A stretch of DNA of 64,000 nt from Bacillota bacterium (GTDB lineage Bacteria > Bacillota > UBA4882 > UBA10575). The position numbers and the translations under genes are program-made. How positions within the stretch are numbered: the first letter of the stretch is position 1; each line of letters starts with the position of its first letter. Location: the NCBI GenBank assembly GCA_012727535.1, contig JAAYGU010000104.1, positions 5,269 through 69,268 on the forward strand. Reading direction: 5' to 3'. The notes beneath the pieces are model-generated. The model did not search any database. It was not told the origin of the DNA and saw only the letters and a list, made by a program, of their open reading frames with translations. Positions 1-64,000 of the stretch are shown here, in pieces.

Positions 1-1
1 A

Positions 2-1159
2 AAGACCTATTCGGTCCAACTGGGTCAGATCTTAGCGATTAAAACACCGGCCCGCTTAGGGGAACCTGGGATTGACATTTTTGGGGAAGTGATTCCGGTC
101 CGGGAACCAGAAACAATTGACTGGAAAATCGGGAACGGGGTTAAAATCATCAACAATAAAGCGGTGGCCACTGTAACGGGACGGCCGGTTGTTGAAAAGG
201 GAAGGTTATCGGTATTCAATATTTATGAGATCGAAAATGATGTTGATATTTCCGTGGGTAGTATTGATTATAACGGAGATGTAGTGATTAGGGGTGATGT
301 GTGTGACAATTACGGCGTAAAGGCAACCGGGAACATCCAAGTGGGAAGAAACGTGTCCAATGCGTATATGGAGGCGGTAGGGGATATCCTGGTTGGGGGC
401 AATATAATTAGCAGTAAAGTAATTGCCGGCGGGGCTTCGGCCCATCAGCAAAATCTGGAAAAGGGACTCCAATACTTATTTAGAGCATTAGTCGAAATTG
501 AGGATTCAGCAAGGTTTTTAAAAAAAGAAGCACTATTCAAGAACTTAAGTGATCGCGAAGTTATCTTTGGGCTGATCGAAACAAAGTATAAAAATGTCAC
601 CAAAACGATTACTGAACTTATTGAGTATCAAAACAAGCTAGTGGCTGATGTACAGGTTGCAGAATTGCTTTCCGTTGTAAATGAGTTAAAAGTGTTTTTA
701 GACCATACCAAGCAGGGGATCAACTTAAGGCAGCTCAACCTTACTACGAAAAAGCTTGGCCGACTCTGCCGGTTTTATAATAAGCTTGATCATCCAGTCG
801 CTTCGATCTCAGCGAACTATATTCAGAATAGTTTTGCCGAAGCAACCGGCGATATAATAATCAAAGGGAAGGGCGCTTACAATTCAATCCTTGAAGCCGG
901 CGGTAAAGTATCGATCACCGGTATCCCCGGGGTTTTTCGCGGCGGGCGGATTAAAGCCGGTAAACGGGTAGAAGTAAGGGAGTTAGGCAGTGTGGGCGGC
1001 AGTCGCGTTGATGTGCAAGTTGATGAGGATGGAATAATCTCTGCAGCAAAAGTTTACGATAATGTCTTTATTAATATCGGCGGCCGCCTACTTAAGTTAA
1101 ACAAGGAGATGCGAAATATTAACGCCCGCCTGGATCAGAACGGACAAATTGTTTTTTAG
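2..1159 (+). CDS. FapA/DUF342-family protein, 5' end cut by window edge
   Basis: The frame is open from base 2, with no stop before the listed Met at 89. It has the GEPGIDIFGEVIP motif and repeated G-D-I-x-I/V-x-G beta-helix-like segments typical of DUF342. Confidence 0.6.
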   Translation, partial: KTYSVQLGQILAIKTPARLGEPGIDIFGEVIPVREPETIDWKIGNGVKIINNKAVATVTGRPVVEKGRLSVFNIYEIENDVDISVGSIDYNGDVVIRGDVCDNYGVKATGNIQVGRNVSNAYMEAVGDILVGGNIISSKVIAGGASAHQQNLEKGLQYLFRALVEIEDSARFLKKEALFKNLSDREVIFGLIETKYKNVTKTITELIEYQNKLVADVQVAELLSVVNELKVFLDHTKQGINLRQLNLTTKKLGRLCRFYNKLDHPVASISANYIQNSFAEATGDIIIKGKGAYNSILEAGGKVSITGIPGVFRGGRIKAGKRVEVRELGSVGGSRVDVQVDEDGIISAAKVYDNVFINIGGRLLKLNKEMRNINARLDQNGQIVF

Positions 1160-1171
1160 AAAATTTACTTG

Positions 1172-1199
1172 AACGGCTCACCAGAGCCGTTTTGTTTTT
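1172..1199 (+). terminator. Rho-independent terminator between convergent genes
   Basis: AACGGCTC (1172-1179) pairs with GAGCCGTT (1184-1191), followed by TTTGTTTTT. Confidence 0.7.
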
Positions 1200-1207
1200 A
1201 ATCCGGC

Positions 1208-1942
1208 TTAGACGACGAACCCACCGTTGACCCCAATGACCTGGCCGGTAATAAAGTCGGCGGCATCGGAAGCGAGGAAGAGAGCGCAAGCGGCTACTTC
1301 CTCCGGAGTCCCAAATCGTTCCAGTGGCGTCTGCTCCTTGAGAACCGCTTTTTCTTCAGCGTTATAGGGGGTGAGCATTGCGGTCTCAATGATCCCCGGA
1401 GCGATACAATTGACTTGAATGTTGGAAGGGCCAACCTCTTTGGCCAGGGCTTTGGTGAGGCCGATGAGCCAGGCTTTGGCGGCGGAGTAGTGGACTTCAC
1501 AAGAGGCACCGACTTGCCCCCAGATCGAGGCGATGTTGATGGTCTTCCCCTTTTTCTGCGGGATCATCCTCCGCAGCACTGCCTGGGTGCAATAAAACAC
1601 TGCGGTCAGATTGGTATTGATCATCGTTTGCCAGTCTTCATCCGTGAGATCGATGAAGAGACGGGACTGGGCGATCCCGGCATTATTGATCAGAAGATCG
1701 ATCTGGCCGAATCTTTGTTGGCAGAAGGCTACCATCGCTTCAACTTCAGGGCGGCGGGTGACATCTGCTTTAAAGAGTTCAACGCTTAAGCCTTGCTCTG
1801 TGAGGGAATGGTAGAGTTGTTGGGCGGCGTCGACCGACCGATGGTAATTGATCAGGACGTTACAATGGTGTGCAGCGAACAGTTCGGCGGTGGCCCGGCC
1901 GATTCCCCGCGCGGCACCAGTGATGATTACGGTTTTCTTCAT
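1208..1942 (-). CDS. Short-chain dehydrogenase/reductase, FabG-like 3-oxoacyl reductase
   Basis: Carries the SDR signatures TGAARGIGRA (TGxxxGxG), NNAG and YSAAK (YxxxK). Confidence 0.85.
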   Translation of the reverse strand: MKKTVIITGAARGIGRATAELFAAHHCNVLINYHRSVDAAQQLYHSLTEQGLSVELFKADVTRRPEVEAMVAFCQQRFGQIDLLINNAGIAQSRLFIDLTDEDWQTMINTNLTAVFYCTQAVLRRMIPQKKGKTINIASIWGQVGASCEVHYSAAKAWLIGLTKALAKEVGPSNIQVNCIAPGIIETAMLTPYNAEEKAVLKEQTPLERFGTPEEVAACALFLASDAADFITGQVIGVNGGFVV

Positions 1943-2307
1943 AATTGAACCCCCATTTCCTTGGGCGTGTTTTGTTCGCCTCCCTAGTTTGTATTCTTTG
2001 TGGTTGGATTGTGATAAAATACAATTTAACCCTATATAAATTAGATTTGCAGCGGTGGATCCCTGCCAGGTTGGGTTTAAACTGGACGGATGATACCCTG
2101 CTGCGCCTGGAAGTGGGTCTGGCGCGGAACCAGATAAAAAGTAAGCCGTTTATAACTTGTAGTTCCAGGTATAGTAGATAAAGGCGGCGGGTAGGGTTTA
2201 AATTACCGGTGATAGAGTGTACTCTGGTTGTTGGAGAAGAATCACCTTAAGCCCGTTCGTTTTTAAGGAGCGAAGAAAGAACAGACGAAGCGAAGGAGGC
2301 GTTAAAG

Positions 2308-3162
2308 ATGTATGACATACTGGTGGTAGGGAGCGGACCGGCCGGATTGTCGGCGGCGGTGAATGCGCGCAGGAGAAATAAACAGGTGTTAGTGGTGGGC
2401 AAAGAAATGCACAGTAATAAGCTGCGTCAGGCCCACCGGGTCGATAACTACCTGGGTATCCCTCAGATCAAAGGCCTAGATTTAGCCGCCAAATACCGGG
2501 AGCATGCTCAGGATGAAGGGGTTGAATTGAAGACTGATGAGCTTTTAAATCTCTGGGTAGAAAAGGATGGTTTCCAGGGTATGGGTAAAAACGTACTCTA
2601 TCAGGCTAAAGCCGTCATCCTGGCGGTGGGGACACCGCAGAAGGCGTCCATTCCCGGGGAGGAAGAACTGGTAGGGAAAGGGGTAAGTTACTGTGCAACC
2701 TGTGACGGGATGTTTTACCGGGGACAACAGGTTCTGGTCTACTCGGAAGTAGTAGAAGGGGAAAAAGAAGCTAATTTTCTGGCCGACTTGTGTGCGAAGG
2801 TTTATTATCTCCCCCGTTATCAAGGGCCCTATACTGATCTTGATTCCCGCGTTGAGCTCCTTTCCGGACGCCTGGTCCGCCTGCACGGTACGGAGCAGTT
2901 AACCGGAGTTACGACCTCGACGGGGGAATACGAAGTGGAAGGCGTCTTTATTGAACGGGCCGGTCTCCCTTTGGACCGACTGTTACCCGGTCTGGAGATG
3001 GAGAACGGGGCGATCAAGGTGGACCGCCGTATGGCGACGAATATCCCCGGGGTGTTTGCCGCCGGTGATTGCACAGGGAAACCTTGGCAGATTGCGAAAG
3101 CGGTGGGTGAAGGGCAGGTGGCGGCCTTAGCAGCCGTTGATTACCTGGCCGATCGGCGCTAG
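2308..3162 (+). CDS. Thioredoxin-reductase-like flavoprotein lacking the canonical NADPH motifs
   Basis: Has the GSGPAG FAD motif, the CATC redox dithiol in SYCATCDGMFY and a C-terminal GD motif (FAAGDC). The GGGxxA and HRRxxxR positions are replaced by YSEVVEGEKEA and LPRYQGPY. Confidence 0.75.
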   Translation: MYDILVVGSGPAGLSAAVNARRRNKQVLVVGKEMHSNKLRQAHRVDNYLGIPQIKGLDLAAKYREHAQDEGVELKTDELLNLWVEKDGFQGMGKNVLYQAKAVILAVGTPQKASIPGEEELVGKGVSYCATCDGMFYRGQQVLVYSEVVEGEKEANFLADLCAKVYYLPRYQGPYTDLDSRVELLSGRLVRLHGTEQLTGVTTSTGEYEVEGVFIERAGLPLDRLLPGLEMENGAIKVDRRMATNIPGVFAAGDCTGKPWQIAKAVGEGQVAALAAVDYLADRR

Positions 3163-3200
3163 TTTCTGATAACAAGCCAGCTATATCCCTCTTTACCGAA

Positions 3201-3237
3201 TGTTACCGCTTGTTACATAATGTTATACCTGTTAACA
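3201..3237 (+). promoter_or_regulatory. Helically phased direct repeats TGTTAY x3 plus TGTTAAC, candidate operator upstream of the GH13 gene
   Basis: TGTTAC at 3201 and 3211, TGTTAT at 3221 and TGTTAAC at 3230. The first three are spaced at exactly 10 bp. The last unit lies in the palindrome ATGTTAACAT-like sequence. Confidence 0.4.
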
Positions 3238-3433
3238 TAGAGTTAGATTACGAATGATCTAAGTTGCCGAGCAGCGTTTTTCTCCTTGAATAGGCGTCAT
3301 TGACGCTGGCTATCTTCAGCCGTGGCGGAGCAATACTGTGATAGGTGTAGCCTTTAGTTGTTCCTGCTGGTGACTTGAGGGATTAACAGACTGACAAGCA
3401 AGTGGTAAAAAGTTATGTGATAGGGGGATACTC

Positions 3434-4867
3434 ATGCAACCAAAGATTTTGCTTCCGGAGGAGACCCTGGCGGAAAAGGGTAATCTTCCCGAACCGGCTT
3501 GGCTTGAGAATACGGTATTTTATCAAATCTTCCCGGAACGGTTTTTTAACGGTGATCCGACCAATGACCCTTCACCGGTAACGTCTTGGGGCGAAAAACC
3601 GGAATTATTTAATTACTTCGGTGGTGATTTGGCCGGGATTCTGCAAAAAATTCCGTACCTTACCGACCTGGGAATTAATGCTTTATATCTCAACCCGATC
3701 TTTGATGCGCCGTCTAATCATAAATATGATACGCGCGATTATCTTCGGATTTCCCCTGACTTCGGTGACTTCCGCACTTACCTGAAGTTATTGAAAACAC
3801 TAAAGCAAAAGGGAATCAGGTTAATCCTGGACGGAGTCTTTAACCATACTGGCGATCAGTTTTGGGCTTTCCGCGACCTAATGCGCCGAGGAACAAACTC
3901 GCCTTATCATCGCTGGTATAACTGTCAGTATCCGATTCAACAATTTCCGCAGCCCAATTATGAATGTTGGTGGGGGATCGAGACGTTGCCTAAACTGAAC
4001 TTTAACGAACCGGAAGTGGTTCGTTATATCCTCAGGGTGGTGGCGTATTGGACCTTAACCGGGATTGACGGGTGGCGGTTGGATGTTCCCAACGAAGTAC
4101 GGGCTGACTTTTGGCCGATCTTCCGTCGTTTAGTGAAAACCCTCAATCCGGAGGCCTATATTGTGGGTGAGATCTGGCATGATGCTGACTTTTGGTTACA
4201 AGGCGACAAATTTGATTCGGTGATGAATTACCCGCTGCGTAACCTTATTCTCTCGTTCTTTGCGAAGAAGGAGATTAACGCCGATCAGTTTGATCAGGGA
4301 TTGGCGGGTTTGCGGGCTCGTTATTCGGAGAAGGTAACCCGGAGTATGTTTAACTTGTTGGGGAGTCATGACACACCGCGCTTCCTAACTAAGTGTCATG
4401 GTGACCGCCGGCGTATGCTACAGGCGATGTTATTCTTACTCACCTACCCGGGAGTTCCGGTGATCTATTATGGCGATGAGATCGGGATGACTGGTGGGAA
4501 AGATCCGGATTGCCGGAAGACAATGATCTGGGATGAAGCGCAGTGGGATCGCGAGATCTACCAGAGTACTAAAGCCCTGATCCGGCTGCGTAAAGAGAAG
4601 AAGGCTCTCCAGCGGGGGTCATTCCGGACGGCGTTCACGAGCCACCATGGGGTTTATGGCTATTGGCGGCTTGATGGGAGGGAATGCTTACTGGTCCTCT
4701 TTAATAACCAGGAGACAATGGAGCCGGTTTCGATTCCGCTGGCGCCGGAGATGCGGGGTACTTGGCGGCAGATCTATCCAGTTAAGGGGGAAGCAATGCA
4801 TTGCCAAGAGCGCTTTGAGCATACTCTTCCTCCCTGGTCGGGAATGATCTGGGAGTATCAGGGGTAG
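3434..4867 (+). CDS. GH13 alpha-amylase family glycosidase (neopullulanase/cyclomaltodextrinase-like)
   Basis: Conserved GH13 regions: DGVFNH, DGWRLDVPNE, GEIWH and LLGSHDTPRF. Confidence 0.85.
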   Translation: MQPKILLPEETLAEKGNLPEPAWLENTVFYQIFPERFFNGDPTNDPSPVTSWGEKPELFNYFGGDLAGILQKIPYLTDLGINALYLNPIFDAPSNHKYDTRDYLRISPDFGDFRTYLKLLKTLKQKGIRLILDGVFNHTGDQFWAFRDLMRRGTNSPYHRWYNCQYPIQQFPQPNYECWWGIETLPKLNFNEPEVVRYILRVVAYWTLTGIDGWRLDVPNEVRADFWPIFRRLVKTLNPEAYIVGEIWHDADFWLQGDKFDSVMNYPLRNLILSFFAKKEINADQFDQGLAGLRARYSEKVTRSMFNLLGSHDTPRFLTKCHGDRRRMLQAMLFLLTYPGVPVIYYGDEIGMTGGKDPDCRKTMIWDEAQWDREIYQSTKALIRLRKEKKALQRGSFRTAFTSHHGVYGYWRLDGRECLLVLFNNQETMEPVSIPLAPEMRGTWRQIYPVKGEAMHCQERFEHTLPPWSGMIWEYQG

Positions 4868-4915
4868 AGAAGGTAAGTTTGAACATCGTGGGGTTAAGAA
4901 TAAAGACTGGGAGAA

Positions 4916-4948
4916 CCCGGGCGCCAGTAGGCCGCCCGGGTTTTGTTT
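4916..4948 (+). terminator. Rho-independent terminator after the GH13 gene
   Basis: CCCGGGCG (4916-4923) pairs with CGCCCGGG (4933-4940), followed by TTTTGTTT. Confidence 0.8.
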
Positions 4949-5106
4949 CTGCGGCGGGTAGGATTCTTTGGTCCGCCCGCAAAGGGAGAACAGTAATAAC
5001 AAACTATCCTCCAGGCGCTGCAATTTTTAGGGTTTGCGCAGTTGCCGGATAAAAAGTAAAATAGGGTAGAGACTGGTGGCCGTAGGGAAAGGAAGGGAAG
5101 ACAAGA

Positions 5107-5919
5107 GTGGAAAGAATCGATGTCTTAATGGTGAAAAGAGGACTGGCGGAAAGCCGGGAGAAGGCGCAGGCTTTGATTATGGCCGGAGAAGTGACGGTGG
5201 AGGATAAGCTGGTCGATAAACCGGGAACGAAAGTGGCAGCCGATGCCCGGGTCGAGGTGAAACAAGGATTGCCTTTTGTCAGCCGGGGTGGAAGGAAGCT
5301 CGCCCGTGCCCTGGAGGTGTTTCCAGTTAGGGTCGAGGGTCGGGTTTGTCTGGATGCCGGGGCTTCCACCGGCGGTTTCACCGATTGTCTACTCCAAAAC
5401 GGCGCCCGACTGGTGATCGCCGTGGATGTGGGTTACGGGCAATTAGCGTGGAAACTCCGGCAGGATCCGCGGGTGGTAGTGATGGAAAAATGTAATGTCC
5501 GCTATTTGACAGCGGAAGAAATACCGGCGGTTCCCAGTTTAATCACGGTTGATCTTTCCTTTATTTCCCTTACGAAAGTGCTCCCGGCCCTAACAGGGTT
5601 TCTGGCAGACGGGGGTGAAATGATCGCTTTAGTGAAGCCCCAGTTTGAGGCGGGTCGTGGGCAGGTCGGAAAAAAAGGGGTCGTCCGCTCCGCCCAGACG
5701 CATCAGGAGGTTTTAGCGAAGGTGATGGCAGCTGGTCGGGAGGCCGGTTTAGCCTGCGCGGGGGTGACTTATTCTCCGGTATTGGGGCCGGAGGGAAACA
5801 TTGAGTTCTTAATGTACTGGCGAAAAGGGGAAGCGCCGAGAGCTGAGATCGATTTAGCGCAGGTGGTGGAGGCGGCCTGGGCGGAACTTAAGCGCGAGAA
5901 GGGTTCTCGCTCTACATAG
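5107..5919 (+). CDS. tlyA: TlyA-family 16S/23S rRNA 2'-O-methyltransferase
   Basis: N-terminal S4-like segment (RIDVLMVKRGLAESREKAQALI) followed by an FtsJ-type SAM fold (CLDAGASTGGFTD). Confidence 0.85.
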   Translation: MERIDVLMVKRGLAESREKAQALIMAGEVTVEDKLVDKPGTKVAADARVEVKQGLPFVSRGGRKLARALEVFPVRVEGRVCLDAGASTGGFTDCLLQNGARLVIAVDVGYGQLAWKLRQDPRVVVMEKCNVRYLTAEEIPAVPSLITVDLSFISLTKVLPALTGFLADGGEMIALVKPQFEAGRGQVGKKGVVRSAQTHQEVLAKVMAAGREAGLACAGVTYSPVLGPEGNIEFLMYWRKGEAPRAEIDLAQVVEAAWAELKREKGSRST

Positions 5920-5954
5920 AAAATAACGTTTCGATATTCGCAAATCTTTCGAAT

Positions 5955-6225
5955 GTTCTCTCTGTAGCTTGCTTCCGCCTGCCTATTATCAAGATCCGGC
6001 GCTTTTACCCTAATGCGCCGGGGAGCATCCTGGCCAGCTTGTTGGCAGTGGAGCTCGCGGTGTCAGCAGTAAGTAGAGCAAGGCCCGAAGGAGGATTAAG
6101 CGCACAATAATACTTGTGTATATCGAGTACCGCCTGGACTGGGCAACGCCGCTATGCGCAGCTGATCACGGCGTCTGGCAACAATCCGGCAAAGATAATT
6201 TGCTGTCTCCAGCTTGCTCGAAGCC
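5955..6225 (-). repeat. Copy A of the recurrent structured intergenic element (minus-strand orientation)
   Basis: The reverse complement aligns block by block with 50527-50795 and 60043-60283. The arms 6175-6192 and 6031-6048 pair at 15/18 positions. The tail hairpin CCGGCGC/GCGCCGG lies at 5996-6021. Confidence 0.75.
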
Positions 6226-6227
6226 AT

Positions 6228-6258
6228 ATAAAAACAGCCCCTGCTAACGCAGGGGCTG
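6228..6258 (-). terminator. Rho-independent terminator of the minus-strand GNAT-like gene
   Basis: Perfect 10 bp stem, CAGCCCCTGC (6235-6244) with GCAGGGGCTG (6249-6258), and a 4-nt loop. On the minus strand it is followed by TTTTTATAT. Confidence 0.85.
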
Positions 6259-6267
6259 AACTTTTGA

Positions 6268-7428
6268 CTAGAAGTCTAAACGGTAAATGCGGTAGATCTT
6301 ATAAAGATCGCCACCGGCCCGCAGGGCGTCGTTCACCATTTTAGTGTTGAATTCGTGGATGGTTGAACCTTCTCCGTACTTATAACCTTTCTTCAGGCCG
6401 GCTTTGAATAATTCTAGATACATCGCGGCCGAGACGCCCTTTTTGTGGTAATCGGGATCGACCATTAAGATCAGAGTGCGGGCGCCAGTAACCTTCTTTT
6501 TATACCATAAAAACTTAATAAAACCGAGAGGAAAGAGCCGCCCGTTCAGGCGTTTTAGGATCTGGTTGTAGTCGGGAAGCGCAACAGCGAGCCCGACAAT
6601 GTGGCCGGCTTCATCAACGGCAACAACTAGAAGGTCTTGATCGGCGATTGGTAGTAACTGATTGACCTCATCTTTAATCTCACTCATCCCAGGAGGAACC
6701 ATATCCGGCCAATCTTCCGGCCAGGACCGGACGAGCAAGCGGTGGATACCGACCAGTTCTTCGTCGAGCTTTTTCAGGTTTAACCGTCGGATGGTAAAGC
6801 GGTAGCGTTGCTTTAAGAGTTCGATGCTTTGTTCAAAACGTTCGGTGACTGGTTTGGATAGATCATAGTAAAAGGCATAGCGGTCAAAATCTTTCGTGAA
6901 GCCGTAACGGTCAAAGAAGTCTTGATAATAGGGAGGATTATAAGAATTTAATAAGACCGGCATCGAATCAAAACCTTTAACCAAAAGGCCTCGGTAATCG
7001 TCACCATTTGACGGGGACTGCGGGCCAGTAATACTGTGGATCCCCCGCTCTTTTTGCCATTCGGTAACCGCATCGAAGAGGCTGGCAGCGACTTGGTAGT
7101 CTTCGATCGACTCAAAAAGCGTGATGTAACCTTCCTTCTTGTTTTTCTCCTGATTTAGCTTCTCATCAATACCAGTTCCGATCCGGCCGACTGGTTTGCC
7201 ATGCGACCAGGCAATAAAGTATTGATAAGGACCCAATTTCATCAGGGGATTCTTTTTGGGGTTAACTGTATTCCACATGTCTGACTTTAAAGGAGGGACC
7301 CAGTTGGGGTCGTTCTTATACAACAGCCAGGGAAGGTTGATAAAGACACGCCAATCGCGTTTCGTTTCAACCTTGGAGACCGTAACATTGGCGACCAGCG
7401 GGAGCTCCTTTGAAGCCGTACTTCCCAA
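6268..7428 (-). CDS. GNAT-fold acyltransferase-like protein, uncharacterised family
   Basis: The C-terminal part resembles an acetyltransferase fold (LILMVDPDYHKKGVSAAMYLELFK). I moved the start to TTG at 7428, 8 nt after AAGGAGG. The ORF-track start at 7623 lies in an AT-rich promoter region. Confidence 0.5.
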   Translation of the reverse strand: MGSTASKELPLVANVTVSKVETKRDWRVFINLPWLLYKNDPNWVPPLKSDMWNTVNPKKNPLMKLGPYQYFIAWSHGKPVGRIGTGIDEKLNQEKNKKEGYITLFESIEDYQVAASLFDAVTEWQKERGIHSITGPQSPSNGDDYRGLLVKGFDSMPVLLNSYNPPYYQDFFDRYGFTKDFDRYAFYYDLSKPVTERFEQSIELLKQRYRFTIRRLNLKKLDEELVGIHRLLVRSWPEDWPDMVPPGMSEIKDEVNQLLPIADQDLLVVAVDEAGHIVGLAVALPDYNQILKRLNGRLFPLGFIKFLWYKKKVTGARTLILMVDPDYHKKGVSAAMYLELFKAGLKKGYKYGEGSTIHEFNTKMVNDALRAGGDLYKIYRIYRLDF

Positions 7429-7655
7429 AATTAACACCTCCTTATTATTTTGGCAAGATCGAATTTCGTGAAAGTTTGTGAAATCCCTGCCAAAGTAAAT
7501 AATAAAAGATGAAAATTTAATTAAAACCAGATTGTAACAGAGAGATCGTTGATTTTTGACTTGCTTTCTAGTATTATTTAGAGCATATGGGGGATTTTGC
7601 GGTAAAAAGCGGATTTCTTCCATATTTTTAAAGAAAAGGAGGTTTGTCTAGAAGC

Positions 7656-8033
7656 ATGAGTGACATAATGGTGGGGATTGAACTTCTCGTCGTTGGCTTG
7701 ATCATGGTCTTTGCGGTATTACTGTTTTTAATGTATCTAATGAAACTACTTAATGTAGTTGTCGGTCCCCAACAGAAAGCAGAAGTTCAAAGACTCACTA
7801 AACCTCCGGTTATTGTCAAAGCGGAACTACAGGAAGATGAGATGATTGCTGTTCTGGCGGCCTTATCCGGTTTATTGCCTAAGGACAAGCAAGCTGTAGT
7901 TAGATTCAAAGCGACGGGTTCAATGGGCTCGCCCGACGATGAACCGGAGATCGCCGCGCTGATTGGTGCGCTAACCTGTGTCGTGAATAACAGTACCAAC
8001 CAAAAGCTGGTTTCAGTAAAACCGCTTGTTTAA
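7656..8033 (+). CDS. oadG: Na+-translocating decarboxylase gamma (OadG-like) membrane anchor
   Basis: One N-terminal TM helix (VGIELLVVGLIMVFAVLLFLMYL), and it is the first gene of the decarboxylase operon. ATG 7656 is preferred over TTG 7644, which sits too close to the SD. Confidence 0.6.
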   Translation: MSDIMVGIELLVVGLIMVFAVLLFLMYLMKLLNVVVGPQQKAEVQRLTKPPVIVKAELQEDEMIAVLAALSGLLPKDKQAVVRFKATGSMGSPDDEPEIAALIGALTCVVNNSTNQKLVSVKPLV

Positions 8034-8059
8034 AAAATATAGGGGAGGATTTGTGAAAG

Positions 8060-8458
8060 ATGCAATATTTTAAAGTGACGGTTAATGGAAAAAGTTACGA
8101 AGTTAGTGTCGAAGAGCTACCGGCGGCTGGAAGTGCTCCAGCGCAACCGGTGACCGCTGTGGAACCGGCGACCGCCGCCCCTGTTGCCACTGCTGCGCCT
8201 GCTCAGGTTCGTCCTGCGGCTCCTGCCGAGGTTGCAGCTGGTGAGGAAATGGTACCGGCACCGCTGGGCGGAACAATTATGGAGATTAAAGTTAAGCCTG
8301 GTGATCAGGTGACCAAGGGACAAGTTCTGCTCACTTTAGAGGCTCTAAAGATGGAGAATGAGATCGTCGCTCCGGCCGATGGAACAGTAGGCCAGATTTT
8401 TGTCCAGGCGAAAGATTCGGTTAATGCCGGTGATGCGCTTTTAACCCTCAGATCTTAG
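8060..8458 (+). CDS. Biotin carboxyl carrier protein (separate biotinyl domain)
   Basis: Ala/Pro-rich linker followed by the biotinyl-lysine motif EALKMENEI. Confidence 0.85.
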   Translation: MQYFKVTVNGKSYEVSVEELPAAGSAPAQPVTAVEPATAAPVATAAPAQVRPAAPAEVAAGEEMVPAPLGGTIMEIKVKPGDQVTKGQVLLTLEALKMENEIVAPADGTVGQIFVQAKDSVNAGDALLTLRS

Positions 8459-8474
8459 GGGGGTTTTAAAGTAA

Positions 8475-9617
8475 ATGTTGGATTATATGCGAGAGTTACT
8501 TTTAACTACCGGTATAGCCGAAATTTCCGGTGGACAACTGGTGATGATCCTCGTCTCTTTTGTCTTGATGTATTTGGCGATTAAAAAAGAGTATGAACCT
8601 TTGCTTCTACTGCCAATTGCTTTCGGGGCTTTGTTGACGAACCTGCCGTTAGCCGGGTTGATGGACGGACCGACGACGGTCAACGGCCAATTCCAGCCCG
8701 GTGGATTATTATACTACCTTTACCAGGGAGTGGAATTGGGAATCTACCCCCCTCTCATCTTTTTAGGGGTCGGGGCGATGACTGATTTTGGGCCATTATT
8801 GGCGAACCCAAAGAGTATTCTCTTAGGGGCAGCGGCGCAACTGGGAATTTTTGCGGCGCTGTTGGGCGCAGTTATTTTAGGCTTTGATTTACCGGCGGCA
8901 GCCTCGATTGGCATTATCGGCGGGGCCGACGGCCCGACGGCGATCTTTTTGACGAGTAGATTAAAACCGGATCTCTTGGGTCCGATCGCGATTGCGGCTT
9001 ATTCTTATATGGCTTTGATTCCGATTATTCAACCGCCGTTAATGAAGTTATTGGTGCCGGCGAAGGAACGGCAGATTGTTATGGAACAGCTCCGACCGGT
9101 TTCGAAGACGGAGAAGATCCTCTTTCCGATTATTGTGACCACGGTCGGCGCTCTTTTGCTGCCGTCAGCCGCCCCCTTGCTGGGCTCTTTAATGCTGGGC
9201 AACCTGCTACGCGAATCAGGGGTCACCGGGCGTTTGTCGGAGACGGCTCAGAATGAGCTGATTAATATCGTTACCATTTTTCTCGGGTTAACAGTCGGGG
9301 CGAAAGCTAACGCTGAGGCCTTTTTGACGGCGGAAACGATCAAAATTATCCTTCTCGGCTTGTTTGCTTTTGTTTTCGCCACGATTGGCGGATTATTATT
9401 CGGCCGTGTCATGTGCAAACTAAGCGGAGGAAAGATCAATCCGTTGATCGGCGCGGCCGGAGTATCGGCGGTGCCGATGGCAGCCCGGGTGGCGCAGAAG
9501 GTCGGCGCCGAGGAACGCCCTGGTAATTATCTGTTAATGCATGCCATGGGGCCGAATGTTGCCGGAGTGATTGGTTCTGCGGTGGCGGCCGGGGTGCTAT
9601 TGGCAGTATTGGGTTAA
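8475..9617 (+). CDS. oadB: Na+-transporting decarboxylase beta subunit (OadB/GcdB/MmdB family)
   Basis: Polytopic membrane protein in the expected operon context, with conserved segments GADGPTAIF and NLLRESGV. Confidence 0.85.
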
Positions 9618-9684
9618 CACCGACGGAAGGGCAGACTTTTTGGACTAGACGTTTATTTAACAAAGATCAAAGAGGTGAATAAAG

Positions 9685-11031
9685 ATGGCACACCGTGTAA
9701 GAATCACCGAAACCATTTTTCGTGATGCGCACCAGTCGCTCTGGGCAACCAGGATGACGACTGAAGATATGCTCGCGATTGCTGAACAGATAGCTGAGAT
9801 TGGTTATCATTCCTTAGAAGCGTGGGGCGGAGCAACTTTTGATTCTTGCCTTCGTTTCCTCAAAGAAGATCCTTGGGTTCGTCTACGCCGGTTAAAGGCC
9901 GTGATCAAAAAGACGCCGCTCCAGATGTTACTGCGCGGACAAAATATTTTAGGCTATAAGCATTACCCCGATGATGTCGTACGGGAGTTTTGCCTGCGGG
10001 CGGTGGACAACGGCATTAGTATTATCCGGATCTTTGACGCCTTAAATGATGTACGCAATATGGAGACGGCGATTAAGGTTTCGAAGGAAGCGGGTGCCCA
10101 TGCACAAGGGACAATTTCGTATACGATCAGCCCGGTACATGATATCGACTCCTATGTGAAGCTGGCCAAAGATTTAAAAGAGCTTGGTTCCGATTCGATT
10201 TGCATTAAAGATATGGCCGGGTTGCTCATGCCTTATGTGGCGGAAGAACTTGTGAAGCGGCTGAAGGCTGAAGTCGGACTTCCGGTGCAGTTACATTGCC
10301 ACTACACAAGCGGGATGGCGTCGATGACTTACTTGAAGGCGATCGAGGCCGGCGCCGACGTAGTCGACACCGCCCTTTCAGCCCTGGCGATGGGTACATC
10401 ACAACCGCCGACCGAGTCATTGGTTGCGGCACTACAGGGAACACCTTATGATACTGGTTTGGATTTGGCAGCAATTGAGCCAATCAACCAGCATTATAAA
10501 GAAGTTTCGGCAAAATACCAGTCGCTGGATTCGCCGCGTAAGGTTGATGCGGCGGTGCTCTCCTACCAGATTCCAGGTGGGATGATCTCCAACCTAATAA
10601 ACCAGTTAAAAGCGCAGAATGCTTTGGACCGTTATGATGAGGTGTTGGCAGAAGTGCCGCGCACCCGAGCCGAGTTGGGTTACCCGCCACTGGTCACTCC
10701 GACTAGTCAGATGGTGGGCACCCAGTCGGTCCTCAATGTACTAACCGGGAAGCGGTATAGCGTAGTGCCAAAGGAGATTAAAGATTACGTCCGCGGCTAT
10801 TACGGACGTCCGCCGGCGGAGATTGATCCCGACGTGAAGAAGCTCATTATTGGTGATGAGGAGCCGATTACCTATCGGCCGGCCGATGATTTGTCGCCAC
10901 GCCTTGACGAAGCGCGCAAAGAGTTGCTGGCCAAGGGTTATGAATATTACCAACAGGAAGAGGATGTTCTCTCTTATATCCTCTTTCCCGAACCGGCACT
11001 GGAGTATTTTAAGTATCGAGCTGGGAAGTGA
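9685..11031 (+). CDS. oadA: Oxaloacetate decarboxylase alpha / pyruvate carboxylase subunit B-type carboxyltransferase, no biotin domain
   Basis: N-terminus RITETIFRDAHQSLWATRM with an HMGL-like TIM barrel. At 448 aa it ends before any biotinyl domain. Confidence 0.85.
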   Translation: MAHRVRITETIFRDAHQSLWATRMTTEDMLAIAEQIAEIGYHSLEAWGGATFDSCLRFLKEDPWVRLRRLKAVIKKTPLQMLLRGQNILGYKHYPDDVVREFCLRAVDNGISIIRIFDALNDVRNMETAIKVSKEAGAHAQGTISYTISPVHDIDSYVKLAKDLKELGSDSICIKDMAGLLMPYVAEELVKRLKAEVGLPVQLHCHYTSGMASMTYLKAIEAGADVVDTALSALAMGTSQPPTESLVAALQGTPYDTGLDLAAIEPINQHYKEVSAKYQSLDSPRKVDAAVLSYQIPGGMISNLINQLKAQNALDRYDEVLAEVPRTRAELGYPPLVTPTSQMVGTQSVLNVLTGKRYSVVPKEIKDYVRGYYGRPPAEIDPDVKKLIIGDEEPITYRPADDLSPRLDEARKELLAKGYEYYQQEEDVLSYILFPEPALEYFKYRAGK

Positions 11032-11040
11032 ATTTTCTGA

Positions 11041-11074
11041 AGGCCTACCCTCTTGCAGGGGAGGCCTTTTTTTT
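11041..11074 (+). terminator. Terminator of the decarboxylase operon
   Basis: AGGCCTACCC pairs with GGGGAGGCCT (one mismatch), followed by a T8 run. Confidence 0.8.
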
Positions 11075-11264
11075 GTAGAATTAATCATGGTTACTGATCA
11101 GGAGAAAGCTAAACGGAGAGAACTTCATAAGAGTCATAAATCTACCTTCTTTGCAAACTCGGTTTGAGAGGAAAGAAAGGCTTAGGCACATCCGAAGGCG
11201 AAGAGGATGCCAGGCAAGGGATCTTTAGATCTGATTAAGGGATAGGATTAAGGAGAGATTGAGA

Positions 11265-13904
11265 ATGAAAAGTGCGAATGAGATTCGTCGTGAATTTGTG
11301 GATTTTTTTGCCGAGAAAGGACATACCATTGTTCCTAGTTCCTCATTGTTGCCGGCTAATGACCCGACGCTGCTCTTTACGAATGCCGGGATGAACCAGT
11401 TTAAAGATGTGTTTTTAGGGACGGGAAACCGGCCATACCGGCGGGCGGCCAATTCACAAAAGGTCTTGCGGGTCAGCGGTAAACATAATGACCTGGAGGA
11501 GGTAGGGCGGGACACTTACCACCATACTTTCTTTGAAATGCTGGGGAACTGGTCGTTTGGTGATTATTACAAGCGGGAAGCGATCGCCTGGGCTTGGGAA
11601 CTATTGACCAAGGTTTGGGGATTACCGGTGGAGCAGCTTTATGCTACTGTGCACCATACTGATGACGAAGCCGCTGCTCTCTGGGTAGAGCTGACGGAGA
11701 TTGCGCCTGAGCGGGTTTTACGCTTTGGAGACCAAGAGAATTTTTGGGAGATGGGCGAGACCGGCCCCTGCGGCCCTTGTTCGGAGATTCATATCGATCT
11801 GGGGCCGGACAGCTGTGACAAGGCGGATCAACCCGGACACCAGTGCCGGGTGAACGGTGATTGCGGTCGGTTCGTCGAACTGTGGAACCTAGTGTTTATC
11901 CAGAACAACCGGAAGAGCGATGGTACTCTGGAAGACCTCCCGGACAAGCATGTCGATACAGGAATGGGTCTGGAACGGATAGTCGCAGTTTTGCAGGGGA
12001 AAAAATCGAACTATGAGACGGATCTTTTTACGCCAATTATCCAGAAGATTAAAGAACTAACCGGTTGTGCTCTGAAGCAGAAAGAGGAGATCGTGGCCTC
12101 GCAGGTAATCGCGGATCATATCCGGGCACTGACCTTTACGATTGCCGATGGGATCTTGCCCTCCAATGAGGGGCGAGGTTATGTTGTCCGGCGGATTCTC
12201 CGGCGGGCGTCCCGTTTTGCTCGGAATTTAGGGGTGAAAGAGCCCTTGCTTCACCGTCTGGTCCCCGTGGTGACCGCGGAGATGGGTGAGGCTTATCCCG
12301 AGATCAGGGAGCAGGAGGCACATTGTATTCGGGTGATCTTAGCAGAGGAAGAGGCTTTCGGGCGAACTCTGGACAAAGGGTTGGCGTTATTTGCTGAGCT
12401 AAGTAATAAACTGCGGAGTAAGAATGAAAAGCTGATCCCGGGGGAAGAAGCTTTTAAGTTATATGATACTTATGGTTTCCCCTTAGACCTTACCCAGTTG
12501 TTGGCGGCTGAAGAAGGACTGGAAGTAGAGGTCGAAAGTTTTGACCGCTTGATGGAGGAACAAAGGGAACGTGCCCGGGCTAGCGGGAAATTCTCCGGGG
12601 GAGAGCTTGAGCTGAAATGGGAAGAAGTTACCAGTGGAGCCCATTCCGCTTTCCTTGGTTACCAGGAGTTGCAGCTCAAGGCGGAATTACGCTTGGTTGG
12701 GGAAGACAATGAACATTACCGGCTGGTCTTTGACCAGACACCTTTTTACCCGGAAGGTGGCGGACAAGTCGGTGACACCGGTAAAATCCGCGCGGAAGTA
12801 TCACCCGGGCAATGGTTGGAGTTTACGGTGATCGACACGGTTCGGGAGCAGGATAAGATCTGGCATTTGGTGGCTAAAGGCCCAGAACCTTTCCCCCGGC
12901 AAGCCCTCTCTTATCATCTGCAGGTCGATCCGGAGCGGCGCCAAATGGCGGCTGCCAATCATACAGCGACGCACCTGTTGCATGCGGTCTTACGTCGGTT
13001 AGTCGGTTCCCATCTGCACCAAGCCGGTTCTTTTGTCTCCGGCGAACGGTTGCGCTTTGACTTTACACATTATCAACGTTTGGAGCCGGAGCTGCTTAAC
13101 CAGGTTGAGCAGGAGGTAAACCGCTTGATCTTTGCTGCGTTGCCGGTGAAGGTGGAAGAGCTGGACTATGAGGAAGCACTGAACCGGGGGGCGCTGGCTT
13201 TCTTTGGTGAGAAGTATGCTGACCGGGTCAGGACAGTGGCGGTTGGCGAGGTCAGCATGGAGCTGTGCGGGGGGACGCATGTCAAAAACAGCGCTGAGAT
13301 TATGGGCTTTCGGATTCTCTCCGAAGGCAGTGTGGCGGCGGGCGTCCGGCGGATTGAGGCGGTTACCGGCTGGGAGGCGCTAAGGCTAGCGGAAGAGGAA
13401 AAGAATCTCGTTAAAGAGTTGGCTGAGTTACTCCATAGTGAACCGCACCAGCTTAAAGAGAAAGTGAGCGAAGTCCTGGCGGAGCAGGCGCGTTTGAAAA
13501 AAGCCCTGGAAGAGCTGGAGCGAAAAGCAGCTTTAGCCGAAGGGGAAAAGATCCTGGCGACAGTTAAAGAGGCGGGTGCCCATCGTTATTTGGTGGCGAA
13601 GATGAATGGGCTTTCGATGGAGTTACTCCGGGAAAATGTGGACCGGTTCAAGGATAAGCTGGGTTCTTGTGTTGTGTTGCTTGGTGGGGTGCTAGGAGAC
13701 AAGGTGAACTTTGTAGCCGGGGTGACCCCGGACCTGACCGCCAAGGTGAAAGCAGGCGAAGTTGTGAAAGCAGCTGCTCAGGTCGCTGGTGGTGGCGGTG
13801 GTGGCCGTCCGGAACTGGCGCAGGCCGGAGGGAGGGAGACTGGTAAGCTTGAGCAGGCTTTGCAGGAAGGGGAACGGGTGATCCGCTCCTTACTTGAAGG
13901 GTAA
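11265..13904 (+). CDS. alaS: Alanine--tRNA ligase
   Basis: Full-length AlaRS. The N-terminus reads KSANEIRREFVDFFAEKGH, the editing-domain motifs HTATHLL and CGGTHV are present, and there is a C-terminal GGGGGRP segment. ATG 11265 lies 8 nt after AAGGAGAG. Confidence 0.95.
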   Translation: MKSANEIRREFVDFFAEKGHTIVPSSSLLPANDPTLLFTNAGMNQFKDVFLGTGNRPYRRAANSQKVLRVSGKHNDLEEVGRDTYHHTFFEMLGNWSFGDYYKREAIAWAWELLTKVWGLPVEQLYATVHHTDDEAAALWVELTEIAPERVLRFGDQENFWEMGETGPCGPCSEIHIDLGPDSCDKADQPGHQCRVNGDCGRFVELWNLVFIQNNRKSDGTLEDLPDKHVDTGMGLERIVAVLQGKKSNYETDLFTPIIQKIKELTGCALKQKEEIVASQVIADHIRALTFTIADGILPSNEGRGYVVRRILRRASRFARNLGVKEPLLHRLVPVVTAEMGEAYPEIREQEAHCIRVILAEEEAFGRTLDKGLALFAELSNKLRSKNEKLIPGEEAFKLYDTYGFPLDLTQLLAAEEGLEVEVESFDRLMEEQRERARASGKFSGGELELKWEEVTSGAHSAFLGYQELQLKAELRLVGEDNEHYRLVFDQTPFYPEGGGQVGDTGKIRAEVSPGQWLEFTVIDTVREQDKIWHLVAKGPEPFPRQALSYHLQVDPERRQMAAANHTATHLLHAVLRRLVGSHLHQAGSFVSGERLRFDFTHYQRLEPELLNQVEQEVNRLIFAALPVKVEELDYEEALNRGALAFFGEKYADRVRTVAVGEVSMELCGGTHVKNSAEIMGFRILSEGSVAAGVRRIEAVTGWEALRLAEEEKNLVKELAELLHSEPHQLKEKVSEVLAEQARLKKALEELERKAALAEGEKILATVKEAGAHRYLVAKMNGLSMELLRENVDRFKDKLGSCVVLLGGVLGDKVNFVAGVTPDLTAKVKAGEVVKAAAQVAGGGGGGRPELAQAGGRETGKLEQALQEGERVIRSLLEG

Positions 13905-13932
13905 AAGCGCCCACCGGTTTTTTGACGAAACG

Positions 13933-14016
13933 TCCCGGAAACCTGAGCGTCTAGCTCCAGAGCGCCTCCTGGCGTCTAGTGGGGCGGGGGAGTGGAAAGG
14001 TTTCCGGGATTTTTTC
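13933..14016 (+). terminator. Unusually long hairpin plus T-run after alaS
   Basis: TCCCGGAAACC (13933-13943) pairs with GGTTTCCGGGA (13999-14009), followed by TTTTTTC. The 55-nt interior has its own hairpin CCAG-N8-CTGG and a duplicated GCGTCTAG. Confidence 0.6.
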
Positions 14017-14141
14017 TTCCAGTAAATCCAGTATTTAATCATTTTTAGAAAAAGGATTTATGGTATTTCTCCAGAAATTAAAGACAGAACTGATTAAGCC
14101 TTTTTACTCTGAGGAGTTCCACTTTTATTGGAGGGATTTTG

Positions 14142-14849
14142 ATGCAGAAGCTTAACAAAAAGTACGGGTTCGAACGCTGTTGGGCCCTTGTCGTTTTAAT
14201 GCTGATCGCTATTTTGGTCTGCGTTGGACCAGCGGCTGCCCGGGAGACTCCTTTTTCACTCGATGCTGCTTATTCCAAACAGGACCAACTGCAAGTGGCG
14301 GCCAATTATCGATTGAGTGAACGCTTTGGTTTTGAGCTTGGTTACAAGGCTCTTAGTCCCTGGTTGTCGGGGAATGAATGGCAAGGGAAGCTTGAAGTTA
14401 CTCCCTTGACGGGGTTGGATCTTAGCCTCGGGTATGATTTTACCGGAAAGCATCTGCTCTTGGGAGCCAACGCTGAGTTTCCGTTTAAAGAGAATTTAAA
14501 ACTGGTTTCGACTTTAAATTTGATCAGTGCCACCGAGGCCGAGCGGAAATATTTAGATTATCTTTGTGGGATGCGGATTGGAATTGGGTATAACCATACT
14601 ATTTTAGCGGGGGCGAAGGGCTTGTATGAATTTGGGACGCCCCATGAGCCGGAGCTTTTTTTACAGCTTGATCTGAATTGGCAGTTGCCAAAGGGCTTTG
14701 CGCTCTCTTATAAACCGACGATCGGTGTCGAAGGCGAATTTGCCCAACGCATGACGGTCTCTAAACAATGGGATGCGGTCAAAGTCGGAATCTTTGCCGG
14801 CCACAAGGATAATTTTCAATGGGATTTTGGACTAGCCGTGAGTTACTAA
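14142..14849 (+). CDS. Putative outer-membrane beta-barrel protein
   Basis: Signal peptide ending AAA-RE and alternating hydrophobic strands. The C-terminal beta-signal-like end is FGLAVSY, with a terminal aromatic residue. Confidence 0.45.
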   Translation: MQKLNKKYGFERCWALVVLMLIAILVCVGPAAARETPFSLDAAYSKQDQLQVAANYRLSERFGFELGYKALSPWLSGNEWQGKLEVTPLTGLDLSLGYDFTGKHLLLGANAEFPFKENLKLVSTLNLISATEAERKYLDYLCGMRIGIGYNHTILAGAKGLYEFGTPHEPELFLQLDLNWQLPKGFALSYKPTIGVEGEFAQRMTVSKQWDAVKVGIFAGHKDNFQWDFGLAVSY

Positions 14850-15007
14850 GGCTTCCTCCTATCCTCCGGTTGGTGGTTGTCCAGGGGGAGAGGGTTAACA
14901 GGGGCCAAGGCCAAAAGGGCTAGACTTAGATCAATTTTTAGCCGCAAATGTAGCGTGGCGAAATGTAAAGAAAAGGGGGGAGAGGACTGACAAGCCAAGA
15001 AAAGAAG

Positions 15008-15586
15008 ATGCTCACCATAGCTTTTGTCTCTGGAGCAGTGGTGGCTTTGCTCCTTTCGGTTTTTTGGCTGGTGCAGCTGAGACAGGAGCTTTACCAGACG
15101 AGAACAGCTCTTAAAGAGTTGCAGGCAGAATACCAGGTGGGAGAGGGTGAAGAAAGGCCAATGACCAAGGTGGCGCTTTACTTCATCCAGGACGAACAGG
15201 ACGAAAGCTTCCTGGTCTCGGAAGTAAGGGAGATCCCCCCTGCTTCAGCTCCTGAACTGGCCGCGATCGAGGAATTAATCAAAGGACCTTCCGCCCAGGG
15301 TTTACAACCCGTACTTCCCCCCCAGACCAAGGTGAACAGGATAGAGGTTGAAAATGGACTGGCTGTTCTGGACCTTTCAGCGGAAGCGATGAAAATATCG
15401 AGGGGTTCCTGGGGAGAGGCGTTGGTCGTATGGGCGATGGTGAATACCCTGACGAAATTCCCCGGGGTGGAAGCCGTACAGATTCTCATTGAGGGTAATC
15501 CGGTGGAGACTTTAGCCGGCCACTTCGATTTATCGAGGCCTTTACGCCGAAATGAGCAAGTAATAAGGGATGAATGGACCCGTTAG
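15008..15586 (+). CDS. gerM: GerM-domain sporulation/germination protein
   Basis: N-terminal TM helix, then a GerMN-like domain (ALYFIQDE...LVSEVREIP...ELIKGP...AVLDLS...LTKFPGVEAVQILIEG). Confidence 0.7.
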   Translation: MLTIAFVSGAVVALLLSVFWLVQLRQELYQTRTALKELQAEYQVGEGEERPMTKVALYFIQDEQDESFLVSEVREIPPASAPELAAIEELIKGPSAQGLQPVLPPQTKVNRIEVENGLAVLDLSAEAMKISRGSWGEALVVWAMVNTLTKFPGVEAVQILIEGNPVETLAGHFDLSRPLRRNEQVIRDEWTR

Positions 15587-15600
15587 GGTCCTTTTTTTTT
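15576..15600 (+). terminator. Terminator overlapping the gerM-like stop codon
   Basis: GGACCC (15576-15581) pairs with GGGTCC (15586-15591), followed by a T9 run. Confidence 0.8.
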
Positions 15601-15706
15601 ATCATGAAACATCGGTCTTTTGCGCTGGTCAGCGGCATAGAAATTAAAGTGTCGTGTCGGCGGCGAAGTAAGGTTGGTGGTAAGCGGGAGGGGTAGAGGT
15701 GAGTCC

Positions 15707-16918
15707 ATGCAAGTTGTCTGCTTTTTTCATCATTTAAAAAACCGAAGATGGCTTTGGCTGCTCATTTGTTTAATCGGATTTGCGGTAGGTCTAAGCCAAT
15801 TTGCTCTTGAATTGCCAGTAATTAGTAGATACAAAAGGGTAGATGCTTACCCACCTTTAGTGTACCTCCCGGATTATACAAGCGGACCGACGATCCGGGC
15901 GAGTGCTGCCATTTTGGTCGAAGCCGTCAGTGGGATGATTCTTTATGCTAAAAATGAGCATCAGCGGCGGGGGCCGGCCAGTACGACAAAGATCATGACC
16001 GCCATTGTAGCCTTGGAGAAAGGGAACTTAGAGGAGATTGTGCGGGTTAGTCCCCGGGCGGCGCGGACTGGGGGCTCTAGCCTCTGGCTGAAAGCTGGCG
16101 ATCTGCTTTCGCTCCGGGAGTTATTGGAAGGGGTGTTGCTCCGCTCGGGGAATGATGGCGCGGTGGCCCTGGCTGAGCATGTTGCCGGTTCGGAGGCGGC
16201 CTTTGTTGAGCTGATGAACCGCAAAGCTCGGGAGATTGGCGCGCTGAACAGTAGTTTCCGTAATACCCATGGGTTGACGGCACCAAACCATTATACAACT
16301 GCTTTTGATTTAGCCCAAATTACCAGGTATGCTTTTACCCATCCAGAGTTTGGCCGGATCGTAGGAGCAAAAGAAGAAGCGGTTGAGTGGTTTTTAGGGG
16401 AAAAAACGAGAACAGTGAGGAACACCAATCGCTTACTCTGGTCATTAGCCGGGGCGGATGGGGTGAAAACCGGAACGACCAGCCGGGCGGGGTATTGTTT
16501 GGTCGCCTCTGCTACGCGGGACGGAAGAAAGTTCATTTCCGTGGTACTGAATAGTCCGGACCGTTGGGGAGAATCGGCCCGTTTACTGGAGTACGGCTTT
16601 AACAATTTTACTCTAAAACAACTTTGCCAAGTCGACACCCCGGTGGCGTGGGTCAAAATTGCTCATGGTGACCCGGCGGAAGTGGCCCTTTATCCGCGAC
16701 GGGATCTAATGGTGGTGCTTCCCAAGGGTAAAGAAGGGGAAGGGCAGAGAAGGTTGACTTTGGATTATGCCGCACTGGTCCCGCCGATCAAAGCCGGCTC
16801 GACCGTCGGCAAGGTGAGCTTTTATTACCGGGGACAGGAGGTTGATTGGGTCGAGTTGTACCCCAAAGCGCGGGTGCGGAGAGCATACTGGTGGAGGCAA
16901 TGGTTGAGGAGGAAATAA
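15707..16918 (+). CDS. D-alanyl-D-alanine carboxypeptidase (peptidase S11, DacB/DacF-like)
   Basis: Has the SxxK (ASTTK), SGN (RSGND) and KTG (VKTGTT) motifs. I chose ATG 15707. Confidence 0.85.
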   Translation: MQVVCFFHHLKNRRWLWLLICLIGFAVGLSQFALELPVISRYKRVDAYPPLVYLPDYTSGPTIRASAAILVEAVSGMILYAKNEHQRRGPASTTKIMTAIVALEKGNLEEIVRVSPRAARTGGSSLWLKAGDLLSLRELLEGVLLRSGNDGAVALAEHVAGSEAAFVELMNRKAREIGALNSSFRNTHGLTAPNHYTTAFDLAQITRYAFTHPEFGRIVGAKEEAVEWFLGEKTRTVRNTNRLLWSLAGADGVKTGTTSRAGYCLVASATRDGRKFISVVLNSPDRWGESARLLEYGFNNFTLKQLCQVDTPVAWVKIAHGDPAEVALYPRRDLMVVLPKGKEGEGQRRLTLDYAALVPPIKAGSTVGKVSFYYRGQEVDWVELYPKARVRRAYWWRQWLRRK

Positions 16919-16919
16919 A

Positions 16920-17999
16920 ATGGAGCGTTTAGGGCGGGTGACGAGCATTGCCCTCATTTATATTGGAACGGTGGTCGGTGCAGGATTTGCTTCCGGGCAA
17001 GAGACTTGGTTTTTTTTCTCTCGTTTTCAGGAAAAGGGCCTATGGGGGATTCTTATCTCCCTCGTCCTCCTCGGTGTTTTAGGCGCCAAAGCTATGGAAT
17101 GGGGAAGAAGAAAAGGGGTGCAGTCCTACCCTGATTTTCTCACGGCCTTGGTTGGCCCTTTTTACGGGAAGTTTTGTGATCTGGTGATGACCATCTTCCT
17201 GTTCATCTTGACCGGGGTGATGCTGGCTGGCTCAGGCGCGGTTACCGTGGAACTAGGGTGGGGACGCGCCTTGGGGTGTTGGTTGACGGTCATCCTGACA
17301 GTCCTGGTGCTAAGCCGGCGGTTGTCAGGCCTAAAAGGGGTTAATCTCTTGATCGTGCCTTTGCTCTTTCTTACCGGATTGGTGTTAAACCTTTACGGAA
17401 AACATGTTCTGCCGCCAGAGGGTCCGCCGTTTGCTTCTCCCGGGAGTTGGATGGTCTCCGCCTTCCAGTATTCGGCCTATAATTTGGTGATGTCCCTGCC
17501 AGTATTGGTCAATCTCTACCAGCTCGAACCAGAGCCGTCGGTCTTGCGGTGGGGCGGGTGGACCGGCGGGTTTGCTTTGGGAGTTTTGGCGCTGCTGCTT
17601 CATCTCGTTCTTCGCCGCTATAACTTTTCCACGATTGACTTGCCGCTGCTTTTTCTGACCCAAAAATGGAGTCGGTGGTGGCGTTATTTATATTCTTTTG
17701 TGTTGTGGGGGGAACTATTTACCACCCTTGTTGCTCACGCCTACGGCTTGAGTTCCCGGTTTAAACTGGTCAGCAGCAAAGCTGGTTTGGTTAAGCTCAG
17801 CGGCCTCTTAGCCCTGGCCGTCCTGGTCAGCCGGATTGGGTTTGCCCGTTTAATTACCCGATTTTACCCCTTGTTTGGTCTTGTTTCCCTGACTATTCTG
17901 CTCCCGTTGGCCTTGCGTCCGCTACCGTCGGTTCGGAAAGAAGAGGAAATCTACAGAAAAAAGGGGATTTTTGATCGAAGAGAAGTCGACATGGAATAA
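16920..17999 (+). CDS. YkvI-family polytopic membrane protein (putative transporter)
   Basis: N-terminus IYIGTVVGAGFASGQE and about 10 predicted TM segments. Confidence 0.6.
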   Translation: MERLGRVTSIALIYIGTVVGAGFASGQETWFFFSRFQEKGLWGILISLVLLGVLGAKAMEWGRRKGVQSYPDFLTALVGPFYGKFCDLVMTIFLFILTGVMLAGSGAVTVELGWGRALGCWLTVILTVLVLSRRLSGLKGVNLLIVPLLFLTGLVLNLYGKHVLPPEGPPFASPGSWMVSAFQYSAYNLVMSLPVLVNLYQLEPEPSVLRWGGWTGGFALGVLALLLHLVLRRYNFSTIDLPLLFLTQKWSRWWRYLYSFVLWGELFTTLVAHAYGLSSRFKLVSSKAGLVKLSGLLALAVLVSRIGFARLITRFYPLFGLVSLTILLPLALRPLPSVRKEEEIYRKKGIFDRREVDME

Positions 18000-18053
18000 A
18001 GGAAAAATTTGCTATAATATGGTTTGTTTAATGTGATGGTAGGAGTGGAAAAG

Positions 18054-20462
18054 ATGGGAAAAGAAACGAGTTCAATGCCGATGGCGACCGACCAAGCGTT
18101 TGTGCTTGGAAGGGAGAAGGCAACCACCGGGCGGAAGCGCTGGCTGTTGTTCCTGGGTGGTCTGGGGCTAGCGGCATTCTTCTCTAGGCTGGAATTAGCG
18201 CCGGGAATTACTCCGGTGGGCATTGGATTAGCCGGTAGTTGGGCTTTGGCTGGGTTCCCCGGTAGTGTGCTAGTTTATGCTACGGCTTTACTTTGTTTAC
18301 AAACGAAACCGAGCGGGCTGTTTGGCCTCTCTGGAGTTTTTTCGATCCCGGTCTTTCTAGGTCTTTACCTGAAAGGGCGGCATTATCCACGGAAGAAGTA
18401 TCTGCTTTATCCTCTCCTCATGACCGGGGCAAAAGTCGCCTTCTTGGTCTGGCAAGGGGCAACCGGAGATTGGCTTCCGGAAGCGGCGGAAGCAGCGGCG
18501 GCTTGGCTACTGGCCTCCCTTTTGAACCCGGGATTAGTCTATCTGAAACAATGCAGGCAACAGGAGAAACTCTCCCGCTGGAGCGAAGAGGCGGGTTTAC
18601 TCTCGTTGGCGCTCCTCCCTTTACTGGTCTATCTTGTGCTGGCGCAAGTGACGATACAATTTATGGGCTGGGAGGGAGAGTTGCATCTTTTCTTTGCCTT
18701 CCTGGTCTTACTGTTTCTCGGCAGCAAACCAGGTTCGGGTGTTGTTCTCACGATGGGTTTATTATTTATAGCTGGGGAGGTTATGTATGGACAAGCTTCC
18801 CCCTGGTACCTTCTTCTGTTAGGTGGGGGTAGTTTACTGATCGGCTTGGGGAAGCATAAAGGGAAAAAGGGTATAGTAATGGGCAGTCTGTTCTCGCTGG
18901 TGTTGACTGCCGTCTTCTGGTGGGGGAAAGAAGGGGTATTGATGGCGCTTGGCCAGGGAGTAATGGCGCTATTGGTTTTTCTCTTGTTTCCCCGGAAATT
19001 TTATCTGCGCTGGCAAAAAGTGTTGCGGGACAGCAGGCCGCTCAATTCCTTAATGGAAAAGAAAACGCAACTGGTCGAGGCGGTAACGGCTCAATTACAG
19101 GAGCTGTCGGTCTTGTTTTTAGAGGTGGCGCGGGTATTTGCGCAGTCAGAGCCCAAAACGGCAGAATCCGGAGAAGAGGCGCTCCTCGACTATTTTCAGG
19201 ATATTGCGCGACAAAACTGTCGTAGTTGTGCGAAATATGATTATTGTTGGCAGGAACATTTTTATGAAACCTACCGTGAACTCTTCGACTTAATTGCCTG
19301 GGCAGAGATTGCCGGGACGGCGGAAAAGCCAAATTTACCGGAATTTCTTGCCCGGGAATGCCTGCGCAAAGAGCAATTATTAACGACGGTAAAGCTGCTC
19401 ATCGAGAAAGAGAAATCCGACCTATACTGGCGTCGGCGGTTTTACAAAGCCCGAGAATTTTTAGCCGAGCAATTGGCGGGGGTTTCTGGTCTAGTGACGG
19501 AGTTAGGCGGCCAATTTGGTCTAGAACTCGATTTCTGTACAGAATTTGAGGAGCAATTAACAACGGCCTGTGCCGAATTGGGTTGGCCCACTGTTGAGGT
19601 GAGCGTGCTGGAAAGGAGAGAAGATGGTTGGACCCAAATCCGGATGGAGAAACCCTCCTGTGCCGGTTTTGGTCAAGAATGCCGTCTCCTGGTTGCGCCG
19701 CTGGCTTCAGAAATCTGTGGAGCAAGACTAGCAGTGCGTGAACAGAATTGCCGGCCACGGCGTGAAGAGTACTGTTCGTTTCAGTTAATTCCTGAACCTT
19801 GCTTCGCGGTTGAATCAGCTGTTGTCCAGCTCCCGAGGGCAGGAAATGAGATCTCCGGCGATTACCAGGAACTTCAGGTCCTATCGGATCATTATTTACT
19901 GGCACTGCTCAGTGACGGGATGGGGGTAGGAAAAGAGGCGGCCCGGCTTAGTACGGCAACCGTTCATCTGGTCCGGAGAATGCTGGCCGCCGGGTTGGAG
20001 AGGAAGTTTGCACTTCGTCTCTTAAACTCTCTTTTATTACTGGCTTCTCCGGAAGAGGCTTTTGCGACGCTTGATCTGTTGCTCTTCGACCAATTAACCG
20101 GAGAAATGGAGCTTTTTAAGATCGGTTCGGCACCAACCTATATTAAGAAGGGACAGGAAGTTCATGTTGTGCGTTCAACATCGCTACCGGTCGGAATCAT
20201 GAAGACAGTGGAGCCCGAATACTACCGAGATTATTTAAACCATAATGACCTGGTTGTGCTGGTCAGTGACGGAGCGGTCAATCTTAAACCTGGTGGTGGC
20301 GATTGGCTGTTAAAGGCCCTTAAAAAGGGGGACAAGGTTGAGGCCAAGCCGTTTGCGCAATATCTTGCGGAGTTGGCTAAAATTGAAGCCGACGGGGAGA
20401 TTAATGATGATCTGACGATTATGGTGTTACAGTTCGTCGAAGGACGGGCAAATATTGATTAA
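18054..20462 (+). CDS. spoIIE: Stage II sporulation protein E (PP2C phosphatase)
   Basis: Multi-TM N-terminal half and a C-terminal PP2C domain (ISGDY, LLSDGMGVG, DDLTIMV). ATG 18054 follows AGGAGTGG. Confidence 0.9.
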   Translation: MGKETSSMPMATDQAFVLGREKATTGRKRWLLFLGGLGLAAFFSRLELAPGITPVGIGLAGSWALAGFPGSVLVYATALLCLQTKPSGLFGLSGVFSIPVFLGLYLKGRHYPRKKYLLYPLLMTGAKVAFLVWQGATGDWLPEAAEAAAAWLLASLLNPGLVYLKQCRQQEKLSRWSEEAGLLSLALLPLLVYLVLAQVTIQFMGWEGELHLFFAFLVLLFLGSKPGSGVVLTMGLLFIAGEVMYGQASPWYLLLLGGGSLLIGLGKHKGKKGIVMGSLFSLVLTAVFWWGKEGVLMALGQGVMALLVFLLFPRKFYLRWQKVLRDSRPLNSLMEKKTQLVEAVTAQLQELSVLFLEVARVFAQSEPKTAESGEEALLDYFQDIARQNCRSCAKYDYCWQEHFYETYRELFDLIAWAEIAGTAEKPNLPEFLARECLRKEQLLTTVKLLIEKEKSDLYWRRRFYKAREFLAEQLAGVSGLVTELGGQFGLELDFCTEFEEQLTTACAELGWPTVEVSVLERREDGWTQIRMEKPSCAGFGQECRLLVAPLASEICGARLAVREQNCRPRREEYCSFQLIPEPCFAVESAVVQLPRAGNEISGDYQELQVLSDHYLLALLSDGMGVGKEAARLSTATVHLVRRMLAAGLERKFALRLLNSLLLLASPEEAFATLDLLLFDQLTGEMELFKIGSAPTYIKKGQEVHVVRSTSLPVGIMKTVEPEYYRDYLNHNDLVVLVSDGAVNLKPGGGDWLLKALKKGDKVEAKPFAQYLAELAKIEADGEINDDLTIMVLQFVEGRANID

Positions 20463-20543
20463 CAAATTTTAAACAGGAGATCGGAGGTTGGTGAGAAACT
20501 AAAAAGAGTGAAATAACGTTTAAGGATATGGTGGGCAAATGTT

Positions 20544-22010
20544 ATGAGGGCCTTTGAGAATAAAGTTTTGGCGACCATTGAGCATTACCGGATGTTGACC
20601 GAGGGCGAGGCTGTCCTGGTGGCGGTCTCCGGTGGAGTCGATTCCATGGTGCTCCTTTCGGTCTTACAAAGGTTACCGCTCCAACTAAATTTGGCGGTTT
20701 TTCATCTGAATCATGGGCTGCGGCCGAGCGCGGATGAAGAAGCGAAAATGGTAGCCCGGTATGCTGCTGCGCACTCTTTACCGTGTTATATTGAGAAGAT
20801 CGGGTATGACCTACATGCAGTCAAGGGTGTTTCATTACAGGAAGCTGCACGGGAAGAACGGTACCGTCGGTTAGTCCGGACGGCCCAGCGCCTGGGGAGC
20901 GAGAAAATTGCTCTGGGGCATCAGGCCGACGACCAAGTGGAAACGGTATTGATGCGCTTTCTGACCGGCGCTGGGCCTGAGGGGTTGGCCGGGATTCCCC
21001 CTGTTCGGGGTATGTTCATCCGTCCACTGCTGGAAGTGGGGAGGACGGAGATTCTGGCTTATGCCCGTCAGCTTCAGCTACCATGGGCAGAAGACGAGTC
21101 CAACGCCGAGCAAGTTTATCTGCGGAATAAGATCCGTCACTCCTTAATTCCCCATTTACAAAGTGCATATCAGCCGGGACTTGGCGAAAGATTAAAAGAA
21201 ACAGCGGTTATTTGCCGGGAGTGGAACGAGGTCATGGATGGTTTAGCCGGTAAAATCCTCCGCACCTGGGGTTTATGTACAACCGGGGGTCGGCTCCGTC
21301 CGAACTGGGAGGCCGGATACCGCATGCCGGTGACGGCCTGGGTAAAATTACACCCCGCGCTACAAAGATTAGTTTTTCGCCGGTTGTTTTTTAGTTTGGC
21401 GCCTGGTGGGACTAATTTAGGGTTTACCCATTCTGAAGCGTGGCGGCGGTTGATCGCTGGGCCGGACGGTAAACTTCTGCATCTGCCCGGAGGGGTGACC
21501 GCACGGCGGGAAAACGGCCTTTTAATCCTTAGTCCGGAGCTGGTAACGGTGCATGAAGAGGAAACGGAGGTTCCCCTGGCGGAACCATTGCCTTTGAATA
21601 TCCCCGGGTTAACAATTTTGCCGGGAGGAAAAGGAAGAGTAGAGGCGAAATGGTTGACGAGGAAAGAGTTGCCCCGCGATTGGCGGGAGACCTCGTCATT
21701 TGAAATTTTTCTTGATGCCGCCGGGCTTTCTTTCCCCCTTTACCTCCGCCAACGGCGGCCGGGAGATCGTTTTTTCCCCCTGGGTGCCGGCGGAAGTAAA
21801 AAAGTTAAAGACTTCCTCATTGATGCGAAGATTCCCCGTCGCCAGCGGGCTCTTTATCCGCTCCTGGTCGACCACAAAGGGATGATCTTAGGAGTAATGG
21901 GTATCCGGCCGGACCAGCGGTGTCGGATTAACCCAGACAGCCAACAGATCCTGTATCTTAAATACCAGCCACCACCACTAAGTTGTCGAATTGGCTTGGA
22001 TATGGTATAA
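20544..22010 (+). CDS. tilS: tRNA(Ile)-lysidine synthase
   Basis: PP-loop motif [12 protein letters not shown], and it sits immediately upstream of ftsH. Confidence 0.9.
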
Positions 22011-22051
22011 TATCACCTATGACATTTTTAACCTCGAGAGGGGGTTTCTAC

Positions 22052-23920
22052 TTGCGTTTTGCTAGGGAGTTATTCTTCTATCTAGTACTGGTTTCAATTT
22101 CCTTATTTGTTTTATGGACTTTTTTTGGGGTTAATAAAACCGTAGATACTTGGACATGGGATCAATTTCTGACTAAGGTGGAAGAAGGGGAAGTGTTAAA
22201 AGTAACCATCTACACCGATGGTCAGATTGAAGGTAAATACAGAACTGACGGGCAAGAGATCAGAGATTTTGTGGCCCAGGGGCCCAGTCCATCGCTGGCT
22301 TCGGAAGTGTATGAGAATCCACTTGGTAAAGCTGGAGTAGAAAGAGTCTACAAACAAAAGACTGAGCCTTGGTGGTCGATGATTCTTCCCAATCTTTTAC
22401 CGATTCTGATCTTTGTTGGGTTATGGTTCTTCCTGATCAATCAGATGCAGGGTTCCGGGAATAAAGCACTCTCCTTTGGTCGGAGCCGGGCCCGGCTCTA
22501 TACAGCCGAGGAAAAGACCAAAGTGACCTTTGATGATGTGGCGGGCGCAGATGAAGCAAAGGAAGAATTAATGGAGATCGTTGAGTTTCTCAGACAACCT
22601 CGGCGTTTTACGGAACTAGGCGCGCGGATTCCAAAAGGCGCTTTGTTGGTTGGCCCGCCGGGTACAGGGAAAACATTGCTTTCGAAAGCGGTCGCTGGTG
22701 AGGCCGGCGTTCCGTTTTTCAGTATCAGTGGTTCAGATTTTGTCGAGATGTTCGTCGGGGTTGGCGCTTCCCGGGTGCGGGATCTGTTCGAGAATGCGAA
22801 GAAGAACTCGCCGTGTTTTGTCTTTATTGATGAGATCGATGCGGTGGGGTGCCAACGTGGTGCCGGGTTAGGGGGCGGACATGATGAACGTGAACAGACC
22901 TTGAACCAACTTCTGGTCGAGATGGATGGCTTCGAAGCGAATTCCGGGATTATTATCCTGGCGGCCACCAACCGGCCGGATGTATTGGATCCGGCGCTCT
23001 TGCGTCCGGGCCGTTTTGACCGGCAGGTCGTGTTGGATATCCCTGATATTAATGGCCGGGAAGAGATTCTGAAGGTGCATGCTAAGGGTAAGCAGCTTTC
23101 GCCAGAGGTTGATTTTAAAGTGTTGGCGCGGCGCACGCCCGGTTTTACCGGAGCAGATTTAGCGAATACGCTAAACGAAGCGGCTATTTTGGCGGCGCGG
23201 AAGAACCAGAAACAGATTACGATGCGCGACTGTGAAGAGGCGATCGAACGGGTCATCGCTGGACCGGAGCGGAAAAGTCGCGTAATGAGTGAGAAAGAAA
23301 GGGAATTGACCGCTTACCATGAGGCCGGGCATGCTTTAGTCGGACATTATTTACCAACGGTTGATCCGATTCATAAAGTTTCGATCATTCCGCGAGGCCA
23401 GGCCGGAGGGTATACCTTGGCCTTGCCGTTGGAAGATAAGCATTATGCCACCCGCACCGAACTGATGGAGAATATTGTGTTTTTACTTGGTGGTCGAGCG
23501 GCAGAAGCGATCGTGCTGAAGGAGATCAGCACGGGAGCCCGGAATGATTTGGAACGGGCGACAAAGCTGGTGCGGACGATGATAATGGAGTATGGGATGA
23601 GCGAGGAGCTTGGCCCGATGACCTTTGGTCATGGCCATGCGGAACAAGTCTTTCTTGGCCGTGATATCTCCAGGGATAAAAATTATAGTGAGAAGGTGGC
23701 GGCGGAGATAGACCGGGAGATGAAAACCATGATTGATCTCTCTTACCGCCGAGCGGAGGAGATTATCAATACTCATCTCGATGAGTTAAAAAGGGTCGCC
23801 AATGCTTTGTTGGAGAAAGAAACCCTGGAAGCGGAGGAGTTTGAGCAGTTGCTCACTTCTGCTAACGAACAGTCGACACCAGAGAAAGATGAGAGCGCCG
23901 GGCAGGAGGAGAATGCTTAA
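22052..23920 (+). CDS. ftsH: ATP-dependent zinc metalloprotease FtsH
   Basis: Walker A GPPGTGKT, second region of homology, and the zinc motif HEAGHAL. I moved the start to TTG 22052, 8 nt after GAGAGGGGG. Confidence 0.93.
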
Positions 23921-23927
23921 TGAAAAA

Positions 23928-23958
23928 AGCGGAGTTTGTCGAAGACTCCGCTTTTTTT
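23928..23958 (+). terminator. ftsH terminator, inside the ORF-track N-terminal extension of the next gene
   Basis: AGCGGAGT (23928-23935) pairs with ACTCCGCT (23945-23952), followed by a T-run. Confidence 0.8.
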
Positions 23959-23976
23959 GGCGAGGGGAGGGATTTG

Positions 23977-24882
23977 ATGCCGCCGTTGAAGAGTTCCTTT
24001 ACCTGTAGGCCGCGGCCCTTTCAAAGATTACTGGTCGCGGCGACCGCCGTCTTGTTCCTGAGTCAACTGGCTTTTTGCTTAACCTTTTACCATGTCCGTA
24101 GTGGAGTGGAAGTGGTATTAAAACGCCCACTGAATGTGCTTTTGTTAGGGGTCGATCAACCGAACCTTGACAGGCAGGGGCAGGAAGAACGACCGCGGAC
24201 TGATACCATGCTTTTTTTGGCTTTAAGGCCGGAGTTGGAACAAGCTGCGCTTTTTTCCATCCCCCGGGATAGTATAATTGATATCCCAGGTTATGGCATG
24301 GATCGAATCAATATGGCGCATGTTTACGGTGGATATGAATTGACGAAATCCCTGGTCGAAATGATTATGGAAATGCCAGTCGACCGCTATGTGATGGTTA
24401 ATTTTGAATGCTTTCGGGAGATTGTGGATTTAGTAGATGGAGTCGAGGTTAATGTAGATCGGCGAATGATTTATGAAGACCGGAGTGCCGGGTTGAAGAT
24501 CGATCTGCAACCTGGTCGGCAAACACTGAAGGGAGAAGAGGCCCTAGGGTATGTGCGTTTTCGCCAGGATGCCTTGGGCGATATTACCCGTACCAGAAGG
24601 CAACAACAGTTTATGTTGGCGTTGGTCTCAAAGTTAAAAAAGAAAGAGACACTGTGGCGGGTAGCGCAAAATTGGCCGACGCTCATGAGAATTAGTGAGA
24701 ACTATTTGCAGACTGATCTGCAGCCGACGGAGATTTTGGGGCTGATGCTGTTATTAAAAGACCTGAATCCGCAGGCGGATTTGACCATGTTGACTTTACC
24801 CGGGGAGTTTTTCGGCCCTTATTGGCGCTTACATTCCCGGGAAATTGAATATATAACCGAGCCGTTCCGTTTTAGGCAGTAA
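23977..24882 (+). CDS. LytR-CpsA-Psr (LCP) family cell-envelope transferase
   Basis: TM anchor followed by the LCP motifs NVLLLGVDQ, RTDTMLFL and FSIPRDS. ATG 23977 follows GGGGAGGGA. Confidence 0.85.
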   Translation: MPPLKSSFTCRPRPFQRLLVAATAVLFLSQLAFCLTFYHVRSGVEVVLKRPLNVLLLGVDQPNLDRQGQEERPRTDTMLFLALRPELEQAALFSIPRDSIIDIPGYGMDRINMAHVYGGYELTKSLVEMIMEMPVDRYVMVNFECFREIVDLVDGVEVNVDRRMIYEDRSAGLKIDLQPGRQTLKGEEALGYVRFRQDALGDITRTRRQQQFMLALVSKLKKKETLWRVAQNWPTLMRISENYLQTDLQPTEILGLMLLLKDLNPQADLTMLTLPGEFFGPYWRLHSREIEYITEPFRFRQ

Positions 24883-24959
24883 AGAAAGTAATTTAATACC
24901 ATCCAGCCCAGTTTGGTAAAAAATTGCGAGGCTTGGTATTGACTATTGGTACTAACGGA

Positions 24960-25018
24960 GTGACCAGCGACGAACTGCGAGAAAAAGTCCAGTCATTTAG
25001 CGAGCGACGAGCAACGAG
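24960..25018 (+). promoter_or_regulatory. GAR-heptad leader module upstream of the comB-like gene
   Basis: GTGACCAGCGACGAACTGCGAG, then CGAGCGACGAGCAACGAG. GAG triplets at 25002, 25009 and 25016 are spaced at 7 nt. Confidence 0.45.
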
Positions 25019-25075
25019 TACTTAGTCATATTTTCTAAGCAGCAAGCAACATAGATAGGGAGAGGTAAGGACAGC

Positions 25076-25810
25076 ATGAGAGTTGATCTAGTATTTACAT
25101 CAGGAATGAAAACAGTCAGAGATTATCATCGAAAAACTGTGGTGGTAATAGATGTTTTGCGGGCTAGCAGTACAATCATTACTGCCTTGGCTAATGGTTG
25201 CTTGGATCTATTGGCGGTGGCCGAGCCTGGTGACGCTGCAGTCATTAGGAGGCAGATCGGTGAAGGGTGTCTAACCGGCGGTGAGCGGAACGGGTTGAAG
25301 ATACCAGGCTTTGATCTAGGAAATTCTCCACTGGAATATACGGCGGAGAGGGTGGCCGGGAAGAGAATCATCATCTGTACCTCAAACGGAACAAAGGCGT
25401 TAGGGGAAGCAAGAAACGCGGACGAGCTCTTAATTGCGGCTTTTCTCAATGCTGAAAAAACAAGCCAGTATTTGCGGGAGAAGGAGGATGTAGTGCTTTT
25501 TTGTGCTGGTAGTGATGGAGAACCGGGGTTGGAGGATTTGCTCTGCGCCGGTATGCTCATTGAGCACCTGGTGACGGAAGGGGAAGGGCAATTGACCGAT
25601 GCCGCCCGGATTGGGTTGCTGACCTACCGTCAGTTGCTGGCTGGGAGAAGTAGTGAGTTGGCGAAGGTTCTATATGAGTCGGATCATACTAGGTATCTGG
25701 CCTCGATAGGTTTTGCGGAAGATATAGATTATTGTGCCCAGGTTGATCTGCTCCCATATTTAGTGCGGGTCAAAGACGGTCGGATCATTAAGGAGCAGGA
25801 ATGGGCCTAG
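25076..25810 (+). CDS. comB: 2-phosphosulfolactate phosphatase family protein
   Basis: ComB-family N-terminus VVVIDVLRASSTIITALANG, at the length typical for the family. Confidence 0.8.
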   Translation: MRVDLVFTSGMKTVRDYHRKTVVVIDVLRASSTIITALANGCLDLLAVAEPGDAAVIRRQIGEGCLTGGERNGLKIPGFDLGNSPLEYTAERVAGKRIIICTSNGTKALGEARNADELLIAAFLNAEKTSQYLREKEDVVLFCAGSDGEPGLEDLLCAGMLIEHLVTEGEGQLTDAARIGLLTYRQLLAGRSSELAKVLYESDHTRYLASIGFAEDIDYCAQVDLLPYLVRVKDGRIIKEQEWA

Positions 25811-25840
25811 GAGAAGGGGCTAACGCCGATAGAAGGGGTG

Positions 25841-27478
25841 TTATTCCTGGCCGTAGACGACCACTAAGTTTCTTCCCGAGTTTTTGGCTTGGTAGAGCGC
25901 CTGATCGGCTCGGGCCAGTAGATCTGAGATGGTTGAGGCATGTTCCGGAATGCCGGCAACCCCGCAACTGATCGTTAGATGGAAAGGCTGGTCTTCAGTG
26001 GCGAAAAAGGGAGTAGTTTCAATCTCTTGCCGGATCGTCTCCGCGATGGCGGCCAACTCCGCCGGTTGATGATTAAGACCGAGCATGATAAACTCTTCAC
26101 CACCGTGACGACAGGCAATTCGGTCATGGGTGGAGTATTTCTTTAAAATGTTCGCGGTTTTGGCGAGCACCTGATCGCCGGTTAAATGACCATAAGTATC
26201 ATTGACTTCTTTAAAGAAATCGAGATCAAAGATTATGCACCCAAGCTGCAGGTTATTATTATCCTGGAAAATAGAGAAGAGAAAGATGTTCATGTAATTT
26301 CGGTTGTATAGTCCGGTCAGGGAGTCGTGCCAGGCCATTTTCTTTGTCTCCTGATGCAGCCGTGTGTTCTCCAAAGCCAAACTTACCTGGTTGGCGATGA
26401 TCATTAACTGCTCTTTTTGTTCCTGATTAAAGCTGAACTTTTGCTGATTGGCGGCGAGGATCACTCCGATTGTTTCGGTTTTGGTCACCAAGGGAACAGT
26501 GACTAGGGAGTAGATTCCTTGCCTTTTCCAATACTCTAGTTCCTCCGGGGAGGCGGAGTTTTCATCCTGAATGGTCTGTGTGGCAATGGTTTGGGCTACC
26601 AGACTATCTTTTTCGTTGACCACCTTAAGTAATGCCGGGGCATCCTTGCCGGAAAAAGATAAGATTTCAATCTGGTTTTCATAGTTGATCCCAAAAATCG
26701 CGCAGGTAAAACTACCTAATACTCCCTGGATGATATCGGCGATATTGGTGAGGAGGTTTTCCTCATCCATCTCTTCCAACAGAAACTGTTGGATCAGGGT
26801 TAAGGTATAGGAGAAGGCGTACTTTTCTTCTAGATCGGCCTGGGTCAGGTAAGACTCTTTCAAGACGGCTTCTTTCTCTATTAACATCTTTTGGAGTCGA
26901 GAGGTTAATTGTTGGTCAGTAGAAGAATAGGAAGCTGCCAAGAAGCCGATCAGGAGGATACTGGCCAGCGCAAAGAGGACGAGAAAAACAAAGGATAATG
27001 GGGTGTAGCCCAGCTCTCGGGTTAAGGCAAAATTATTCGGCCAAAGCAAGATGATATTGATGGTTAATCCAGCCAGTGAGAGGAGTGTTACATAGTAGGT
27101 TTCGCCCGGTTTGATTTCCCGGGTGGATAGAAAGATCACAATGAGGTAAAGAGGGAGTAAGAAGTTAACAGGAAAAAACCCTAGGTGATAAAGGAGGGAG
27201 ACGAGTAAAACATCGAGAAGATCTATTAACCAGAATAGTTTCAGAAGTAAACTGATTTTTTGTTTAAAGAGGTAACCCTTTGGGAACAGGTAGATCAGCA
27301 TAAAGCAGAAAACCACAATTAAGTAGAGCCGCTGATCACGGTAGAGAGTCCGAATGGAGAAATACCGATAATTGACTACCAACAAAAAGGTGAGGACGGT
27401 GACCAGCTGTAGATAAAGATTAACCCGAAGCCTTGTTTTAATCTTATGGTCTTGAATATTGTCTAGCATCTTAGCCAT
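25841..27478 (-). CDS. Membrane-bound diguanylate cyclase (multi-TM, GAF, GGDEF)
   Basis: About six N-terminal TM helices, a GAF-like middle region and an intact GGEEF site in RHGGEEF. Confidence 0.85.
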   Translation of the reverse strand: MAKMLDNIQDHKIKTRLRVNLYLQLVTVLTFLLVVNYRYFSIRTLYRDQRLYLIVVFCFMLIYLFPKGYLFKQKISLLLKLFWLIDLLDVLLVSLLYHLGFFPVNFLLPLYLIVIFLSTREIKPGETYYVTLLSLAGLTINIILLWPNNFALTRELGYTPLSFVFLVLFALASILLIGFLAASYSSTDQQLTSRLQKMLIEKEAVLKESYLTQADLEEKYAFSYTLTLIQQFLLEEMDEENLLTNIADIIQGVLGSFTCAIFGINYENQIEILSFSGKDAPALLKVVNEKDSLVAQTIATQTIQDENSASPEELEYWKRQGIYSLVTVPLVTKTETIGVILAANQQKFSFNQEQKEQLMIIANQVSLALENTRLHQETKKMAWHDSLTGLYNRNYMNIFLFSIFQDNNNLQLGCIIFDLDFFKEVNDTYGHLTGDQVLAKTANILKKYSTHDRIACRHGGEEFIMLGLNHQPAELAAIAETIRQEIETTPFFATEDQPFHLTISCGVAGIPEHASTISDLLARADQALYQAKNSGRNLVVVYGQE

Positions 27479-27787
27479 CCTTTTTATTATAAATAAAGTA
27501 ATATTATATAATCTTTATTGTTATTTGATATTTTACAATAGGAAATGGACAGATTGTTAGGTTATAGGTTATGTTTGTGTTAAAATTGTCTTAACAAAGC
27601 GAAATTCCCCCTAAACTCCTTAATAAAATAGGGTTCTTCATTACATTATTCGGCATAGTACTATTCGTTCTTAACGATGTTTTTAAGATTTAATCTTGTT
27701 TATTTGCTTGGATGCTCAACTTTAGCTACGCCCAACTATGGTTGTTATAAAATTTAATCAGAGCAAATTAGGACGGAGGTGTTGAGA

Positions 27788-29212
27788 ATGACGACCTGGG
27801 CTATACAAGAGCAAAAAGTTGCCGCGGATGGCAGACGCCTCTATCTAGTCACCGATTCCCAGGGTGGCAAGTACTTATGGGAGCCACTCAATCTGACTCT
27901 CTCTTCGAAAGAACGACTTTTTGTTGAGCTACTGCGAGAGCTTAAATCGCTAATCAATCAACCGATTGACATCAATGGCCAGCTTCAGCTCATCTGTTAC
28001 GAGGGAGTGGATAAGTATCAGGATGAATATTACCTACGGATTGGTTATGCCGAAGAACTCTGGACGAACTGGCCACGCAAGGGAGAGAAGCGCTATGCTT
28101 TACCGGAAGTGGCTACCGCAGCCCTTGGCCTGGTAGAATTCACGCAAACGGTTTTTGACATGGACTGTTCTTTTGCGGGCTTTTTCCCGGGTGATCTGCT
28201 TCCACTAGGGGGAGAAAGCTGGGGACTGCTGGATCCACGGGTACAAAAGCTGTTAGCACCGTATCGTGACGGTGAAGCAATTCGAGAATATTACTTGCCT
28301 CCGGAAGTGATCGCTGGAGCTGAATGGACGAAGAAGTCGTATCTGTATACGGTAGGGCTGACTTTATATACCTTAGCTACAGGGGTTTTTCCCTTTCCTT
28401 TAACTAACCGACGGGAGACCGTGACGGCAATTTTAAAAGAAGAACCGTTAGACCCCAGGTATTGTCGGGAAGAGATCGGAGAAGAATTTGCCGGCTTAAT
28501 TTTAAAACTGATGAAAAAGAAAGAGGAAGACCGGCCGGATATTGCTGAGGTGACTAGAGAGCTTGAGCGGATGCGTATGGAGCAAACTTTAGCAGCTGCT
28601 CCGGCAGAAAGGGAAAAAGTAAAAGAGCGGGCGGCCTTGATGCGCCGGAAAGTTGAGCAACGACGGAAACGTTATTGGTGGTGGCAGCGTGGCAAATGGC
28701 CTCTGGCGATAGCAGCAGTGGTTCTGATTTTTGTCATACTGCTTTCTCGGGGTAATTATGAGGAGAAAATTACTCCGGAGACGACACCCAGTGAAGTGGT
28801 TGCGGTCTTTTATCAAGGTTTTGCCGAACTTGATACCATGAAACTAGAAGAACCCCTGATGAAAGGGGTGGGTCAGGAATTTGTTAAAATGGTAAGTTTT
28901 ATGCATGTTACTTCGAAGATGCGCCAGGCGTATGAATTTATTAAAGTACCCTTTCTAGTGCTGGAGGAGTTAAAGATAGAAGAAGACTCGGCCTCCTCAC
29001 CGGAAAAGCCGGTTTTCCATTCGACCTATCGTCTGAAGATGCTGGAGGGACAGAATTATCAGATTCAAGAACGTCGCGACCGGTTGGTCTTAACCCGTTG
29101 GAAAAAGGAATGGCGGATCGCGGAGTTGGAATCTATTGTTTTGGAGGAAGGAATGGAGCCGGTAATGGGGTTTGCGCCCGGGGATGTTCTGGAGGAACCG
29201 ACGAAGCCCTAA
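27788..29212 (+). CDS. Membrane-anchored Ser/Thr-kinase-like protein with degenerate catalytic motifs (probable pseudokinase)
   Basis: The kinase C-lobe is recognisable (LPPEVI, SYLYTVGLTLYTLATG, EDRPDI). There is no Gly-rich loop; HRD is replaced by FAG and DFG by LDP. One TM helix (WPLAIAAVVLIFVILL) precedes an extracytoplasmic tail. Confidence 0.6.
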   Translation: MTTWAIQEQKVAADGRRLYLVTDSQGGKYLWEPLNLTLSSKERLFVELLRELKSLINQPIDINGQLQLICYEGVDKYQDEYYLRIGYAEELWTNWPRKGEKRYALPEVATAALGLVEFTQTVFDMDCSFAGFFPGDLLPLGGESWGLLDPRVQKLLAPYRDGEAIREYYLPPEVIAGAEWTKKSYLYTVGLTLYTLATGVFPFPLTNRRETVTAILKEEPLDPRYCREEIGEEFAGLILKLMKKKEEDRPDIAEVTRELERMRMEQTLAAAPAEREKVKERAALMRRKVEQRRKRYWWWQRGKWPLAIAAVVLIFVILLSRGNYEEKITPETTPSEVVAVFYQGFAELDTMKLEEPLMKGVGQEFVKMVSFMHVTSKMRQAYEFIKVPFLVLEELKIEEDSASSPEKPVFHSTYRLKMLEGQNYQIQERRDRLVLTRWKKEWRIAELESIVLEEGMEPVMGFAPGDVLEEPTKP

Positions 29213-29297
29213 AGAGGAAGCGGGAAAGTCTTGACAGAATAGGACCGGTGGGATAATATTCGAAGTATCAAATACGCATGATTCAAGGGGGATTTAG

Positions 29298-29837
29298 GTG
29301 GAAGCATTAGAAGAAACATTGTTAAGCCCCGAGATGATCGCTGCCCGGGTTCGAGAGTTAGGCGCGGAAATCACAAGGGATTACCAAGGTAAAGAACTGC
29401 TGATCATTGGGATCTTAAAAGGAGCGCTGCCGTTTATGGCTGATTTGATCAGAGAGATAAAGCTCCCGCTCAAATATGATTTGATGGCGGTGTCCAGTTA
29501 TGGAGCTTCGACGAAAACGTCAGGTGCCGTTCAGATCCTCAAAGATATAGAGATGGGGATCGAAGGGGAGCATGTTTTGGTGGTCGAAGATATTATTGAT
29601 ACTGGATTAACCCTCAATTACCTCGTCGGAAATCTACGTTCCCGTAAGCCGGCCAGTCTCAAAGTCTGTACCCTATTAGATAAACCAAGCCGCCGTGAGG
29701 TGGAGATTACTCCGGAATACAACGGGTTTGTTATCCCCGACCGCTTTGTGGTCGGTTATGGGTTGGATTACGCAGAAAGGTACCGTAATTTACCGATGAT
29801 TGGCGTGCTCAAACCGGAAGTATATGAGAACGGTTGA
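29298..29837 (+). CDS. hpt: Hypoxanthine phosphoribosyltransferase
   Basis: PRPP-binding motif [14 protein letters not shown], typical length, GTG start. Confidence 0.92.
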
Positions 29838-29909
29838 ACCACGGTATGTTTCCTTTAGAGTTGGGTAAAATATTTTTGAACCAGCCCTAGCTCTGAAGGA
29901 GGTTTACTG

Positions 29910-30248
29910 ATGCCAAAAAGAAAACTGCAAGAGGTCGCTGACGGGATCTTTATGGAACCAGTGCCGATTACCGCCGGTGAAGAAGTGAAATTGAAATATA
30001 AAGGTCCCTTGGCCCAGTCCGGCACCCAGGCGCTTTATCTACGGACTGGTTATGGTTCGGGCGACTGGGAAGGGGTTCAGGATATTAAGATGCGTAAAGC
30101 CCGGGATGGGAGTTGGGCGGCTTCTTTAGTAGTTGATGATGCGAGCCGTTTGAATTTCTGTTTTCATGATGGTGCCGACAACTGGGACAACAATAACGGT
30201 TTCAACTGGAGTTATGAAATACATGACGGTTCCTTGGATGGACATTGA
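29910..30248 (+). CDS. Stand-alone CBM25/CBM53-like starch-binding module protein
   Basis: LNFCFHDGADNWDNNNGFNWSY resembles the W-DNN-G-NY signature of starch-binding modules. Confidence 0.45.
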   Translation: MPKRKLQEVADGIFMEPVPITAGEEVKLKYKGPLAQSGTQALYLRTGYGSGDWEGVQDIKMRKARDGSWAASLVVDDASRLNFCFHDGADNWDNNNGFNWSYEIHDGSLDGH

Positions 30249-30321
30249 TCGAGATGCGCTGTAACCATAAAAATGAATCCGTGCTGCTTTTGGGTAAAAG
30301 ATAACTATAACAAAAGACGAT

Positions 30322-30349
30322 AAGGCCTGGTTAAGGCCTTTTCTTTTTT
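30322..30349 (+). terminator. Rho-independent terminator
   Basis: AAGGCC (30322-30327) pairs with GGCCTT (30335-30340), followed by a T-rich run. Confidence 0.65.
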
Positions 30350-30443
30350 AGCTGGCGAAATTTGTCAAATAGCTGGAAAGTTGAGGCAGGAATTTAATTT
30401 AACCCGTAGAAGTAAAATTTATCATCTCATCGGGAGGAGGGGG

Positions 30444-30806
30444 ATGATGGCCAGAATTCTGGTTATTGACGATTCCCCGCTCTTCAGGTTGTTATTGACC
30501 GAGATTTTGACCAAGAATGGAAATGAGTGTTACGATGCTTCAACGAACAGTGAAGGAATGGAAATCTTCTTACAAGAGCCTCTAGATCTGGTAATTAAAG
30601 ATTTAATTATGGAAGATGCGGACCCGATCGAAGTGATTAAACAACTAAAAAGGCAAAAACCTGAGGTTAAAATCGTCATTTGTAGTACTGCTACCCAAAA
30701 AAGCTTGATTTATCAGGCGATCAGAGCTGGTGCTCAAGATTTCCTTTTAAAACCGTTTAATACAGAGGAAGTGATCAAAACCGTCAACCGGCTATTAGCC
30801 AATTAA
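30444..30806 (+). CDS. Single-domain CheY-like response regulator
   Basis: Receiver-domain residues are present: VIDDS, the acceptor Asp in VIKDLIM, a conserved Thr, and LLKPF. ATG 30444 follows GGGAGGAGGGGG. Confidence 0.85.
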   Translation: MMARILVIDDSPLFRLLLTEILTKNGNECYDASTNSEGMEIFLQEPLDLVIKDLIMEDADPIEVIKQLKRQKPEVKIVICSTATQKSLIYQAIRAGAQDFLLKPFNTEEVIKTVNRLLAN

Positions 30807-30923
30807 CTCCCAGATATTATCTGGAGGAAACATGATAATTCTCCCGAAATTACTTATAAACGGAAGCTATTGAGAGTAAATACAGCACAGGTTATAATTA
30901 ACATCACAGCAACTAAAGGAGCA

Positions 30924-31610
30924 ATGAACATGGTAAAGAAAGATCCAAAGTGTATAATCGTGTTATTGATTCTTATCCAAACTGTCGCGATTTTTTCTTT
31001 ACAGACGCAGGCGAAGGGGGAGGTAGCGGCTGCTTTTGCCAGCCCCGAATTTTCTGGTTATTTTTCGCTGATTGATGCGAACCAAAATATGGTCCCCGAT
31101 CACTTAGGATTTACCCTCAACTTACCAGCGGAGTATTCCGGCGAAGTACTGTGGGTCTGTGGGGAACTACAAGCGATGATAAATAATCAATGGCAGACGA
31201 TTGATTACACTGCCCGGAATTATCCAGGCTCGAACGGAGGGGAGCCAACTTTAGTTTTTTACGGAGGAGAACTGAAAAGACTAAAGGTCAGTGGTCCTTT
31301 CCGTATTATCGTCCAGATTAAAGGGGTCAGTATCGATCTTTCTGGATTGGGCGGTTTTTCTCCTGCTTACCGGCACGAAGAGTTTGAAGTCTCCGATCTT
31401 GTCCTGTCTAATCAGGGAGCCTTTTCGACGGCGTTTGTCCAAAATCAAATCTACCAGTGGGCGGCGCAACAAGGGATCAGGCTTGGTCCGCTGGGTTCGG
31501 TTACTTTTTCCTTTGACCGTTGGCGTTTTGACTTTACCGGGGAGGCACAGGTTTCCCCCAAAAGAGTCTGGTATGCGCCGGACGGTCGGATTGACTGGGT
31601 TGAACATTAA
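30924..31610 (+). CDS. Secreted hypothetical protein
   Basis: Signal peptide (CIIVLLILIQTVAIFSLQTQA). I recognise no family. Confidence 0.4.
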   Translation: MNMVKKDPKCIIVLLILIQTVAIFSLQTQAKGEVAAAFASPEFSGYFSLIDANQNMVPDHLGFTLNLPAEYSGEVLWVCGELQAMINNQWQTIDYTARNYPGSNGGEPTLVFYGGELKRLKVSGPFRIIVQIKGVSIDLSGLGGFSPAYRHEEFEVSDLVLSNQGAFSTAFVQNQIYQWAAQQGIRLGPLGSVTFSFDRWRFDFTGEAQVSPKRVWYAPDGRIDWVEH

Positions 31611-31745
31611 TTAACGAAGTAGATTAATCAAAAGCTACTCTCAATAGATTCCGGCGACAAGTTCCGTTTTAGGCTGCATGCTTACGGGCAAATTCTCGCT
31701 AGCGCAGTGTGGATGGTAGGTGTGAGCAGCCAGTCGAGCCCTGAA

Positions 31746-31777
31746 GAAAAAAGATCCGTTTACCGGATCTTTTTTTG
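31746..31777. terminator. Bidirectional-looking terminator (A-run, hairpin, T-run)
   Basis: AAAAAAGATCCG, loop, CGGATCTTTTTTT. Confidence 0.7.
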
Positions 31778-31864
31778 TGAGTGAGGGAGTACGGTTGTGG
31801 AAGCAGACTACATATGAGATAATTTGGACAAGTAGACTAAGTGTAACCAGGGAGGAGGTATTTG

Positions 31865-33193
31865 ATGGATCTGTTTAGTTCCGCCGGTCAAGAGCAGAGG
31901 AAGAAAGAAGCGCCACTCGCTACCCGGATGCGACCGGAGAGTTTTGAAGAATTTGTTGGCCAGCAGGAGATTATTGGCCCTAACCGACTCTTGCGGCGGG
32001 CGATTGAAGCCGACCGGTTAACTTCGATGGTTTTCTTTGGACCGCCGGGGACGGGCAAAACCACCCTGGCCTTTCTGATTGCTAAGTATACTAAAGCTCA
32101 CTTTGAGATCTTAAACGCGGTCTCCGCCGGAGTGAGCGAGGTGAGAAAGGTGATTAAAGAAGCGCAAGAACGCCAGGCGCTTTATCAACAAAAAACTGTG
32201 GTCTTTATTGATGAAATTCATCGTTTTAATAAAGGACAACAGGATGCCCTCTTGCCGGCATTGGAAGACGGGACGATTATCTTAATTGGGGCGACAACCG
32301 AAAATCCCTACTACGAAGTGAATGCGCCGCTGCTTTCCCGTTCTCGCGTTTTTCGGTTATTACCTTTGGCGGCGGAGGAGATTGAAGTGTTGATTAAGAG
32401 GGCGCTGACTGACCGGGAAAGAGGATTAGGCGATTACCACGCGGTGTTAACTCCGGAAGCCATGGAACATTTAATTAGGGTGGCGGAAGGGGATGCCCGG
32501 ATTGCACTGAACGGGTTGGAACTGGCGGTTTTAACCACGGAACCAGCGGCCGACGGTAAAAGACACATTACAGAAGAGATTATTGCCGATTCGGTCCAAC
32601 AACGGGTCCTCCGCTACGATAAAAGCGGGGAAAATCACTATGACACTATTTCGGCCTTTATTAAATCGATTCGCGGTTCGGCACCGGATGCTGCCCTTTT
32701 TTATTTGGCTAAAATGTTGAAAGCCGGGGAGGATCCGAAATTCATTGCCCGCCGGATGATTGTACATGCCGCGGAAGACATCGGGAACGCGGATCCGCAT
32801 GCTTTGCTGATCGCAGTGGCAGCAGCGCATGCTCTGGAAATGGTCGGTTTACCGGCTGCCAAGATTCCCATGGCACAGGCGGTTATTTATCTGGCAACTG
32901 CTCCGAAGTCGAATTCGGTTACCAAGGCCATTAATCTCGCCATGACTGATGTGGAGGAGATCGGCCAGGGGAGTGTCCCCCTTTACTTACGGGATGCCAG
33001 CCATCCAGGTTCGCAACAGATGGGTTACGGAAAGGGCTACCTCTACCCGCATGATTTCCCCGGACATTATGTCAAACAGGAGTACATGCCGGCTGAGCTG
33101 CGGGGGAGACAATATTATTTCCCAAGTGACCAGGGGTACGAGAAAGAACTGAAAACACGCTTAGAAAAGTGGAAATCAGCAAATACTGAATAG
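31865..33193 (+). CDS. rarA: Replication-associated recombination protein A (MgsA/RarA AAA+ ATPase)
   Basis: PLATRMRPESFEEFVGQ, Walker [10 protein letters not shown], and a C-terminal MgsA domain. Confidence 0.92.
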   Translation: MDLFSSAGQEQRKKEAPLATRMRPESFEEFVGQQEIIGPNRLLRRAIEADRLTSMVFFGPPGTGKTTLAFLIAKYTKAHFEILNAVSAGVSEVRKVIKEAQERQALYQQKTVVFIDEIHRFNKGQQDALLPALEDGTIILIGATTENPYYEVNAPLLSRSRVFRLLPLAAEEIEVLIKRALTDRERGLGDYHAVLTPEAMEHLIRVAEGDARIALNGLELAVLTTEPAADGKRHITEEIIADSVQQRVLRYDKSGENHYDTISAFIKSIRGSAPDAALFYLAKMLKAGEDPKFIARRMIVHAAEDIGNADPHALLIAVAAAHALEMVGLPAAKIPMAQAVIYLATAPKSNSVTKAINLAMTDVEEIGQGSVPLYLRDASHPGSQQMGYGKGYLYPHDFPGHYVKQEYMPAELRGRQYYFPSDQGYEKELKTRLEKWKSANTE

Positions 33194-33245
33194 GCCACGA
33201 TCATGATTTTCCAGTAGAAAAAATTAAAAATCGGCAATAAACTGC

Positions 33246-33275
33246 TTGACAAAGGCCACTTTAATTTGTTATAAT
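33246..33275 (+). promoter_or_regulatory. Sigma-A type promoter P1 upstream of veg
   Basis: TTGACA (33246-33251), an 18-nt spacer containing TGT, then TATAAT (33270-33275). Confidence 0.65.
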
Positions 33276-33283
33276 TTTCTTTC

Positions 33284-33313
33284 TTGACAAAAATGGACAA
33301 TCCGTGCTATAAT
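33284..33313 (+). promoter_or_regulatory. Sigma-A type promoter P2 upstream of veg
   Basis: TTGACA (33284-33289), an 18-nt spacer containing TGC, then TATAAT (33308-33313). Confidence 0.65.
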
Positions 33314-33348
33314 CCTTTTAGGGTTGAAAAGAAGGATGGTGAACAGGT

Positions 33349-33621
33349 TTGTCCAGACAACAAGAGCCGAATATCTTGGAGAAAATTAAGAAGGACATGG
33401 ACAGCTTTGTTGGCCAGGAGGTCAGTTTAAAAGCTAATACCGGTCGAAAAAAAGTGTTTGAGGTTAATGGGATTTTAGAACAGACTTATCCGAATATCTT
33501 TGTCGTTAAATTCCAAGAACGTCAGGTAGAACGGAGAGTCTCATATACCTACGCTGACTTATTAACGGAGGTTGTTGAAGTCTCAATCGGGGATACCCGC
33601 ATTGGGGTGCAAACAAACTAA
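33349..33621 (+). CDS. veg: Veg protein
   Basis: Veg-family sequence (LKANTGRKKVFEVNGILEQTYPNIFVVKF ... RRVSYTYADLLT). Confidence 0.9.
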   Translation: MSRQQEPNILEKIKKDMDSFVGQEVSLKANTGRKKVFEVNGILEQTYPNIFVVKFQERQVERRVSYTYADLLTEVVEVSIGDTRIGVQTN

Positions 33622-33627
33622 CGAGGC

Positions 33628-33655
33628 AAACCCGTCGTGGACGGGTTTTATTTTT
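33628..33655 (+). terminator. veg terminator
   Basis: AAACCCGTC, loop GTG, GACGGGTTT, followed by TATTTTT. Confidence 0.85.
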
Positions 33656-33699
33656 GCCCTTTTTGAAGCAGTTTGGGCTAAGCTTAATATTTTCGGGTC

Positions 33700-33835
33700 A
33701 GGGAAGTGCTCGGCGGGAGATTGTTGTGGTGCGCTAACAGGAAGTGGCGCCGCTCATGTCGAAATAGGAACCGGAATCCGGGGGCACCGGGCCTGTGATG
33801 CTTCGTCCTGTGGACAAGGTGCGGGCTCTTTTTTG
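33700..33835 (+). repeat. Diverged, shortened relative of the recurrent element, upstream of spoIID
   Basis: Shares ordered blocks with the core: GTGCTCG, ATTGTTGTGGTGCGCT (versus ATTATCTGCGCT), CGCCGCTCATGTCGAAATAGG (versus CGCCGCGAGTCGAATCTGG), TCCGG and GCACCGGGC. Confidence 0.3.
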
Positions 33836-33887
33836 AGAAAACGGTTCTGCTTGGACTCCGAAAAAGGTGGCGGAAACGAGGGTTAAC

Positions 33888-35219
33888 ATGCCGAGGGAAT
33901 TATTGGCGACGACCGTTTTACTTTTAGTTTTAATCCTTGGTTTAGCGGAATGGGCGGTGGCAGCTGAACCTGAGCTTGAGGTGAAGCTCACTTTTGCGCC
34001 TCCCTTCTCTTTGGCGTGTTCCGGAAATGTTCAGCTCTTTTTTCTGCCGGAGAGTAAGTTAGCGCAGAAACCTTACCTGCCACCGGAAGCCTGGTTATTG
34101 CTTGAGGAAGGTGCACTTCTTCAGGGAACAACCTGGGAGATCTCCTTGGAACAGGGGGAGATTGTTTTCCGGGCGGCCGGAAGGGAAGGGGAAGCGTTCA
34201 GATCCAAACTACCCTTGCTGTTACGCGGTGCGAAAGGTTCAGAGATTAAACTGAACGGCCGGTTGTATTCCGGTACGATTCAGTTCTGGCCGGGGGAGCA
34301 GTTGTCCGTCTTCAATCGGCTGGGTTTAGAGGATTATGTCGCCGGGGTGTTGAGCAGTGAAGCATACGCTAGTTGGCCGCTGGAAGCTTTAAAGGCTAAT
34401 GCCGTGGCGATTAGAACATACACGCTTTATAGTCTTGGTAAACACGAAATTTTCGACCTTTGTGATCAAGTGCATTGTCAAGTCTACCGCGGTCTTCATC
34501 ATTTACCGGTTTTTAAGGAGGCGGTAGCTGCTACTCAGGGCCAGGTCTTGACCTGGAACGGCAAGTTGATCGAGGCGGTATACCATTCCAGTAGCGGGGG
34601 GAGAACAAGGAATAATGATGAAGTATGGGCCAGTCCGCCCCTCCCTTACCTGCGGGCAGTAGAAGATTTTGATCAGGCCGGACGAAATTATTATTGGCCG
34701 CAAGCATATCTTGTTAGCCTGGATGAGTTGGCCAGAGCTTTAGGCTTTTCTGCCGGTCAGCGGATCGAGCTCAGCCCGTTCTTGTCGCCGGCCGGGGATC
34801 GTCTAGGATTTGTTTTTTTCGCGACTAAGCAGCAGGAGAAAAAACGGTTCAGGAATGAAGAATTGCGGCGACTTTTCTCTTTTCCGAGCGCTAACTTTCG
34901 AGTGTTGGTCGTTAAGGAGCAAGCCCTACCGGCGGGGATTAGTACGAGGCGCGGTGTCAATCAGGGAGCTGCGGTACTTAATAACCAAGAGAACCGTTTA
35001 CAGCTGGCCCGGACGGTGCAGGGGGTAGGGAGACTGGTTACCGGAACTGTTACGCTTGAACCGGGAGAAAGTTTGCTGTTTTTCGGGAACGGCTCCGGTC
35101 ACGGTGTGGGGCTCAGCCAGTGGGGAGCGGTCGCACTGGCCGAACGGGACTATAGTTACCAGGAGATTCTCCGGCATTATTACGGGGATGAGGTGCGGTT
35201 CGCCTCTTTGGGGGAGTGA
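33888..35219 (+). CDS. spoIID: Stage II sporulation protein D (lytic transglycosylase)
   Basis: SpoIID-domain motifs: LEDYVAGVL, ALKANAVAIRTY, YHSSSGGRT, GHGVGLSQWGA. Confidence 0.9.
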   Translation: MPRELLATTVLLLVLILGLAEWAVAAEPELEVKLTFAPPFSLACSGNVQLFFLPESKLAQKPYLPPEAWLLLEEGALLQGTTWEISLEQGEIVFRAAGREGEAFRSKLPLLLRGAKGSEIKLNGRLYSGTIQFWPGEQLSVFNRLGLEDYVAGVLSSEAYASWPLEALKANAVAIRTYTLYSLGKHEIFDLCDQVHCQVYRGLHHLPVFKEAVAATQGQVLTWNGKLIEAVYHSSSGGRTRNNDEVWASPPLPYLRAVEDFDQAGRNYYWPQAYLVSLDELARALGFSAGQRIELSPFLSPAGDRLGFVFFATKQQEKKRFRNEELRRLFSFPSANFRVLVVKEQALPAGISTRRGVNQGAAVLNNQENRLQLARTVQGVGRLVTGTVTLEPGESLLFFGNGSGHGVGLSQWGAVALAERDYSYQEILRHYYGDEVRFASLGE

Positions 35220-35269
35220 GGAAGCCCCCTTCTTTCTTCCTTTCGCCGAGCGTAAATTTTAACAACGCT

Positions 35270-36295
35270 CTAGATAAAATACTGAATCTCGGCTTGCGGA
35301 AAGAATTGCGGGATTTCACTGGTAAAGAAGTCTTTGAGGTTTGCCAGTTTCTCCGGGGGATAAAGATACTTGCCGTAACCGTATTTTCCCCATTTATACT
35401 TGCGGGCGCTCTCGTCCATCTCTAGCTTCGTATGGGGGAAACGCTCGAGGATGATTTTTTTGGCCCGGGCGGTGAACCGGTGGGAAATCAGCTCGAAACT
35501 AAATTGCTGACCGGCGTCAGGACCTAAATGCCGGGCGAGTTTCTCAAGTAAGTGGCGATAGTCAGTGCGCCAGTTCTGGTAGATAAATAACGGGGCAATG
35601 ATAAAGCCAAACGGGTATCTGGCGCGGGCGATTTTGCCAGCGGCAGTGAGCCGCTCCTCAAGAGAGGCTGTATTGGCTTCAAAGGTTTTAATTATATAGT
35701 CGGAGTTGATGCTAAAACGGAATCTGGTATGTGCTTGATGATCTGCCGAGAGTAGACTGTCCACATTTGCAAATTTGGTTACGAGCCGGAGTCGTCCGTG
35801 CTCTTGAGCGCCGAAAAATTCGATGGTCTTCCGTAAGGAGCCGGTGAGATGCTCAACGGCCAGCGGGTCGGAAGTGCTGGCCACTTCGAAACTGGTGATG
35901 TTGGGGCGGTTTTCCTTAATCTTTCGCCGGACAGCATCAAGGATCTCATCAACATTAACGTAGACGCGGACATAGGGTTTACGTCCAAGGGTGGTGGCTA
36001 GGTAGCAGTACTGGCAGCCTCCCGGACAACTGGTGCCGAGGATGAATTCAAAATCGGCTGAGGAACGGCAGGGGTCAAGGGTCAGTGATTTTTTAACGCC
36101 TACGACCAGGGTTCGCTTGGCTTCACGGTAGGCGATCTGTGGAGTGTCACCGGGAATGCCGAGGACGCGGTTGTGGGAGGGTGTGATCTTAATCGGGATC
36201 TGGCGGGCGGTCATTTCATCGTAAAGTTGTTGTCCCAGTGGGTAGTTGAGGGCGCCGGGTTCGAAGAAAGCGCGGGTTGGAATAAAAAGCTTCAT
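35270..36295 (-). CDS. splB: Spore photoproduct lyase (radical SAM)
   Basis: CxxxCxxC cluster CPGGCQYC and a family-typical N-terminus MKLFIPTRAFFEPGALNYPLGQ. The internal Met at 36295 is preferred over the ORF-track start at 36316. Confidence 0.88.
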   Translation of the reverse strand: MKLFIPTRAFFEPGALNYPLGQQLYDEMTARQIPIKITPSHNRVLGIPGDTPQIAYREAKRTLVVGVKKSLTLDPCRSSADFEFILGTSCPGGCQYCYLATTLGRKPYVRVYVNVDEILDAVRRKIKENRPNITSFEVASTSDPLAVEHLTGSLRKTIEFFGAQEHGRLRLVTKFANVDSLLSADHQAHTRFRFSINSDYIIKTFEANTASLEERLTAAGKIARARYPFGFIIAPLFIYQNWRTDYRHLLEKLARHLGPDAGQQFSFELISHRFTARAKKIILERFPHTKLEMDESARKYKWGKYGYGKYLYPPEKLANLKDFFTSEIPQFFPQAEIQYFI

Positions 36296-36423
36296 TTTTC
36301 CATATCCTTTCTGCAAATGGGTTTTTGGGAGTAGTGGATTGTTAGGTGGGTATAGTTGCTCATGACTAGTCTGTGCCCCAAGGGAGCGTAACTTAAGAGG
36401 GAGTTTTTGTCGGTGGAGGCGAG

Positions 36424-36556
36424 GGGTGGCTCTACTTGCTTTTCCCGCCGCGGGTCGAATCTGGACGTGAAGTTGCCGACTATCCGGTTAGGGGGTACTC
36501 CCCGGCACGTTGGGGTAATGGCACCGGGCTAAGGTATGGCGTTGGCTAAAGAGCGC
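36424..36556 (+). repeat. Copy D: 3' half of the recurrent element
   Basis: GGCTCTACTTGCTTTTCCCGCCGCGGGTCGAATCTGG ... TTGCCGACTATCCGG ... hairpin with GGGGTAAT loop ... GGTATGGCGTTGGCTAAAGAG aligns with the 3' halves of copies B and C. The 5' arm and the GCGGTGCTCGATAT block are absent. Confidence 0.65.
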
Positions 36557-36644
36557 GAGGGTTTTCTTTAGTTTGAAAGATTCTGCTAGTATTTGGCTGG
36601 ATTCATAAAGCATTTTAACAAGCTGTAACTTAAGGCGGGACTGA

Positions 36645-36755
36645 ACGGGAGTGACGAAGGATGAGACGGGTAGGCCTGCTTGCAGCACGAGTGAGAGTGA
36701 AGGTGGCGATCAAAGGTTTGCTGGAGTGTGAATGACCAGCGACGAGAAAGGAGAG
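36645..36755 (+). promoter_or_regulatory. Purine-rich GAR leader module upstream of murB
   Basis: GAGTGACGAAGGATGAGACGG, CACGAGTGAGAGTGAAGG and GTGTGAATGACCAGCGACGAGAAAGGAGAG. The last contains the murB SD. Confidence 0.4.
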
Positions 36756-36761
36756 CTTTGG

Positions 36762-37676
36762 ATGCCGGGTAAAGACTGGCGGGCGGAGTTGATTGCGGCT
36801 GTTCAGCCGGAAAACTATCGGTATGATGAACCAATGTCTCGTCATACTTCCTTTCGCATTGGGGGACCGGCGGATTTAATGATTGAAGTGGAAACCCCCG
36901 ACGAACTGGCGCGGACAGTGGAGTATTGTCGGAAATCCGGAATTTTCTGGTTTTTACTAGGTCGCGGAACCAATCTCCTGGTGAAAGATGAAGGAATCCG
37001 GGGGGTTGTGCTGAAATTGGGGAGAGAATTTTCCCGGATTTCAGTGGAAGGGAAGAAGATTAGAGTGGGAGCAGCTGTTTCTCTAGCGAAGGTAGCCGAA
37101 CAGGCCGCTCGTAACGGGTTGGCTGGTTTAGAATTTGCTTCAGGGATTCCCGGGAGTGTTGGCGGGGCAGTCTTTATGAATGCCGGGGCCTACGGGCGGG
37201 AGATGCAGGATGTAGTGAGCGCCGTCCATCTTTACCGACCGGGTAAAGGTTTTAGTATATACCGCCGGGAGAAACTGGGGTTTTCTTATCGCTCCAGTCG
37301 CTTGCAGACAGAAGAGGCCATCTGTTTGGAGGTGGTTCTGGAGTTGGCCGCCGGCGAGGAAGCCCAGATTCGGCAAGAGATGGGAGAGCTGAACAGCCGA
37401 CGCCGGGAGAAACAACCTATGGAGTATCCGAGTGCAGGTAGTGTCTTTAAACGACCGCCAGGCGATTTTGCCGGTCGGTTGATCGAGGAAGCCGGGCTTA
37501 AAGGGAAGCAAGTCGGCCAAGCTCAAGTGGCTCCGAAACACGCCGGGTTCATTATCAACCTGGGCGGGGCGGCTGCACAGGATGTTTTGGATTTGATGGC
37601 TTTGGTGCGGGAGGAAGTTCACCGTAAAAGCGGTGTCTGGCTAGAACCGGAGATCCGGGTTTTGGGAGATGACTGA
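36762..37676 (+). CDS. murB: UDP-N-acetylenolpyruvoylglucosamine reductase
   Basis: MurB FAD-binding and C-terminal motifs (TSFRIGGPADL, LGRGTNLL, GSVFKRP). ATG 36762 follows AAAGGAGAG. Confidence 0.92.
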   Translation: MPGKDWRAELIAAVQPENYRYDEPMSRHTSFRIGGPADLMIEVETPDELARTVEYCRKSGIFWFLLGRGTNLLVKDEGIRGVVLKLGREFSRISVEGKKIRVGAAVSLAKVAEQAARNGLAGLEFASGIPGSVGGAVFMNAGAYGREMQDVVSAVHLYRPGKGFSIYRREKLGFSYRSSRLQTEEAICLEVVLELAAGEEAQIRQEMGELNSRRREKQPMEYPSAGSVFKRPPGDFAGRLIEEAGLKGKQVGQAQVAPKHAGFIINLGGAAAQDVLDLMALVREEVHRKSGVWLEPEIRVLGDD

Positions 37677-37744
37677 CGTGTGATGAATAGTATTCGCCAA
37701 GAATACTCTACCAAGAAATTCAAGTCAGCGGAGAATACCATTCA

Positions 37745-37812
37745 GTCCGGCCAAGTAAAGGCTTGCGTAGGCTGTCTGTTATTACGAGCGACGAGTGACG
37801 AGCGACGAGGCG
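37745..37812 (+). promoter_or_regulatory. Element tail plus tandem heptad GAG module
   Basis: CCGGCCAAGTAAAGGCTTGCGTAGG aligns with the tail of copy C (CCGGCTAGGTAAATGCTTGCCAAAGAGG). It is followed by ACGAGCGACGAGTGACGAGCGACGAGG, with GAG at 37786, 37793, 37800 and 37807. Confidence 0.5.
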
Positions 37813-37875
37813 GGGAATAAATTCCAGGAGGAGCCTCTGGAAAAAAGGAGAAAGAACTCTCCGGGAGGCGATGAC

Positions 37876-38928
37876 GTGAAAAATCATGGCTTGAAAATAC
37901 TGCAACGAACTAGATTTCCTTTATACTTATGTTTTTTAATGCTAATTACATTATTGGTCGGTCGTCCCCTGTTGAGTAGTGCGCAAAATGAAGTGAAGCT
38001 CGAACGGTTGATTTCAGGAGAATATGATGTCTGGGGTATAGATTGGCGGTCGGATGGGAGAATCGTTTTTTCCGGAAAAAAAGAAGGAGAAATCGGTGGG
38101 CAGATGCGGATTTGGTTGTACCGTCCGGGTCCGGATAACTCACCGGTCTTGTGGACCGGAACCGGTAGTCTGGTAGACTCCTCACCGAAATGGGCACCAG
38201 ACGAAAGCGGAGTGGTGATGGTGAGAAAGATTGTTCCGAGTTCATCCGCGCGTCAGATGCAGACTGCGATTTGGTGGAAGGCTTTTCCTTCGGGCGAAGG
38301 ATTACGGTTGACGACCGGTCCGGAAGACCGGGACCCGGCTTGGTCGCCTGATGGGGAGAGGATTGTCTTTGTGCGGGGAGATGGCCTCTATACTTCTTCC
38401 TTACTGACGATAAACAGAAATGGTACTGGGCTTACTACCCTCATCCATAACTGTCAGGGGTTTATTACTACACCGGATTGGGGGAAAAACAATAAGCTTT
38501 ACTACACAATGTTGCAACCGCGGAAGACGGCAGTACAAACGGATAGTTTAACCGCGGAATGTTGGGGTTTGGATCAGGGACGGATCTGGGTCTATGATCC
38601 CGATACTGGTGAGAATCGGCCTCTCCTTGAGGAAGAAAAGGGGAATGATCACCGGCATCCGGCGGTCTCACCCAGCGGGCGATACCTGGCTTATATTGCG
38701 ACTCGCGGCGGTGACGGACCAGAAAAGAGGGTCATCCGCGATCGGGGAAGCCTGATTGTTTTGGATCTGGAGACGGGAGAGCGGTTTCATGTCACTGACG
38801 GAGTGAGCCTCAACGGCGGTTCTCCCTGTTGGAGTCCTGATGAGAAACAGATTGCCTTTCTCAGTTTCCGGGATAATCGGCCGGCTGCCTGGAAGATTGA
38901 ATGGGAGAAATATGCAGTTCAGGAATGA
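37876..38928 (+). CDS. TolB-like PD40/WD40 beta-propeller protein with signal anchor
   Basis: Repeated PD40 motifs (SPKWAPDESG, DPAWSPDGERIVF, HPAVSPSGRYLAY, SPCWSPDEKQIAF). GTG 37876 lies 7 nt after GGGAGG. The ORF-track extension covers the GAG module. Confidence 0.7.
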   Translation: MKNHGLKILQRTRFPLYLCFLMLITLLVGRPLLSSAQNEVKLERLISGEYDVWGIDWRSDGRIVFSGKKEGEIGGQMRIWLYRPGPDNSPVLWTGTGSLVDSSPKWAPDESGVVMVRKIVPSSSARQMQTAIWWKAFPSGEGLRLTTGPEDRDPAWSPDGERIVFVRGDGLYTSSLLTINRNGTGLTTLIHNCQGFITTPDWGKNNKLYYTMLQPRKTAVQTDSLTAECWGLDQGRIWVYDPDTGENRPLLEEEKGNDHRHPAVSPSGRYLAYIATRGGDGPEKRVIRDRGSLIVLDLETGERFHVTDGVSLNGGSPCWSPDEKQIAFLSFRDNRPAAWKIEWEKYAVQE

Positions 38929-38975
38929 CTGCGTCATATTTTTGGATTAATCTTGAATAGTGGCCTTATAGAGCT

Positions 38976-39017
38976 AACCACAGAATAACGAAAATTGTTA
39001 ACCTGTGGTTCTTTTTT
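38976..39017 (+). terminator. Rho-independent terminator
   Basis: AACCACAG (38976-38983) pairs with CTGTGGTT (39003-39010), with an inner TAAC/GTTA pairing, followed by a T-run. Confidence 0.75.
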
Positions 39018-39061
39018 AATCTCTGATTTTATGTAATAATGATGGCAAGAGGTAAAAGGTT

Positions 39062-40519
39062 ATGCTTGGTGACTTTAAAATTGAACAGGGGAGACCAACC
39101 TATATTCAGCTTAAAGAGTATCTAAAGCGCCAGATTCTGAATGGTCTTTGGCAAGCGGGGGAACGCCTCCCTTCTACCAGGGAATTGGCCGCGGTCCTTC
39201 AGATTGGGCGGAACACAGTAATCCAGGCCTACCAGGATCTAGAGGAAGAAGGGTTTATTTATACGGTGGGTGGTCAGGGTTCGTTTGTGGCCGAAGTTGC
39301 GGTCAAACAGGGACCCGTAACTCTGCTTAACTGGTCGGGGATCATCACGCCGCAGGCCGTTTCTGCTGTGAATTTGGATATTGAAAAGACGGAGCTAAAA
39401 TGGGAAAGGGGCATGCTTTCTTTTAAGAGTATTGCTCCGGACGGGGATCTCTTTGAAACGGAGGATTTCAAGAAAGCCTTTCTGGACCGTTTTGCGCTGG
39501 AAGGTGCTAAGATCCTGAATTACGGTTATGCAAAAGGGTATAAACCTCTCCTTGATTATTTGGTTAATTACCTAAAAAATAAAGGGGTGGATCCGGAAGG
39601 AAAGGATCTGATCATTACCAACGGGTTTACGGAGGGACTGAACTTAGTCTTATCCGGGATCTGCCGACCGGGGGATGGGGTAGTAACGGAGAACCCAACC
39701 CACAATACAGCGTTGAAAATTATGAAACTTCGGGGGTTAAAGATTCATGGAATCCGGATGGAGGAAGATGGTTTAGACCTGGAGCAACTGGAAAGAGTAC
39801 TGGCCAGTGAACCAATCAAAGCAGGTTTTCTCATTCCTTCCTACCATAACCCGACTGGACTGGTGATGGCGCCGGAGAAACGCCTGGAGGTATTGGAGGT
39901 CTTCTCCCATTATCAGGTGCCGATTATTGAGGATGGTTTTAATGAAGAACTGCGTTATTCCGGTTCGCATGTCGCCCCGCTACTAGCTTTGGCCGGGCGG
40001 GGAAACAATGTTGTCTATATCGGCAGTTTCTCCAAGATTCTCTTTCCGGGTCTGCGCCTTGGTTGGGTGATGGGTGATGCAGAGTTGATTGCCGTCCTTG
40101 AGAGTGTCAAGAGAAGCATGAATATTCATACTACCTTTTTGGATCAAGCCCTCCTCTTTGAGTATTTACAGAATGGCTCTTTTGAGAAATACCTCCGCCG
40201 CGCCCGGAAGTTATACCGGCAGCGGCATGAGGACGCGGTCCGGTTGGCTTCGGCCTTGATCCCCCACCGCCGCATCTGGGGTGAAGGCGGGCTGCACATC
40301 TTTGTGGAGTTGGAAGAAGGGATCAATGCGCGAGAAGTCTTGGTGGAATGTTACCGCCGGGGGGTTTTGTTTATGCCGGGAGACCTTTTTTACACTGATG
40401 GGCAAGGCCAGAATACTTTTCGTTTGGGCATCGCCCGGGTCACCGCCGAGCAAATGAGGGAAGGGTTTGGCCTGATTGGGCAGGTAATTTTGGAGTTGGA
40501 GGCGAGAAAAAATGCGTAG
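39062..40519 (+). CDS. MocR/GabR-type regulator (GntR HTH fused to an aminotransferase-like domain)
   Basis: N-terminal winged HTH (LPSTRELAAVLQIGRNTVIQAY) and a fold-type I PLP domain (SFSKILFPGLRLGW). Confidence 0.85.
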   Translation: MLGDFKIEQGRPTYIQLKEYLKRQILNGLWQAGERLPSTRELAAVLQIGRNTVIQAYQDLEEEGFIYTVGGQGSFVAEVAVKQGPVTLLNWSGIITPQAVSAVNLDIEKTELKWERGMLSFKSIAPDGDLFETEDFKKAFLDRFALEGAKILNYGYAKGYKPLLDYLVNYLKNKGVDPEGKDLIITNGFTEGLNLVLSGICRPGDGVVTENPTHNTALKIMKLRGLKIHGIRMEEDGLDLEQLERVLASEPIKAGFLIPSYHNPTGLVMAPEKRLEVLEVFSHYQVPIIEDGFNEELRYSGSHVAPLLALAGRGNNVVYIGSFSKILFPGLRLGWVMGDAELIAVLESVKRSMNIHTTFLDQALLFEYLQNGSFEKYLRRARKLYRQRHEDAVRLASALIPHRRIWGEGGLHIFVELEEGINAREVLVECYRRGVLFMPGDLFYTDGQGQNTFRLGIARVTAEQMREGFGLIGQVILELEARKNA

Positions 40520-41750
40520 TTTTGAAAAGTCAAGCAAACTTGAGCATGTCTGTTACGATATCCGGGGTCCGGTGATGGACGAAGCCAATCGTTTAGAGGC
40601 GGCCGGCCATAAGATCTTAAAGTTAAATATCGGGAATCCGGCTCCTTTTGGTTTTCACGCTCCGGAGGAGATTCTACAAGCAGTGAATGATAACCTCCAG
40701 CATGCGGAGGGATATGTGGATTCTAAAGGGCTCCTCTCCGCCCGTCAGGCGATTAAGCAGTACTGTTTGGCGAAGGGGATTACTGGGGTGGAAGTTGATG
40801 ATATTTATATCGGAAACGGTGTTAGTGAGCTGATCACCTCTTCGATGCATGCTCTTTTAAATAACGGGGATGAAATTTTAATCCCGGCGCCGGATTATCC
40901 GCTCTGGACGGCCGCTGTCACCCTGGCCGGTGGTAAGGCCGTGCACTATCTTTGTGATGAAGCGGCGGACTGGTATCCTGATCTCAAAGATATTGAACGG
41001 AAGATTACACCGAAGACGAAAGGGATTGTGGTGATTAATCCGAATAATCCGACCGGCGCGGTCTATCCGCCTGATTTGTTGCAAAAACTTGTCGAGCTTG
41101 CGGCCGCCCATGAACTGATCGTTTTTGCCGATGAAATTTACGACCAGATCCTCTACGATGGGGTAGAGCATACCTCAATTGCCTCCCTCTCCGATCAAGT
41201 TTTATTCGTGACGATGAATGGGCTTTCCAAGTCCCACCGGATTGCTGGTTTTCGGGTCGGTTGGATGGTGGTGAGCGGTAAGAAGGAGAACGCCGCGGGG
41301 TATATCGAAGGCTTAAATATGCTGGCTTCCATGCGTCTATGCAGCAATGTGCCGGCTCAGTATGCGATTAAGCCGGCTTTGAACGAGCCCCAAAGCATTA
41401 AGGATTTAACTCAACCGGGCGGGCGTCTTTATACCCAGATGGAATACGCCTGGCGCCGGATTAACCAGATTCCTGGAGTTTCTTGTGTCAGACCGAAAGG
41501 AGCATTCTATCTTTTCCCCAAGGTTGATACGGCGCGGTTTAACATTACCGATGATCAGCAGTTTGTCGCTGATTTTCTCACCGCGGAGAAGGTACTCTTA
41601 GTACAAGGAACCGGTTTTAACTGGCCGCACCCCGATCACTTCCGCGTGGTGCTGTTACCGGAGATCGAGGTGATCAGTTCGGCCTTTGACCGGCTAGAGA
41701 AGTTTCTAGCCACTTATGACCAGAGTAGACAGGTGCGGAAGGTGGGGTAA
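40512..41750 (+). CDS. Class I aminotransferase, AlaA-like alanine/glutamate-pyruvate aminotransferase
   Basis: The N-terminus SSKLEHVCYDIRGPVMDEANRLEAAGHKILKLNIGNPAPFGF closely resembles the AlaA family. The PLP lysine lies in NGLSKSHR. Confidence 0.85.
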   Translation: MRSFEKSSKLEHVCYDIRGPVMDEANRLEAAGHKILKLNIGNPAPFGFHAPEEILQAVNDNLQHAEGYVDSKGLLSARQAIKQYCLAKGITGVEVDDIYIGNGVSELITSSMHALLNNGDEILIPAPDYPLWTAAVTLAGGKAVHYLCDEAADWYPDLKDIERKITPKTKGIVVINPNNPTGAVYPPDLLQKLVELAAAHELIVFADEIYDQILYDGVEHTSIASLSDQVLFVTMNGLSKSHRIAGFRVGWMVVSGKKENAAGYIEGLNMLASMRLCSNVPAQYAIKPALNEPQSIKDLTQPGGRLYTQMEYAWRRINQIPGVSCVRPKGAFYLFPKVDTARFNITDDQQFVADFLTAEKVLLVQGTGFNWPHPDHFRVVLLPEIEVISSAFDRLEKFLATYDQSRQVRKVG

Positions 41751-41805
41751 GTAGCGGGTCAAACTTCGTCCACCTTGCTTTAGGCGGAGCAATTTAGAGA
41801 TTAAA

Positions 41806-41845
41806 GGGGCATAATCCGAAGCCGGATTTATGCCCTTTTTTCTTT
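41806..41845 (+). terminator. Rho-independent terminator
   Basis: GGGCATAATCCG pairs with CGGATTTATGCCC (one bulge), followed by TTTTTTCTTTT. Confidence 0.85.
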
Positions 41846-42055
41846 TCCAAACCACTTAATTTAGTCTTTAAGGCGGAGCCTTTACGACTGGCGCTCGTCA
41901 TAAAGATTAAAAAATTTAAAAGCACGGACGTTGGGAGGAGGGTCGCCGGTATTTTTAACAAAGGCACTTAATATATTTGAGGAAGGGTATAGCCTGCCCG
42001 TAATGGTTGGGAAATAAAAATTTCGTAAACAAACCATTTCTATCCGTACATTGTA

Positions 42056-42085
42056 TTGACGGAGTAGGGGAGATGGTGGTAATAT
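42056..42085 (+). promoter_or_regulatory. Promoter of the tetR-efflux operon
   Basis: TTGACG (42056-42061), an 18-nt spacer ending in TGG, then TAATAT (42080-42085). Confidence 0.55.
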
Positions 42086-42097
42086 GTGCCTGACTGA

Positions 42098-42113
42098 CCG
42101 ACCGTTCGGTCGG
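42098..42113 (+). promoter_or_regulatory. Palindromic operator candidate for the TetR repressor
   Basis: CCGACCG-TT-CGGTCGG has 14 of 16 positions self-complementary and starts 12 nt after the -10 box. Confidence 0.55.
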
Positions 42114-42129
42114 GGGGAGGTGGCCAAGA

Positions 42130-42783
42130 ATGACAACCGAAGAGCAGTTGGTAGAGTTGCCAGAAATAGAGACCAAAGAGCGAATTCTCGCAGCTGCTCT
42201 GAAGATCTTTGGAGAAAAGGGTTATCATCCGACGACGATGGCGGAGATCGCGGAAGCGGCCAATGTCGGAAAAGGGACCTTATACTGGTATTTTTCCAGT
42301 AAAGAAGATTTGTTCTCCGGGATCATAGAGCAGTTGATCCAGACGATTAATTTGAAACTCCGGTCGGTACTGGAAGCCAATGAGCACCCCTTTCCGGAGT
42401 TGCTGCTGACTTTTACGAAGGTCTTTCTCGATTATTCATATAACCAACGGCAGCTCTCGCGGATTTTTATGGGTGGTGGTCCACTGGGTTTAAGTAATGA
42501 GCTCCGGGACAGGATGTTCAGCTGGCACAGGGAGTTTCTTGAGATTAATATCGAACTCATCCAACGGGGTTTAAAAGAGGGTTTCTTTAGTCCGTCGTTG
42601 GAAGTGGAAAAAGTGGTGACCGCTTTTACCGGGCTCCTGTTTGCCTTTGGTGGCAGGCAGTTTATGGAGGAAAATTGGAACCAGGTGGATGCCGAAGCCG
42701 TTTTTATTAGAGATTTGATCATCCAGGGGATTACTCAGCAAGAAAAGAGTAGGGAGGGTTGTGACGGTGAAGAGAATCAATAA
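42130..42783 (+). CDS. TetR/AcrR family transcriptional regulator
   Basis: HTH segment ILAAALKIFGEKGYHPTTMAEIAEAANVGKGTLYWYF. Confidence 0.9.
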   Translation: MTTEEQLVELPEIETKERILAAALKIFGEKGYHPTTMAEIAEAANVGKGTLYWYFSSKEDLFSGIIEQLIQTINLKLRSVLEANEHPFPELLLTFTKVFLDYSYNQRQLSRIFMGGGPLGLSNELRDRMFSWHREFLEINIELIQRGLKEGFFSPSLEVEKVVTAFTGLLFAFGGRQFMEENWNQVDAEAVFIRDLIIQGITQQEKSREGCDGEENQ

Positions 42784-44149
42784 ATTTTTTAGCATGCTTA
42801 CACTTTTGCTCTTACTTTCCTGTAGCGCCTGGCCTCCGGTACTGGCTGCGGAAGTAGAAGCGATTAGTCTGGCAGAGGCGCTCCAGATGGCGCTGGCCAA
42901 TCCATATAATCTAGGGGCCAGCAGTGCGACTGTGGCCGTGGCCGAAGCCCAGAAGAAGAAGGCAGAAGCTGGCCGCTGGCCGTCACTTGGTTTGAGCACT
43001 AATTATACAAGGATTGGACCACATACGATGGCGTACACGATGTTTGTTCCTGACCCCAGTGCACCGGATGGATATAGAATAGTTTCACTCCCAATCGAGG
43101 CCGGGGCGACTGATACTTACTCGACCAGCCTTAATCTCCAGTTACCGGTTTATATGGGTGGGAAACTGGCGTCCGCCACGGAGATGGCGCGCTTGGGTTT
43201 ACATACGGCCGAAATCGACTATCAGGCGGAATATCAGGATCTGATTTACCGGGTAATCCAGGCTTACATCGGTGTCTTAAAAGCCGATGGGATGGTGGAA
43301 CTCAGTAAGGGCCAGATTAAACTGCTGAAAGAGCACCAGAAGTTGATTGAGACGAATCTGAGCCTCGGTTATGCAACCAAGAGCGATTTAATGGAGACGA
43401 AGATTAGACTGACCCAGGCAGAGTTAGGTGCGGTCAAAGCGGAGCATGGTAAGAAGTTGGCCCTCGAAAACCTCTGCAATCTGTTGGGCATCGCCCCCCA
43501 GGAAGTGGTCTTAACTTCAAAACCGGTGTTGGCGGAGCGCGCTCATCTCCCCGAATTAGAAGAGGTCTTACGCCGGGCGGAGGAAGGAAGGCCGGAGCTT
43601 AAAAAACTGGAGACCGCTGTCCGTATTGCCGAGGAAAGCCTCCAATTGAGTAAAAAATATTGGCATCCGAATCTGGTGATGATCGGCTCCTACGGTACGC
43701 AAAACCAGGATCGGCCGACCTTTGAAGATGCGGTGTGGAGTTTTACTCTGAATTTAGACTGGAAATTCTTTGATGCCGGTGCCGGAAAAGCAGGGATCAG
43801 AGAGGCCGAAGCCAACCTGCAAACACTTAAATTCCAGCTGGCACAGGTCCGCGATTTACTCAAACTGGAAGTCCGCCAAAAATATCTGGCGGTTACCGAG
43901 GCCGCGCGGGTATTGGCCTTAACCGAACTCAGTCAGCAGCAAGCCGCCGAGAATTATGAGATTTTGAAAGTTAAATTCGAGTTAGGTGCGGCCACGAATT
44001 TGGAGTTATTATCTGCACAGAACACCTTGAACATGACGCTAAACGACTATTTATATGCAGAGTATGATTATTACTTAGCGGTCTCAGATTTGTACAAAGC
44101 AATGGGCGAAACGGAGAAATTCATGTTGGAGGTAAGTGAAGATGCGTAA
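42767..44149 (+). CDS. TolC-family outer membrane efflux protein
   Basis: Signal peptide, two OEP repeats with coiled-coil segments, and efflux operon context. GTG 42767 lies 8 nt after GGAGGG. Confidence 0.8.
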   Translation: MKRINKFFSMLTLLLLLSCSAWPPVLAAEVEAISLAEALQMALANPYNLGASSATVAVAEAQKKKAEAGRWPSLGLSTNYTRIGPHTMAYTMFVPDPSAPDGYRIVSLPIEAGATDTYSTSLNLQLPVYMGGKLASATEMARLGLHTAEIDYQAEYQDLIYRVIQAYIGVLKADGMVELSKGQIKLLKEHQKLIETNLSLGYATKSDLMETKIRLTQAELGAVKAEHGKKLALENLCNLLGIAPQEVVLTSKPVLAERAHLPELEEVLRRAEEGRPELKKLETAVRIAEESLQLSKKYWHPNLVMIGSYGTQNQDRPTFEDAVWSFTLNLDWKFFDAGAGKAGIREAEANLQTLKFQLAQVRDLLKLEVRQKYLAVTEAARVLALTELSQQQAAENYEILKVKFELGAATNLELLSAQNTLNMTLNDYLYAEYDYYLAVSDLYKAMGETEKFMLEVSEDA

Positions 44150-45392
44150 ATTTTTGGTGATCGTGCTCATTATTCTGGTCGTTGGTGCCCTTGGTCTCCT
44201 CCTGACCGGCGGTCCGGCGCGTAAAGCGATACAGATGGTTAACGAAGAGCAAACGGCAGCGCGGTTTGCCGTAGAGGTAGTGGAGGTGACGAGAGGAGAT
44301 CTCAAACAAACCACGGCTTTAAATGTGACGTTCGCCCCAGAAAGTAGTGTCCCGATTATTGCCAAGACCGGAGGGACCGTGACACAAGTGATGGTGGCGA
44401 TTGGAGACCGGGTGACCAAAGGACAAACGCTTTTTACCATTGATGATCATCATTTACAGTTGCAGGTCAAACAGGCGGAAGCAGCTTATGAAATGGCTTG
44501 TGCCAATTTGGCTCAGGTGCAAAAAGGTGTATCCGCTGAGGAAATGAAACAGATCGAGTCGCTGGTCCAGCAGGCGAAAGCTTCGTATGAGAATGTCAGT
44601 GCCGAAAGTAAGCGGATGGAGGAGTTATTCCAGCGGGGGATGATCACCCAGCAGCAATTAGAGGCTGTTCAACTGCAAAAAGAAATTGCCGCCACTAATC
44701 TGACCTCAGCCGAGGCCAGGTTAACCGCGGCGCAGAAAGGAGCTTCTCCAGAACAGCTTGATATTCTGCAAGCACAGGTTAGACAGGCAGAAATTGCCCT
44801 GGAAATGGCCAAATTACAGTTAAGCTATACCCGGGTGACGGCGCCGATTTCCGGGGTGATCGCTCAGTTTACGGTAGAAGTGGGGAGTATGGCCGCGCCT
44901 TCCGCTCCCGCCGGGCTAATTGTTGAGGACAGTAAAATGAAGGCGAAGGCTCTGGTTCCTGAGAGTTATGTTAATCTTTTGCGAGTCGGAGACAAGGTGG
45001 TTATTGAAGCCAAAGCCGTTCCGGGGATGAGCTTTGACGGGACGATCGCGGCCGTTACCCCGCTCGCCGATCAGACGACCCGGCAGTTCCCGGTGGAGAT
45101 TTCTGTGCTTAATCCGTCGAATCTGTTGAAAGCGGGCATGATGGGGACGGTTCATTTGACAATCGGTGAAGCCCGCGACCAGCTACTAATTCCGGTTGAT
45201 ACTGTTCTGTTTGAAGGCGAGCAAACTTATGCTTATGTAGTGGAAGATGGCTATGCGGTTCGCCGTACTTTGACGACCGGCCTCGATTCCGGGGGAATGA
45301 TTGCGGTGCTAGAAGGCCTGGCTGAGGGGGAGCAGGTGATCAGTCGCGGTCAACACCAGGTGAAAAACGGGATGTTAGTTGAGGTGAAATAG
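44142..45392 (+). CDS. RND efflux periplasmic adaptor (HlyD/MFP family)
   Basis: TM anchor, a lipoyl-like segment, a long coiled-coil hairpin, and the motif LSYTRVTAPISGVI. Confidence 0.88.
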   Translation: MRKFLVIVLIILVVGALGLLLTGGPARKAIQMVNEEQTAARFAVEVVEVTRGDLKQTTALNVTFAPESSVPIIAKTGGTVTQVMVAIGDRVTKGQTLFTIDDHHLQLQVKQAEAAYEMACANLAQVQKGVSAEEMKQIESLVQQAKASYENVSAESKRMEELFQRGMITQQQLEAVQLQKEIAATNLTSAEARLTAAQKGASPEQLDILQAQVRQAEIALEMAKLQLSYTRVTAPISGVIAQFTVEVGSMAAPSAPAGLIVEDSKMKAKALVPESYVNLLRVGDKVVIEAKAVPGMSFDGTIAAVTPLADQTTRQFPVEISVLNPSNLLKAGMMGTVHLTIGEARDQLLIPVDTVLFEGEQTYAYVVEDGYAVRRTLTTGLDSGGMIAVLEGLAEGEQVISRGQHQVKNGMLVEVK

Positions 45393-48300
45393 ATGAATAT
45401 GCCAACTTTCTCGGTTAAACGGCCGGTGACAACACTAATGATTTTTCTGTTGATCATGGTCTTGGGGGTGGTCTCCCTTTTCCGTTTAAAAGTTGAACTT
45501 ATGCCGAAAATGACCTTTCCCGTCGCTTCGGTTTTTACCACTTACGAAGGGGTAGGACCCCAGGAGATTGAAAACTTGGTGACCAGACCACTGGAGGGAG
45601 TCTTGGGGACAGTCGCCAATGTTGAGCGGATTACCACCTATTCCTCCGCTGGTCAATCAATCGCGATTTTAGAATTTAATTGGGGCACCGATATGGATTT
45701 CGCCCTGTTGGATGTGCGGGAAAAGATTGATCTGATCAAGGGTTATTTTCCGGATGGGGTAGAAAGCCCGGTGGTCTTCAAGTTTGATTCTGCGATGATG
45801 CCCATCGTTAATCTGGCGGTCAGCGGCGAGGCTGACCTTGTAACTTTAAAGAAAATTGCGGATGAAGAGGTCAAACCCGCGCTGGAACGGTTGAGCGGCA
45901 TAGCTTCCGTAGACGTATCCGGTGGATTGGTGCCGATTATCAAGATTGAGGTTGACCCGGTCAAACTGCATGCTTATGGGTTGACTCTGCAAAATATCTC
46001 CCAGATTCTCCAGGCGGAGAACCTGAATCTGCCCGGGGGAACTGTTCAGTCCGGTAATCTTGAATTGATCGTGCGCACTACCGGTGAATTTGAGCGGATC
46101 GAACAGATCGAAAATTTGAATATTGCTTCTTCCCGCGGCGGTCTGGTCAAATTAAAGGAAGTGGCCCGTGTTTTTCCGACTTACAAAGAACGCAGCGGTT
46201 ATGTGCTGCTTAACGGTCAACCGGCGGTCGGGATTTCGATTCAGAAGGAGACCGATGCCAATACCGTTGATACGGCCAAACGGGTCGTCCGTGAGCTGGA
46301 GAAGCTGAAGGGCGAGTTGCCGTCCACCGTCAAACTGGATGTGGTGATGAATCAAGCGGATTTTATCCAACATGCAATCCGTGAATTGAGAAACAGTGCT
46401 TTACTCGGTGGTTTCCTCGCCGTTGCCATTCTCTACGTTTTTTTACGGAACATCTCCAGCACTTTAATCATTGGCTTGTCCATTCCCATCTCGATTATTA
46501 CCACTTTTGTCTTAATGTACTTTGCAAAGCTTGAATTGAACATGATGACCCTGGGCGGACTGGCGCTGGGCGTCGGGATGATGGTCGACAATGCGATTGT
46601 GGTCCTGGAGAACATCTTCCGTTTCCGGGATGAAGGGAATGAACTAGAGAAAGCGGCGGTGGAAGGCAGTACGGAGGTCGGGATGGCGATTACGGCTTCC
46701 ACTTTGACAACGATCGTCGTCTTCTTACCGGTGGTCTTTATGGGAGGGATGACGGCGCAGTTCTTTAAAGAGTTGGCATTAACGGTGACTATCTCACTGT
46801 TGGCGTCGCTCTTTGTCGCACAGACCCTGGTGCCGATGTTAAGTTCCAAGTTTCTCTATGTCAGGGCCAAAAAAGCCCAGCAGTCGGAGGCGGGCAAGAA
46901 GCAAGTTTTACTGGGCAATCAAGACCGGCTCGGCTGGTATAAAAAGTGGTTAGCCTGGGCTTTGCAGCACCGTAAAACCGTTATCTTTTTATCTCTCTTC
47001 TTATTTTTCTTTAGTTTCGTGATGGGTTTTCGGTTGGGGGCGGAATTTATTCCCCAAATGGATCAGGGGCTGATTTCAATTCAGATCCAGATGCCCAAGG
47101 GTACAGTGCTGCGTGAGACGGAACAGGTCGTTGGGCGAGTCGAGTCCGTTCTCTTTGCGCTTCCGGAGGTGAGTATGGTTGCGACCACGGTGGGCGGCGG
47201 GGGTTCGATGGGGATATCGTCGTCCGGCACTGACAAGGCTTCACTAACAATCTTGTTAGTCGATAAAGACAAGCGTGCGCGTAGTGCGGAGCAGGTGGCC
47301 GAATCGATCCGCTCCCAGATCGGCATCATCCCTGGAGCAGAGATTCAAGTTCAAGCGTCGACGATGTCTTTTTCTGGCGGAAAACCGATTAATATAAAAC
47401 TTAAAGGTCCGGATTTTGCGCGACTGGAAGCGATGGCGTCGGATCTGGTCACTTTGATCAGAGAAGTAGAAGGGACGCGCGAGGTGGAAACGAGCCTTGA
47501 TGAGGGACGTCCCGAACTTCAGGTGCAGATTGACCGGGAACGGGCGTCAGCATTGGGCTTAAACGCATATACGATTGCTTCCTATCTCCGCACGGCGATT
47601 GCGGGTTCAACAGCGACCACCTACAAGGTGGATGGGGAAGAGTATGACGTGGTGGTCAGTTTGGAAAAGAACGAAAAAGGAATTCCCGGACTTAGCCAAC
47701 TAATGATCCCAACCCCGTTTGGGTCACAGGTGCCTCTAAGTGAAGTGGCTGAGTTACGGGTGGTCGAAGGGCCGGTGACCATTACCCGGGAAGATCAGGA
47801 ACGGGTCATCTCGATTTCGGCGGCGTTAATTGGGCGTGACCTGAAAACTGCGACTGTCGAAATTAACCGCAAGCTTGAGGAATATCCGCTTCCGTCCGGG
47901 TATACGCTTAGCTTCGGCGGAGAAGTGGAAGAGATGTATAAAGCCTTCCAGGATCTGTTGCTGGCTCTGTTATTAGCGGTAATCTTTGTCTACATGATTA
48001 TGGCGGCCCAGTTCGAATCCTTGCTCCAGCCGTTGATTATCATGTTTACCGTACCGCTCGGCTTTATCGGTGTGGTTTGGGCGCTAGCCATCGGGAAACT
48101 CCCCGTTTCGGTGCCGGCCTTGGTCGGGCTGATCATGTTAGCCGGAATCGTGGTTAATAACGGGATTGTGTTGGTGGACTATACCAATATCCTAAGGAAG
48201 AAAGGCTACCAGACGGAAGAAGCTTTACTCTTGGCCGGGCCCACCCGTTTCCGTCCGATCATGATGACGGCGCTGACGACAATTCTCGGCTTAGTCCCGA

Positions 48301-48488
48301 TGGCAATTGGAAGCGGGGATGGGGCGGAGTTACAGGCGCCGATGGCAGTTGCCGTCATTGGTGGCTTAGTATTAGCGACGGTGCTGACGTTGATTGTCGT
48401 TCCTGTCTTTTACCTGAGTTTTGATTTAATCAGCCGCAAGCGTAAAGCACGGAGGGCGCAGAAGCTCCAGGCCAGTTACGAGGCATAG
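45393..48488 (+). CDS. RND (HAE1, AcrB-like) efflux transporter
   Basis: 1031 aa with a 12-TM architecture. N-terminus FSVKRPVTTLMIFLLIMVLG, plus the conserved segment GMMVDNAIVVLENI. Confidence 0.93.
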   Translation: MNMPTFSVKRPVTTLMIFLLIMVLGVVSLFRLKVELMPKMTFPVASVFTTYEGVGPQEIENLVTRPLEGVLGTVANVERITTYSSAGQSIAILEFNWGTDMDFALLDVREKIDLIKGYFPDGVESPVVFKFDSAMMPIVNLAVSGEADLVTLKKIADEEVKPALERLSGIASVDVSGGLVPIIKIEVDPVKLHAYGLTLQNISQILQAENLNLPGGTVQSGNLELIVRTTGEFERIEQIENLNIASSRGGLVKLKEVARVFPTYKERSGYVLLNGQPAVGISIQKETDANTVDTAKRVVRELEKLKGELPSTVKLDVVMNQADFIQHAIRELRNSALLGGFLAVAILYVFLRNISSTLIIGLSIPISIITTFVLMYFAKLELNMMTLGGLALGVGMMVDNAIVVLENIFRFRDEGNELEKAAVEGSTEVGMAITASTLTTIVVFLPVVFMGGMTAQFFKELALTVTISLLASLFVAQTLVPMLSSKFLYVRAKKAQQSEAGKKQVLLGNQDRLGWYKKWLAWALQHRKTVIFLSLFLFFFSFVMGFRLGAEFIPQMDQGLISIQIQMPKGTVLRETEQVVGRVESVLFALPEVSMVATTVGGGGSMGISSSGTDKASLTILLVDKDKRARSAEQVAESIRSQIGIIPGAEIQVQASTMSFSGGKPINIKLKGPDFARLEAMASDLVTLIREVEGTREVETSLDEGRPELQVQIDRERASALGLNAYTIASYLRTAIAGSTATTYKVDGEEYDVVVSLEKNEKGIPGLSQLMIPTPFGSQVPLSEVAELRVVEGPVTITREDQERVISISAALIGRDLKTATVEINRKLEEYPLPSGYTLSFGGEVEEMYKAFQDLLLALLLAVIFVYMIMAAQFESLLQPLIIMFTVPLGFIGVVWALAIGKLPVSVPALVGLIMLAGIVVNNGIVLVDYTNILRKKGYQTEEALLLAGPTRFRPIMMTALTTILGLVPMAIGSGDGAELQAPMAVAVIGGLVLATVLTLIVVPVFYLSFDLISRKRKARRAQKLQASYEA

Positions 48489-48679
48489 TCTCGCAGGTCA
48501 GAACAAACTTCTCTCAATCAGGGTTAGTTGTTCTACTCCACCAAGGGGGAACATGAAGCTGGCGTTAATGGAAATTGACCGCAATTAATCACCAGGATTT
48601 TATGGAATAATGGCGAACTTATGATCTAAGTCCGATGGGCGAACTTTGTCCCCGTTGGTATTAAAAAGGGAGGTAGATC

Positions 48680-49396
48680 ATGAGAAAGCTATGGTTGTTC
48701 CCCCTTATCCTTTTTATTCTTCTATTATTGGCGGGGGTTTGGCGTTGGGAAAAAGGGCCGTGCCAAGAACACGAAGATTTCCAGGTGCTCCATATGAAAG
48801 ATCAGTGGACCGGCCAAAACTGGTTTGTTGTATATGGTGGATTTGAAGATTTTCTTCCTGCCGCTGGTGGGCGCCCTTATCCTATGTATAGTGGCGAATG
48901 GATTCCCCATTTGACGCGGGTAGAATTTGAAGAACAGATGGATCTGATGCTTGCTCAGCCGGAGCATCAAAGTAAGTGGCAGGGGTATCAAACGCGCCTC
49001 AGGGAACTGGAGGAGGTTAAAAGCTCAAACCAAGCGGGTTATGAGCGTTACTTGGCATTAGCGGAGAGCAGTTCCCGGACTCAGGCCGAGGTTGATGAAG
49101 CGTTATTCCTCTCCTACCAGGCTTGGCTTGAAGCCGACCAGAAGCTTGAAGAGTCTACTTGGGAGTTGACTACATTCTATACAGAGCTGACCGAGGAGAT
49201 GGTGGCAGAATACAAAGCCGCCGCGGAACAAAGGAAACGGATTGCCACCTATGTTTGGTTAGGGCTCCTGCTCGTTACTTTCGTTTTTAGCCTTCACTAT
49301 TTTATTATGGAAATTAAGCGGTGGAAGCGGGTCAATGAAACCTATGAAATCGTGGAATATGTGACCAAAAACAACCGATTTACCACAGGACGGTAA
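48680..49396 (+). CDS. Hypothetical bitopic membrane protein with coiled-coil middle
   Basis: TM helices at the N- and C-termini, a good SD (AAGGGAGG), and no recognised domain. Confidence 0.4.
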   Translation: MRKLWLFPLILFILLLLAGVWRWEKGPCQEHEDFQVLHMKDQWTGQNWFVVYGGFEDFLPAAGGRPYPMYSGEWIPHLTRVEFEEQMDLMLAQPEHQSKWQGYQTRLRELEEVKSSNQAGYERYLALAESSSRTQAEVDEALFLSYQAWLEADQKLEESTWELTTFYTELTEEMVAEYKAAAEQRKRIATYVWLGLLLVTFVFSLHYFIMEIKRWKRVNETYEIVEYVTKNNRFTTGR

Positions 49397-49412
49397 AGAG
49401 TTTGCTCCTCAT

Positions 49413-49457
49413 AAACCTCCTTTTCGATGGGGACATTAGAGCAAAAGGAGGTTTTTT
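49413..49457 (+). terminator. Perfect 12-bp hairpin plus T-run whose 3' arm is the SD of the next gene
   Basis: AAACCTCCTTTT (49413-49424) pairs with AAAAGGAGGTTT (49443-49454), then TTTT. The next gene's ATG is at 49459. Confidence 0.7.
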
Positions 49458-49458
49458 G

Positions 49459-50508
49459 ATGGAGAAGATCAAGATTGGTGTGATTGGCACCGGATTAGCC
49501 TGGGAAAGATTGCATTATCCTGCTTTTCAAGAACTACCAGAGAAATATGAAATTGGGGCGGTTTGTGATCGCAACCGGGAAGCCGCGGAAGAATGGGGAC
49601 GACGGTTGGGACTCCACCTGGAGCAGGATGTTTATCAAGACTACCACCGAATGTTGGCACGGAAGGATCTCCACGCCGTTGATATTCTGGTTCCGATCCC
49701 TGATAACCACGAAGTCGCAGAGGCGGCAGCCCGTTCCGGCAAGCATATTATCCTGGAGAAACCATTAGGGGCAACCTATGAACAAGCGGTTGCGACTACA
49801 GAGCTTCCCGACCGGTATGGAATTAAGATGATGATTGCGGAGAATTACCGGTATAGCGAGGAGTTTAATCTTCTGCGCCGGTTGGTGCAAGAGAAGAAGA
49901 TCGGCGAGGCGATCTTCTTTATTTACCATAGTACTAGCTGTTTCCCCTGTGCAATGGATAAAGATACTTTTTCCGCTACCGAGTGGCGTCAACATCCGAA
50001 TTACCGAGGCGGAGATATCTTGGATGCGGCGATCCATGATGTAGCCGGATTGCGTCATGTCTTCGGCGGCATTAAACATCTGTCGGCGTTTGGGGTTCCA
50101 CAAAAGGATGATTTTAGCCCCTATGCCGTGATTACGACGAATATGGAGTTTCTGAACGGGGTCATCGGGACCTTTTCGTATTATCCGGCTGGTCAGGAGC
50201 GACAAAAGCCTTTAATCGGGTTCCGAATTTTTGGGACGAACGGAATGATTTATTTGGAGAACACCAATTGCGGAGTGGTGAATATCTTCTATAATGACGG
50301 CGGGCATGAGATGGTTGGGTTTACACCGCAGCGGGGTTACTATAATGAGTTGCTCAACTTTTACCATGCGCTGATCGGGACGGAGGAGATTGCGGTCACA
50401 CCGGACGTGGAGATTGGCGATTTCCGTACAATCTATGCGATTTTGCAGTCGATTACTGACCAGGATATTGTCAAGGTTGATCGCGCGCGCGAGTATGCCA
50501 TGGTGTAA
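49459..50508 (+). CDS. Gfo/Idh/MocA family oxidoreductase
   Basis: Rossmann N-terminus KIGVIGTGLAWERLHYPAF plus the EKP motif (ILEKPL). Confidence 0.85.
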   Translation: MEKIKIGVIGTGLAWERLHYPAFQELPEKYEIGAVCDRNREAAEEWGRRLGLHLEQDVYQDYHRMLARKDLHAVDILVPIPDNHEVAEAAARSGKHIILEKPLGATYEQAVATTELPDRYGIKMMIAENYRYSEEFNLLRRLVQEKKIGEAIFFIYHSTSCFPCAMDKDTFSATEWRQHPNYRGGDILDAAIHDVAGLRHVFGGIKHLSAFGVPQKDDFSPYAVITTNMEFLNGVIGTFSYYPAGQERQKPLIGFRIFGTNGMIYLENTNCGVVNIFYNDGGHEMVGFTPQRGYYNELLNFYHALIGTEEIAVTPDVEIGDFRTIYAILQSITDQDIVKVDRAREYAMV

Positions 50509-50526
50509 ATTGGAGCGGTGAGGAGA

Positions 50527-50795
50527 AGGCTAGAGCAAGTGGAGAGAGGATGAATTTGCCGGATGGTCGGCAGGCGGCGTGATCAGCGGCGCATAGCGTC
50601 GTTGCTCGGTGCGGGCGGTGCTCGATATGGCCGATTATTATCTGCGCTCCGTCCTCCCTCGCGCCTAGCTCTGCTTGCTGCTGACGCCGCGAGACGAATC
50701 TGTGGGTTAAGTTGACAACCATCCGGCAAGGGTGCTCCCTGGTGCGCTGGGGTGATAGCGCCCGGTTTGGGAATGAAGTTGGCAGTAAAATGTAA
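50527..50795 (+). repeat. Copy B of the recurrent structured intergenic element
   Basis: The 5' arm 50556-50573 pairs with the 3' arm 50711-50729 (12/12 for the outer part). The core is GCGGTGCTCGATAT...TATTATCTGCGCTCCGTCCTCCCT...CGCCGCGAGACGAATCTG. The tail hairpin lies at 50739-50765. Confidence 0.8.
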
Positions 50796-50901
50796 GGTTT
50801 ATTTAATAAATGTTCGGTGGGATTTTGTTCGTAAGTTCAAGATGGCGTATTGTACATAAAAGGACGTAATAATCGACGGGTGATAAAACAAGCAAGGTTT
50901 T

Positions 50902-50943
50902 GTGAAATCCATCGACGAGCTGCGAACTGCGAGTACGAGGAGG
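50902..50943 (+). promoter_or_regulatory. GAR-heptad leader module abutting the pepF SD
   Basis: GTGAAATCCATCGACGAGCTGCGAACTGCGAGTACGAGGAGG. GAG/GAA triplets at 50917, 50924, 50931, 50937 and 50940. Confidence 0.5.
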
Positions 50944-50951
50944 TTTTAAAG

Positions 50952-52751
50952 ATGGAGAAGAGGGAGAAAGTACTCCCCGGGAGGGAGGAGATCCCGGTTG
51001 CCTATCGCTGGCGGTTGGAGGATATTTATGCTTCCCTTGATGAGTGGGAAGCAGATCGGCAACGAGTGGAAGAACTAATCCGGGATTTTGAGTCCTACCA
51101 AAACAAGGTAGGTGAGTCGGCCCAAACTCTTCTGACGGCGTTGCAAATTAGAGACCAGTTAGGCCGGCTATTGGATAAAATGATCGTTTATGCCCGGATG
51201 AAAAGGGATGAAGATAACACCAACTCCCAGAGTCAAGCCTTAGCAGACCGGGCGCAGGCGATTGCTGTGCAGGTTCAGACTAAGGCCTCCTACTTTCTCC
51301 CCGAAGTGATGGCGATCCCCCAAGCCAGAATGGAGGCATATTTCCAGGAGGCACCAGGGCTCGAAACTTACCGCCACTTTTTTGCCGATCTGTTCCGGCG
51401 GAAAGAACATATTCTTTCCCCCGCAGAGGAACGGATCTTGGCTTTGAGCGGGGAAATCGGAGATAGTGGACAGAACATCTTTACCATGTTGAACAATGCA
51501 GATTTACGTTTCCCAGTCATCCATGATGAAGAGGGGAATGAAGTTGAGCTCACGCACGGGCGGTATTTACGTTTCCTGGAAAGCAAAAAACAAGCGGTGA
51601 GAAAGGAAGCTTTTTTCGGAATACACCGCACCTATCACCGGTACCGGAATACCCTAGCTGCTGCTTTAAATGCCGGAGTGAAGAGTAATGTCTTTTATGC
51701 GCGGGTGCGCCGGTACCCTTCGGCCTTAGAAGCGTCTTTGGATGATGATCATATTCAGGTCAAGGTTTACGAAAACCTGATTGCCGTTGTCCGGGAGCAC
51801 CTTCCGCTTTTACATGAATATTTGAAGGCCAAACAAAAGCTACTAGATCTGCCGGAGCTTCATCTCTATGATCTCTATGTTTCACCGGTGACCGGCTTTG
51901 AACTAAAGATCTCCTATGAAGAAGCTAAAAAGGGTGTGAAGGAAGGCTTACAACTGCTGGGGGAGGATTATGGTCGGCTGCTTGACCGGGCTTTCACTGA
52001 TGGATGGGTGGATGTTTATGAAAATAGAGGGAAAACCAGCGGTGCATACGCCTGGGGGTGTTATGATAGTCATCCTTACATCTTGCTTAACTTCCAAGGT
52101 GGGGCTAATGATCTCTTTACCCTCGCGCACGAATTAGGGCACGCCCTGCACAGCTACCTGTCCAACCAAGCCCAGGCCTACGTGAATGCGCATTACCCGA
52201 TCTTTCTTGCCGAGATTGCTTCGACTGTCAATGAGGTCCTACTAGTTTTACACCTGATTGAACGGGCGCAGTCCCGCGAAGAGAAGTTGTATTATCTCCA
52301 TCATTTTTTGGAACATTTCCGAGCGACGGTTTACCGGCAGACGATGTTTGCCGAGTATGAAAAAACCCTGCACGAACAGGTAGAAAAAGGGGAAGCCTTA
52401 ACCCCGGAGTGGTTGGAGGAAGAGTATTTTACTCTGGTGAAAACCTATCATGGCCCAGGAGTGACCTTGGACCAGGAAATTAAAGCGGAGTGGTCCAGAA
52501 TCCCGCATTTCTTTTACAATTTCTATGTGTATAAGTATGCGACCGGTTTCTGTTCGGCAGTAGCTTTGGTGCAAAAGTTTCGAGCAGAAGGGGCGTCAGC
52601 AGTCCAAAATTATCTGCAGCTACTGGCCGCGGGCGGTTCAGATTACCCCTTAGAGTTATTAAAGCGGGCCGGGGTGGATTTGTCCATTCCCGAGCCGCTG
52701 GTGGCGGCGATGACCTTGTTTAAGCAATTGGTTAGCGAGTTTACCGGGTGA
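50952..52751 (+). CDS. pepF: Oligoendopeptidase F (M3B)
   Basis: Zinc motif HELGHALH and the expected M3B length. ATG 50952 lies 8 nt after GAGGAGG. Confidence 0.9.
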   Translation: MEKREKVLPGREEIPVAYRWRLEDIYASLDEWEADRQRVEELIRDFESYQNKVGESAQTLLTALQIRDQLGRLLDKMIVYARMKRDEDNTNSQSQALADRAQAIAVQVQTKASYFLPEVMAIPQARMEAYFQEAPGLETYRHFFADLFRRKEHILSPAEERILALSGEIGDSGQNIFTMLNNADLRFPVIHDEEGNEVELTHGRYLRFLESKKQAVRKEAFFGIHRTYHRYRNTLAAALNAGVKSNVFYARVRRYPSALEASLDDDHIQVKVYENLIAVVREHLPLLHEYLKAKQKLLDLPELHLYDLYVSPVTGFELKISYEEAKKGVKEGLQLLGEDYGRLLDRAFTDGWVDVYENRGKTSGAYAWGCYDSHPYILLNFQGGANDLFTLAHELGHALHSYLSNQAQAYVNAHYPIFLAEIASTVNEVLLVLHLIERAQSREEKLYYLHHFLEHFRATVYRQTMFAEYEKTLHEQVEKGEALTPEWLEEEYFTLVKTYHGPGVTLDQEIKAEWSRIPHFFYNFYVYKYATGFCSAVALVQKFRAEGASAVQNYLQLLAAGGSDYPLELLKRAGVDLSIPEPLVAAMTLFKQLVSEFTG

Positions 52752-52787
52752 AGGCGCGAAAAAAGGGGTTTAAGGCTCAGTTTTTGT

Positions 52788-53240
52788 TCATCTTGGGGAG
52801 CGAGGTTCCTCACCAGGACTACTTAAAAGGATCGCCAGCGCCATTCCGTGCTGTGCTTCGTTGGCCCCGATTTTATAAAATAAACTCCGCAGGTACATAT
52901 CGGGAGCGGTGAGGAATTCATCACCATATTTGAGATAGTCATTACTCTCCGCTAAGATGCGTTGACGGAGTGCTTCCTGATAGGATTCGATTTGGGGGGG
53001 AGAAGCAGAAGGAACTTTCCCAGCTTTTCCAGTAATTTGACGGTAAACCGTGCGAAAATTAGCGGCGTGCCGGGCTTCATCTTTGGCGAATTTGGTAAGC
53101 AGTTCTTTCTCCCCGGGGGTAGGGGCTAAGGCGGCTAGTCGTTGATAAAAAAGGGAGGAGGAAGTTTCTTCTGCAATATACCCTAGTAATTTATCAGCCA
53201 TTTTTCGAAAATAGTAGTACCATTCGTTTATATTAATCAC
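52788..53240 (-). CDS. Ferritin-like/rubrerythrin-fold protein
   Basis: Paired ExxH-type motifs (DEARHAANF, NEAQHGMA). The start is uncertain because the listed GTG is itself part of the AGGAGGTG SD. Confidence 0.55.
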   Translation of the reverse strand: MININEWYYYFRKMADKLLGYIAEETSSSLFYQRLAALAPTPGEKELLTKFAKDEARHAANFRTVYRQITGKAGKVPSASPPQIESYQEALRQRILAESNDYLKYGDEFLTAPDMYLRSLFYKIGANEAQHGMALAILLSSPGEEPRSPR

Positions 53241-53463
53241 CTCCTAAATCTGCTTGAGCGGGAAACGTGGTTTTGGTAAAAGCCTATGATGTGGGGTGGA
53301 GAAAAATGTTCTTGTTCTTCCTTTTTTCTTCTGCTATAATAAAAAGGGTTAACGGTAACCAATTACCAATTACTGTATAAGATTGGACTGCGAAGACCGT
53401 CAAACGGGGGGCGGTCTTTGGTTATATGGAGCGAAAAAGTGAATAGTGGAGGTGTTTTTTTTA

Positions 53464-55128
53464 TTGCCAAAACAGAACAAGCTCTCCTTGATTCCGTTGG
53501 GTGGGTTAGGGGAGATCGGCAAGAATATGACGGTTGTTGAGTATAAAAACCAGATTATAGTGATTGATGCCGGAATAATGTTTCCCGAGGAGGAGATGCT
53601 CGGAATTGACCTGGTAATTCCCGATATAACCTATTTAGTCGAGAACAAAGAGAAGGTATTAGGGTTAATCTTGACGCATGGTCACGAAGATCATATCGGG
53701 GCTTTACCCTATGTCTTGCCTCAGTTAAATATACCAATTTATGGTTCGCGTTTAACTCTGGGGTTGGCGGAAGCCAAACTCCAGGAGCACGGTTTGGACC
53801 GTAAAGCGCGATTACACCCGGTTAACCCGGGAGATTCGGTTAAGATTGGCTCTTTTAAAGTCGATTTCATTAATGTTAACCATAGTATTGCGGGTGTCCT
53901 AGGTCTGGCGATCCATACGCCGGTCGGTACCATTGTACATACTGCGGATTTTAAAATCGACCATACCCCCGTTGACGGAGAACCATTAGATTTCCGGAAA
54001 TTTGCCGAACTGGGAGAAAAAGGAGTGTTGGTGCTTCTCTCAGACAGTACGAATGTGGAACGGGAAGGTTATACTGTATCGGAGCGGGTACTGGCGGAGA
54101 AGTTTGAAGAGCTTTTCCACCGGGCGGAAGGCCGTTTGATTGTTGCCACCTTCTCTTCAAACATTCACCGGGTTCAACAGGTTGTGAACGCAGCAATACT
54201 CCATAACCGTAAGGTAGCCTTTGTTGGCCGCAGTATGGTTAATGTCGTCTCGATCGCCAAGGAACTTGGCTATTTGCAGATCCCGGATGGGCTCGAGGTT
54301 GAATTAGATATGATTGACCGGCTGCCGGCGAACCAAGTCGCAATTGTGACCACCGGTAGTCAGGGCGAACCTTTGTCGGCACTTTCCCGGATGGCGACCG
54401 GGGAACACCGTAAAGTTGCGATTATGCCGGGTGATACGGTAATTATTTCAGCGTCGGCGATTCCCGGTAATGAGAAACTGATTGCGCGGACGATTAATCA
54501 TCTCTTTAAAAAGGGAGCGAATGTCGTTTACGAGAGTACGACGGGCGTGCACGTCTCCGGCCATGCCCGGCAGGAAGAGTTGAAACTGATGTTGAATCTG
54601 GTTAAACCAAAGTTTTTCCTCCCGGTGCACGGCGAATACCGGCATCTTGTTCAACATGCCAACTTGGCCCAAGAGATAGGCATCCCCAGTGAAAATGTGT
54701 TTATTGCCGAAAATGGCGATGTCTTGGAGTTTACCGCCAATACCGGACGGGTGGCGGGGAGAGTAACTGCCGGCCGGGTTTTTGTGGATGGTTTGGGTGT
54801 AGGCGATGTGGGCAGTGTGGTCCTGCGCGACCGTAAGCAACTTTCGCAAGACGGGATTTTGATTGCGGTGATTACGATCGATCGCGATAATGGTAAGATT
54901 TTGGCTGGTCCGGATATCATCTCCCGTGGTTTCGTTTATGTCCGGGAAGCGGAGTCCTTAATGGAAGAGGTACGGGGTAGAGTAAAAGTAGTGCTGGACA
55001 ATTGTCTTTCCCAAGAGAATTGTGATTGGTCGATGATGAAAGGAAGAGTCCGAGAAACGTTAAGTAAATTTCTTTACGAAAGGACAAAACGGCGTCCGAT
55101 GATTCTTCCGATTATTATGGAAGTTTAG
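53464..55128 (+). CDS. rnj: Ribonuclease J
   Basis: Metallo-beta-lactamase motif HGHEDHIG, beta-CASP and C-terminal domains. TTG 53464 follows GTGGAGGTG; GTG 53446 is an alternative start. Confidence 0.92.
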   Translation: MPKQNKLSLIPLGGLGEIGKNMTVVEYKNQIIVIDAGIMFPEEEMLGIDLVIPDITYLVENKEKVLGLILTHGHEDHIGALPYVLPQLNIPIYGSRLTLGLAEAKLQEHGLDRKARLHPVNPGDSVKIGSFKVDFINVNHSIAGVLGLAIHTPVGTIVHTADFKIDHTPVDGEPLDFRKFAELGEKGVLVLLSDSTNVEREGYTVSERVLAEKFEELFHRAEGRLIVATFSSNIHRVQQVVNAAILHNRKVAFVGRSMVNVVSIAKELGYLQIPDGLEVELDMIDRLPANQVAIVTTGSQGEPLSALSRMATGEHRKVAIMPGDTVIISASAIPGNEKLIARTINHLFKKGANVVYESTTGVHVSGHARQEELKLMLNLVKPKFFLPVHGEYRHLVQHANLAQEIGIPSENVFIAENGDVLEFTANTGRVAGRVTAGRVFVDGLGVGDVGSVVLRDRKQLSQDGILIAVITIDRDNGKILAGPDIISRGFVYVREAESLMEEVRGRVKVVLDNCLSQENCDWSMMKGRVRETLSKFLYERTKRRPMILPIIMEV

Positions 55129-55138
55129 CTGATTAATA

Positions 55139-55165
55139 CTCCCGCGGCGTCGGGAGGATTTTTTT
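55139..55165 (+). terminator. rnj terminator
   Basis: CTCCCG (55139-55144) pairs with CGGGAG (55151-55156), followed by a T7 run. Confidence 0.8.
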
Positions 55166-55255
55166 ATCTATTTATTTTCTTCTTGTGACGACTGAAGTAA
55201 AGAAGAAACGTAAAGCCTGTGTTGGTTAGACAATCAACATGAAGGAGGGGGAAGC

Positions 55256-56125
55256 ATGTTTACAGAGCAGGTGAAACTGTACGGTGTTTTTGGGGACCCG
55301 GTGGCACACTCCCTTTCTCCCTACTTTCAAAATGAAGCTTTTCAGTTATTAGGGATTAACGGGCTGTATTTAAAATTCCGGATTACCGCAGAGCAGCTGC
55401 CAGCGGCCTTGGCGGCAGTTCGTTGTTTAGAATTTGGTGGGGTCAACATTACCATCCCCCATAAGGAGGCGGTCATCCCTTACTTGGACCGGTTGGAGGG
55501 TGATGCCAAATTAACCGGTTCGGTCAACACCATCTTACTGCGGAACAACGAGTTAATCGGGTATAGTACCGATGGGGAAGGATATCTTCTCTCCCTTCAT
55601 CATCAAGCAGGATTTAATCCAAAAGGAAAGACGGTAGTCCTCTTAGGAGTGGGTGGAGCAGCCCGGGCGCTTGCTTTCCGGTTGGTGCAGGAGGAGATCG
55701 CTGCCCTCTATCTGGTCGGGCGGGACCGGAAAAAAATGGGCCGCCTCTCTCAAGCGCTCCGGGAAAAAACCGGTTTTTCTGCGAAAAGTGTTTTGTTTGG
55801 TACCGACCGGTTAAATATGATCGCGGCGCAGGCCGATCTGGTGGTGAATACTACTCCGCTGGGGATGTACCCGAGGACTGAACTTCTCCCGCCCTTCCCC
55901 TTGGAGGAATGCCCGCGGGATTGTTTGATCTCTGATTTGGTTTATCATCCGTTAACCACTACTTTTTTACGCCGAGCAGAGCGGCTGAAGCTTCCAACTT
56001 TAGGCGGTTTGGGGATGTTAGTGTATCAGGGTATTTTAGCCTGTCAAATCTGGACTGGTCAGACTCCGCCGTTTTCCCCATTATATCAATTACTGGAGGA
56101 CCTCCTTCAACAGGACAAGCAATGA
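55256..56125 (+). CDS. aroE: Shikimate dehydrogenase
   Basis: N-terminal motif YGVFGDPVAHSLSPYFQN, NVTIPHK, and the Rossmann motif GVGGAARA. Confidence 0.9.
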   Translation: MFTEQVKLYGVFGDPVAHSLSPYFQNEAFQLLGINGLYLKFRITAEQLPAALAAVRCLEFGGVNITIPHKEAVIPYLDRLEGDAKLTGSVNTILLRNNELIGYSTDGEGYLLSLHHQAGFNPKGKTVVLLGVGGAARALAFRLVQEEIAALYLVGRDRKKMGRLSQALREKTGFSAKSVLFGTDRLNMIAAQADLVVNTTPLGMYPRTELLPPFPLEECPRDCLISDLVYHPLTTTFLRRAERLKLPTLGGLGMLVYQGILACQIWTGQTPPFSPLYQLLEDLLQQDKQ

Positions 56126-56263
56126 AAAGATAGTTGCTTGAAGAACCTAAACATCTGGATCGAACTGCTAAGGATGGCAGGAAATACTTACCCCATCGCG
56201 AAATATGTAGTTGACCAATTGTCATCGATTAATGAAACAGGACTAACGAGAGGGTGCGTTGCG

Positions 56264-57964
56264 ATGAGCAGTGATCGTTTTGCCGGGAAACGACTTTGGA
56301 TCATTTTGTTGTTTTCCCTTTTTACTCTCCTTTTTTCGTTATTAGGAACAGGGCAAGAGCTTACCCTTTCGGAAGTTGATCTTAATGAGACCGGACTAAG
56401 GGAGACATTGAGAAGTTTTGCCAGGACCGGTGGTTTTCAGATCTTATTGGATTCGACTGTTCAAGGGAGTGTAACTTTAAAACTTAAGCCGGGACTGTCA
56501 GCGCAAAAGGCGATTGAGTTGTTATCGCAGCTCTACGGCTATCAATGCCGGTGGGAAGGGCGAACGGCGCTGGTGGGGCATGAAGCAAAGGGTGCCGGTC
56601 GAGGCGAGATGAAAACCCGAGTCTATTCTTTACAGCATGAGCCGACTGACCAGATCTTCGAGGCCTTGGAGGTAGTGGTGCCGACGGAACGGATCACCTT
56701 CGATCCAGCAACTCGGCAGATAACAGTCACTGCTGATGCTTTAGAAGATGAAAACCTGCGCGAGATCATTGCCCGCTTTGATCGGGAGGCGGTTAGTTAC
56801 TTAATTGACGTGAAAATAGCGGAGTTGGACCGGAAGGCCGTCATTGAAAAAGGGTTATTATGGCCGTTACCAGGTTCTTCGGCTGAATCATCCTTTCGCA
56901 TTTCGACTTTAAAGACCGACCCCCTGTCCGTACTGGATGATCAGGATCTCTATTGGGTCCTCAGTGCTCATCAGCTTTATACCGAGCATGGGAAGGCCAG
57001 CTCTACCTTTGTGGGAGAGCAGTATCCAGTGATTACTTCACGGCCCGGTGAAAAGATGGATTTACTTGAATACAAAAAAGTGGGGGTTGAAATTGGAGTT
57101 ACCCCCTATACTGAAGAGCAAGGAATGGTTACCCTCGCTCTGAACCTTGAGGTTAGTGGTCTGCCCGATGGAGAGAAAGCGGCTGGTCGGCAAGTGGCGC
57201 CGGTGATTAAAAACAATAAGTTAAAATCAATTCGGGGATTGAAGGACGGGGAAACTTGTGTCATTTCCGGGATTGACTTCACCAGCCGAAGCTCTACCCG
57301 GGAGCAGGGGGAAGGGCCGCCGAAAGATAAAGTGGTCTGTCTTTTCCTGACGCCGCGTTTGGTAACTGACGGTCTAAAGGCAGAATTAAAAAATGTTCAA
57401 GTAACCGGGTTGGGGGATGGGAGCGCCAAGGCCGGTTTGGCCAGTAGCCAACTGCCGGCTACTCCCGAGGTTGTTCAGCTCACCATTACCGGCCAAAGCG
57501 AGGCAGTTGCTGGTACGGAACTTCCTTCAGGTGAGGTGTTAACGGAAGTGGTTGGTCTACCCAAGCCTAGTGAGGTCCAAACTAGAGCGGAGGAGCCGGT
57601 CCCGGAACGCAGGGAAGAAAGTAACGCCGTGGCCTTACGGGTAGCGTATCGCGTAAGTAAAGGGGATACTGTTTTTTCGATTGCCCGTAAATATGGGGTT
57701 GACCCGGCGCTTATTTTGGCGGAAAATCAATTAAGTGCTTCCAGTATTTTAAGTATTGGCCAGATATTACGGATTCCGATTCGCCAAAACCAATTGTATC
57801 AGTTACAACCGAAGGAGACTTTATGGCGAATCGCTCAACGTTACGGTACGACGGTTGAGATCTTGATGGAGATCAACAGTATTGATGATGTTACGACCCT
57901 ACGGACCGATCAGGTGATCATTTTACCGGTTTCGGTCGATCGAGTAGTAAATGACCAATACTAG
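56264..57964 (+). CDS. Secretin-family protein (STN/N0, N1, secretin core) with two C-terminal LysM domains
   Basis: Secretin core: LIDVKIAELD, WVLSAHQLYT, LEYKKVGVEIGVTPY, LNLEVSGL, PVIKNNKLKSIRGLKDGETCVISGI. LysM domains: YRVSKGDTVFSIARKYGV and YQLQPKETLWRIAQRYGT. ATG 56264 is preferred over the ORF-track start. Confidence 0.7.
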   Translation: MSSDRFAGKRLWIILLFSLFTLLFSLLGTGQELTLSEVDLNETGLRETLRSFARTGGFQILLDSTVQGSVTLKLKPGLSAQKAIELLSQLYGYQCRWEGRTALVGHEAKGAGRGEMKTRVYSLQHEPTDQIFEALEVVVPTERITFDPATRQITVTADALEDENLREIIARFDREAVSYLIDVKIAELDRKAVIEKGLLWPLPGSSAESSFRISTLKTDPLSVLDDQDLYWVLSAHQLYTEHGKASSTFVGEQYPVITSRPGEKMDLLEYKKVGVEIGVTPYTEEQGMVTLALNLEVSGLPDGEKAAGRQVAPVIKNNKLKSIRGLKDGETCVISGIDFTSRSSTREQGEGPPKDKVVCLFLTPRLVTDGLKAELKNVQVTGLGDGSAKAGLASSQLPATPEVVQLTITGQSEAVAGTELPSGEVLTEVVGLPKPSEVQTRAEEPVPERREESNAVALRVAYRVSKGDTVFSIARKYGVDPALILAENQLSASSILSIGQILRIPIRQNQLYQLQPKETLWRIAQRYGTTVEILMEINSIDDVTTLRTDQVIILPVSVDRVVNDQY

Positions 57965-57986
57965 AGAATGGTGGTGTAAAATCACA

Positions 57987-58271
57987 ATGAAGAACTTTGC
58001 GGAAGACGTCATCATTGAGGTTTTTGAGGAGATAAAAAACGTTAACCCCGATTTTTGTAAATGTGAGAAATGCCGACGTGATGTGATTGCCCTCGCCTTA
58101 ACTAAGATTAGGGGCCGGTACGCGTGTAGCCCGGAAGGGGAGATTTTTGCCCGGGTGGAACAGTCCGATCGGCAGGTGAGGGCTGATGCGCTCTTTGCTG
58201 TTATGGAAGCCTTGGAGATCGTGACCAAATATCCGCATCATTCCGAGGATGATAGTTTGTCAAAAAAGTAA
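57987..58271 (+). CDS. ComFB-domain (late competence development) protein
   Basis: Cys-rich motif DFCKCEKCRRDVIALALTKIRGRYA. The start is either 57987 or 57951. Confidence 0.65.
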   Translation: MKNFAEDVIIEVFEEIKNVNPDFCKCEKCRRDVIALALTKIRGRYACSPEGEIFARVEQSDRQVRADALFAVMEALEIVTKYPHHSEDDSLSKK

Positions 58272-58297
58272 TACATTGTGGTTGATGGGGGAGTAAG

Positions 58298-59512
58298 ATG
58301 CGCTTTTTAACTTCCGGTGAATCTCATGGCCAGGCGTTGGTTGCGGTGATCGAAGGTTTTCCTGCTCAGGTTAGAATAACCAAGGAAGAGATCGATCGCG
58401 AGCTCGCCCGGCGACAGATGGGCTATGGACGCGGGGGACGAATGAAGATCGAATCTGATCAAGTAGAGATCCTTTCCGGAGTACGGCAGGGGTTAACCAT
58501 TGGTAGCCCGATTTGCTTACAGATTTCGAACCGGGACTGGGTGAACTGGTCTTCAGTTATGGCACCGTTTCACCAGTCCATACCGGAGGAGGTTGTGATT
58601 AAAGAAGATCCCCGCCTCCCGAAATTGACGACGGTAGTTACCGTACCACGCCCTGGTCATGCTGACCTGAGTGGAGCTTTAAAGTATGGTTTTACTGATC
58701 TACGTAATATTATCGAACGCGCGAGTGCGCGGGAGACGAGCGCCCGGGTAGGGGTTGGCGCTTTCGCGAAACAGTTGTTGAAAGAGTTCGGGATTCGCAT
58801 TGGCAGTTATGTTCTTTCGATCGGGAAGGCGGGGACCGGACCGGTTCAACCATTGACCCCTGACCAGCAGGAGCAGGTTGACCAGTCACCGGTGCGGGCC
58901 TTTCCTCCGGAAGCGGCGGAGGAGATGATCCGCATGATTGATCAAGCCCGCCAGAACCAGGAAACACTGGGGGGAACATTTGTGGTCTATGCAACTGGTT
59001 TATTACCCGGACTCGGTTCTCATGTCCACTGGGATCGGCGGTTAGACGGACGCCTGGCTCAGGCGGTCATGAGTATTCCTGCGATCAAGGGTGTCGGGTT
59101 TGGTGCCGGTTTTAAAACGGCGGCTTTTCCCGGTTCTCAGGTGCAGGATCCGATTACGTATTCGCCGGAAATTGGTTTTCGGCGGACCGGGAATAACGCG
59201 GGCGGAATTGAAGGGGGAATGACGAACGGAGAACCCCTCGTTTTGACCGCGGTGATGAAGCCGATTCCTACGTTATATCAAGGTTTGCCAAGCGTTGATC
59301 TTAAAACTCTGGAACCAACAAGGGCGGGTGCGGAACGTTCTGATTTGACAGCGGTTCCGGCAGCCGGAGTAGTAGCGGAAGCGATGGTTGCTTGGGTTTT
59401 AGCCGAGGCTGTGCTCGAGAAATTTGGGGGCGATTCGCTTCCCGAAATTAAACAAGCTTGGCTTGGCTATCGGGAGGGATTGCGTGGAAAAGCAAAAGGG
59501 GGTAAGTGCTAA
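58298..59512 (+). CDS. aroC: Chorismate synthase
   Basis: N-terminus MRFLTSGESHGQALVAVIEGFPA, plus GRMKIE, RPGHAD and SARETS. Confidence 0.95.
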   Translation: MRFLTSGESHGQALVAVIEGFPAQVRITKEEIDRELARRQMGYGRGGRMKIESDQVEILSGVRQGLTIGSPICLQISNRDWVNWSSVMAPFHQSIPEEVVIKEDPRLPKLTTVVTVPRPGHADLSGALKYGFTDLRNIIERASARETSARVGVGAFAKQLLKEFGIRIGSYVLSIGKAGTGPVQPLTPDQQEQVDQSPVRAFPPEAAEEMIRMIDQARQNQETLGGTFVVYATGLLPGLGSHVHWDRRLDGRLAQAVMSIPAIKGVGFGAGFKTAAFPGSQVQDPITYSPEIGFRRTGNNAGGIEGGMTNGEPLVLTAVMKPIPTLYQGLPSVDLKTLEPTRAGAERSDLTAVPAAGVVAEAMVAWVLAEAVLEKFGGDSLPEIKQAWLGYREGLRGKAKGGKC

Positions 59513-60035
59513 TATTTTCCTGATCGGGATGATGGGTAGCGGTAAGACGACAGTTGGGAAACTGCTCGCCGAGCATCTGGACAGGGAGTTTATCGATACG
59601 GACCAGATGATTACGGAACAAACAGGGCTGACCATCCCTGTTATTTTTAAAGAAAAAGGAGAGCAATACTTTCGCCGGTTGGAACAAGAAGTGATCGCCG
59701 GGGTGGCCCGACGGAGGGGGGTGGTCGTGGCCACCGGTGGAGGTGCTATAATTGTACGGAAAAATCGCCAGGTATTGAAGGAGAATGGCCTGGTTTTTTA
59801 TTTAAGGGTAGCAGCGCGGGTGTTGGCCGAGAGAGTGGGTGCCGGTGAGGGACGACCGCTGTTGGCTGGGAAGAGGCTGGTTACGGAGTTGGAGAAGTTG
59901 TTGGCGGTCAGAGAAGAGTATTACCAGGAAACAGCGGATGTGGTGCTGGAGACCGATGAGCTGATAACGGAGGAAGTGGTGGAGGCGATTATTAAGGAGT
60001 GTAGGAGTAGAGGGGTCTTGGGAGGGTGGCTCTGA
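59484..60035 (+). CDS. aroK: Shikimate kinase
   Basis: P-loop NIFLIGMMGSGKTTVGK. In-frame GTG 59484 follows CGGGAGGGA and overlaps the end of aroC. Confidence 0.88.
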   Translation: MEKQKGVSANIFLIGMMGSGKTTVGKLLAEHLDREFIDTDQMITEQTGLTIPVIFKEKGEQYFRRLEQEVIAGVARRRGVVVATGGGAIIVRKNRQVLKENGLVFYLRVAARVLAERVGAGEGRPLLAGKRLVTELEKLLAVREEYYQETADVVLETDELITEEVVEAIIKECRSRGVLGGWL

Positions 60036-60042
60036 AGGGCAC

Positions 60043-60283
60043 GATGAAGCGATGAGTGATGAGGATCGAGATTATTTGCCGGATGATCGGCAGGCGGCGT
60101 GGAAAACTTCGTAGAGCTGCGTTCTAGGTGCGAGCGGTGCTCGATATACGCGAGTATTATCTGCGCTCCGTCCTCCCTTGCACCTTGCTCTACTTGCTTC
60201 TCCCGCCGCGAGTCGAATCTGGGAGAAATCTGCCGACCCTCCGGCAAGGTGCTGCCCGGCTAGGTAAATGCTTGCCAAAGAGG
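60043..60283 (+). repeat. Copy C of the recurrent structured intergenic element, inside the aro operon
   Basis: The 5' arm 60076-60093 pairs with the 3' arm 60230-60247 at 16/18 positions. By hand count, about 76 of 88 core positions are identical to copy B. It lacks the tail hairpin. Confidence 0.8.
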
Positions 60284-60290
60284 TCGTTCA

Positions 60291-60400
60291 CTACGAGTAA
60301 TGAACGACGAGGGGTAGTTGAACACGAGCGTGCACAACGAGCGGAGAACTGTTAATAGCGTGTGTGAAACCGAACGACGAGCTGCGAGTGCGAGGAGGGA
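60291..60400 (+). promoter_or_regulatory. ACGAG-rich / GAR-heptad leader module abutting the aroB SD
   Basis: Six ACGAG motifs, ending in CGAACGACGAGCTGCGAGTGCGAGGAGGGA. GAA/GAG triplets at 60372, 60379, 60386, 60392 and 60395. Confidence 0.5.
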
Positions 60401-60406
60401 CAACAG

Positions 60407-61513
60407 ATGGGGGTTGAACGGGAGCTCCGGGTGAAGGCTGGGACTCAGGAGTATCCAATATTTTTAGGGACTGATCTCTTGGTCAAGAGTGGTAAGCTTC
60501 TACAAGCGGAAGGTTTAAAGGAAAAGGTGCTGGTGGTAACCAACCCAACAGTGGCCGGGTTGTACCTTGACTTATTGCTGCAGGGACTTCAGCGGGAAGG
60601 CTTTAAGCCGCAGGTGGTAATGATTCCCGATGGGGAGGAGTATAAGCAGCTTGCTCAGTTGGAACAGGTATATGATGCGGCGGTGGCGGCCCGTTTAGAA
60701 CGTGATTCGACCATCATGGCGCTTGGGGGCGGCGTGATCGGAGATTTAGCCGGTTTAGCGGCGGCTACTTATTTGCGAGGGGTACAGTTCGTGCAGGTTC
60801 CTACGACGCTGCTGTCGCAGGTAGATAGTTCAATCGGGGGGAAAGTAGCAGTTAATCACCGGGAAGGAAAGAATCTGATCGGCGCTTTTTATCAACCAAG
60901 AGTGGTGATCAGCGATCTGAATGTTATTTCTACCCTGGACGAGCGGGAGTTTAAATCAGGCCTAGCCGAGATAATTAAAGCCGGGTTGATCGGAGATCCG
61001 GTTCTTTACGATCTACTATTAACAGAAAAAGCTGCGATAAAAGCCCGGGCGGCTGATGCTTTATTAAGCGTTATTGAACTTGCTTGCCGGTTTAAAGCGC
61101 GGGTGGTCGAGGCGGATCTTTTTGAACACGGGGGACGGGCGGTGTTAAACTACGGACATACGATTGGCCATGCCTTGGAAGCGGAGACTGTTTACAGTGA
61201 TTATCGTCATGGTGAGGCGGTTGCCATCGGGATGAGGGGAGCTGCCTTTCTCAGTGAGGAGCTAGGTCTTTGCCCACCGGAGATAAGCCGGAAAACCACA
61301 GAACTTTTGCAGATCTATAATCTACCGCAAAACTTGCCGGAGATTCCGGCTGCGCGTCTACTGGCGCGTATGGAAATGGATAAGAAAATCAAGGAAGGGA
61401 AGCTCCGTTTCGTCCTGACCAAAGGGATCGGCGAGGCAGTGCTGAAAGACGATCTCCAGCCGGAGTTGCTCACTAAGGTGTTATGGCGGCTGGGAGCGGG
61501 GAGGGGAGAATAA
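60407..61513 (+). CDS. aroB: 3-dehydroquinate synthase
   Basis: [44 protein letters not shown], plus metal ligands in NYGHTIGHA. Confidence 0.95.
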
Positions 61514-61518
61514 AAAGG

Positions 61519-61968
61519 ATGAAAATTTTGGTGCTTCACGGACCTAACCTCAATCTCTTGGGAAAACGCGAACCGGAGATTTATGGGCGGACCACGCTGG
61601 AAGAGATCAATGCACAACTCTTAGCGTTAGCCAAGGAATTAAATGTAGAGTTGAAGATGGTACAGACTAACCATGAAGGAGTAATGGTTGAGCAAATTCA
61701 ACAAGCCGCCGAAGATTGTCAGGGAATTTTGATCAATCCGGCGGCTTACACCCATACGAGTGTGGCGATCCGGGATGCGTTAGCCGCGGTTAACTTACCG
61801 ACAATCGAGGTTCATCTCAGCAATATCTATGCCCGTGAGGAGTTTAGGAGAGTCTCGCTTTCCGCTCCAGTCGTAACCGCTCAAATCTGCGGCTTAGGAG
61901 CCGAAGGGTATCTTTGGGGATTAAAAGCCCTGGTGCAAATGGTCCGGCAGGAATCCAGATTTAAGTAG
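61519..61968 (+). CDS. aroQ: Type II 3-dehydroquinate dehydratase
   Basis: [33 protein letters not shown] and EVHLSNI. Confidence 0.93.
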
Positions 61969-62060
61969 GGTTTTAGCGTTATTTTATTTTAACAAGTTAT
62001 TATGCTTCACTAAAGTTAACCTCATATTAATTTAAACTTTCATGAAGATGGCATAAAATG

Positions 62061-62078
62061 AATTTAAACGTATAAATT
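62061..62078 (+). promoter_or_regulatory. LacI-type palindromic operator O1 upstream of the lacI-family gene
   Basis: AATTTAAACGTATAAATT has 16 of 18 positions self-complementary around a central CG. Confidence 0.5.
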
Positions 62079-62115
62079 GACTTCAAGTTTTGCCTTTAGG
62101 TTAAGGAGATCAGTC

Positions 62116-63129
62116 ATGGAAAAAACAAAAAAGCCCTCTAGTAAGGATGTAGCCAGGGAGGCTGGAGTTTCTCAGGCGACCGTCTCCTATGTGCTTAATA
62201 ATGTTCCCGGTGTTAAGATCAAAGCGGAGACTAGAGAAGCAGTACTGGCGGCAGCCCGGAAATTAAATTATTATCCGAATGAGATTGCCCGGAGTATGCG
62301 TTTAAAGAGGGCAATGTCGATTGGCATTGTCTCCGATAAAGACGTTTCGAACTTCCGGTTTATGAGAATCTTAGAGGGGATTAAGGATGCGCTTCTTCCG
62401 AAAAATTACTCCATTACCCTCTGTTTTGATAAACAGAACGGCCCGATTGCACAGGCCGAGTCGGTCCGGTATTACTGCTCGAACCGCATTGAGGGGATTA
62501 TTTTTGTCTATTCGGAATTGAGGGATGAGGATTATCTCTACTTACATGAAAAGAAGATCCCCTTTGTCGTTATTAATTCTCATCAGAAACATTCATTGAG
62601 CAACCAGGTGAAAAACGATATGGAACAGGCACTGATTACAGCGCTGCAAAGTCTGAAGCATGCTGGGAAAAAGGAAGTGGCCTTTTTAGGGTTGAGGGAT
62701 CGGAATCCTTTAGACCGGCGCTTTCGGGGATATTTAAAAGCGTTGGAAGCTTGTGCCCTTCCGATGGAAGAACGCCTGTATATGCGGGTGCCCGGCAAGG
62801 CAGAGCAGATTGAAACCTTTCTTGAGACCTATTACACGGTGCATAAAAGTCTTCCTATGGCCATCTTATGTGAAAGTTCGGGTATTGGTTTTCGGCTGTT
62901 ACGCTTTGCGGCGAGAAAGGGGGTGTCGGTTCCGGAGCAACTATCCGTCATTGCCATCGGCACTTCCCGTTTCAGTTCATTATCATACCCTTCTTTGTCA
63001 ACAATTGAAAATCCCCTGTATGAGATGGGTTATACCGGATGTCAATTACTCTTCAATTTGATTGAAGGAAAACCTACGCAAAGCATCATCACCCTCGAAT
63101 GGAGGTTTGTTCCCAGAGAATCGAGCTAA
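62116..63129 (+). CDS. LacI family transcriptional regulator
   Basis: HTH segment SKDVAREAGVSQATVSYVLNN plus a periplasmic-binding-protein-like core. Confidence 0.88.
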   Translation: MEKTKKPSSKDVAREAGVSQATVSYVLNNVPGVKIKAETREAVLAAARKLNYYPNEIARSMRLKRAMSIGIVSDKDVSNFRFMRILEGIKDALLPKNYSITLCFDKQNGPIAQAESVRYYCSNRIEGIIFVYSELRDEDYLYLHEKKIPFVVINSHQKHSLSNQVKNDMEQALITALQSLKHAGKKEVAFLGLRDRNPLDRRFRGYLKALEACALPMEERLYMRVPGKAEQIETFLETYYTVHKSLPMAILCESSGIGFRLLRFAARKGVSVPEQLSVIAIGTSRFSSLSYPSLSTIENPLYEMGYTGCQLLFNLIEGKPTQSIITLEWRFVPRESS

Positions 63130-63180
63130 CAAAGAAGCTTGATTGGTAAAAAGAAAAGGATGTTGATTTACCGCAAATAA

Positions 63181-63194
63181 TTTATACGTATAAA
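63181..63194 (+). promoter_or_regulatory. LacI-type operator O2 upstream of the ABC exporter gene
   Basis: TTTATACGTATAAA is a perfect 14-bp palindrome with the same half-site as O1. It lies 13 nt before the ATG at 63207. Confidence 0.5.
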
Positions 63195-63206
63195 CAGGAG
63201 AGAAAA

Positions 63207-64000
63207 ATGGTTAGAAAGTATATCAAAGAGTTTCTGTGGACTCATAAAGTAAAGTATATCTTGGGGATTACTGCTTTAATCTGTTCCGGGATTCTAACTT
63301 TAGCCATGCCCAAACTCTTGGGTTATATCATTGACTGTCTGGAGAAGAGAGTGGTCAGCCAGAGCAGGATAGCTTGGTTGACCGGCGGGATGCTGTTGAT
63401 GGCCATGGCCATCTTTGGCTTGAAGTATCTTTGGCGTAATCTCCTGATCGGGAGAGCGCGGGATTTGGAGTGTTACCTTCGGGATAAGTTTTTCTCCCAT
63501 TTACAGACTTTACCCCTTAAGTTTTATCAACAAAAGAAGACCGGGGATTTGATGGCTTATGCGATTAATGATATCGGAGCGATCCGACGGGCCTTTGCTT
63601 TCGGGTTGGTCTCTTTGATTGACGGTGTGATTATTAATTCTTCTTCCTTGTTTGTGATGGCGAAGACGATTAACCCGCGCTTAACCTTGATCGGTCTTGC
63701 CCCCCTTCTTGTGGCGGTGGTTGTGATCTTTAAAATAAAGAATCCCTTGCGGCGTAGTTTTCTTAAGGTACAGGCGGCTTATGCCAATATCTCCGAGAAA
63801 ACGCAGGAGAACATCTCCGGAATTAGAGTAGTCAAAGCCTATGTGCAAGAGGAAGCGGAGAAAAAGAAGCTGGGCTTGGCGAGTTTTCAGCGCATGAGGG
63901 TGATGTTGGATTACATCAAACTCTCCGCCATTGTGGGGCCCACGGTCGAGATCTGTTTTGGGTTAAGCTTCTCCTTGGTTTTAGTTATTGGTTCTACATA
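63207..64000 (+). CDS. ABC transporter, type-1 exporter transmembrane domain (3' end beyond window)
   Basis: The frame is open from ATG 63207 (SD AGGAGAG) to the window end. It translates to an ABC_membrane-type six-helix domain (KTGDLMAYAINDIGAIRRAF ... ISGIRVVKAY). It is absent from the ORF track because no stop is reached. Confidence 0.75.
   Translation, partial: MVRKYIKEFLWTHKVKYILGITALICSGILTLAMPKLLGYIIDCLEKRVVSQSRIAWLTGGMLLMAMAIFGLKYLWRNLLIGRARDLECYLRDKFFSHLQTLPLKFYQQKKTGDLMAYAINDIGAIRRAFAFGLVSLIDGVIINSSSLFVMAKTINPRLTLIGLAPLLVAVVVIFKIKNPLRRSFLKVQAAYANISEKTQENISGIRVVKAYVQEEAEKKKLGLASFQRMRVMLDYIKLSAIVGPTVEICFGLSFSLVLVIGST

Follow-up and report, generated by a model that had tools for sequence, protein, structure and literature searches.

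Tandem heptanucleotide arrays in gene leaders of an uncultured Bacillota bacterium as a probable module of mosaic intergenic repeats

Our data show that the phased GAG triplets found ahead of several genes in a member of an uncultured Bacillota class belong to short heptad arrays, and that these heptads, variable in number, make up a module (in most cases the 3' tail) of two families of dispersed repeats (A and B) located in spacers between housekeeping genes. It is probable that we are dealing with repeat DNA, in the form of tandem heptanucleotides of the unit CGAG-YRR (in another phase, YRACGAG) that are carried as a module of mosaic intergenic repeats and belong to the bacterial class of heptamer repeats, with which they share a tandem 7-nt unit, period-specific recurrence in intergenic DNA and a patchy, variable copy number. 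A first-pass annotation of the 64,000-nucleotide stretch of DNA analysed here (the window) had instead proposed that GAG/GAA triplets next to the Shine–Dalgarno sequence (SD) form a binding platform on which an oligomeric RNA-binding protein controls translation. Neither enrichment nor conservation, architecture or phyletic pattern supports such a regulatory platform: the loose GAR pattern is not enriched, what is conserved is repeat DNA, namely the entire heptad with its YRR-C ‘spacer’, start codons lie anywhere from 1 to 519 nt away, orthologous arrays are missing or decayed, and the candidate protein HutP occurs in 52 of 58 genomes of the class, as against 17 of 58 for the arrays.

The focal array (37784-37810, plus strand) lies upstream of a TolB-like gene and reads ACGAGCGACGAGTGACGAGCGACGAGG, i.e. 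ACGAG-CG-ACGAG-TG-ACGAG-CG-ACGAG-G, four YRACGAG units at the 3' terminus of an inserted repeat. TRF applied to 37784-37809 returned a period of 7 with 3.7 copies and the consensus ACGAGCG, which confirms 7-nt units arranged head to tail. The GAG triplets stand at 37786, 37793, 37800 and 37807, and when re-read from the window these positions, like those recorded earlier for the comB-like, pepF, aroB and murB leaders, all proved exact. According to blastn, the sequence that bears this heptad tail is a copy of the family B core (37693-37783, plus strand; TTCGCCAAGAATACT..CCAAGAAATTCAAGTCAGCGGAGAA.ACCATTC..GGCCAAGTAAAGGCTTGC.., followed by a small hairpin), and the focal array is the 3' end of this family B copy. 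A search of Rfam gave no match, either at the gathering threshold over the whole window or at E<=1 over 37600-37900; look-ups of the exact protein sequences of the TolB-like gene product (two starts tried) and of murB found nothing on record.

What this locus looked like before the insertion can be seen in other genera of the same family: in the 13 genomes concerned, murB ends in ...GG(N)GGGGAATAAATTCC.. and is followed directly by the leader and SD of the TolB-like gene, in a repeat-free spacer of about 60 nt. In the window, the letters GGC GGG GAA TAA ATT CC persist from 37810, directly 3' of the array, with GGC GGG GAA TAA (37810-37821) as the remnant of the codons, including the stop, with which murB once ended, whereas the murB reading frame itself now ends ..VLGDD* at 37676, as compared with ..ILGGE* in the relatives (window 37660-37821). 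Since the ancestral murB end is kept 3' of the array while the actual murB end has changed, the repeat inserted within the last codons of murB, with the array as its terminal part. No clear target-site duplication was found at the murB junction, and no mechanism of mobility was identified. The ancestral sequence displaced by the insertion (37810-37875, plus strand) thus comprises the remnant of the murB stop, the conserved TolB-like leader AATTCCAGGAGGAG... and the SD GGGAGG (37863-37868), with the GTG start codon at 37876. This ancestral leader also contains a small, conserved hairpin, TTCCAG-GAGGAGC-CTCTGGAA (window 37820-37845), and the motif AATTCC(A/T)G(C/G)AGGAG is present in most orthologous TolB-like leaders of the family.

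The arrays themselves evolve faster than their flanks, as is apparent from orthologous leaders. In the congener G001, the insertion upstream of the TolB-like gene has the same junctions, but its units read CCAG-CGA, TGCG-GGA, CGGG-CAG and CGAG, i.e. the register is kept and the flanks are conserved while three of the four GAG triplets are lost. Similarly, the comB leader of G001 retains the flanks (CCAGTC.TTTA .. TAAGCAGCAAG..ACATAG) around CGGTGCACGGCGGGTGGCGAAC, with units CGGT/CGGC/TGGC, where the window has CGAGCGACGAGCAACGAG. The comB element is absent in other genera, and the pepF leaders of other genera are short and without the repeat. A conserved triplet phase, which the platform had predicted for orthologous leaders, was thus not seen: arrays are absent outside the genus, and in the congener GAG is lost from between flanks that are kept. 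Judging from the sequences of these orthologous sites, the arrays in the murB to TolB-like spacer and upstream of pepF, comB and hutP are lineage-specific insertions. At the pepF leader of G006, which belongs to another genus (G006:C1:103380-103900), there is a separate set of heptads, CGAGCAA CGAACGA CGAGCGA CGAGTAT CGAG, together with a ATCTATTTTCTAGGTAG box, which points either to repeated insertion into one spacer or to differential loss.

The remaining modules of the window, all on the plus strand, fit into the same picture. The comB leader (24960-25042) consists of GTGACCAGCGACGAACTGCGAG (24960-24981), the heptad array CGAGCGACGAGCAACGAG (25001-25018) and a 3' box TACTTAGTCATATTTTCTAAGCAG (25019-25042), with GAG at 25002, 25009, 25016 and 24979 and GAA at 24972, ahead of a start codon at 25076. 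The pepF module TGTGAAATCCATCGACGAGCTGCGAACTGCGAGTACGAGGAGG (50901-50943; triplets at 50917, 50924, 50931, 50937 and 50940) adjoins the ancestral SD, with the start codon at 50952, and its part from 50901 to 50925 forms a pair of direct repeats (D14), 88% identical, with 60363-60387 in the aroB leader. This leader (60290-60399), which stands 3' of a copy of the family A element, is composed of an irregularly spaced ACGAG-rich stretch (60290-60345) and the module TGTGAAACCGAACGACGAGCTGCGAGTGCGAGGAGG (60363-60399; triplets at 60372, 60379, 60386, 60392 and 60395), followed by the start codon at 60407; the element segment at 60114-60134, to which the module sequence had been likened, reads GAGCTGCGTTCTAGGTGCGAG. 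The murB leader module GTGTGAATGACCAGCGACGAGAAAGGAGAG (36726-36755) has only two phased GAG (36744 and 36751), the second of which is the SD of a likely start at 36762, and shares (A/G)TGACCAGCGACGAR with the comB leader. Direct repeats and blastn within the genome bear out the earlier view that the five modules are related, showing them to be copies within a single repeat family, and mapping of the repeat cores confirms that modules are placed after copies or tails of the structured element. Also correct was the suspicion that two modules had been turned into false N-termini, VTSDE in the open reading frame at 37795 and MTSDE in that at 36732. The modules had further been placed immediately 5' of the SD, which holds for pepF, aroB and murB but not for the other two genes: the focal array ends at 37810, leaving about 53 nt to the SD and 66 nt to the GTG, and the comB array likewise stands off (57 nt).

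An important question is whether it is the triplets or the heptad as a whole that recurs. The genome from which the window was taken (2.23 Mb in 150 contigs, 49% G+C) was searched with a set of 2037 genes from a simple caller combining a Markov model with ribosome-binding sites. The pattern (GAR-N4)x3 is present in 27 of the 60-nt leaders at period 7, as compared with 23, 26 and 23 leaders at periods 5, 6 and 9; the enrichment of phased GAR triplets expected for a platform is therefore not found, and the pattern turns up at any period because SD regions are purine-rich. Since it is not period-specific, this loose motif was dropped in favour of the CGAG heptad. In intergenic DNA, CGAG-N3-CGAG was found 45 times at period 7 versus 3-6 times at the other periods between 5 and 12, and arrays of at least three units nine times at period 7 versus 0-1 times at any other period. 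The period-7 intergenic CGAG pairs correspond to 42 loci in 34 regions. Arrays in this genome are short, with at most five units, and runs of at least four phased GAG exist in only four arrays genome-wide, all of them NNN-CGAG heptads and one of them the focal array. When intergenic GAG x3 arrays were gathered without bias, the information at the ‘spacer’ positions amounted to 0.17-0.71 bits, with the pattern Y-R-R-C, i.e. purines at positions 2 and 3 and C at position 4. As all four spacer positions are informative, the repeating unit is the whole heptad, and there is enrichment beyond chance, but for the specific heptad YRR-CGAG only.

The larger context of the heptads emerged with the leaders as blastn queries, which revealed the two dispersed mosaic repeat families. 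Family A, with at least 22 core copies in the genome, is the structured element mentioned in the first-pass annotation. Family B, with at least 26 core copies, is about 130 nt long and consists of the core TTCGCTAAGAATACT..CCAAGAAATTCAAGTCAGCGGAGAACACCATTC..GGCTGGGTAAAGGCTTGC, a small hairpin and a variable number of heptads, after which many copies end in a AGTATTTTCTAAGTAG box; family B core copies are present also in other genomes of the same taxonomic family. An A or B core lies within 300 nt of 22 of the 42 intergenic heptad loci and is co-oriented with the heptads at 21 of these 22, and another eight loci have the GGTAAAGGCTTGC junction motif or the 3' box, so that 30 of 42 are found inside or beside the two families. 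Some repeat copies contain an imperfect inverted repeat, CTAAGAATACT ... AGTATTTTCTAAG; the focal copy is without the 3' box. Like other mosaic repeats, these elements exist in many copies, are built from modules and are present at some orthologous sites but absent from others. With respect to genes, the arrays run in the same direction as the downstream gene in 26 of the 34 regions (p = 0.003), and in co-directional spacers they tend to lie nearer the start codon, with a median relative position of 0.32 (KS p = 0.004) and no fixed register.

Beyond this genome, matches to the heptads of the query, without its B core, are found in many genomes of the family and in other families of the class. 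The four-unit pattern found in 17 of the 58 class genomes ranges from 0 to 61 matches per genome, with none in G001 and most of genus g2, many in G009, G007, G006, G013 and G022 (61 in the last), and occurrence in only one of the 31 genomes of family f5. Arrays can be far longer than in the window: one in G002, located between carB and a pyrK-like gene, has about 17 units and another in G022, ahead of an XPB-like helicase gene, has 16, the last unit merging into the SD in both cases; in G003 an array lies between convergent genes. A scan of 185,579 species genomes, in which about one chance match would be expected, showed CGAG-containing heptamer arrays with many different units in numerous phyla among the matches listed, where TGACGAG arrays appear in Alcanivorax, Saprospiraceae, Caldilineaceae and other groups. 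A metagenome scan for copy-number variants of the focal array, using both flanks and a variable gap, gave 0 matches in a set that near-identical records may lie outside of.

How could such arrays arise and come to stand in front of genes? Copy number would change by replication slippage, and units would then decay by point mutation. Ancestral spacers were probably short, containing little more than stop codon, SD and start codon, such that an insertion would be tolerated only upstream of the SD; the arrays may look SD-proximal because these short spacers leave the heptad end of the element against the SD. Their bias towards the sense strand most likely reflects the orientation that is tolerated in a transcript. 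We infer no dedicated regulator, and effects on expression would probably be incidental, for instance those of a passive unstructured spacer. Several points count against this explanation. The skew in orientation and towards the start codon would also be expected of a functional leader element; several arrays, in this genome as well as in relatives, run directly into the SD; and the persistence of the unit across families of the class is not obviously explained by pure neutral slippage.

The most plausible functional alternative, which we nevertheless regard as unlikely, is a passive unstructured spacer between a folded core and the SD, i.e. a generic and protein-free effect in cis, selected because the purine-only, unstructured array serves as a ribosome standby site or insulator and keeps the SD accessible 3' of the folded core. 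An array RNA that is purine-only and unstructured would be unable to sequester the SD, and the predicted centroid structure of the focal leader leaves the array unpaired; as a whole, this leader is no more structured than usual (z = -0.67). In most composite copies the array is indeed located between the structured A or B core and the SD, its orientation and start-proximal bias are as such a spacer would have them, and the last unit often merges into GAGG or GGAGG. A similar idea has been proposed for the TAACTGA repeats (PMC4679880). Against a selected spacer stands the fact that array-free orthologous leaders work in all other genera, that 53 nt of ancestral leader separate the focal array from the SD, and that the units decay in the congener G001.

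Heptad arrays can also take part in double-stranded structures, and this leads to a second, distinctly less probable alternative, in which the arrays are remnants or satellites of intervening-sequence cassettes, i.e. single arms left behind by, or mobilized together with, heptamer-armed cassettes carrying the gene for the four-helix-bundle protein of 23S rRNA intervening sequences (IVP, PF05635). Solo arrays might then still be recognized by IVP, or pair in trans as substrates of RNase III. The evidence comes from G005, a genome of the same family, where the rRNA operon (G005:C34:8300-12500, minus strand; delimited with the Rfam LSU and SSU models) has an insert of about 400 nt at about 1.2 kb into the 23S gene, in the helix-45 region, in two of the three 23S copies. 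This insert contains a PF05635 open reading frame, and its arms CTCGTAGCTTGTCGCTGGTCGCTCGTCCCTCG and CGAGTGACGAGCGACGAGCGACGAGCTACGAG are inverted CGAGYRR heptads predicted to pair over about 30 bp (-70 kcal/mol); the 16S-23S spacer of the same operon starts with CTCGTCG heptads. As an inverted pair, the YRACGAG heptad can thus act as a duplex-forming arm, and in our interpretation the restriction of unit variation to Y and R matches the changes that a stem of this kind could absorb through G-U wobble. Moreover, inverted period-7 arrays lie on both sides of the IVP gene, within about 120 nt, in 7 of 10 loci sampled from the class, with units that differ by genome (AGGGAAA, AGGCAAT, AGAAGTC, GAGGCGT and others). 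The window arrays, on the other hand, are solo and located in mRNA leaders, unlike the inverted pair around a PF05635 open reading frame in G005. PF05635 was not found in the window genome, an absence that is uninformative, as its 23S gene is unassembled and 23S is assembled in only 2 of 20 genomes of the family. The sole inverted pair of heptad arrays in the window genome, CTCGCCACTCGCCGCTGGTCGCTCGTCACTCG ... CGAGCGACGAG on contig C80 (2900-3000), has its arms about 50 nt apart and adjoins a reverse-oriented copy of family A. Two other candidates did not hold up: an inverted pair on contig C109 is a coincidence, with arms 2.6 kb apart and one of them within a pyruvate phosphate dikinase gene, and a match to ‘GGATCACCTCCTT’ on contig C6 is not a 16S rRNA end.

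The least probable of these alternatives is the specific form of the protein platform in which an orphan HutP-family hexamer, present throughout the class, binds XAG at 7-nt spacing and controls translation or termination of dispersed genes including its own. The comparison with HutP made in the first-pass annotation is accurate, since HutP reads three XAG per face separated by 4-nt spacers, with only A and G recognized specifically (PMC2425495), and this rule formally fits the (C)GAG heptad: the four focal GAG with their 4-nt gaps exceed the three XAG that such a site comprises, and the exact 7-nt period is that of the hut terminator RNA of Bacillus subtilis. The suggestion that the genome might encode ring-forming RNA-binding proteins was also borne out by profile matches, which revealed homologues of both HutP and TRAP. 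The HutP-family gene (PF09021; contig C36:4869-5279, minus strand, outside the window; 145 bits) is followed by genes for an AroH-type chorismate mutase and a histidine phosphatase and by hisC, with no hut genes adjacent. Its own leader has four phased units, ACGAG-TG-ACGAG-GA-ACGAA-TG-ACGAG, which end 24 nt before the start codon. The chance that one of two candidate genes has a leader array amounts to only a few per cent, a coincidence that is suggestive though noted post hoc, and for which the same insertion process accounts. The sense orientation of the arrays and their bias towards start codons would likewise be in line with an RNA-level function. If true, repeat-borne arrays spread through leaders would constitute a young, lineage-specific post-transcriptional regulon, with a regulator captured by a selfish heptamer repeat.

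Most observations, however, speak against a role of HutP. In the hutP leaders of other genera, a conserved terminator is followed directly by the SD with no array in between, and in the congener G001 the units are degenerate. HutP is found in its 52 class genomes regardless of arrays. Spacers in HutP sites are sequence-independent (PMC2425495), whereas the heptad spacers are constrained. In the hut terminator, a G-C-rich stem has an XAG-rich site on either side, the two sites being 12-17 nt apart; the focal locus lacks this layout, having a single array of four units, and no plus-strand terminator was found in 37500-38000. The array sites are not conserved in orthologues, and TGACGAG arrays exist also in Alcanivorax and the other groups among the matches listed above. 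The protein itself is remote from known HutP, as phmmer matched it to no solved HutP in the PDB. The hutP-aroH spacer, inspected for a native XAG site, contains another repeat copy and only one weak phased NAG run. A conserved hairpin resembling a terminator (GGCACTCCG..GGGTGCTTTTTT) stands ahead of the orphan HutP-family gene in every case. TRAP binds 9-11 (G/U)AG repeats with 2-3 nt spacers, and its homologue here (MtrB, PF02081; contig C24:6492-6734, outside the window) lies directly upstream of trpE-trpD-trpC-trpF; the 4-nt spacers, the number of units (at most five) and this position beside the trp genes rule it out as a reader of the arrays. The spacer between the TRAP homologue and trpE is 275 nt long.

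Repeat DNA built from heptamers has precedents. Cyanobacteria possess short tandemly repeated heptanucleotides (STRR) in intergenic DNA, described in the literature of 1990, whose function is unexplained. The closest parallel are the TAACTGA repeats of marine Beggiatoaceae, Cyanobacteria and Bacteroidetes (PMC4679880), which are tandem 7-nt direct repeats in sets of 2-6 copies, much longer in some relatives. They are scattered through the spacers between genes, mainly in forward orientation and a short way ahead of the start codons of functionally unrelated genes, and their phylogenetic distribution is patchy. For the Beggiatoaceae copies in front of start codons, a post-transcriptional regulator was put forward but has never been demonstrated (MacGregor 2015, PMC4679880). 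In contrast to TAACTGA, the unit here is YRACGAG and the host an uncultured Bacillota class, the arrays are parts of larger mosaic repeats with normal SDs downstream, and insertion and decay can be seen in orthologues. Heptameric repeats are in excess in bacteria (PMC4692102); as with STRR and with the G-rich heptamers of Xanthomonas and Nostoc treated in that paper, heptamers are over-represented here relative to other unit lengths and are intergenic, while differing from these precedents in the YRACGAG unit, which is purine-rich but not G4-forming, and in the short arrays. In being multi-copy mosaic elements that are intergenic, co-transcribed and variable in the number of an internal subunit, families A and B also resemble the pneumococcal BOX and Bacillus cereus bcr1 elements, with which they share no sequence similarity and whose variable subunit has about 45 nt instead of 7. 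The ORF-bearing 23S intervening sequences (IVP/S23p), finally, share the identical heptad in the G005 stem.

Heptanucleotide repeats are frequent in bacteria and unexplained, and the arrays described here provide a new example from the Bacillota with a defined unit, YRACGAG. For genome annotation, they matter as a source of spurious N-terminal extensions (VTSDE/MTSDE). Larger intergenic repeats carry the arrays along as modules, and the insertion sites are visible in the states before and after insertion, including one insertion that rewrote the end of murB. Furthermore, a close relative uses the very same unit as the stem of an IVP-bearing intervening sequence in its 23S rRNA.

Follow-up and report, generated by a model that had tools for sequence, protein, structure and literature searches.

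The 64,000-nucleotide stretch of Bacillota DNA analysed here (the window) contains a real, previously uncatalogued non-coding dispersed repeat that keeps a long hairpin fold by compensating mutations. The unit shared by its copies is ~215 nt long and consists of a ~175-nt rod followed by a 7-bp hairpin (hairpin 2). The rod is built from an 18-bp closing helix (P1), helices P2–P4 and an almost invariant apical domain of 60 nt, and lineage-specific 5′ and 3′ modules are attached to the unit as a mosaic. A bcr1/ERIC/BOX-like repeat is the best reading of this element.

Copies of the repeat in the window

The window holds three full copies, B (50556–50765, +), C (60076–60268, +) and A (5996–6192, −), and a 5′-truncated copy, D (36429–36551, +). 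Copy B aligns with C at 79.9% identity over 189 nt (E = 1e-41), with A at 77.7% identity over 166 nt (E = 1e-30) and with the half copy at 36429–36546 at 72% identity over 118 nt (E = 3e-12). The identical four sites were recovered from the window by an nhmmer profile and by covariance model R1. The three full sites and the 3′ half (36424–36556) reported in the first-pass annotation were therefore confirmed by pairwise matches, nhmmer and the covariance model, and the ordered conserved blocks that it described are seen in alignments of the copies. Its weaker relatives at 33700–33835, 37745–37812 and 24905–25020 were absent from both the nhmmer (E ≤ 1) and covariance model (E ≤ 1) results; all three were rejected as members, and 37745–37812 and 24905–25020 instead bear ACGAG heptamer runs and another repeat module. 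With the weaker relatives rejected, the census is 3.5 copies rather than the proposed 4–7 in 64 kb. The organization of the copies is as follows:

50527–50555 (+): copy B, 5′ flank rich in purines, outside the unit common to all subfamilies and weakly similar to copy A alone
50556–50573 (+): copy B, P1 5′ arm, TTGCCGGATGGTCGGCAG, where the shared unit has its sharp 5′ edge
50574–50597 (+): copy B, 5′ strands of P2 (GCGGCG), P3 (TGATCAGC) and P4 (GCATAGC), as predicted by RNAalifold
50604–50664 (+): copy B, apical domain, GCTCGG..GGGCGGTGCTCGATAT-N7-TATTATCTGCGCTCCGTCCTCCCTCGCGC, almost invariant across genomes in alignments
50668–50690 (+): copy B, 3′ strands of P4 (GCTCTGC), P3 (GCTGCTGA) and P2 (CGCCGC)
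50691–50711 (+): copy B, variable unpaired joiner between the 3′ strands of P2 and P1
50712–50729 (+): copy B, P1 3′ arm, TTGACAACCATCCGGCAA
50739–50765 (+): copy B, hairpin 2, with a 7-bp stem (CCGGCGC/GCGCCGG type) and a GCUGGGGUNR loop
50766–50792 (+): copy B, tail module, TTGGGWATGRNGTTGG..., separable and also found without the core
60076–60268 (+): copy C, between aroK and aroB; P1 60076–60093/60230–60247, apex 60124–60183
60248–60268 (+): copy C, deletion junction, marking the loss of hairpin 2, the tail and one more module
5996–6192 (−): copy A; P1 6175–6192/6031–6048, apex 6083–6144, hairpin 2 5996–6021
6230–6258 (−): intrinsic terminator (10-bp stem, then a T run) of the gene upstream of copy A (6268–7623, −)
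36429–36551 (+): copy D; 3′ strands of P4–P1, with the P1 3′ arm at 36473–36490, hairpin 2 at 36502–36527 and the tail at 36529–36551

Homology between B and A begins at −23/−27, and homology with all other copies at −1/0 of TTGCCGGAT. At the other end, hairpin 2 is the 3′ limit of homology for the unit common to all subfamilies (~+210 to +219). The tail module is shared by B with D and with three of the collected loci (designated L; here L007, L011 and L025), and stands alone at the aroK-aroB site of L027. Within the unit, the apical domain contains a CCUCCC stretch and two near-invariant G:U pairs, and the joiner is the least conserved segment. Copy A, from which the joiner is missing, is the most decayed, with a mutated apex and eight A:C mismatches. 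Copy D is located between the divergent genes splB and murB.

Copies within one genome diverge by 14–22%, which bears out the earlier view that they are not a young burst of near-identical MITEs. Comparison of open frames likewise upheld the absence of a reading frame common to the copies: four frames are open in the GC-rich core of the element, their strand, phase and length differ between copies, and indels shift the phase. The element was accordingly rejected as a small protein-coding gene. It can, as a side observation, be mis-called as genes.

The lack of a match to known RNA families held when the window and eight related loci were searched with the Rfam 15 covariance models. There were no matches at the gathering threshold in the window, none that was credible at E ≤ 10 on copy B, and none at the gathering threshold in the eight related loci. 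Sub-threshold matches of copy B to CRISPR-DR20 (26 bits, threshold 42) and to a snoRNA (E ≤ 10) were judged to be chance, and no tRNA or tmRNA was found.

A long rod maintained by compensating substitutions

Comparison of the copies shows that compensating substitutions keep a predicted base-paired fold of one strand, and the conserved fold in the structural model is a long rod rather than a set of local hairpins. RNAalifold, run on 13 sequences, gave a consensus of −85.8 kcal/mol with 13 pairs showing double changes. When the fold was assessed on 16 copies, 94.5% of cells were paired, compared with 33–52% when the partners were slid, and two-sided changes occurred at 14 pairs in 40 cells, against shuffled means of 7.2 and 12.5, with none of 500 shuffles reaching the observed values. 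Because some of the 16 sequences are orthologous pairs and all fall into two or three clades, the independent compensatory events number about ten and not forty. Compensatory changes in hairpins can also come from template switching during replication, without selection (PMC8794818).

Pairing extends over the length of the unit. In P1, 95.7% of cells are paired and 5 of 18 pairs show two-sided changes; the corresponding values are 97.9% and three covarying pairs (AG:CU ↔ GA:UC) for P4, and 87% and two covarying pairs for P3. The upper part of P1 is exchanged in L005, where GCCGGCAG/CUGCCGGC is swapped for GGAUGA/UCAUCC with pairing retained. The arm pairing described in the first-pass annotation was reproduced in each full copy: 12/12 in B (over all 18 positions, 15 Watson–Crick pairs and one G:U), 16/18 in C, and 14 Watson–Crick pairs and one G:U out of 18 in A. 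The double substitutions noted there for arm positions 10 and 13 were likewise confirmed, and they recur in other genomes. Apical helices P5–P7 are predicted; they are invariant across copies and hence give no covariation signal.

Other details of the fold had to be revised. A local hairpin had been proposed to form at the same place in each copy, but its cells are paired in 78% of cases, compared with 87–98% for the competing long-range helices P3 and P4, which win across the family, and it was therefore rejected as the conserved fold. The stem of hairpin 2, previously described as variable, is largely conserved (95.5% paired, mostly invariant). The absence of hairpin 2 from copy C reflects a secondary deletion of ~195 nt between CCCGGC repeats, as shown by comparison with the 99%-identical strain L025 (AroB 99%), which has both hairpin 2 and the tail.

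Single-sequence folding is unexceptional (z = −1.85 for the sense strand and −2.92 for the antisense strand), and in 11 of 13 copies the sense strand gives the better fold of the two. G:U pairs outnumber A:C mismatches 13 to 3 in intact copies, in addition to the two near-invariant G:U pairs, an asymmetry that appears only once three decayed copies are removed, as the ratio over all 16 copies is 21:18. Two further candidate structures were discarded. Pairing of the purine-rich 5′ flank with the CCUCCC apex, as a pseudoknot or Shine–Dalgarno mimic, was no better than in shuffles, and the fold of a possible decayed homologue at the B-orthologous site of L033 was not significant.

Distribution and turnover of the element

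Several genomes of uncultured Bacillota from anaerobic digesters carry the element, at sites that are not orthologous, and copies also occur on metagenome contigs. Carrier assemblies, besides that of the window, are DUNX01, DUQR01, JAAZDX01, JAAYIC01, JAAYMP01 and JAEYRN01. Exact-pattern scans of 185,579 species genomes and the JGI metagenomes yielded ~15 true loci, and a search of translated element frames as called 'proteins' returned four hits or clusters (L028–L031). The large genome-wide family envisaged earlier is not borne out by either the exact-pattern scans or this protein-space proxy. No match to the element was found in plasmids, phages or viral contigs. The carriers are a narrow lineage of uncultured spore-forming Bacillota, for which the nearest named relative is Capillibacterium, with 63% AroB identity. 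The element also breaks metagenome assemblies, as five collected loci (L010, L016, L020, L025 and L032) end inside it.

Comparison of orthologous sites shows gain or loss of the element at unrelated intergenic positions. At the aroK-aroB site it is full in L025, a deleted form in the window, a half copy in L032, reduced to the tail in L027 and missing altogether from L026 and L033, while downstream of alaS the element is present in L028 and absent from that site in the window. Nested insertions were found within element copies, with palindromic inserts that landed in the apex and helices. This combination of presence or absence, truncation and deletion at orthologous sites with nested insertions is the behaviour of a mobile or formerly mobile repeat.

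Once in place, the element appears to be under constraint. At the orthologous site shared by L014 and L023, the core is 98–100% identical and the flanking coding sequence 84%; this greater conservation of the core than of neighbouring genes indicates constraint persisting after insertion. When the window is compared with L025, identity is 32 of 32 positions in the element part and ~65% in the adjacent spacer. Spacers between relatives are unalignable and offer no clean empty site that would fix the insertion edges. Copies B, A, L007, L011 and L015 showed no direct repeat at their edges, which are blurred by attached modules. The bases preceding the 5′ edge vary (GAAT, TTAT, ATCT, CATA, CTCT and TTCT).

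Gene context and orientation

All 15 non-orthologous 5′-intact copies are co-oriented with the upstream gene and begin 23–155 nt past its stop codon; at least 10 of them sit between co-directional genes, with either orientation possible. No gene context is common to the loci, and the flanking genes are unrelated housekeeping genes. Those upstream include aroK, a GFO oxidoreductase, alaS, dus, carB, proC, serA, a glpK-like gene and genes for a GH94 enzyme, a P-type ATPase and a MacB/FtsX permease, and those downstream include aroB, pepF, greA, ylmH, rseC and spoIIP. A riboswitch or regulon reading was rejected on the grounds that the flanking genes are functionally unrelated and there is no terminator.

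The orientation is confounded with the replication strand. The folding strand is the G-rich, leading-type strand at every locus but copy A, and in the window, where GC skew is +0.15 to +0.19, most genes lie on that strand. A strand-specific DNA mechanism therefore fits the orientation equally well.

Promoter and terminator scans found no internal promoter or terminator in the element, no promoter before it and no terminator after it. The outward promoter suggested in the tail (TTGGCA-17-TTTAAT) is specific to copy B and fails the promoter scan, and the tail itself is not conserved. Copies A and L028 lie behind an intrinsic terminator, which in the case of A was placed by the terminator scan between the upstream gene and the copy, so read-through from the upstream gene is expected to be weak at both.

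A putative RNA-level role and its alternatives

The first-pass annotation had argued for a structured RNA rather than a young MITE. The conserved core and structure-preserving variation behind that argument stand, but the opposition itself does not, as the element is also a repeat of the mobile type: it is dispersed and polymorphic and receives nested insertions, yet its fold is kept, which makes RNA versus MITE a false choice. Mobile repeats that keep a fold have already been described, in bcr1, ERIC and BOX (PMC3184786, PMC2229807). On balance, comparative sequence evidence leads us to favour a non-coding, non-autonomous, lineage-specific repeat that is co-transcribed and acts as a 3′-UTR or intercistronic RNA structure, and the folding molecule is likely to be RNA. 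The element would be transcribed together with the upstream gene, as a 3′ untranslated or intercistronic segment of that gene's mRNA, where the element's structure could block or direct ribonucleases and so alter the stability or processing of the flanking message, an effect modelled on reports for ERIC, Correia/NEMIS and REP/BIME. The conserved apex may be a contact for a protein, either a mobilising enzyme, which would be encoded outside the window, or a host RNA-binding factor. We regard it as unlikely that the element is instead a host-retained structured RNA of ~215 nt whose near-invariant 60-nt apex is protein-binding, catalytic or sensing. Such a molecule would be a new orphan RNA class with mobile-like spread, installed behind many housekeeping genes as a post-transcriptional control module.

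The main rival, possible in our judgement if rather doubtful, is a relic or derivative of a single-strand-DNA transposon, of the IS200/IS605 or another HUH type ('PATE'-like), in which a DNA hairpin on the strand exposed as lagging-strand template is needed solely for excision and insertion. Gene-strand bias would then account for the co-orientation with genes, and effects at the RNA level would be incidental. This is consistent with the placement of the folding strand on the G-rich strand in all copies but A, and with a sharp 5′ edge, no detected target-site duplication and no strictly terminal inverted repeat. IS200/IS605 elements such as IS608 have left-end and right-end hairpins, and the repeat likewise has a local hairpin ~28 nt from its 5′ edge and hairpin 2 lying 5–10 nt from its 3′ edge, both sharing a GGCGC/GCGYC stem core. 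G:T and T:G alternate at columns 60 and 70 of the local hairpin (7 versus 6 copies), other palindromic inserts landed in the apex and helices, and the near-invariant apex could be a transposase recognition site through descent from a 'master copy'. However, there is no transposase of any kind (Y1/HUH, TnpB or RAYT) among the ~55 window genes and no transposase gene adjoining any copy, no tetra- or pentanucleotide is conserved ahead of the 5′ edge, copy A lies on the other strand, and the long-range helices P3 and P4 outcompete the local 5′ hairpin family-wide. The greater conservation of the core than of neighbouring genes at an orthologous site, despite the 14–22% divergence within a genome, also argues against this explanation.

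A cut-and-paste MITE, with P1 as terminal inverted repeats whose arms co-evolve under one transposase supplied in trans, would account for a small, non-coding element with 18-bp inverted arms and dispersed, polymorphic copies that include truncated and nested ones. We consider it very unlikely, as covariation reaches the nested helices P2–P4, which protein binding at two ends would not explain, and the shared unit runs 30–40 nt past the P1 3′ arm, through the conserved hairpin 2, so that the inverted repeats are not strictly terminal. Strict single orientation is unexpected for such elements, no target-site duplication was found at copy edges, and neither a longer parent element bounded by P1 arms nor an autonomous insertion sequence with the same ends was found in the window and ~300 kb of collected loci. 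A cis-regulatory 5′ leader (riboswitch, attenuator or protein-binding) or a stand-alone sRNA with an anti-Shine–Dalgarno CCUCCC seed would make sense of the near-invariant apex with its CCUCCC stretch and of the co-oriented downstream gene at most copies. Both are highly improbable. The downstream genes share no common function, and copies A and L009 lack a co-oriented downstream gene, each facing a convergent gene, which argues against a 5′-leader role. The scans placed no promoter before and no terminator after the element, CCUCCC lies largely within predicted helices, complementarity between the 5′ flank and the apex does not exceed that of shuffles, and the element is polymorphic between close relatives.

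Comparison with known repeats

The element is a new instance of a class already known, the mobile RNA-folding intergenic repeats, and not new biology; it opens no long-standing question. The structured repeat family that it adds comes from a little-studied branch of the Bacillota whose uncultured members are diderm, spore-forming and found in anaerobic digesters, and a covariance model of the element would improve the annotation of carriers. Should the proposed RNA-level role be true, it would be a counterpart of ERIC and Correia in a Gram-positive lineage for the recruitment of repeats into mRNA control.

In the small, non-coding, dispersed and presence/absence-polymorphic character of its copies the repeat resembles MITEs, from which it differs in lacking strictly terminal inverted repeats. 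PATEs are strand-specific and have subterminal hairpins, no inverted terminal repeats or target duplication, and an orientation tied to replication. Unlike PATEs, the element has no Y1 or TnpB gene in the window or beside its copies and no conserved target tetranucleotide, and a long-range rod, not a pair of small end hairpins, is the structure that dominates it. REP units are 20–40-nt palindromes with GTAG/CGTC tags (PMC3733652). They are GC-rich and go together with a RAYT transposase, whereas the element differs from REP/BIME in its ~215-nt unit with a 175-nt rod, with no RAYT/Y1 gene in the window. The Correia/NEMIS repeats of Neisseria are transcribed, fold as a long hairpin subject to RNase III processing, and affect the mRNA levels of their neighbours (PMC2229807). 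Their 24–26-bp terminal inverted repeats, TA duplication, IHF site and outward promoters were not seen in the element.

ERIC (IRU) sequences are imperfect long palindromes in transcribed intergenic regions that are co-transcribed with flanking genes and have an orientation-dependent effect on upstream mRNA stability, with internal-insertion variants known (PMC2229807). They are proteobacterial, 127 bp long, with 7-bp terminal inverted repeats and a TA duplication, and are found in both orientations, whereas the present element is longer, keeps to a single orientation and shows no sign of a TA or other duplication. BOX elements of Streptococcus pneumoniae and BIMEs of E. coli are mosaics of separable modules that are intergenic or 3′ to genes, transcribed and thought to be moved in trans (PMC3184786); the element shares this mosaic build and, unlike BOX, has no tandem boxB-type module in its core.

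Within the Bacillota, bcr1 is an interspersed, intergenic non-coding repeat of 150–200 nt that is mobile and reported to be transcribed, in which compensatory changes keep structure at the RNA level, some copies have lost stability and the distribution differs between relatives (PMC3184786). The element is similarly a dispersed repeat with compensatory changes that keep a single-strand structure. The bcr1 repeat, restricted to the B. cereus group ('group A' of bcr1–bcr18), is a ~155-bp cruciform with two independent stem-loops and 5-bp direct repeats, whereas the element described here has a single rod with a 3′ hairpin, a strict orientation, a near-invariant apex and no detected direct repeats; this distinction is drawn from architecture and host lineage. 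The family joins two traits that are usually treated apart, the turnover of a mobile repeat and constraint after insertion.

Copies of the element

BLASTN of the window with copy B of the intergenic element, a non-coding repeat of ~215 nt, recovered copy C (79.9% identity over 189 nt, E 1e-41), the minus-strand copy A (77.7% over 166 nt, E 1e-30) and a 3' half copy at 36429-36546 (72% over 118 nt, E 3e-12). This bears out the core claim of the first-pass annotation, that one element recurs here. An nhmmer profile and a covariance model found the same four sites, and no others, in 64 kb:

50556-50765 (+), copy B
60076-60268 (+), copy C, between aroK and aroB
5996-6192 (-), copy A
36429-36551 (+), copy D, truncated at its 5' end

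The density in the window is therefore about one copy per 15-20 kb, and is lower in the related loci that were read. Three stretches previously listed as weaker relatives (33700-33835, 37745-37812 and 24905-25020) were missed by both models and are not members: the latter two carry ACGAG heptamer-like runs and another short repeat module, which also adjoin some copies of the element, and the first is a structured-looking leader with no relation to the element. No transposase was found among the genes of the window, an ordinary piece of chromosome that carries sporulation genes, aro genes, alaS, ftsH, RNase J and genes for outer-membrane-type proteins.

An exact-pattern scan (GCGGTRCTCGATAT-N7-TATTAT) of one genome for each of 185,579 species gave 16 loci, 10 of them true copies, all in uncultured 'Bacillota bacterium' genomes derived mainly from anaerobic-digester metagenomes. 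The same scan of metagenomes added five true loci, and no match was obtained in viral contigs, plasmids or phages. As a proxy, translated frames of the element were searched against 5.8 billion proteins, yielding only four clusters, through which four more loci (L028-L031) were identified. Among named relatives, the closest to the window AroB is that of Capillibacterium (63% identity), with other relatives at 99, 85, 83 and 81%. The family is thus narrow and rare in public data; the large genome-wide family envisaged earlier was not demonstrated by these scans. Outer-membrane-type genes (OEP, secretin and AcrB; LolA-like in L014) occur together with sporulation genes, consistent with a diderm spore-forming host like Capillibacterium.

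A conserved rod-like fold

The subfamilies have in common a unit with a sharp 5' edge at the first base of TTGCCGGAT; their homology runs for ~210-219 nt, to a point past a second hairpin. In one subfamily, group 1 (L006, L009, L014, L018, L019 and others), the homology extends for a further 45-75 nt 5' of this unit and for as much as 120 nt 3' of it, while the window subfamily has a different shared tail (TTGGGWATGGCGTTGG...) that occurs without the core at the aroK-aroB site of L027. With these subfamily-specific flanks and the solitary tail, the build of the element is mosaic.

RNAalifold analysis of 13 copies gave a rod composed of P1 (18 bp), P2 (6 bp), P3, P4 and an apical domain, with a separate 7-bp hairpin 3' of the rod. 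Pairing and covariation were well above the controls.

Pairing and covariation in 16 copies, nested inserts taken out
Cells paired: 94.5% observed; 33-52% with partners slid by 1-3 columns
Pairs with both sides changed: 14 observed; shuffled mean 7.2
Cells with both sides changed: 40 observed; shuffled mean 12.5
Shuffles attaining the observed covariation values: 0 of 500

P4 shows a clean exchange between AG:CU and GA:UC, and P1 exchanges UA for GC, CG for UA (twice), AU for UA and CG for AU; in L005 the upper part of P1 differs in sequence and pairing is kept. The P1 arm pairings proposed in the first-pass annotation were correct on recount, as were the two double substitutions claimed for copy A. 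Its local hairpin (50584-50604 in copy B) fared less well: it is perfect in copy B and L007, but only 78% paired across the family, and it clashes with the better-supported P3 and P4. Some copies may adopt it as an alternative conformer. Because the apical 60 nt (50604-50664 in copy B) are almost invariant, the helices of this domain are predicted only. The covariation argument is tempered by template switching during replication, a recognised non-selective source of compensatory hairpin changes (PMC8794818). No Rfam model matched the element.

Constraint and turnover

Some observations point to constraint beyond selfish spread. Copies within a genome differ by 14-22%, and intergenic DNA can no longer be aligned in relatives whose proteins are 85% identical. 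L014 and L023, which are orthologous, are 98-100% identical in the element core and 84% identical in the flanking genes; the tail is hypervariable. At aroK-aroB, the window and L025 do not differ in the element part, whereas the adjacent spacer (window 60248-60406, L025 73-370) is ~65% identical with large indels despite 99% identical AroB; intergenic DNA of this lineage either turns over far faster than genes or undergoes recombinational exchange. Gene conversion among copies could mimic the core conservation.

No gene context was common to two non-orthologous loci, and the flanking genes are unrelated housekeeping genes. The element behaves like a mobile repeat: presence and extent vary between relatives at a single site, and at the alaS 3' site the element is present in L028 and absent from the window.

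State of the aroK-aroB site
L025 (99%-identical strain): element complete
Window (copy C): hairpin 2, tail and a further module lost; ~195-nt deletion between CCCGGC repeats
L032 (81% relative): 5' half of the element
L027 (83% relative): tail only
L026 (85% relative): element absent
L033 (63% relative): element absent

Contig ends frequently fall inside the element, and other sequences are nested in it. In L028/L029 (L028 10181-10466, minus strand) and L030 (2307-2592, plus strand), two unrelated loci, the apex has been replaced by one and the same 286-nt near-perfect palindrome, which has long perfect internal inverted repeats (GGCGGGGTCTCCGGGAATCCGGA..., GGTGGGAAGGAAAACCGGG...) and ACGAG-type heptamers at its right end. 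The palindrome is probably a further mobile element of this type; alternatively, the apex-replaced composite has itself spread. An insert of ~70 nt (...GATCGTTTTTWCAAACTTAAA...) lies at different positions within the two divergent copies of L005 (5013-5081) and L003 (~190-260) and is a third small repeat family. Some copies are interrupted at the P2/P3 junction by a GC-only palindrome (GCGCGCGCGTATGCGCGCG or a variant): L023 (~972-990) and, at the equivalent position, L018 and L028. Between two MacB/FtsX permease genes of L030, a 5' fragment of the element (2056-2206; 5' strands of P1 and P2, GC insert, 5' strand of P4) lies in tandem directly 5' of a full copy.

Orientation and the nature of the element

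All 15 non-orthologous copies with an intact 5' end are co-oriented with the upstream gene, whose stop codon precedes them by 23-155 nt (median ~45 nt); at least 10 of them have co-directional genes on both sides, a setting that would also have allowed the reverse orientation. In intact copies, G:U outnumber A:C mismatches by 13 to 3, plus two near-invariant G:U pairs, a ratio that becomes 21:18 when three decayed copies are added, and in 11 of 13 copies the better fold is that of the sense strand rather than the antisense. Orientation, G:U excess and sense-strand folding all favour a sense-strand RNA. The data show a dispersed, folded, constrained and consistently oriented repeat, most likely a non-autonomous one. 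By analogy with ERIC, Correia/NEMIS and REP/BIME (PMC2229807, PMC3184786), we infer that it is transcribed as an untranslated 3' or intercistronic segment of the upstream mRNA, where its stable rod would affect ribonuclease access or processing and its apex would contact a protein.

The heaviest rival, a relic of a single-strand-DNA transposon, is doubtful but deserves consideration: the folding strand is the G-rich, leading-type strand at every locus but copy A, which is equally what a strand-specific single-strand-DNA mechanism would predict. Only copy A tells the two readings apart, and its orientation follows the gene rather than replication. Copy A is at the same time more decayed than any other and is preceded by a terminator, and the other copy so placed, in L028, has lost its apex to insertion; this fits RNA-level selection on transcribed copies only, although two cases are no proof. 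A classical MITE, second in weight, is improbable; no target-site duplication was found at the element edges and no parent element in the loci examined. A 5' leader or small RNA ranks third and is less probable still. We rejected a coding gene (no reading frame is conserved among copies), a promoter or terminator cassette (neither was found in scans), a riboswitch-type regulon (flanking genes are unrelated) and pairing of the 5' flank with the CCUCCC apex (no better than shuffles).

Other repeats and leaders

A motif with a 7-nt period (ACGAGYR / GAGYGAC) is repeated, in runs that reach 10 or more units, directly 5' of ribosome-binding sites in the window (37784-37810, 60293-60395, 24960-25015 and 36650-36745), L028 (9800-10000), L030 (2790-2865) and L025 (300-360). 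These runs are often 3' of element copies, yet are found without them too. ACGAG occurs 45 times on the plus strand vs 17 on the minus strand, clustering only on the plus strand, and the runs may be a lineage-specific 5'-UTR signal or protein-binding array. A second short module (TCAAGTCAGCGGAGAAYASCATTCRGYCCRGCYAAGTAAA) lies in 5' untranslated regions (window 37718-37770, L025 ~150-215, L026 ~1170-1235), and its presence at the aroK-aroB site of element-less relatives shows that it is independent of the element. The window has a very strong GC skew that is even along its length (+0.15 to +0.19 in all 8-kb bins), and nearly all genes are on the plus strand.

In the 63%-identity relative that lacks the element, the sole TTGCCGGAT in 21 kb (L033/L034 575-583) lies 23 nt past a GFO-oxidoreductase stop, at the site orthologous to copy B, with ATCCGGTA 130 nt downstream (~705-712). 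The fold there was not significant, and the match may be due to chance (about 1e-3), mark a preferred target or be what is left of an ancient copy. The GC-rich leader at 33690-33835, between a terminator (33625-33655) and a spoIID-like gene at 33867, has many hairpins, a possible terminator (GGTGCGGGCTCTTTTTT) at its end and no Rfam match; it may be an attenuator or an undescribed leader.

Comparison with known repeat families

The element is useful for annotating the genomes that carry it and would be a good entry for a catalogue of structured RNAs; for bacterial-repeat specialists it would be surprising only if the apex has a specific biochemical function. Closest in behaviour is bcr1 of the Bacillus cereus group, a mobile, transcribed Bacillota repeat whose structure is kept by compensatory changes. 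Also close is ERIC, a long palindrome that is co-transcribed and whose effect on mRNA depends on its orientation, and the mosaic recalls the modular build of BOX and BIME. However, the element belongs to none of these families, from which it differs in size, architecture, ends and host, and its distinctive features are a strict single orientation, a near-invariant apical domain, and rich nesting and mosaicism.

Follow-up and report, generated by a model that had tools for sequence, protein, structure and literature searches.

A structured, MITE-like intergenic repeat as the probable insertion between aroK and aroB in a Bacillota bacterium

The spacer between the aroK and aroB genes in the stretch of Bacillota bacterium DNA analysed here (64,000 nt, hereafter the window) contains a copy, designated copy C, of a dispersed repeat with a conserved, RNA-like fold. 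Copy C is probably a partly decayed, MITE-like mobile non-coding intergenic repeat that was inserted in a formerly tight aroK-aroB junction, and would be an ordinary insertion rather than a dedicated regulator. The complementarity of copy C to the Shine-Dalgarno (SD) region of aroB is real, unusually strong and unique to this copy. Sequestration of the SD as a peculiarity of copy C is fairly unlikely.

The host genome comprises 2.23 Mb in 150 contigs, of which contig C66 carries the window. The genes confirmed by Pfam in this region are a secretin-LysM gene, comFB, aroC, aroK, aroB, aroQ and a LacI-type gene (Table 1), while the neighbours and orientations used as genomic context are derived from crude ORF calls with SD-supported starts. 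The earlier note had described a tightly packed aro operon with a single outlying gap, and this layout is borne out: the Pfam-confirmed aroC and aroK genes overlap by 29 nt, with an SD-supported start for aroK, aroB and aroQ are 5 nt apart, and only the 371 nt between aroK and aroB (60036-60406) depart from this tight spacing.

Table 1. Features of the aroK-aroB spacer and the flanking aro genes (positions in the window)
Feature	Position	Strand	Evidence or remark
aroC (chorismate synthase)	58298..59512	+	Pfam PF01264, E 7e-116
aroK (shikimate kinase, SKI domain)	59484..60035	+	Pfam PF01202, E 4e-49; start by SD
5' purine-rich flank with four exact heptads (GATGAAG, CGATGAG, TGATGAG, GATCGAG)	60044..60071	+	read from sequence
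Core of repeat copy C, rod-like imperfect hairpin	60075..60249	+	covariance model R1, 178.2 bits, E 3e-48
Closing helix P1, 5' arm GCCGGATGATCGGCAG	60078..60093	+	pairs with 60230-60245
CU block of the earlier note	60171..60183	+	MFE and unpaired probabilities
P1, 3' arm CTGCCGACCCTCCGGC	60230..60245	+	holds copy-specific CCCTCC at 60237-60242
Small repeat module replacing the second hairpin of the family	60252..60311	+	blastn, 78-79% identity to C92:23582-23641 and C121:12134-12190
ACGAG-rich leader with five ACGAG and two GCGAG	60295..60393	+	read from sequence
aroB Shine-Dalgarno GGAGGG	60394..60399	+	7 nt before ATG; read from sequence
aroB (3-dehydroquinate synthase)	60407..61513	+	Pfam PF01761 and PF24621
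aroQ (type II 3-dehydroquinase, DHquinase_II)	61519..61968	+	Pfam PF01220, E 1e-59

Comparison of the aroK-aroB spacers of relatives, as proposed in the earlier note, identifies the spacer of the window as an intrusion into a tight, conserved operon. The gene order aroC-aroK-aroB-aroQ is conserved across the class, and in 21 of the 25 relatives with aroK upstream the junction ranges from an overlap to a short gap (-41 to +68 nt), with 116-230 nt in the other four. The genus has one other species, whose aroB is 85% identical and whose spacer of 194 nt lacks the core, indicating that copy C is an insertion. The two spacers have nothing in common but the start of aroB and the GCGACGAGGAGG leader before the ATG, and since the same-genus spacer still ends in GCGACGAGGAGG while lacking the core, the CGAG leader next to the SD does not depend on the element. 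A second locus with filled and empty states is found in a sister genus, where the genome G018 contains the element together with extra modules in a gap of ~520 nt; the same junction was resolved in five of seven congeners, measuring ~13 nt in four of them and ~105 nt in the fifth, G016. Orthologous copies of copy C were found neither by exact-protein lookup nor in a metagenome scan, in which nothing was closer than 69% aroB identity.

The earlier note had the gap consisting entirely of copy C and an ACGAG-rich module. Both are present, but the gap also includes a purine tract on the 5' side and a small repeat further downstream (Table 1). Similar purine-rich flanks also precede other copies of the repeat. 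Mapping of the consensus pairs shows that 47 of the 50 are realised in copy C. Its closing helix P1 carries two copy-specific mismatches (U-C and A-C), and the CCCUCC tract in the 3' arm is one substitution off the subfamily consensus CTGCCAACAATCCGGC. In the CU block, the six nucleotides UCCUCC (60171-60176) bulge out of the rod, and CUUGCAC is base-paired within it to AGGUGCGAG (60126-60134). The place of the second hairpin of the family is taken by the small repeat module, which contains an 8-bp hairpin of its own (GTCGTTCA...TGAACGAC). The two P1 mismatches, the missing second hairpin and a score of 178 bits, as compared with 215 bits for the best copy, mark copy C as somewhat decayed. The purine-rich leader with its ACGAG and GAG heptads is of a kind common in the host genome, where 37 of the 68 GAG arrays with a 7-nt period are intergenic, an enrichment, and are oriented with the downstream gene at a ratio of 31:5.

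Searched by blastn against the whole host genome, the spacer matches ~40 places, corresponding to ~13 full and 25 partial copies, and the covariance model R1 finds 13 full copies plus fragments in the same genome. Eleven full cores align at a mean column identity of 86% (alignment A1) and share a single long imperfect hairpin of 50 pairs. Across 39 copies from the host and related genomes (alignment A2), 91% of the cells are paired and 40 of the 50 pairs have changed on both sides. The observed values were reached in none of 500 column shuffles, and sliding the partners by 1-3 columns leaves only 34-45% pairing. The model scores the reverse strand at ~24 bits, against 215 for the best copy, and G-U or U-G pairs occur at several positions when the given strand is read, so that the fold is strand-specific, as expected for RNA. 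The family fold is a rod of ~175 nt with a closing helix of 16-18 bp, a large internal loop conserved in sequence, an apical hairpin and usually a second, GC-rich hairpin of 7 bp. This second hairpin lies directly 3' of the core in the distant copies, where its stem covaries between CCGGCGC/GCGCCGG, CCGACGC/GCGUCGG and CCAGCGC/GCGCUGG. The P1 arms constitute the terminal inverted repeats (16-18 bp) of the window's family. The centre of the element is conserved in sequence and its termini vary, needing only to pair, which is unusual for a MITE.

No Rfam 15 family, including the T-box and the riboswitches expected before aro genes, matches anywhere in the window at the gathering threshold, and permissive thresholds applied to 59900-60500 yield just two chance lncRNA matches with E above 3. 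A coding role for the short ORFs in the gap is rejected in view of indels of 1-2 nt between copies, together with the covariation of the helix. Measured against what is generally known of these RNAs, a K-turn does not fit the bulge sequences of the rod and a 6S-like RNA does not fit the copy number. The CUCGCUCGGUCG loops of the distant copies raised the possibility of a family-wide link between the internal loop and the flanking GAG heptads, for which no consistent partner was found.

The repeat is strongly oriented with respect to its neighbouring genes. In co-directional gaps of the host genome 23 copies lie in the sense and one in the antisense orientation (two-sided binomial ~3e-6), and a further ten copies occur between convergent and four to five between divergent genes; in the convergent gaps the copy is nearly always nearer to the co-oriented gene. 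In 12 of 13 cases the full core begins 13-94 nt past the upstream stop codon. The upstream genes are unrelated housekeeping genes, coding for SecY, an ABC permease, an HD protein, a class-V aminotransferase, IlvC, DnaK, a pterin-binding enzyme, PdxS and a GH57 branching enzyme. The element is present in 29 of 41 relatives and 15 of 20 genera, with a patchy copy number of 0-19; the same-genus genome has one copy and several members of the family (in the taxonomic sense) have none. For the host genome, the stricter filters of the 41-genome search give 19 matches, and the own-genome search gives 23. Among 301 sampled genomes of the phylum, strong matches are confined to the class and weak ones (35-48 bits) occur in five other families. 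The carriers for which a name was obtained are "Bacillota bacterium" MAGs recovered from anaerobic digesters and a single "Hydrogenispora sp.", a genus that is incertae sedis in NCBI.

The clearest indications of mobility come from a distant carrier, G197, whose complete 3.7 Mb genome contains 13 full copies of ~158 nt each that are 91-100% identical. The termini of this subfamily form a perfect 15-bp inverted repeat, GTTCAAAAAGTCCAT, and the central part has GCGTTGCTCAGTC and CTTCGCGCCTTGnACTnCTTGCT in common with the window's family. On either side of 12 of the 13 copies stands a perfect 5-bp duplication of an AT-rich target (TTAAA, TTTAA, ATATA, TATAA, TACTA), a transposition signature that identifies the subfamily as MITE-like. 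These duplications are read in the distant subfamily only, the flanks in the window's subfamily being themselves repeated modules. A cognate transposase or parent IS was sought through its termini in G197, G160 and G120, where all terminal-repeat pairs lie 128-273 nt apart and none are spaced by kilobases, so that no autonomous parent was found in these three genomes. This result counts against reading the family as a mobile repeat.

On the + strand between 59300 and 60700 there is neither a sigma-70-like promoter, according to a consensus scan outside which other promoter types fall, nor an intrinsic terminator. Together with the sense orientation of copy C, this makes read-through from aroK the simplest assumption. 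Copy C would most likely be transcribed through within one aroC-aroK-aroB-aroQ mRNA, with aroB presumably being translated from its own strong SD in the purine-rich leader. The insertion would remove any translational coupling between aroK and aroB as an incidental consequence, and may put a long stretch of double-stranded RNA, which by analogy is plausible as a substrate of RNase III, between aroC-aroK and aroB-aroQ.

The function proposed in the earlier note was sequestration of the aroB SD by the conserved CU block. The pairings on which this was based have been counted correctly. That of copy C, TCCTCCCTTGCAC (60171-60183) with GTGCGAGGAGGGA (60388-60400), is base-exact over 13 positions with 10 Watson-Crick pairs, two G-U pairs and one mismatch, and that of copy B, TCCTCCCTCGCGC (50652-50664) with GTACGAGGAGG (50933-50943), comprises 11 positions with seven Watson-Crick pairs, two G-U pairs and two mismatches when the register is taken from the third base. 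Their significance was assessed with RNAduplex, pairing the 21-nt core with positions -30 to +3 of the downstream gene; for the null, this core was paired likewise with all 1279 strong-SD genes of the host genome. The duplex between the core of copy C and aroB has an energy of -26.6 kcal/mol, against -14.4 +/- 4.0 for the null, and ranks first of 1279 (~0.015 once corrected for testing 18-19 copies). The eight other copies in the host genome that are followed by a gene on the same strand have percentiles of 0.25-0.64, with copy B at 0.25 and thus at chance level, and for nine copies from relatives within the same family the range is 0.08-0.83. Conservation of CCGUCCUCC is limited to the local family (f1), and in other families of the class CCUCC is absent and replaced by sequences such as CCUCGCUCGGUCG. 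Copies between convergent genes, furthermore, keep CCUCC without any gene following. As the pairing is at chance level in the other copies, SD sequestration fails as a family-wide mechanism, and with 17 such copies and the absence of CCUCC from the distant subfamilies it is not supported as the function of the element. Relatives in which the element lacks complementarity beyond CCUCC/GGAGG had been named beforehand as evidence against the proposal, and this is the state observed, the eight own copies and the nine of the relatives pairing at the level of random SDs. The match in copy C itself has two sources, namely the CCUCC bulge inherited from the local subfamily and the UGCGAG of the leader, which is identical to the 5' strand of the rod (GUGCGAG, 60128-60134). 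Since CUUGCAC is paired in the rod with 60126-60134, the GUGCGAG of the leader merely repeats the strand that CUUGCAC has as its partner there.

A copy-specific exaptation could nevertheless be envisaged, in which copy C lowers the translation of aroB by occluding its SD, either through the CU block or, as an alternative to the rod, through CCCUCC (60237-60242), and thereby makes the output of aroB-aroQ independent of that of aroC-aroK. This alternative is fairly unlikely, although several observations favour it and count against a passenger role for copy C: the first rank of the core/SD duplex is hard to call pure chance, copy C carries two separate anti-SD tracts, and in the free ensemble the aroB SD is mostly paired, with an MFE 11 kcal/mol below that of the fold with the rod enforced. 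The partner of the SD (60394-60399) in that ensemble is the CCCUCC tract, at a pairing probability of 0.77, and SD accessibility is 0.11-0.24 with the element as compared with 0.49-0.61 without it. The helix between the CU block and the SD can be forced at a cost of only 2.4 kcal/mol, and the two P1 mismatches weaken the competing rod. The effect is, however, absent from all other copies, and no orthologous copy was found in which conservation of the pairing could show; when the element is added to the fold of eight copies, SD accessibility is clearly lower in two, unchanged in three and higher in two. CCCUCC is a single substitution away from the subfamily consensus, as is expected of drift in a decaying copy. 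Folding, which the earlier note had suggested as a check, also speaks against its model, with the 3' half of the CU block buried in a 9-bp internal helix of the rod and the core-SD pairs summing to 0.39 over 12 pairs in the free ensemble, an occupancy of ~3%. The SD is unpaired at 0.24 in the free ensemble, at 0.62 with the rod enforced and at 0.61 in the leader alone. MFE predictions over ~400 nt are unreliable (the z-score of the + strand fold is 0.02). Since the rod is complete ~150 nt before the SD is made, it should form first, and the SD would then be as open as in the leader alone.

The rod may alternatively act as a processing or stability module, its 50 bp being cleaved by an RNase III-type RNase or blocking 3' exonucleases, so that the aroC-aroK and aroB-aroQ segments would acquire different half-lives. 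Such a role, plausible by analogy, could also account for the sense orientation that the family maintains downstream of genes. The long, nearly continuous helix kept by covariation, the strict sense orientation just past stop codons and the presence of copies inside essential operons, for example after secY, are all compatible with this alternative. RNase III cleaves the Correia elements of Neisseria, which provides an analogy. A further analogy is provided by the bcr1-bcr3 repeats of the Bacillus cereus group, which are transcribed in UTRs and intercistronic regions and of which bcr3 correlates with decay rate (PMC3446304). A cleavage-site motif is, however, not recognisable by sequence and the young copies of the G197 subfamily have only a weak orientation bias, and a processing role for the rod of copy C is considered decidedly unlikely.

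Some function at the RNA level is suggested for the repeat family by its strong sense orientation and by an internal loop whose sequence is conserved across families. In its most far-reaching form, this would make the family an uncatalogued structured RNA module with an RNA-level job, for example protein binding via the conserved internal loop to control the decay or translation of its neighbours, and copy C a recruited two-state anti-SD device, in which the formed rod leaves the SD open and release of the 3' arm closes it, tuning aroB-aroQ. An RNA-level job would explain both the strict sense orientation and the persistence of the family across a bacterial class; the combination with recruitment of copy C is nonetheless quite improbable. 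An internal promoter that makes aroB-aroQ a separate transcription unit is extremely improbable, for although the 371-nt gap is long enough and a module with a TGnTATTGT-like motif follows some copies (B and C8), this module is missing from copy C and the scan for sigma-70-like sites, with its restriction to that promoter type, is negative.

With insertion of a mobile repeat as the preferred reading, the aroK-aroB spacer would be annotated as a repeat insertion, and not as a shikimate-specific leader or riboswitch. The family itself is a well-supported structured repeat that is missing from Rfam. It extends over at least 15 genera of uncultured Bacillota from digesters, and distantly related forms occur in other parts of the phylum. 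Its one-orientation copies in essential operons, after secY, dnaK and aroK, provide a natural test case for the effect of long hairpins on processing and translational coupling in polycistronic mRNA. Should the pairing of copy C prove functional, it would be an example of a mobile repeat turned translational regulator.

Anti-SD leaders, such as those of translational riboswitches and RNA thermometers, resemble copy C in that a tract of the CCUCC type is complementary to the SD ahead of the next gene; copy C has two such tracts. In such leaders, however, the pairing is local and conserved among homologues, whereas in copy C the partners are 150-220 nt apart, the rod competes and the pairing is absent from the 17 other copies tested. 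The Correia/NEMIS elements of Neisseria and the ERIC elements of enterobacteria are MITEs of 100-170 nt with terminal inverted repeats, located in intergenic or intercistronic regions, which form long hairpins in mRNA and can affect processing and expression (PMC3184786). The element of the window is similar in its terminal inverted repeats, intercistronic location and long hairpin fold. Unlike these elements, which conserve their termini and occur in both orientations, the window's family has a conserved central loop and termini that vary freely if paired, lies in sense orientation at 23:1 in the host genome, and has no recognised IHF site or promoter.

The closest known elements appear to be bcr1-bcr3, the "group A" repeats of the B. 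cereus group, although the window's family would not, by sequence, be a member. These are dispersed non-coding repeats of ~155 nt that are bordered by direct repeats of 5 bp and lack a transposase of their own, which are transcribed in UTRs and intercistronic regions and whose RNA fold is kept by compensatory changes, the structure being lost with age (PMC3184786, PMC3446304, PMC6542083). Copies of bcr1 are also found on plasmids (PMC6542083), and as an indirect test of kinship with bcr1 the window's and G197 subfamilies were searched by blastn against the 72,556 plasmids of PLSDB, including B. cereus plasmids with bcr1, without a match. The window's family shares with bcr1-bcr3 the size class, the covariation, the decay seen in copy C and, in the G197 subfamily, the 5-bp duplications. 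It differs in folding into a single long rod with a second hairpin rather than a two-armed cruciform, in a TWWWA-like target rather than the TTTAT motif, and in its distribution, which spans several families of a class and beyond, while bcr1-bcr3 belong to one species group.

Two contigs of the genome to which the window belongs (G000) terminate inside the same copy of the dispersed intergenic repeat, the end of C2 and the start of C35 being identical in sequence. The assembly was broken by the repeat, and its true copy number in this genome is therefore probably higher than that counted. Internal insertions are evidently tolerated by the rod, the long imperfect hairpin of the element core, since the copy on C123 carries an unrelated insertion of ~65 nt within the 3' strand of the rod and that on C80 is lengthened to 268 nt. 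Copy B, which precedes pepF in the window, and the copy on contig C8 share a downstream module, which includes an extended -10-like TGnTATTGT and ends in ATGsCGTATTGTACATAAAAGrACG. The module could be a promoter that travels with the repeat, and is missing from copy C, located in the aroK-aroB gap.

Insertions recur at the aroK-aroB junction across relatives. The spacer in a genome of the same genus (L054, G001:C108) is unrelated, spans 194 nt and contains a long perfect hairpin, CCAGCCGACGCCAAATGCTGTTC...GAACAGCATTCGGCGCCAGCT, while unrelated spacers of 116-230 nt occur in three further relatives (L057, L069, L070). In the window, the repeat in this gap is flanked on both sides by arrays of GAG triplets with a period of 7 nt (example units CGACGAG and CTGCGAG). 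Such arrays are found genome-wide; 37 of the 68 are intergenic, as compared to 16% of the genome, and 31 share the orientation of the downstream gene, with five in the opposite orientation. An SD is often directly adjoined by an array, and one possible role is that of a protein-binding leader motif.

Coordinates of repeat copies and associated features
Feature	Locus	Position
Repeat at contig end	G000:C2	28799-28977
Repeat at contig start	G000:C35	1-135
Copy with insertion in rod	G000:C123	14252-14478
Lengthened copy	G000:C80	2819-3086
Module after copy B	window	50780-50900
Module after C8 copy	G000:C8	~5960-6060
GAG heptad arrays	window	60044-60071; 60370-60397; 50910-50943
Bracketed copy, sister genus	L257, G011:C2	20013-21392
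Bracketed copy, sister genus	L260, G011:C18	24416-25793
Tail-to-tail pairs	L034, G040:C5; L037, G031:C44; L039, G031:C59	
Cousin element copies	L232-L235, L240-L250, G197:C1	e.g. 2194069-2194236

In two of the five sister-genus copies, 30-40 nt of the element's own 5' end, including ...TTGCCGGATTCTTTG..., are directly repeated ~400 nt downstream, enclosing the whole unit. These bracketing repeats hint that the element inserted by a site-specific or copy-choice route and not by simple cut-and-paste. Among larger genomes of the class (G040, G031), two copies from different subfamilies lie tail-to-tail (+ then -), ~170 nt apart, an arrangement that would be expected if, in a convergent gene pair, each gene had one copy attached to its 3' end. 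In G197, a complete genome (3.7 Mb) from a different family of the phylum, no autonomous parent was detectable for a cousin element. Its 13 near-identical copies, each ~158 nt, have perfect 15-bp terminal repeats, and 12 are flanked by 5-bp AT-rich target duplications.
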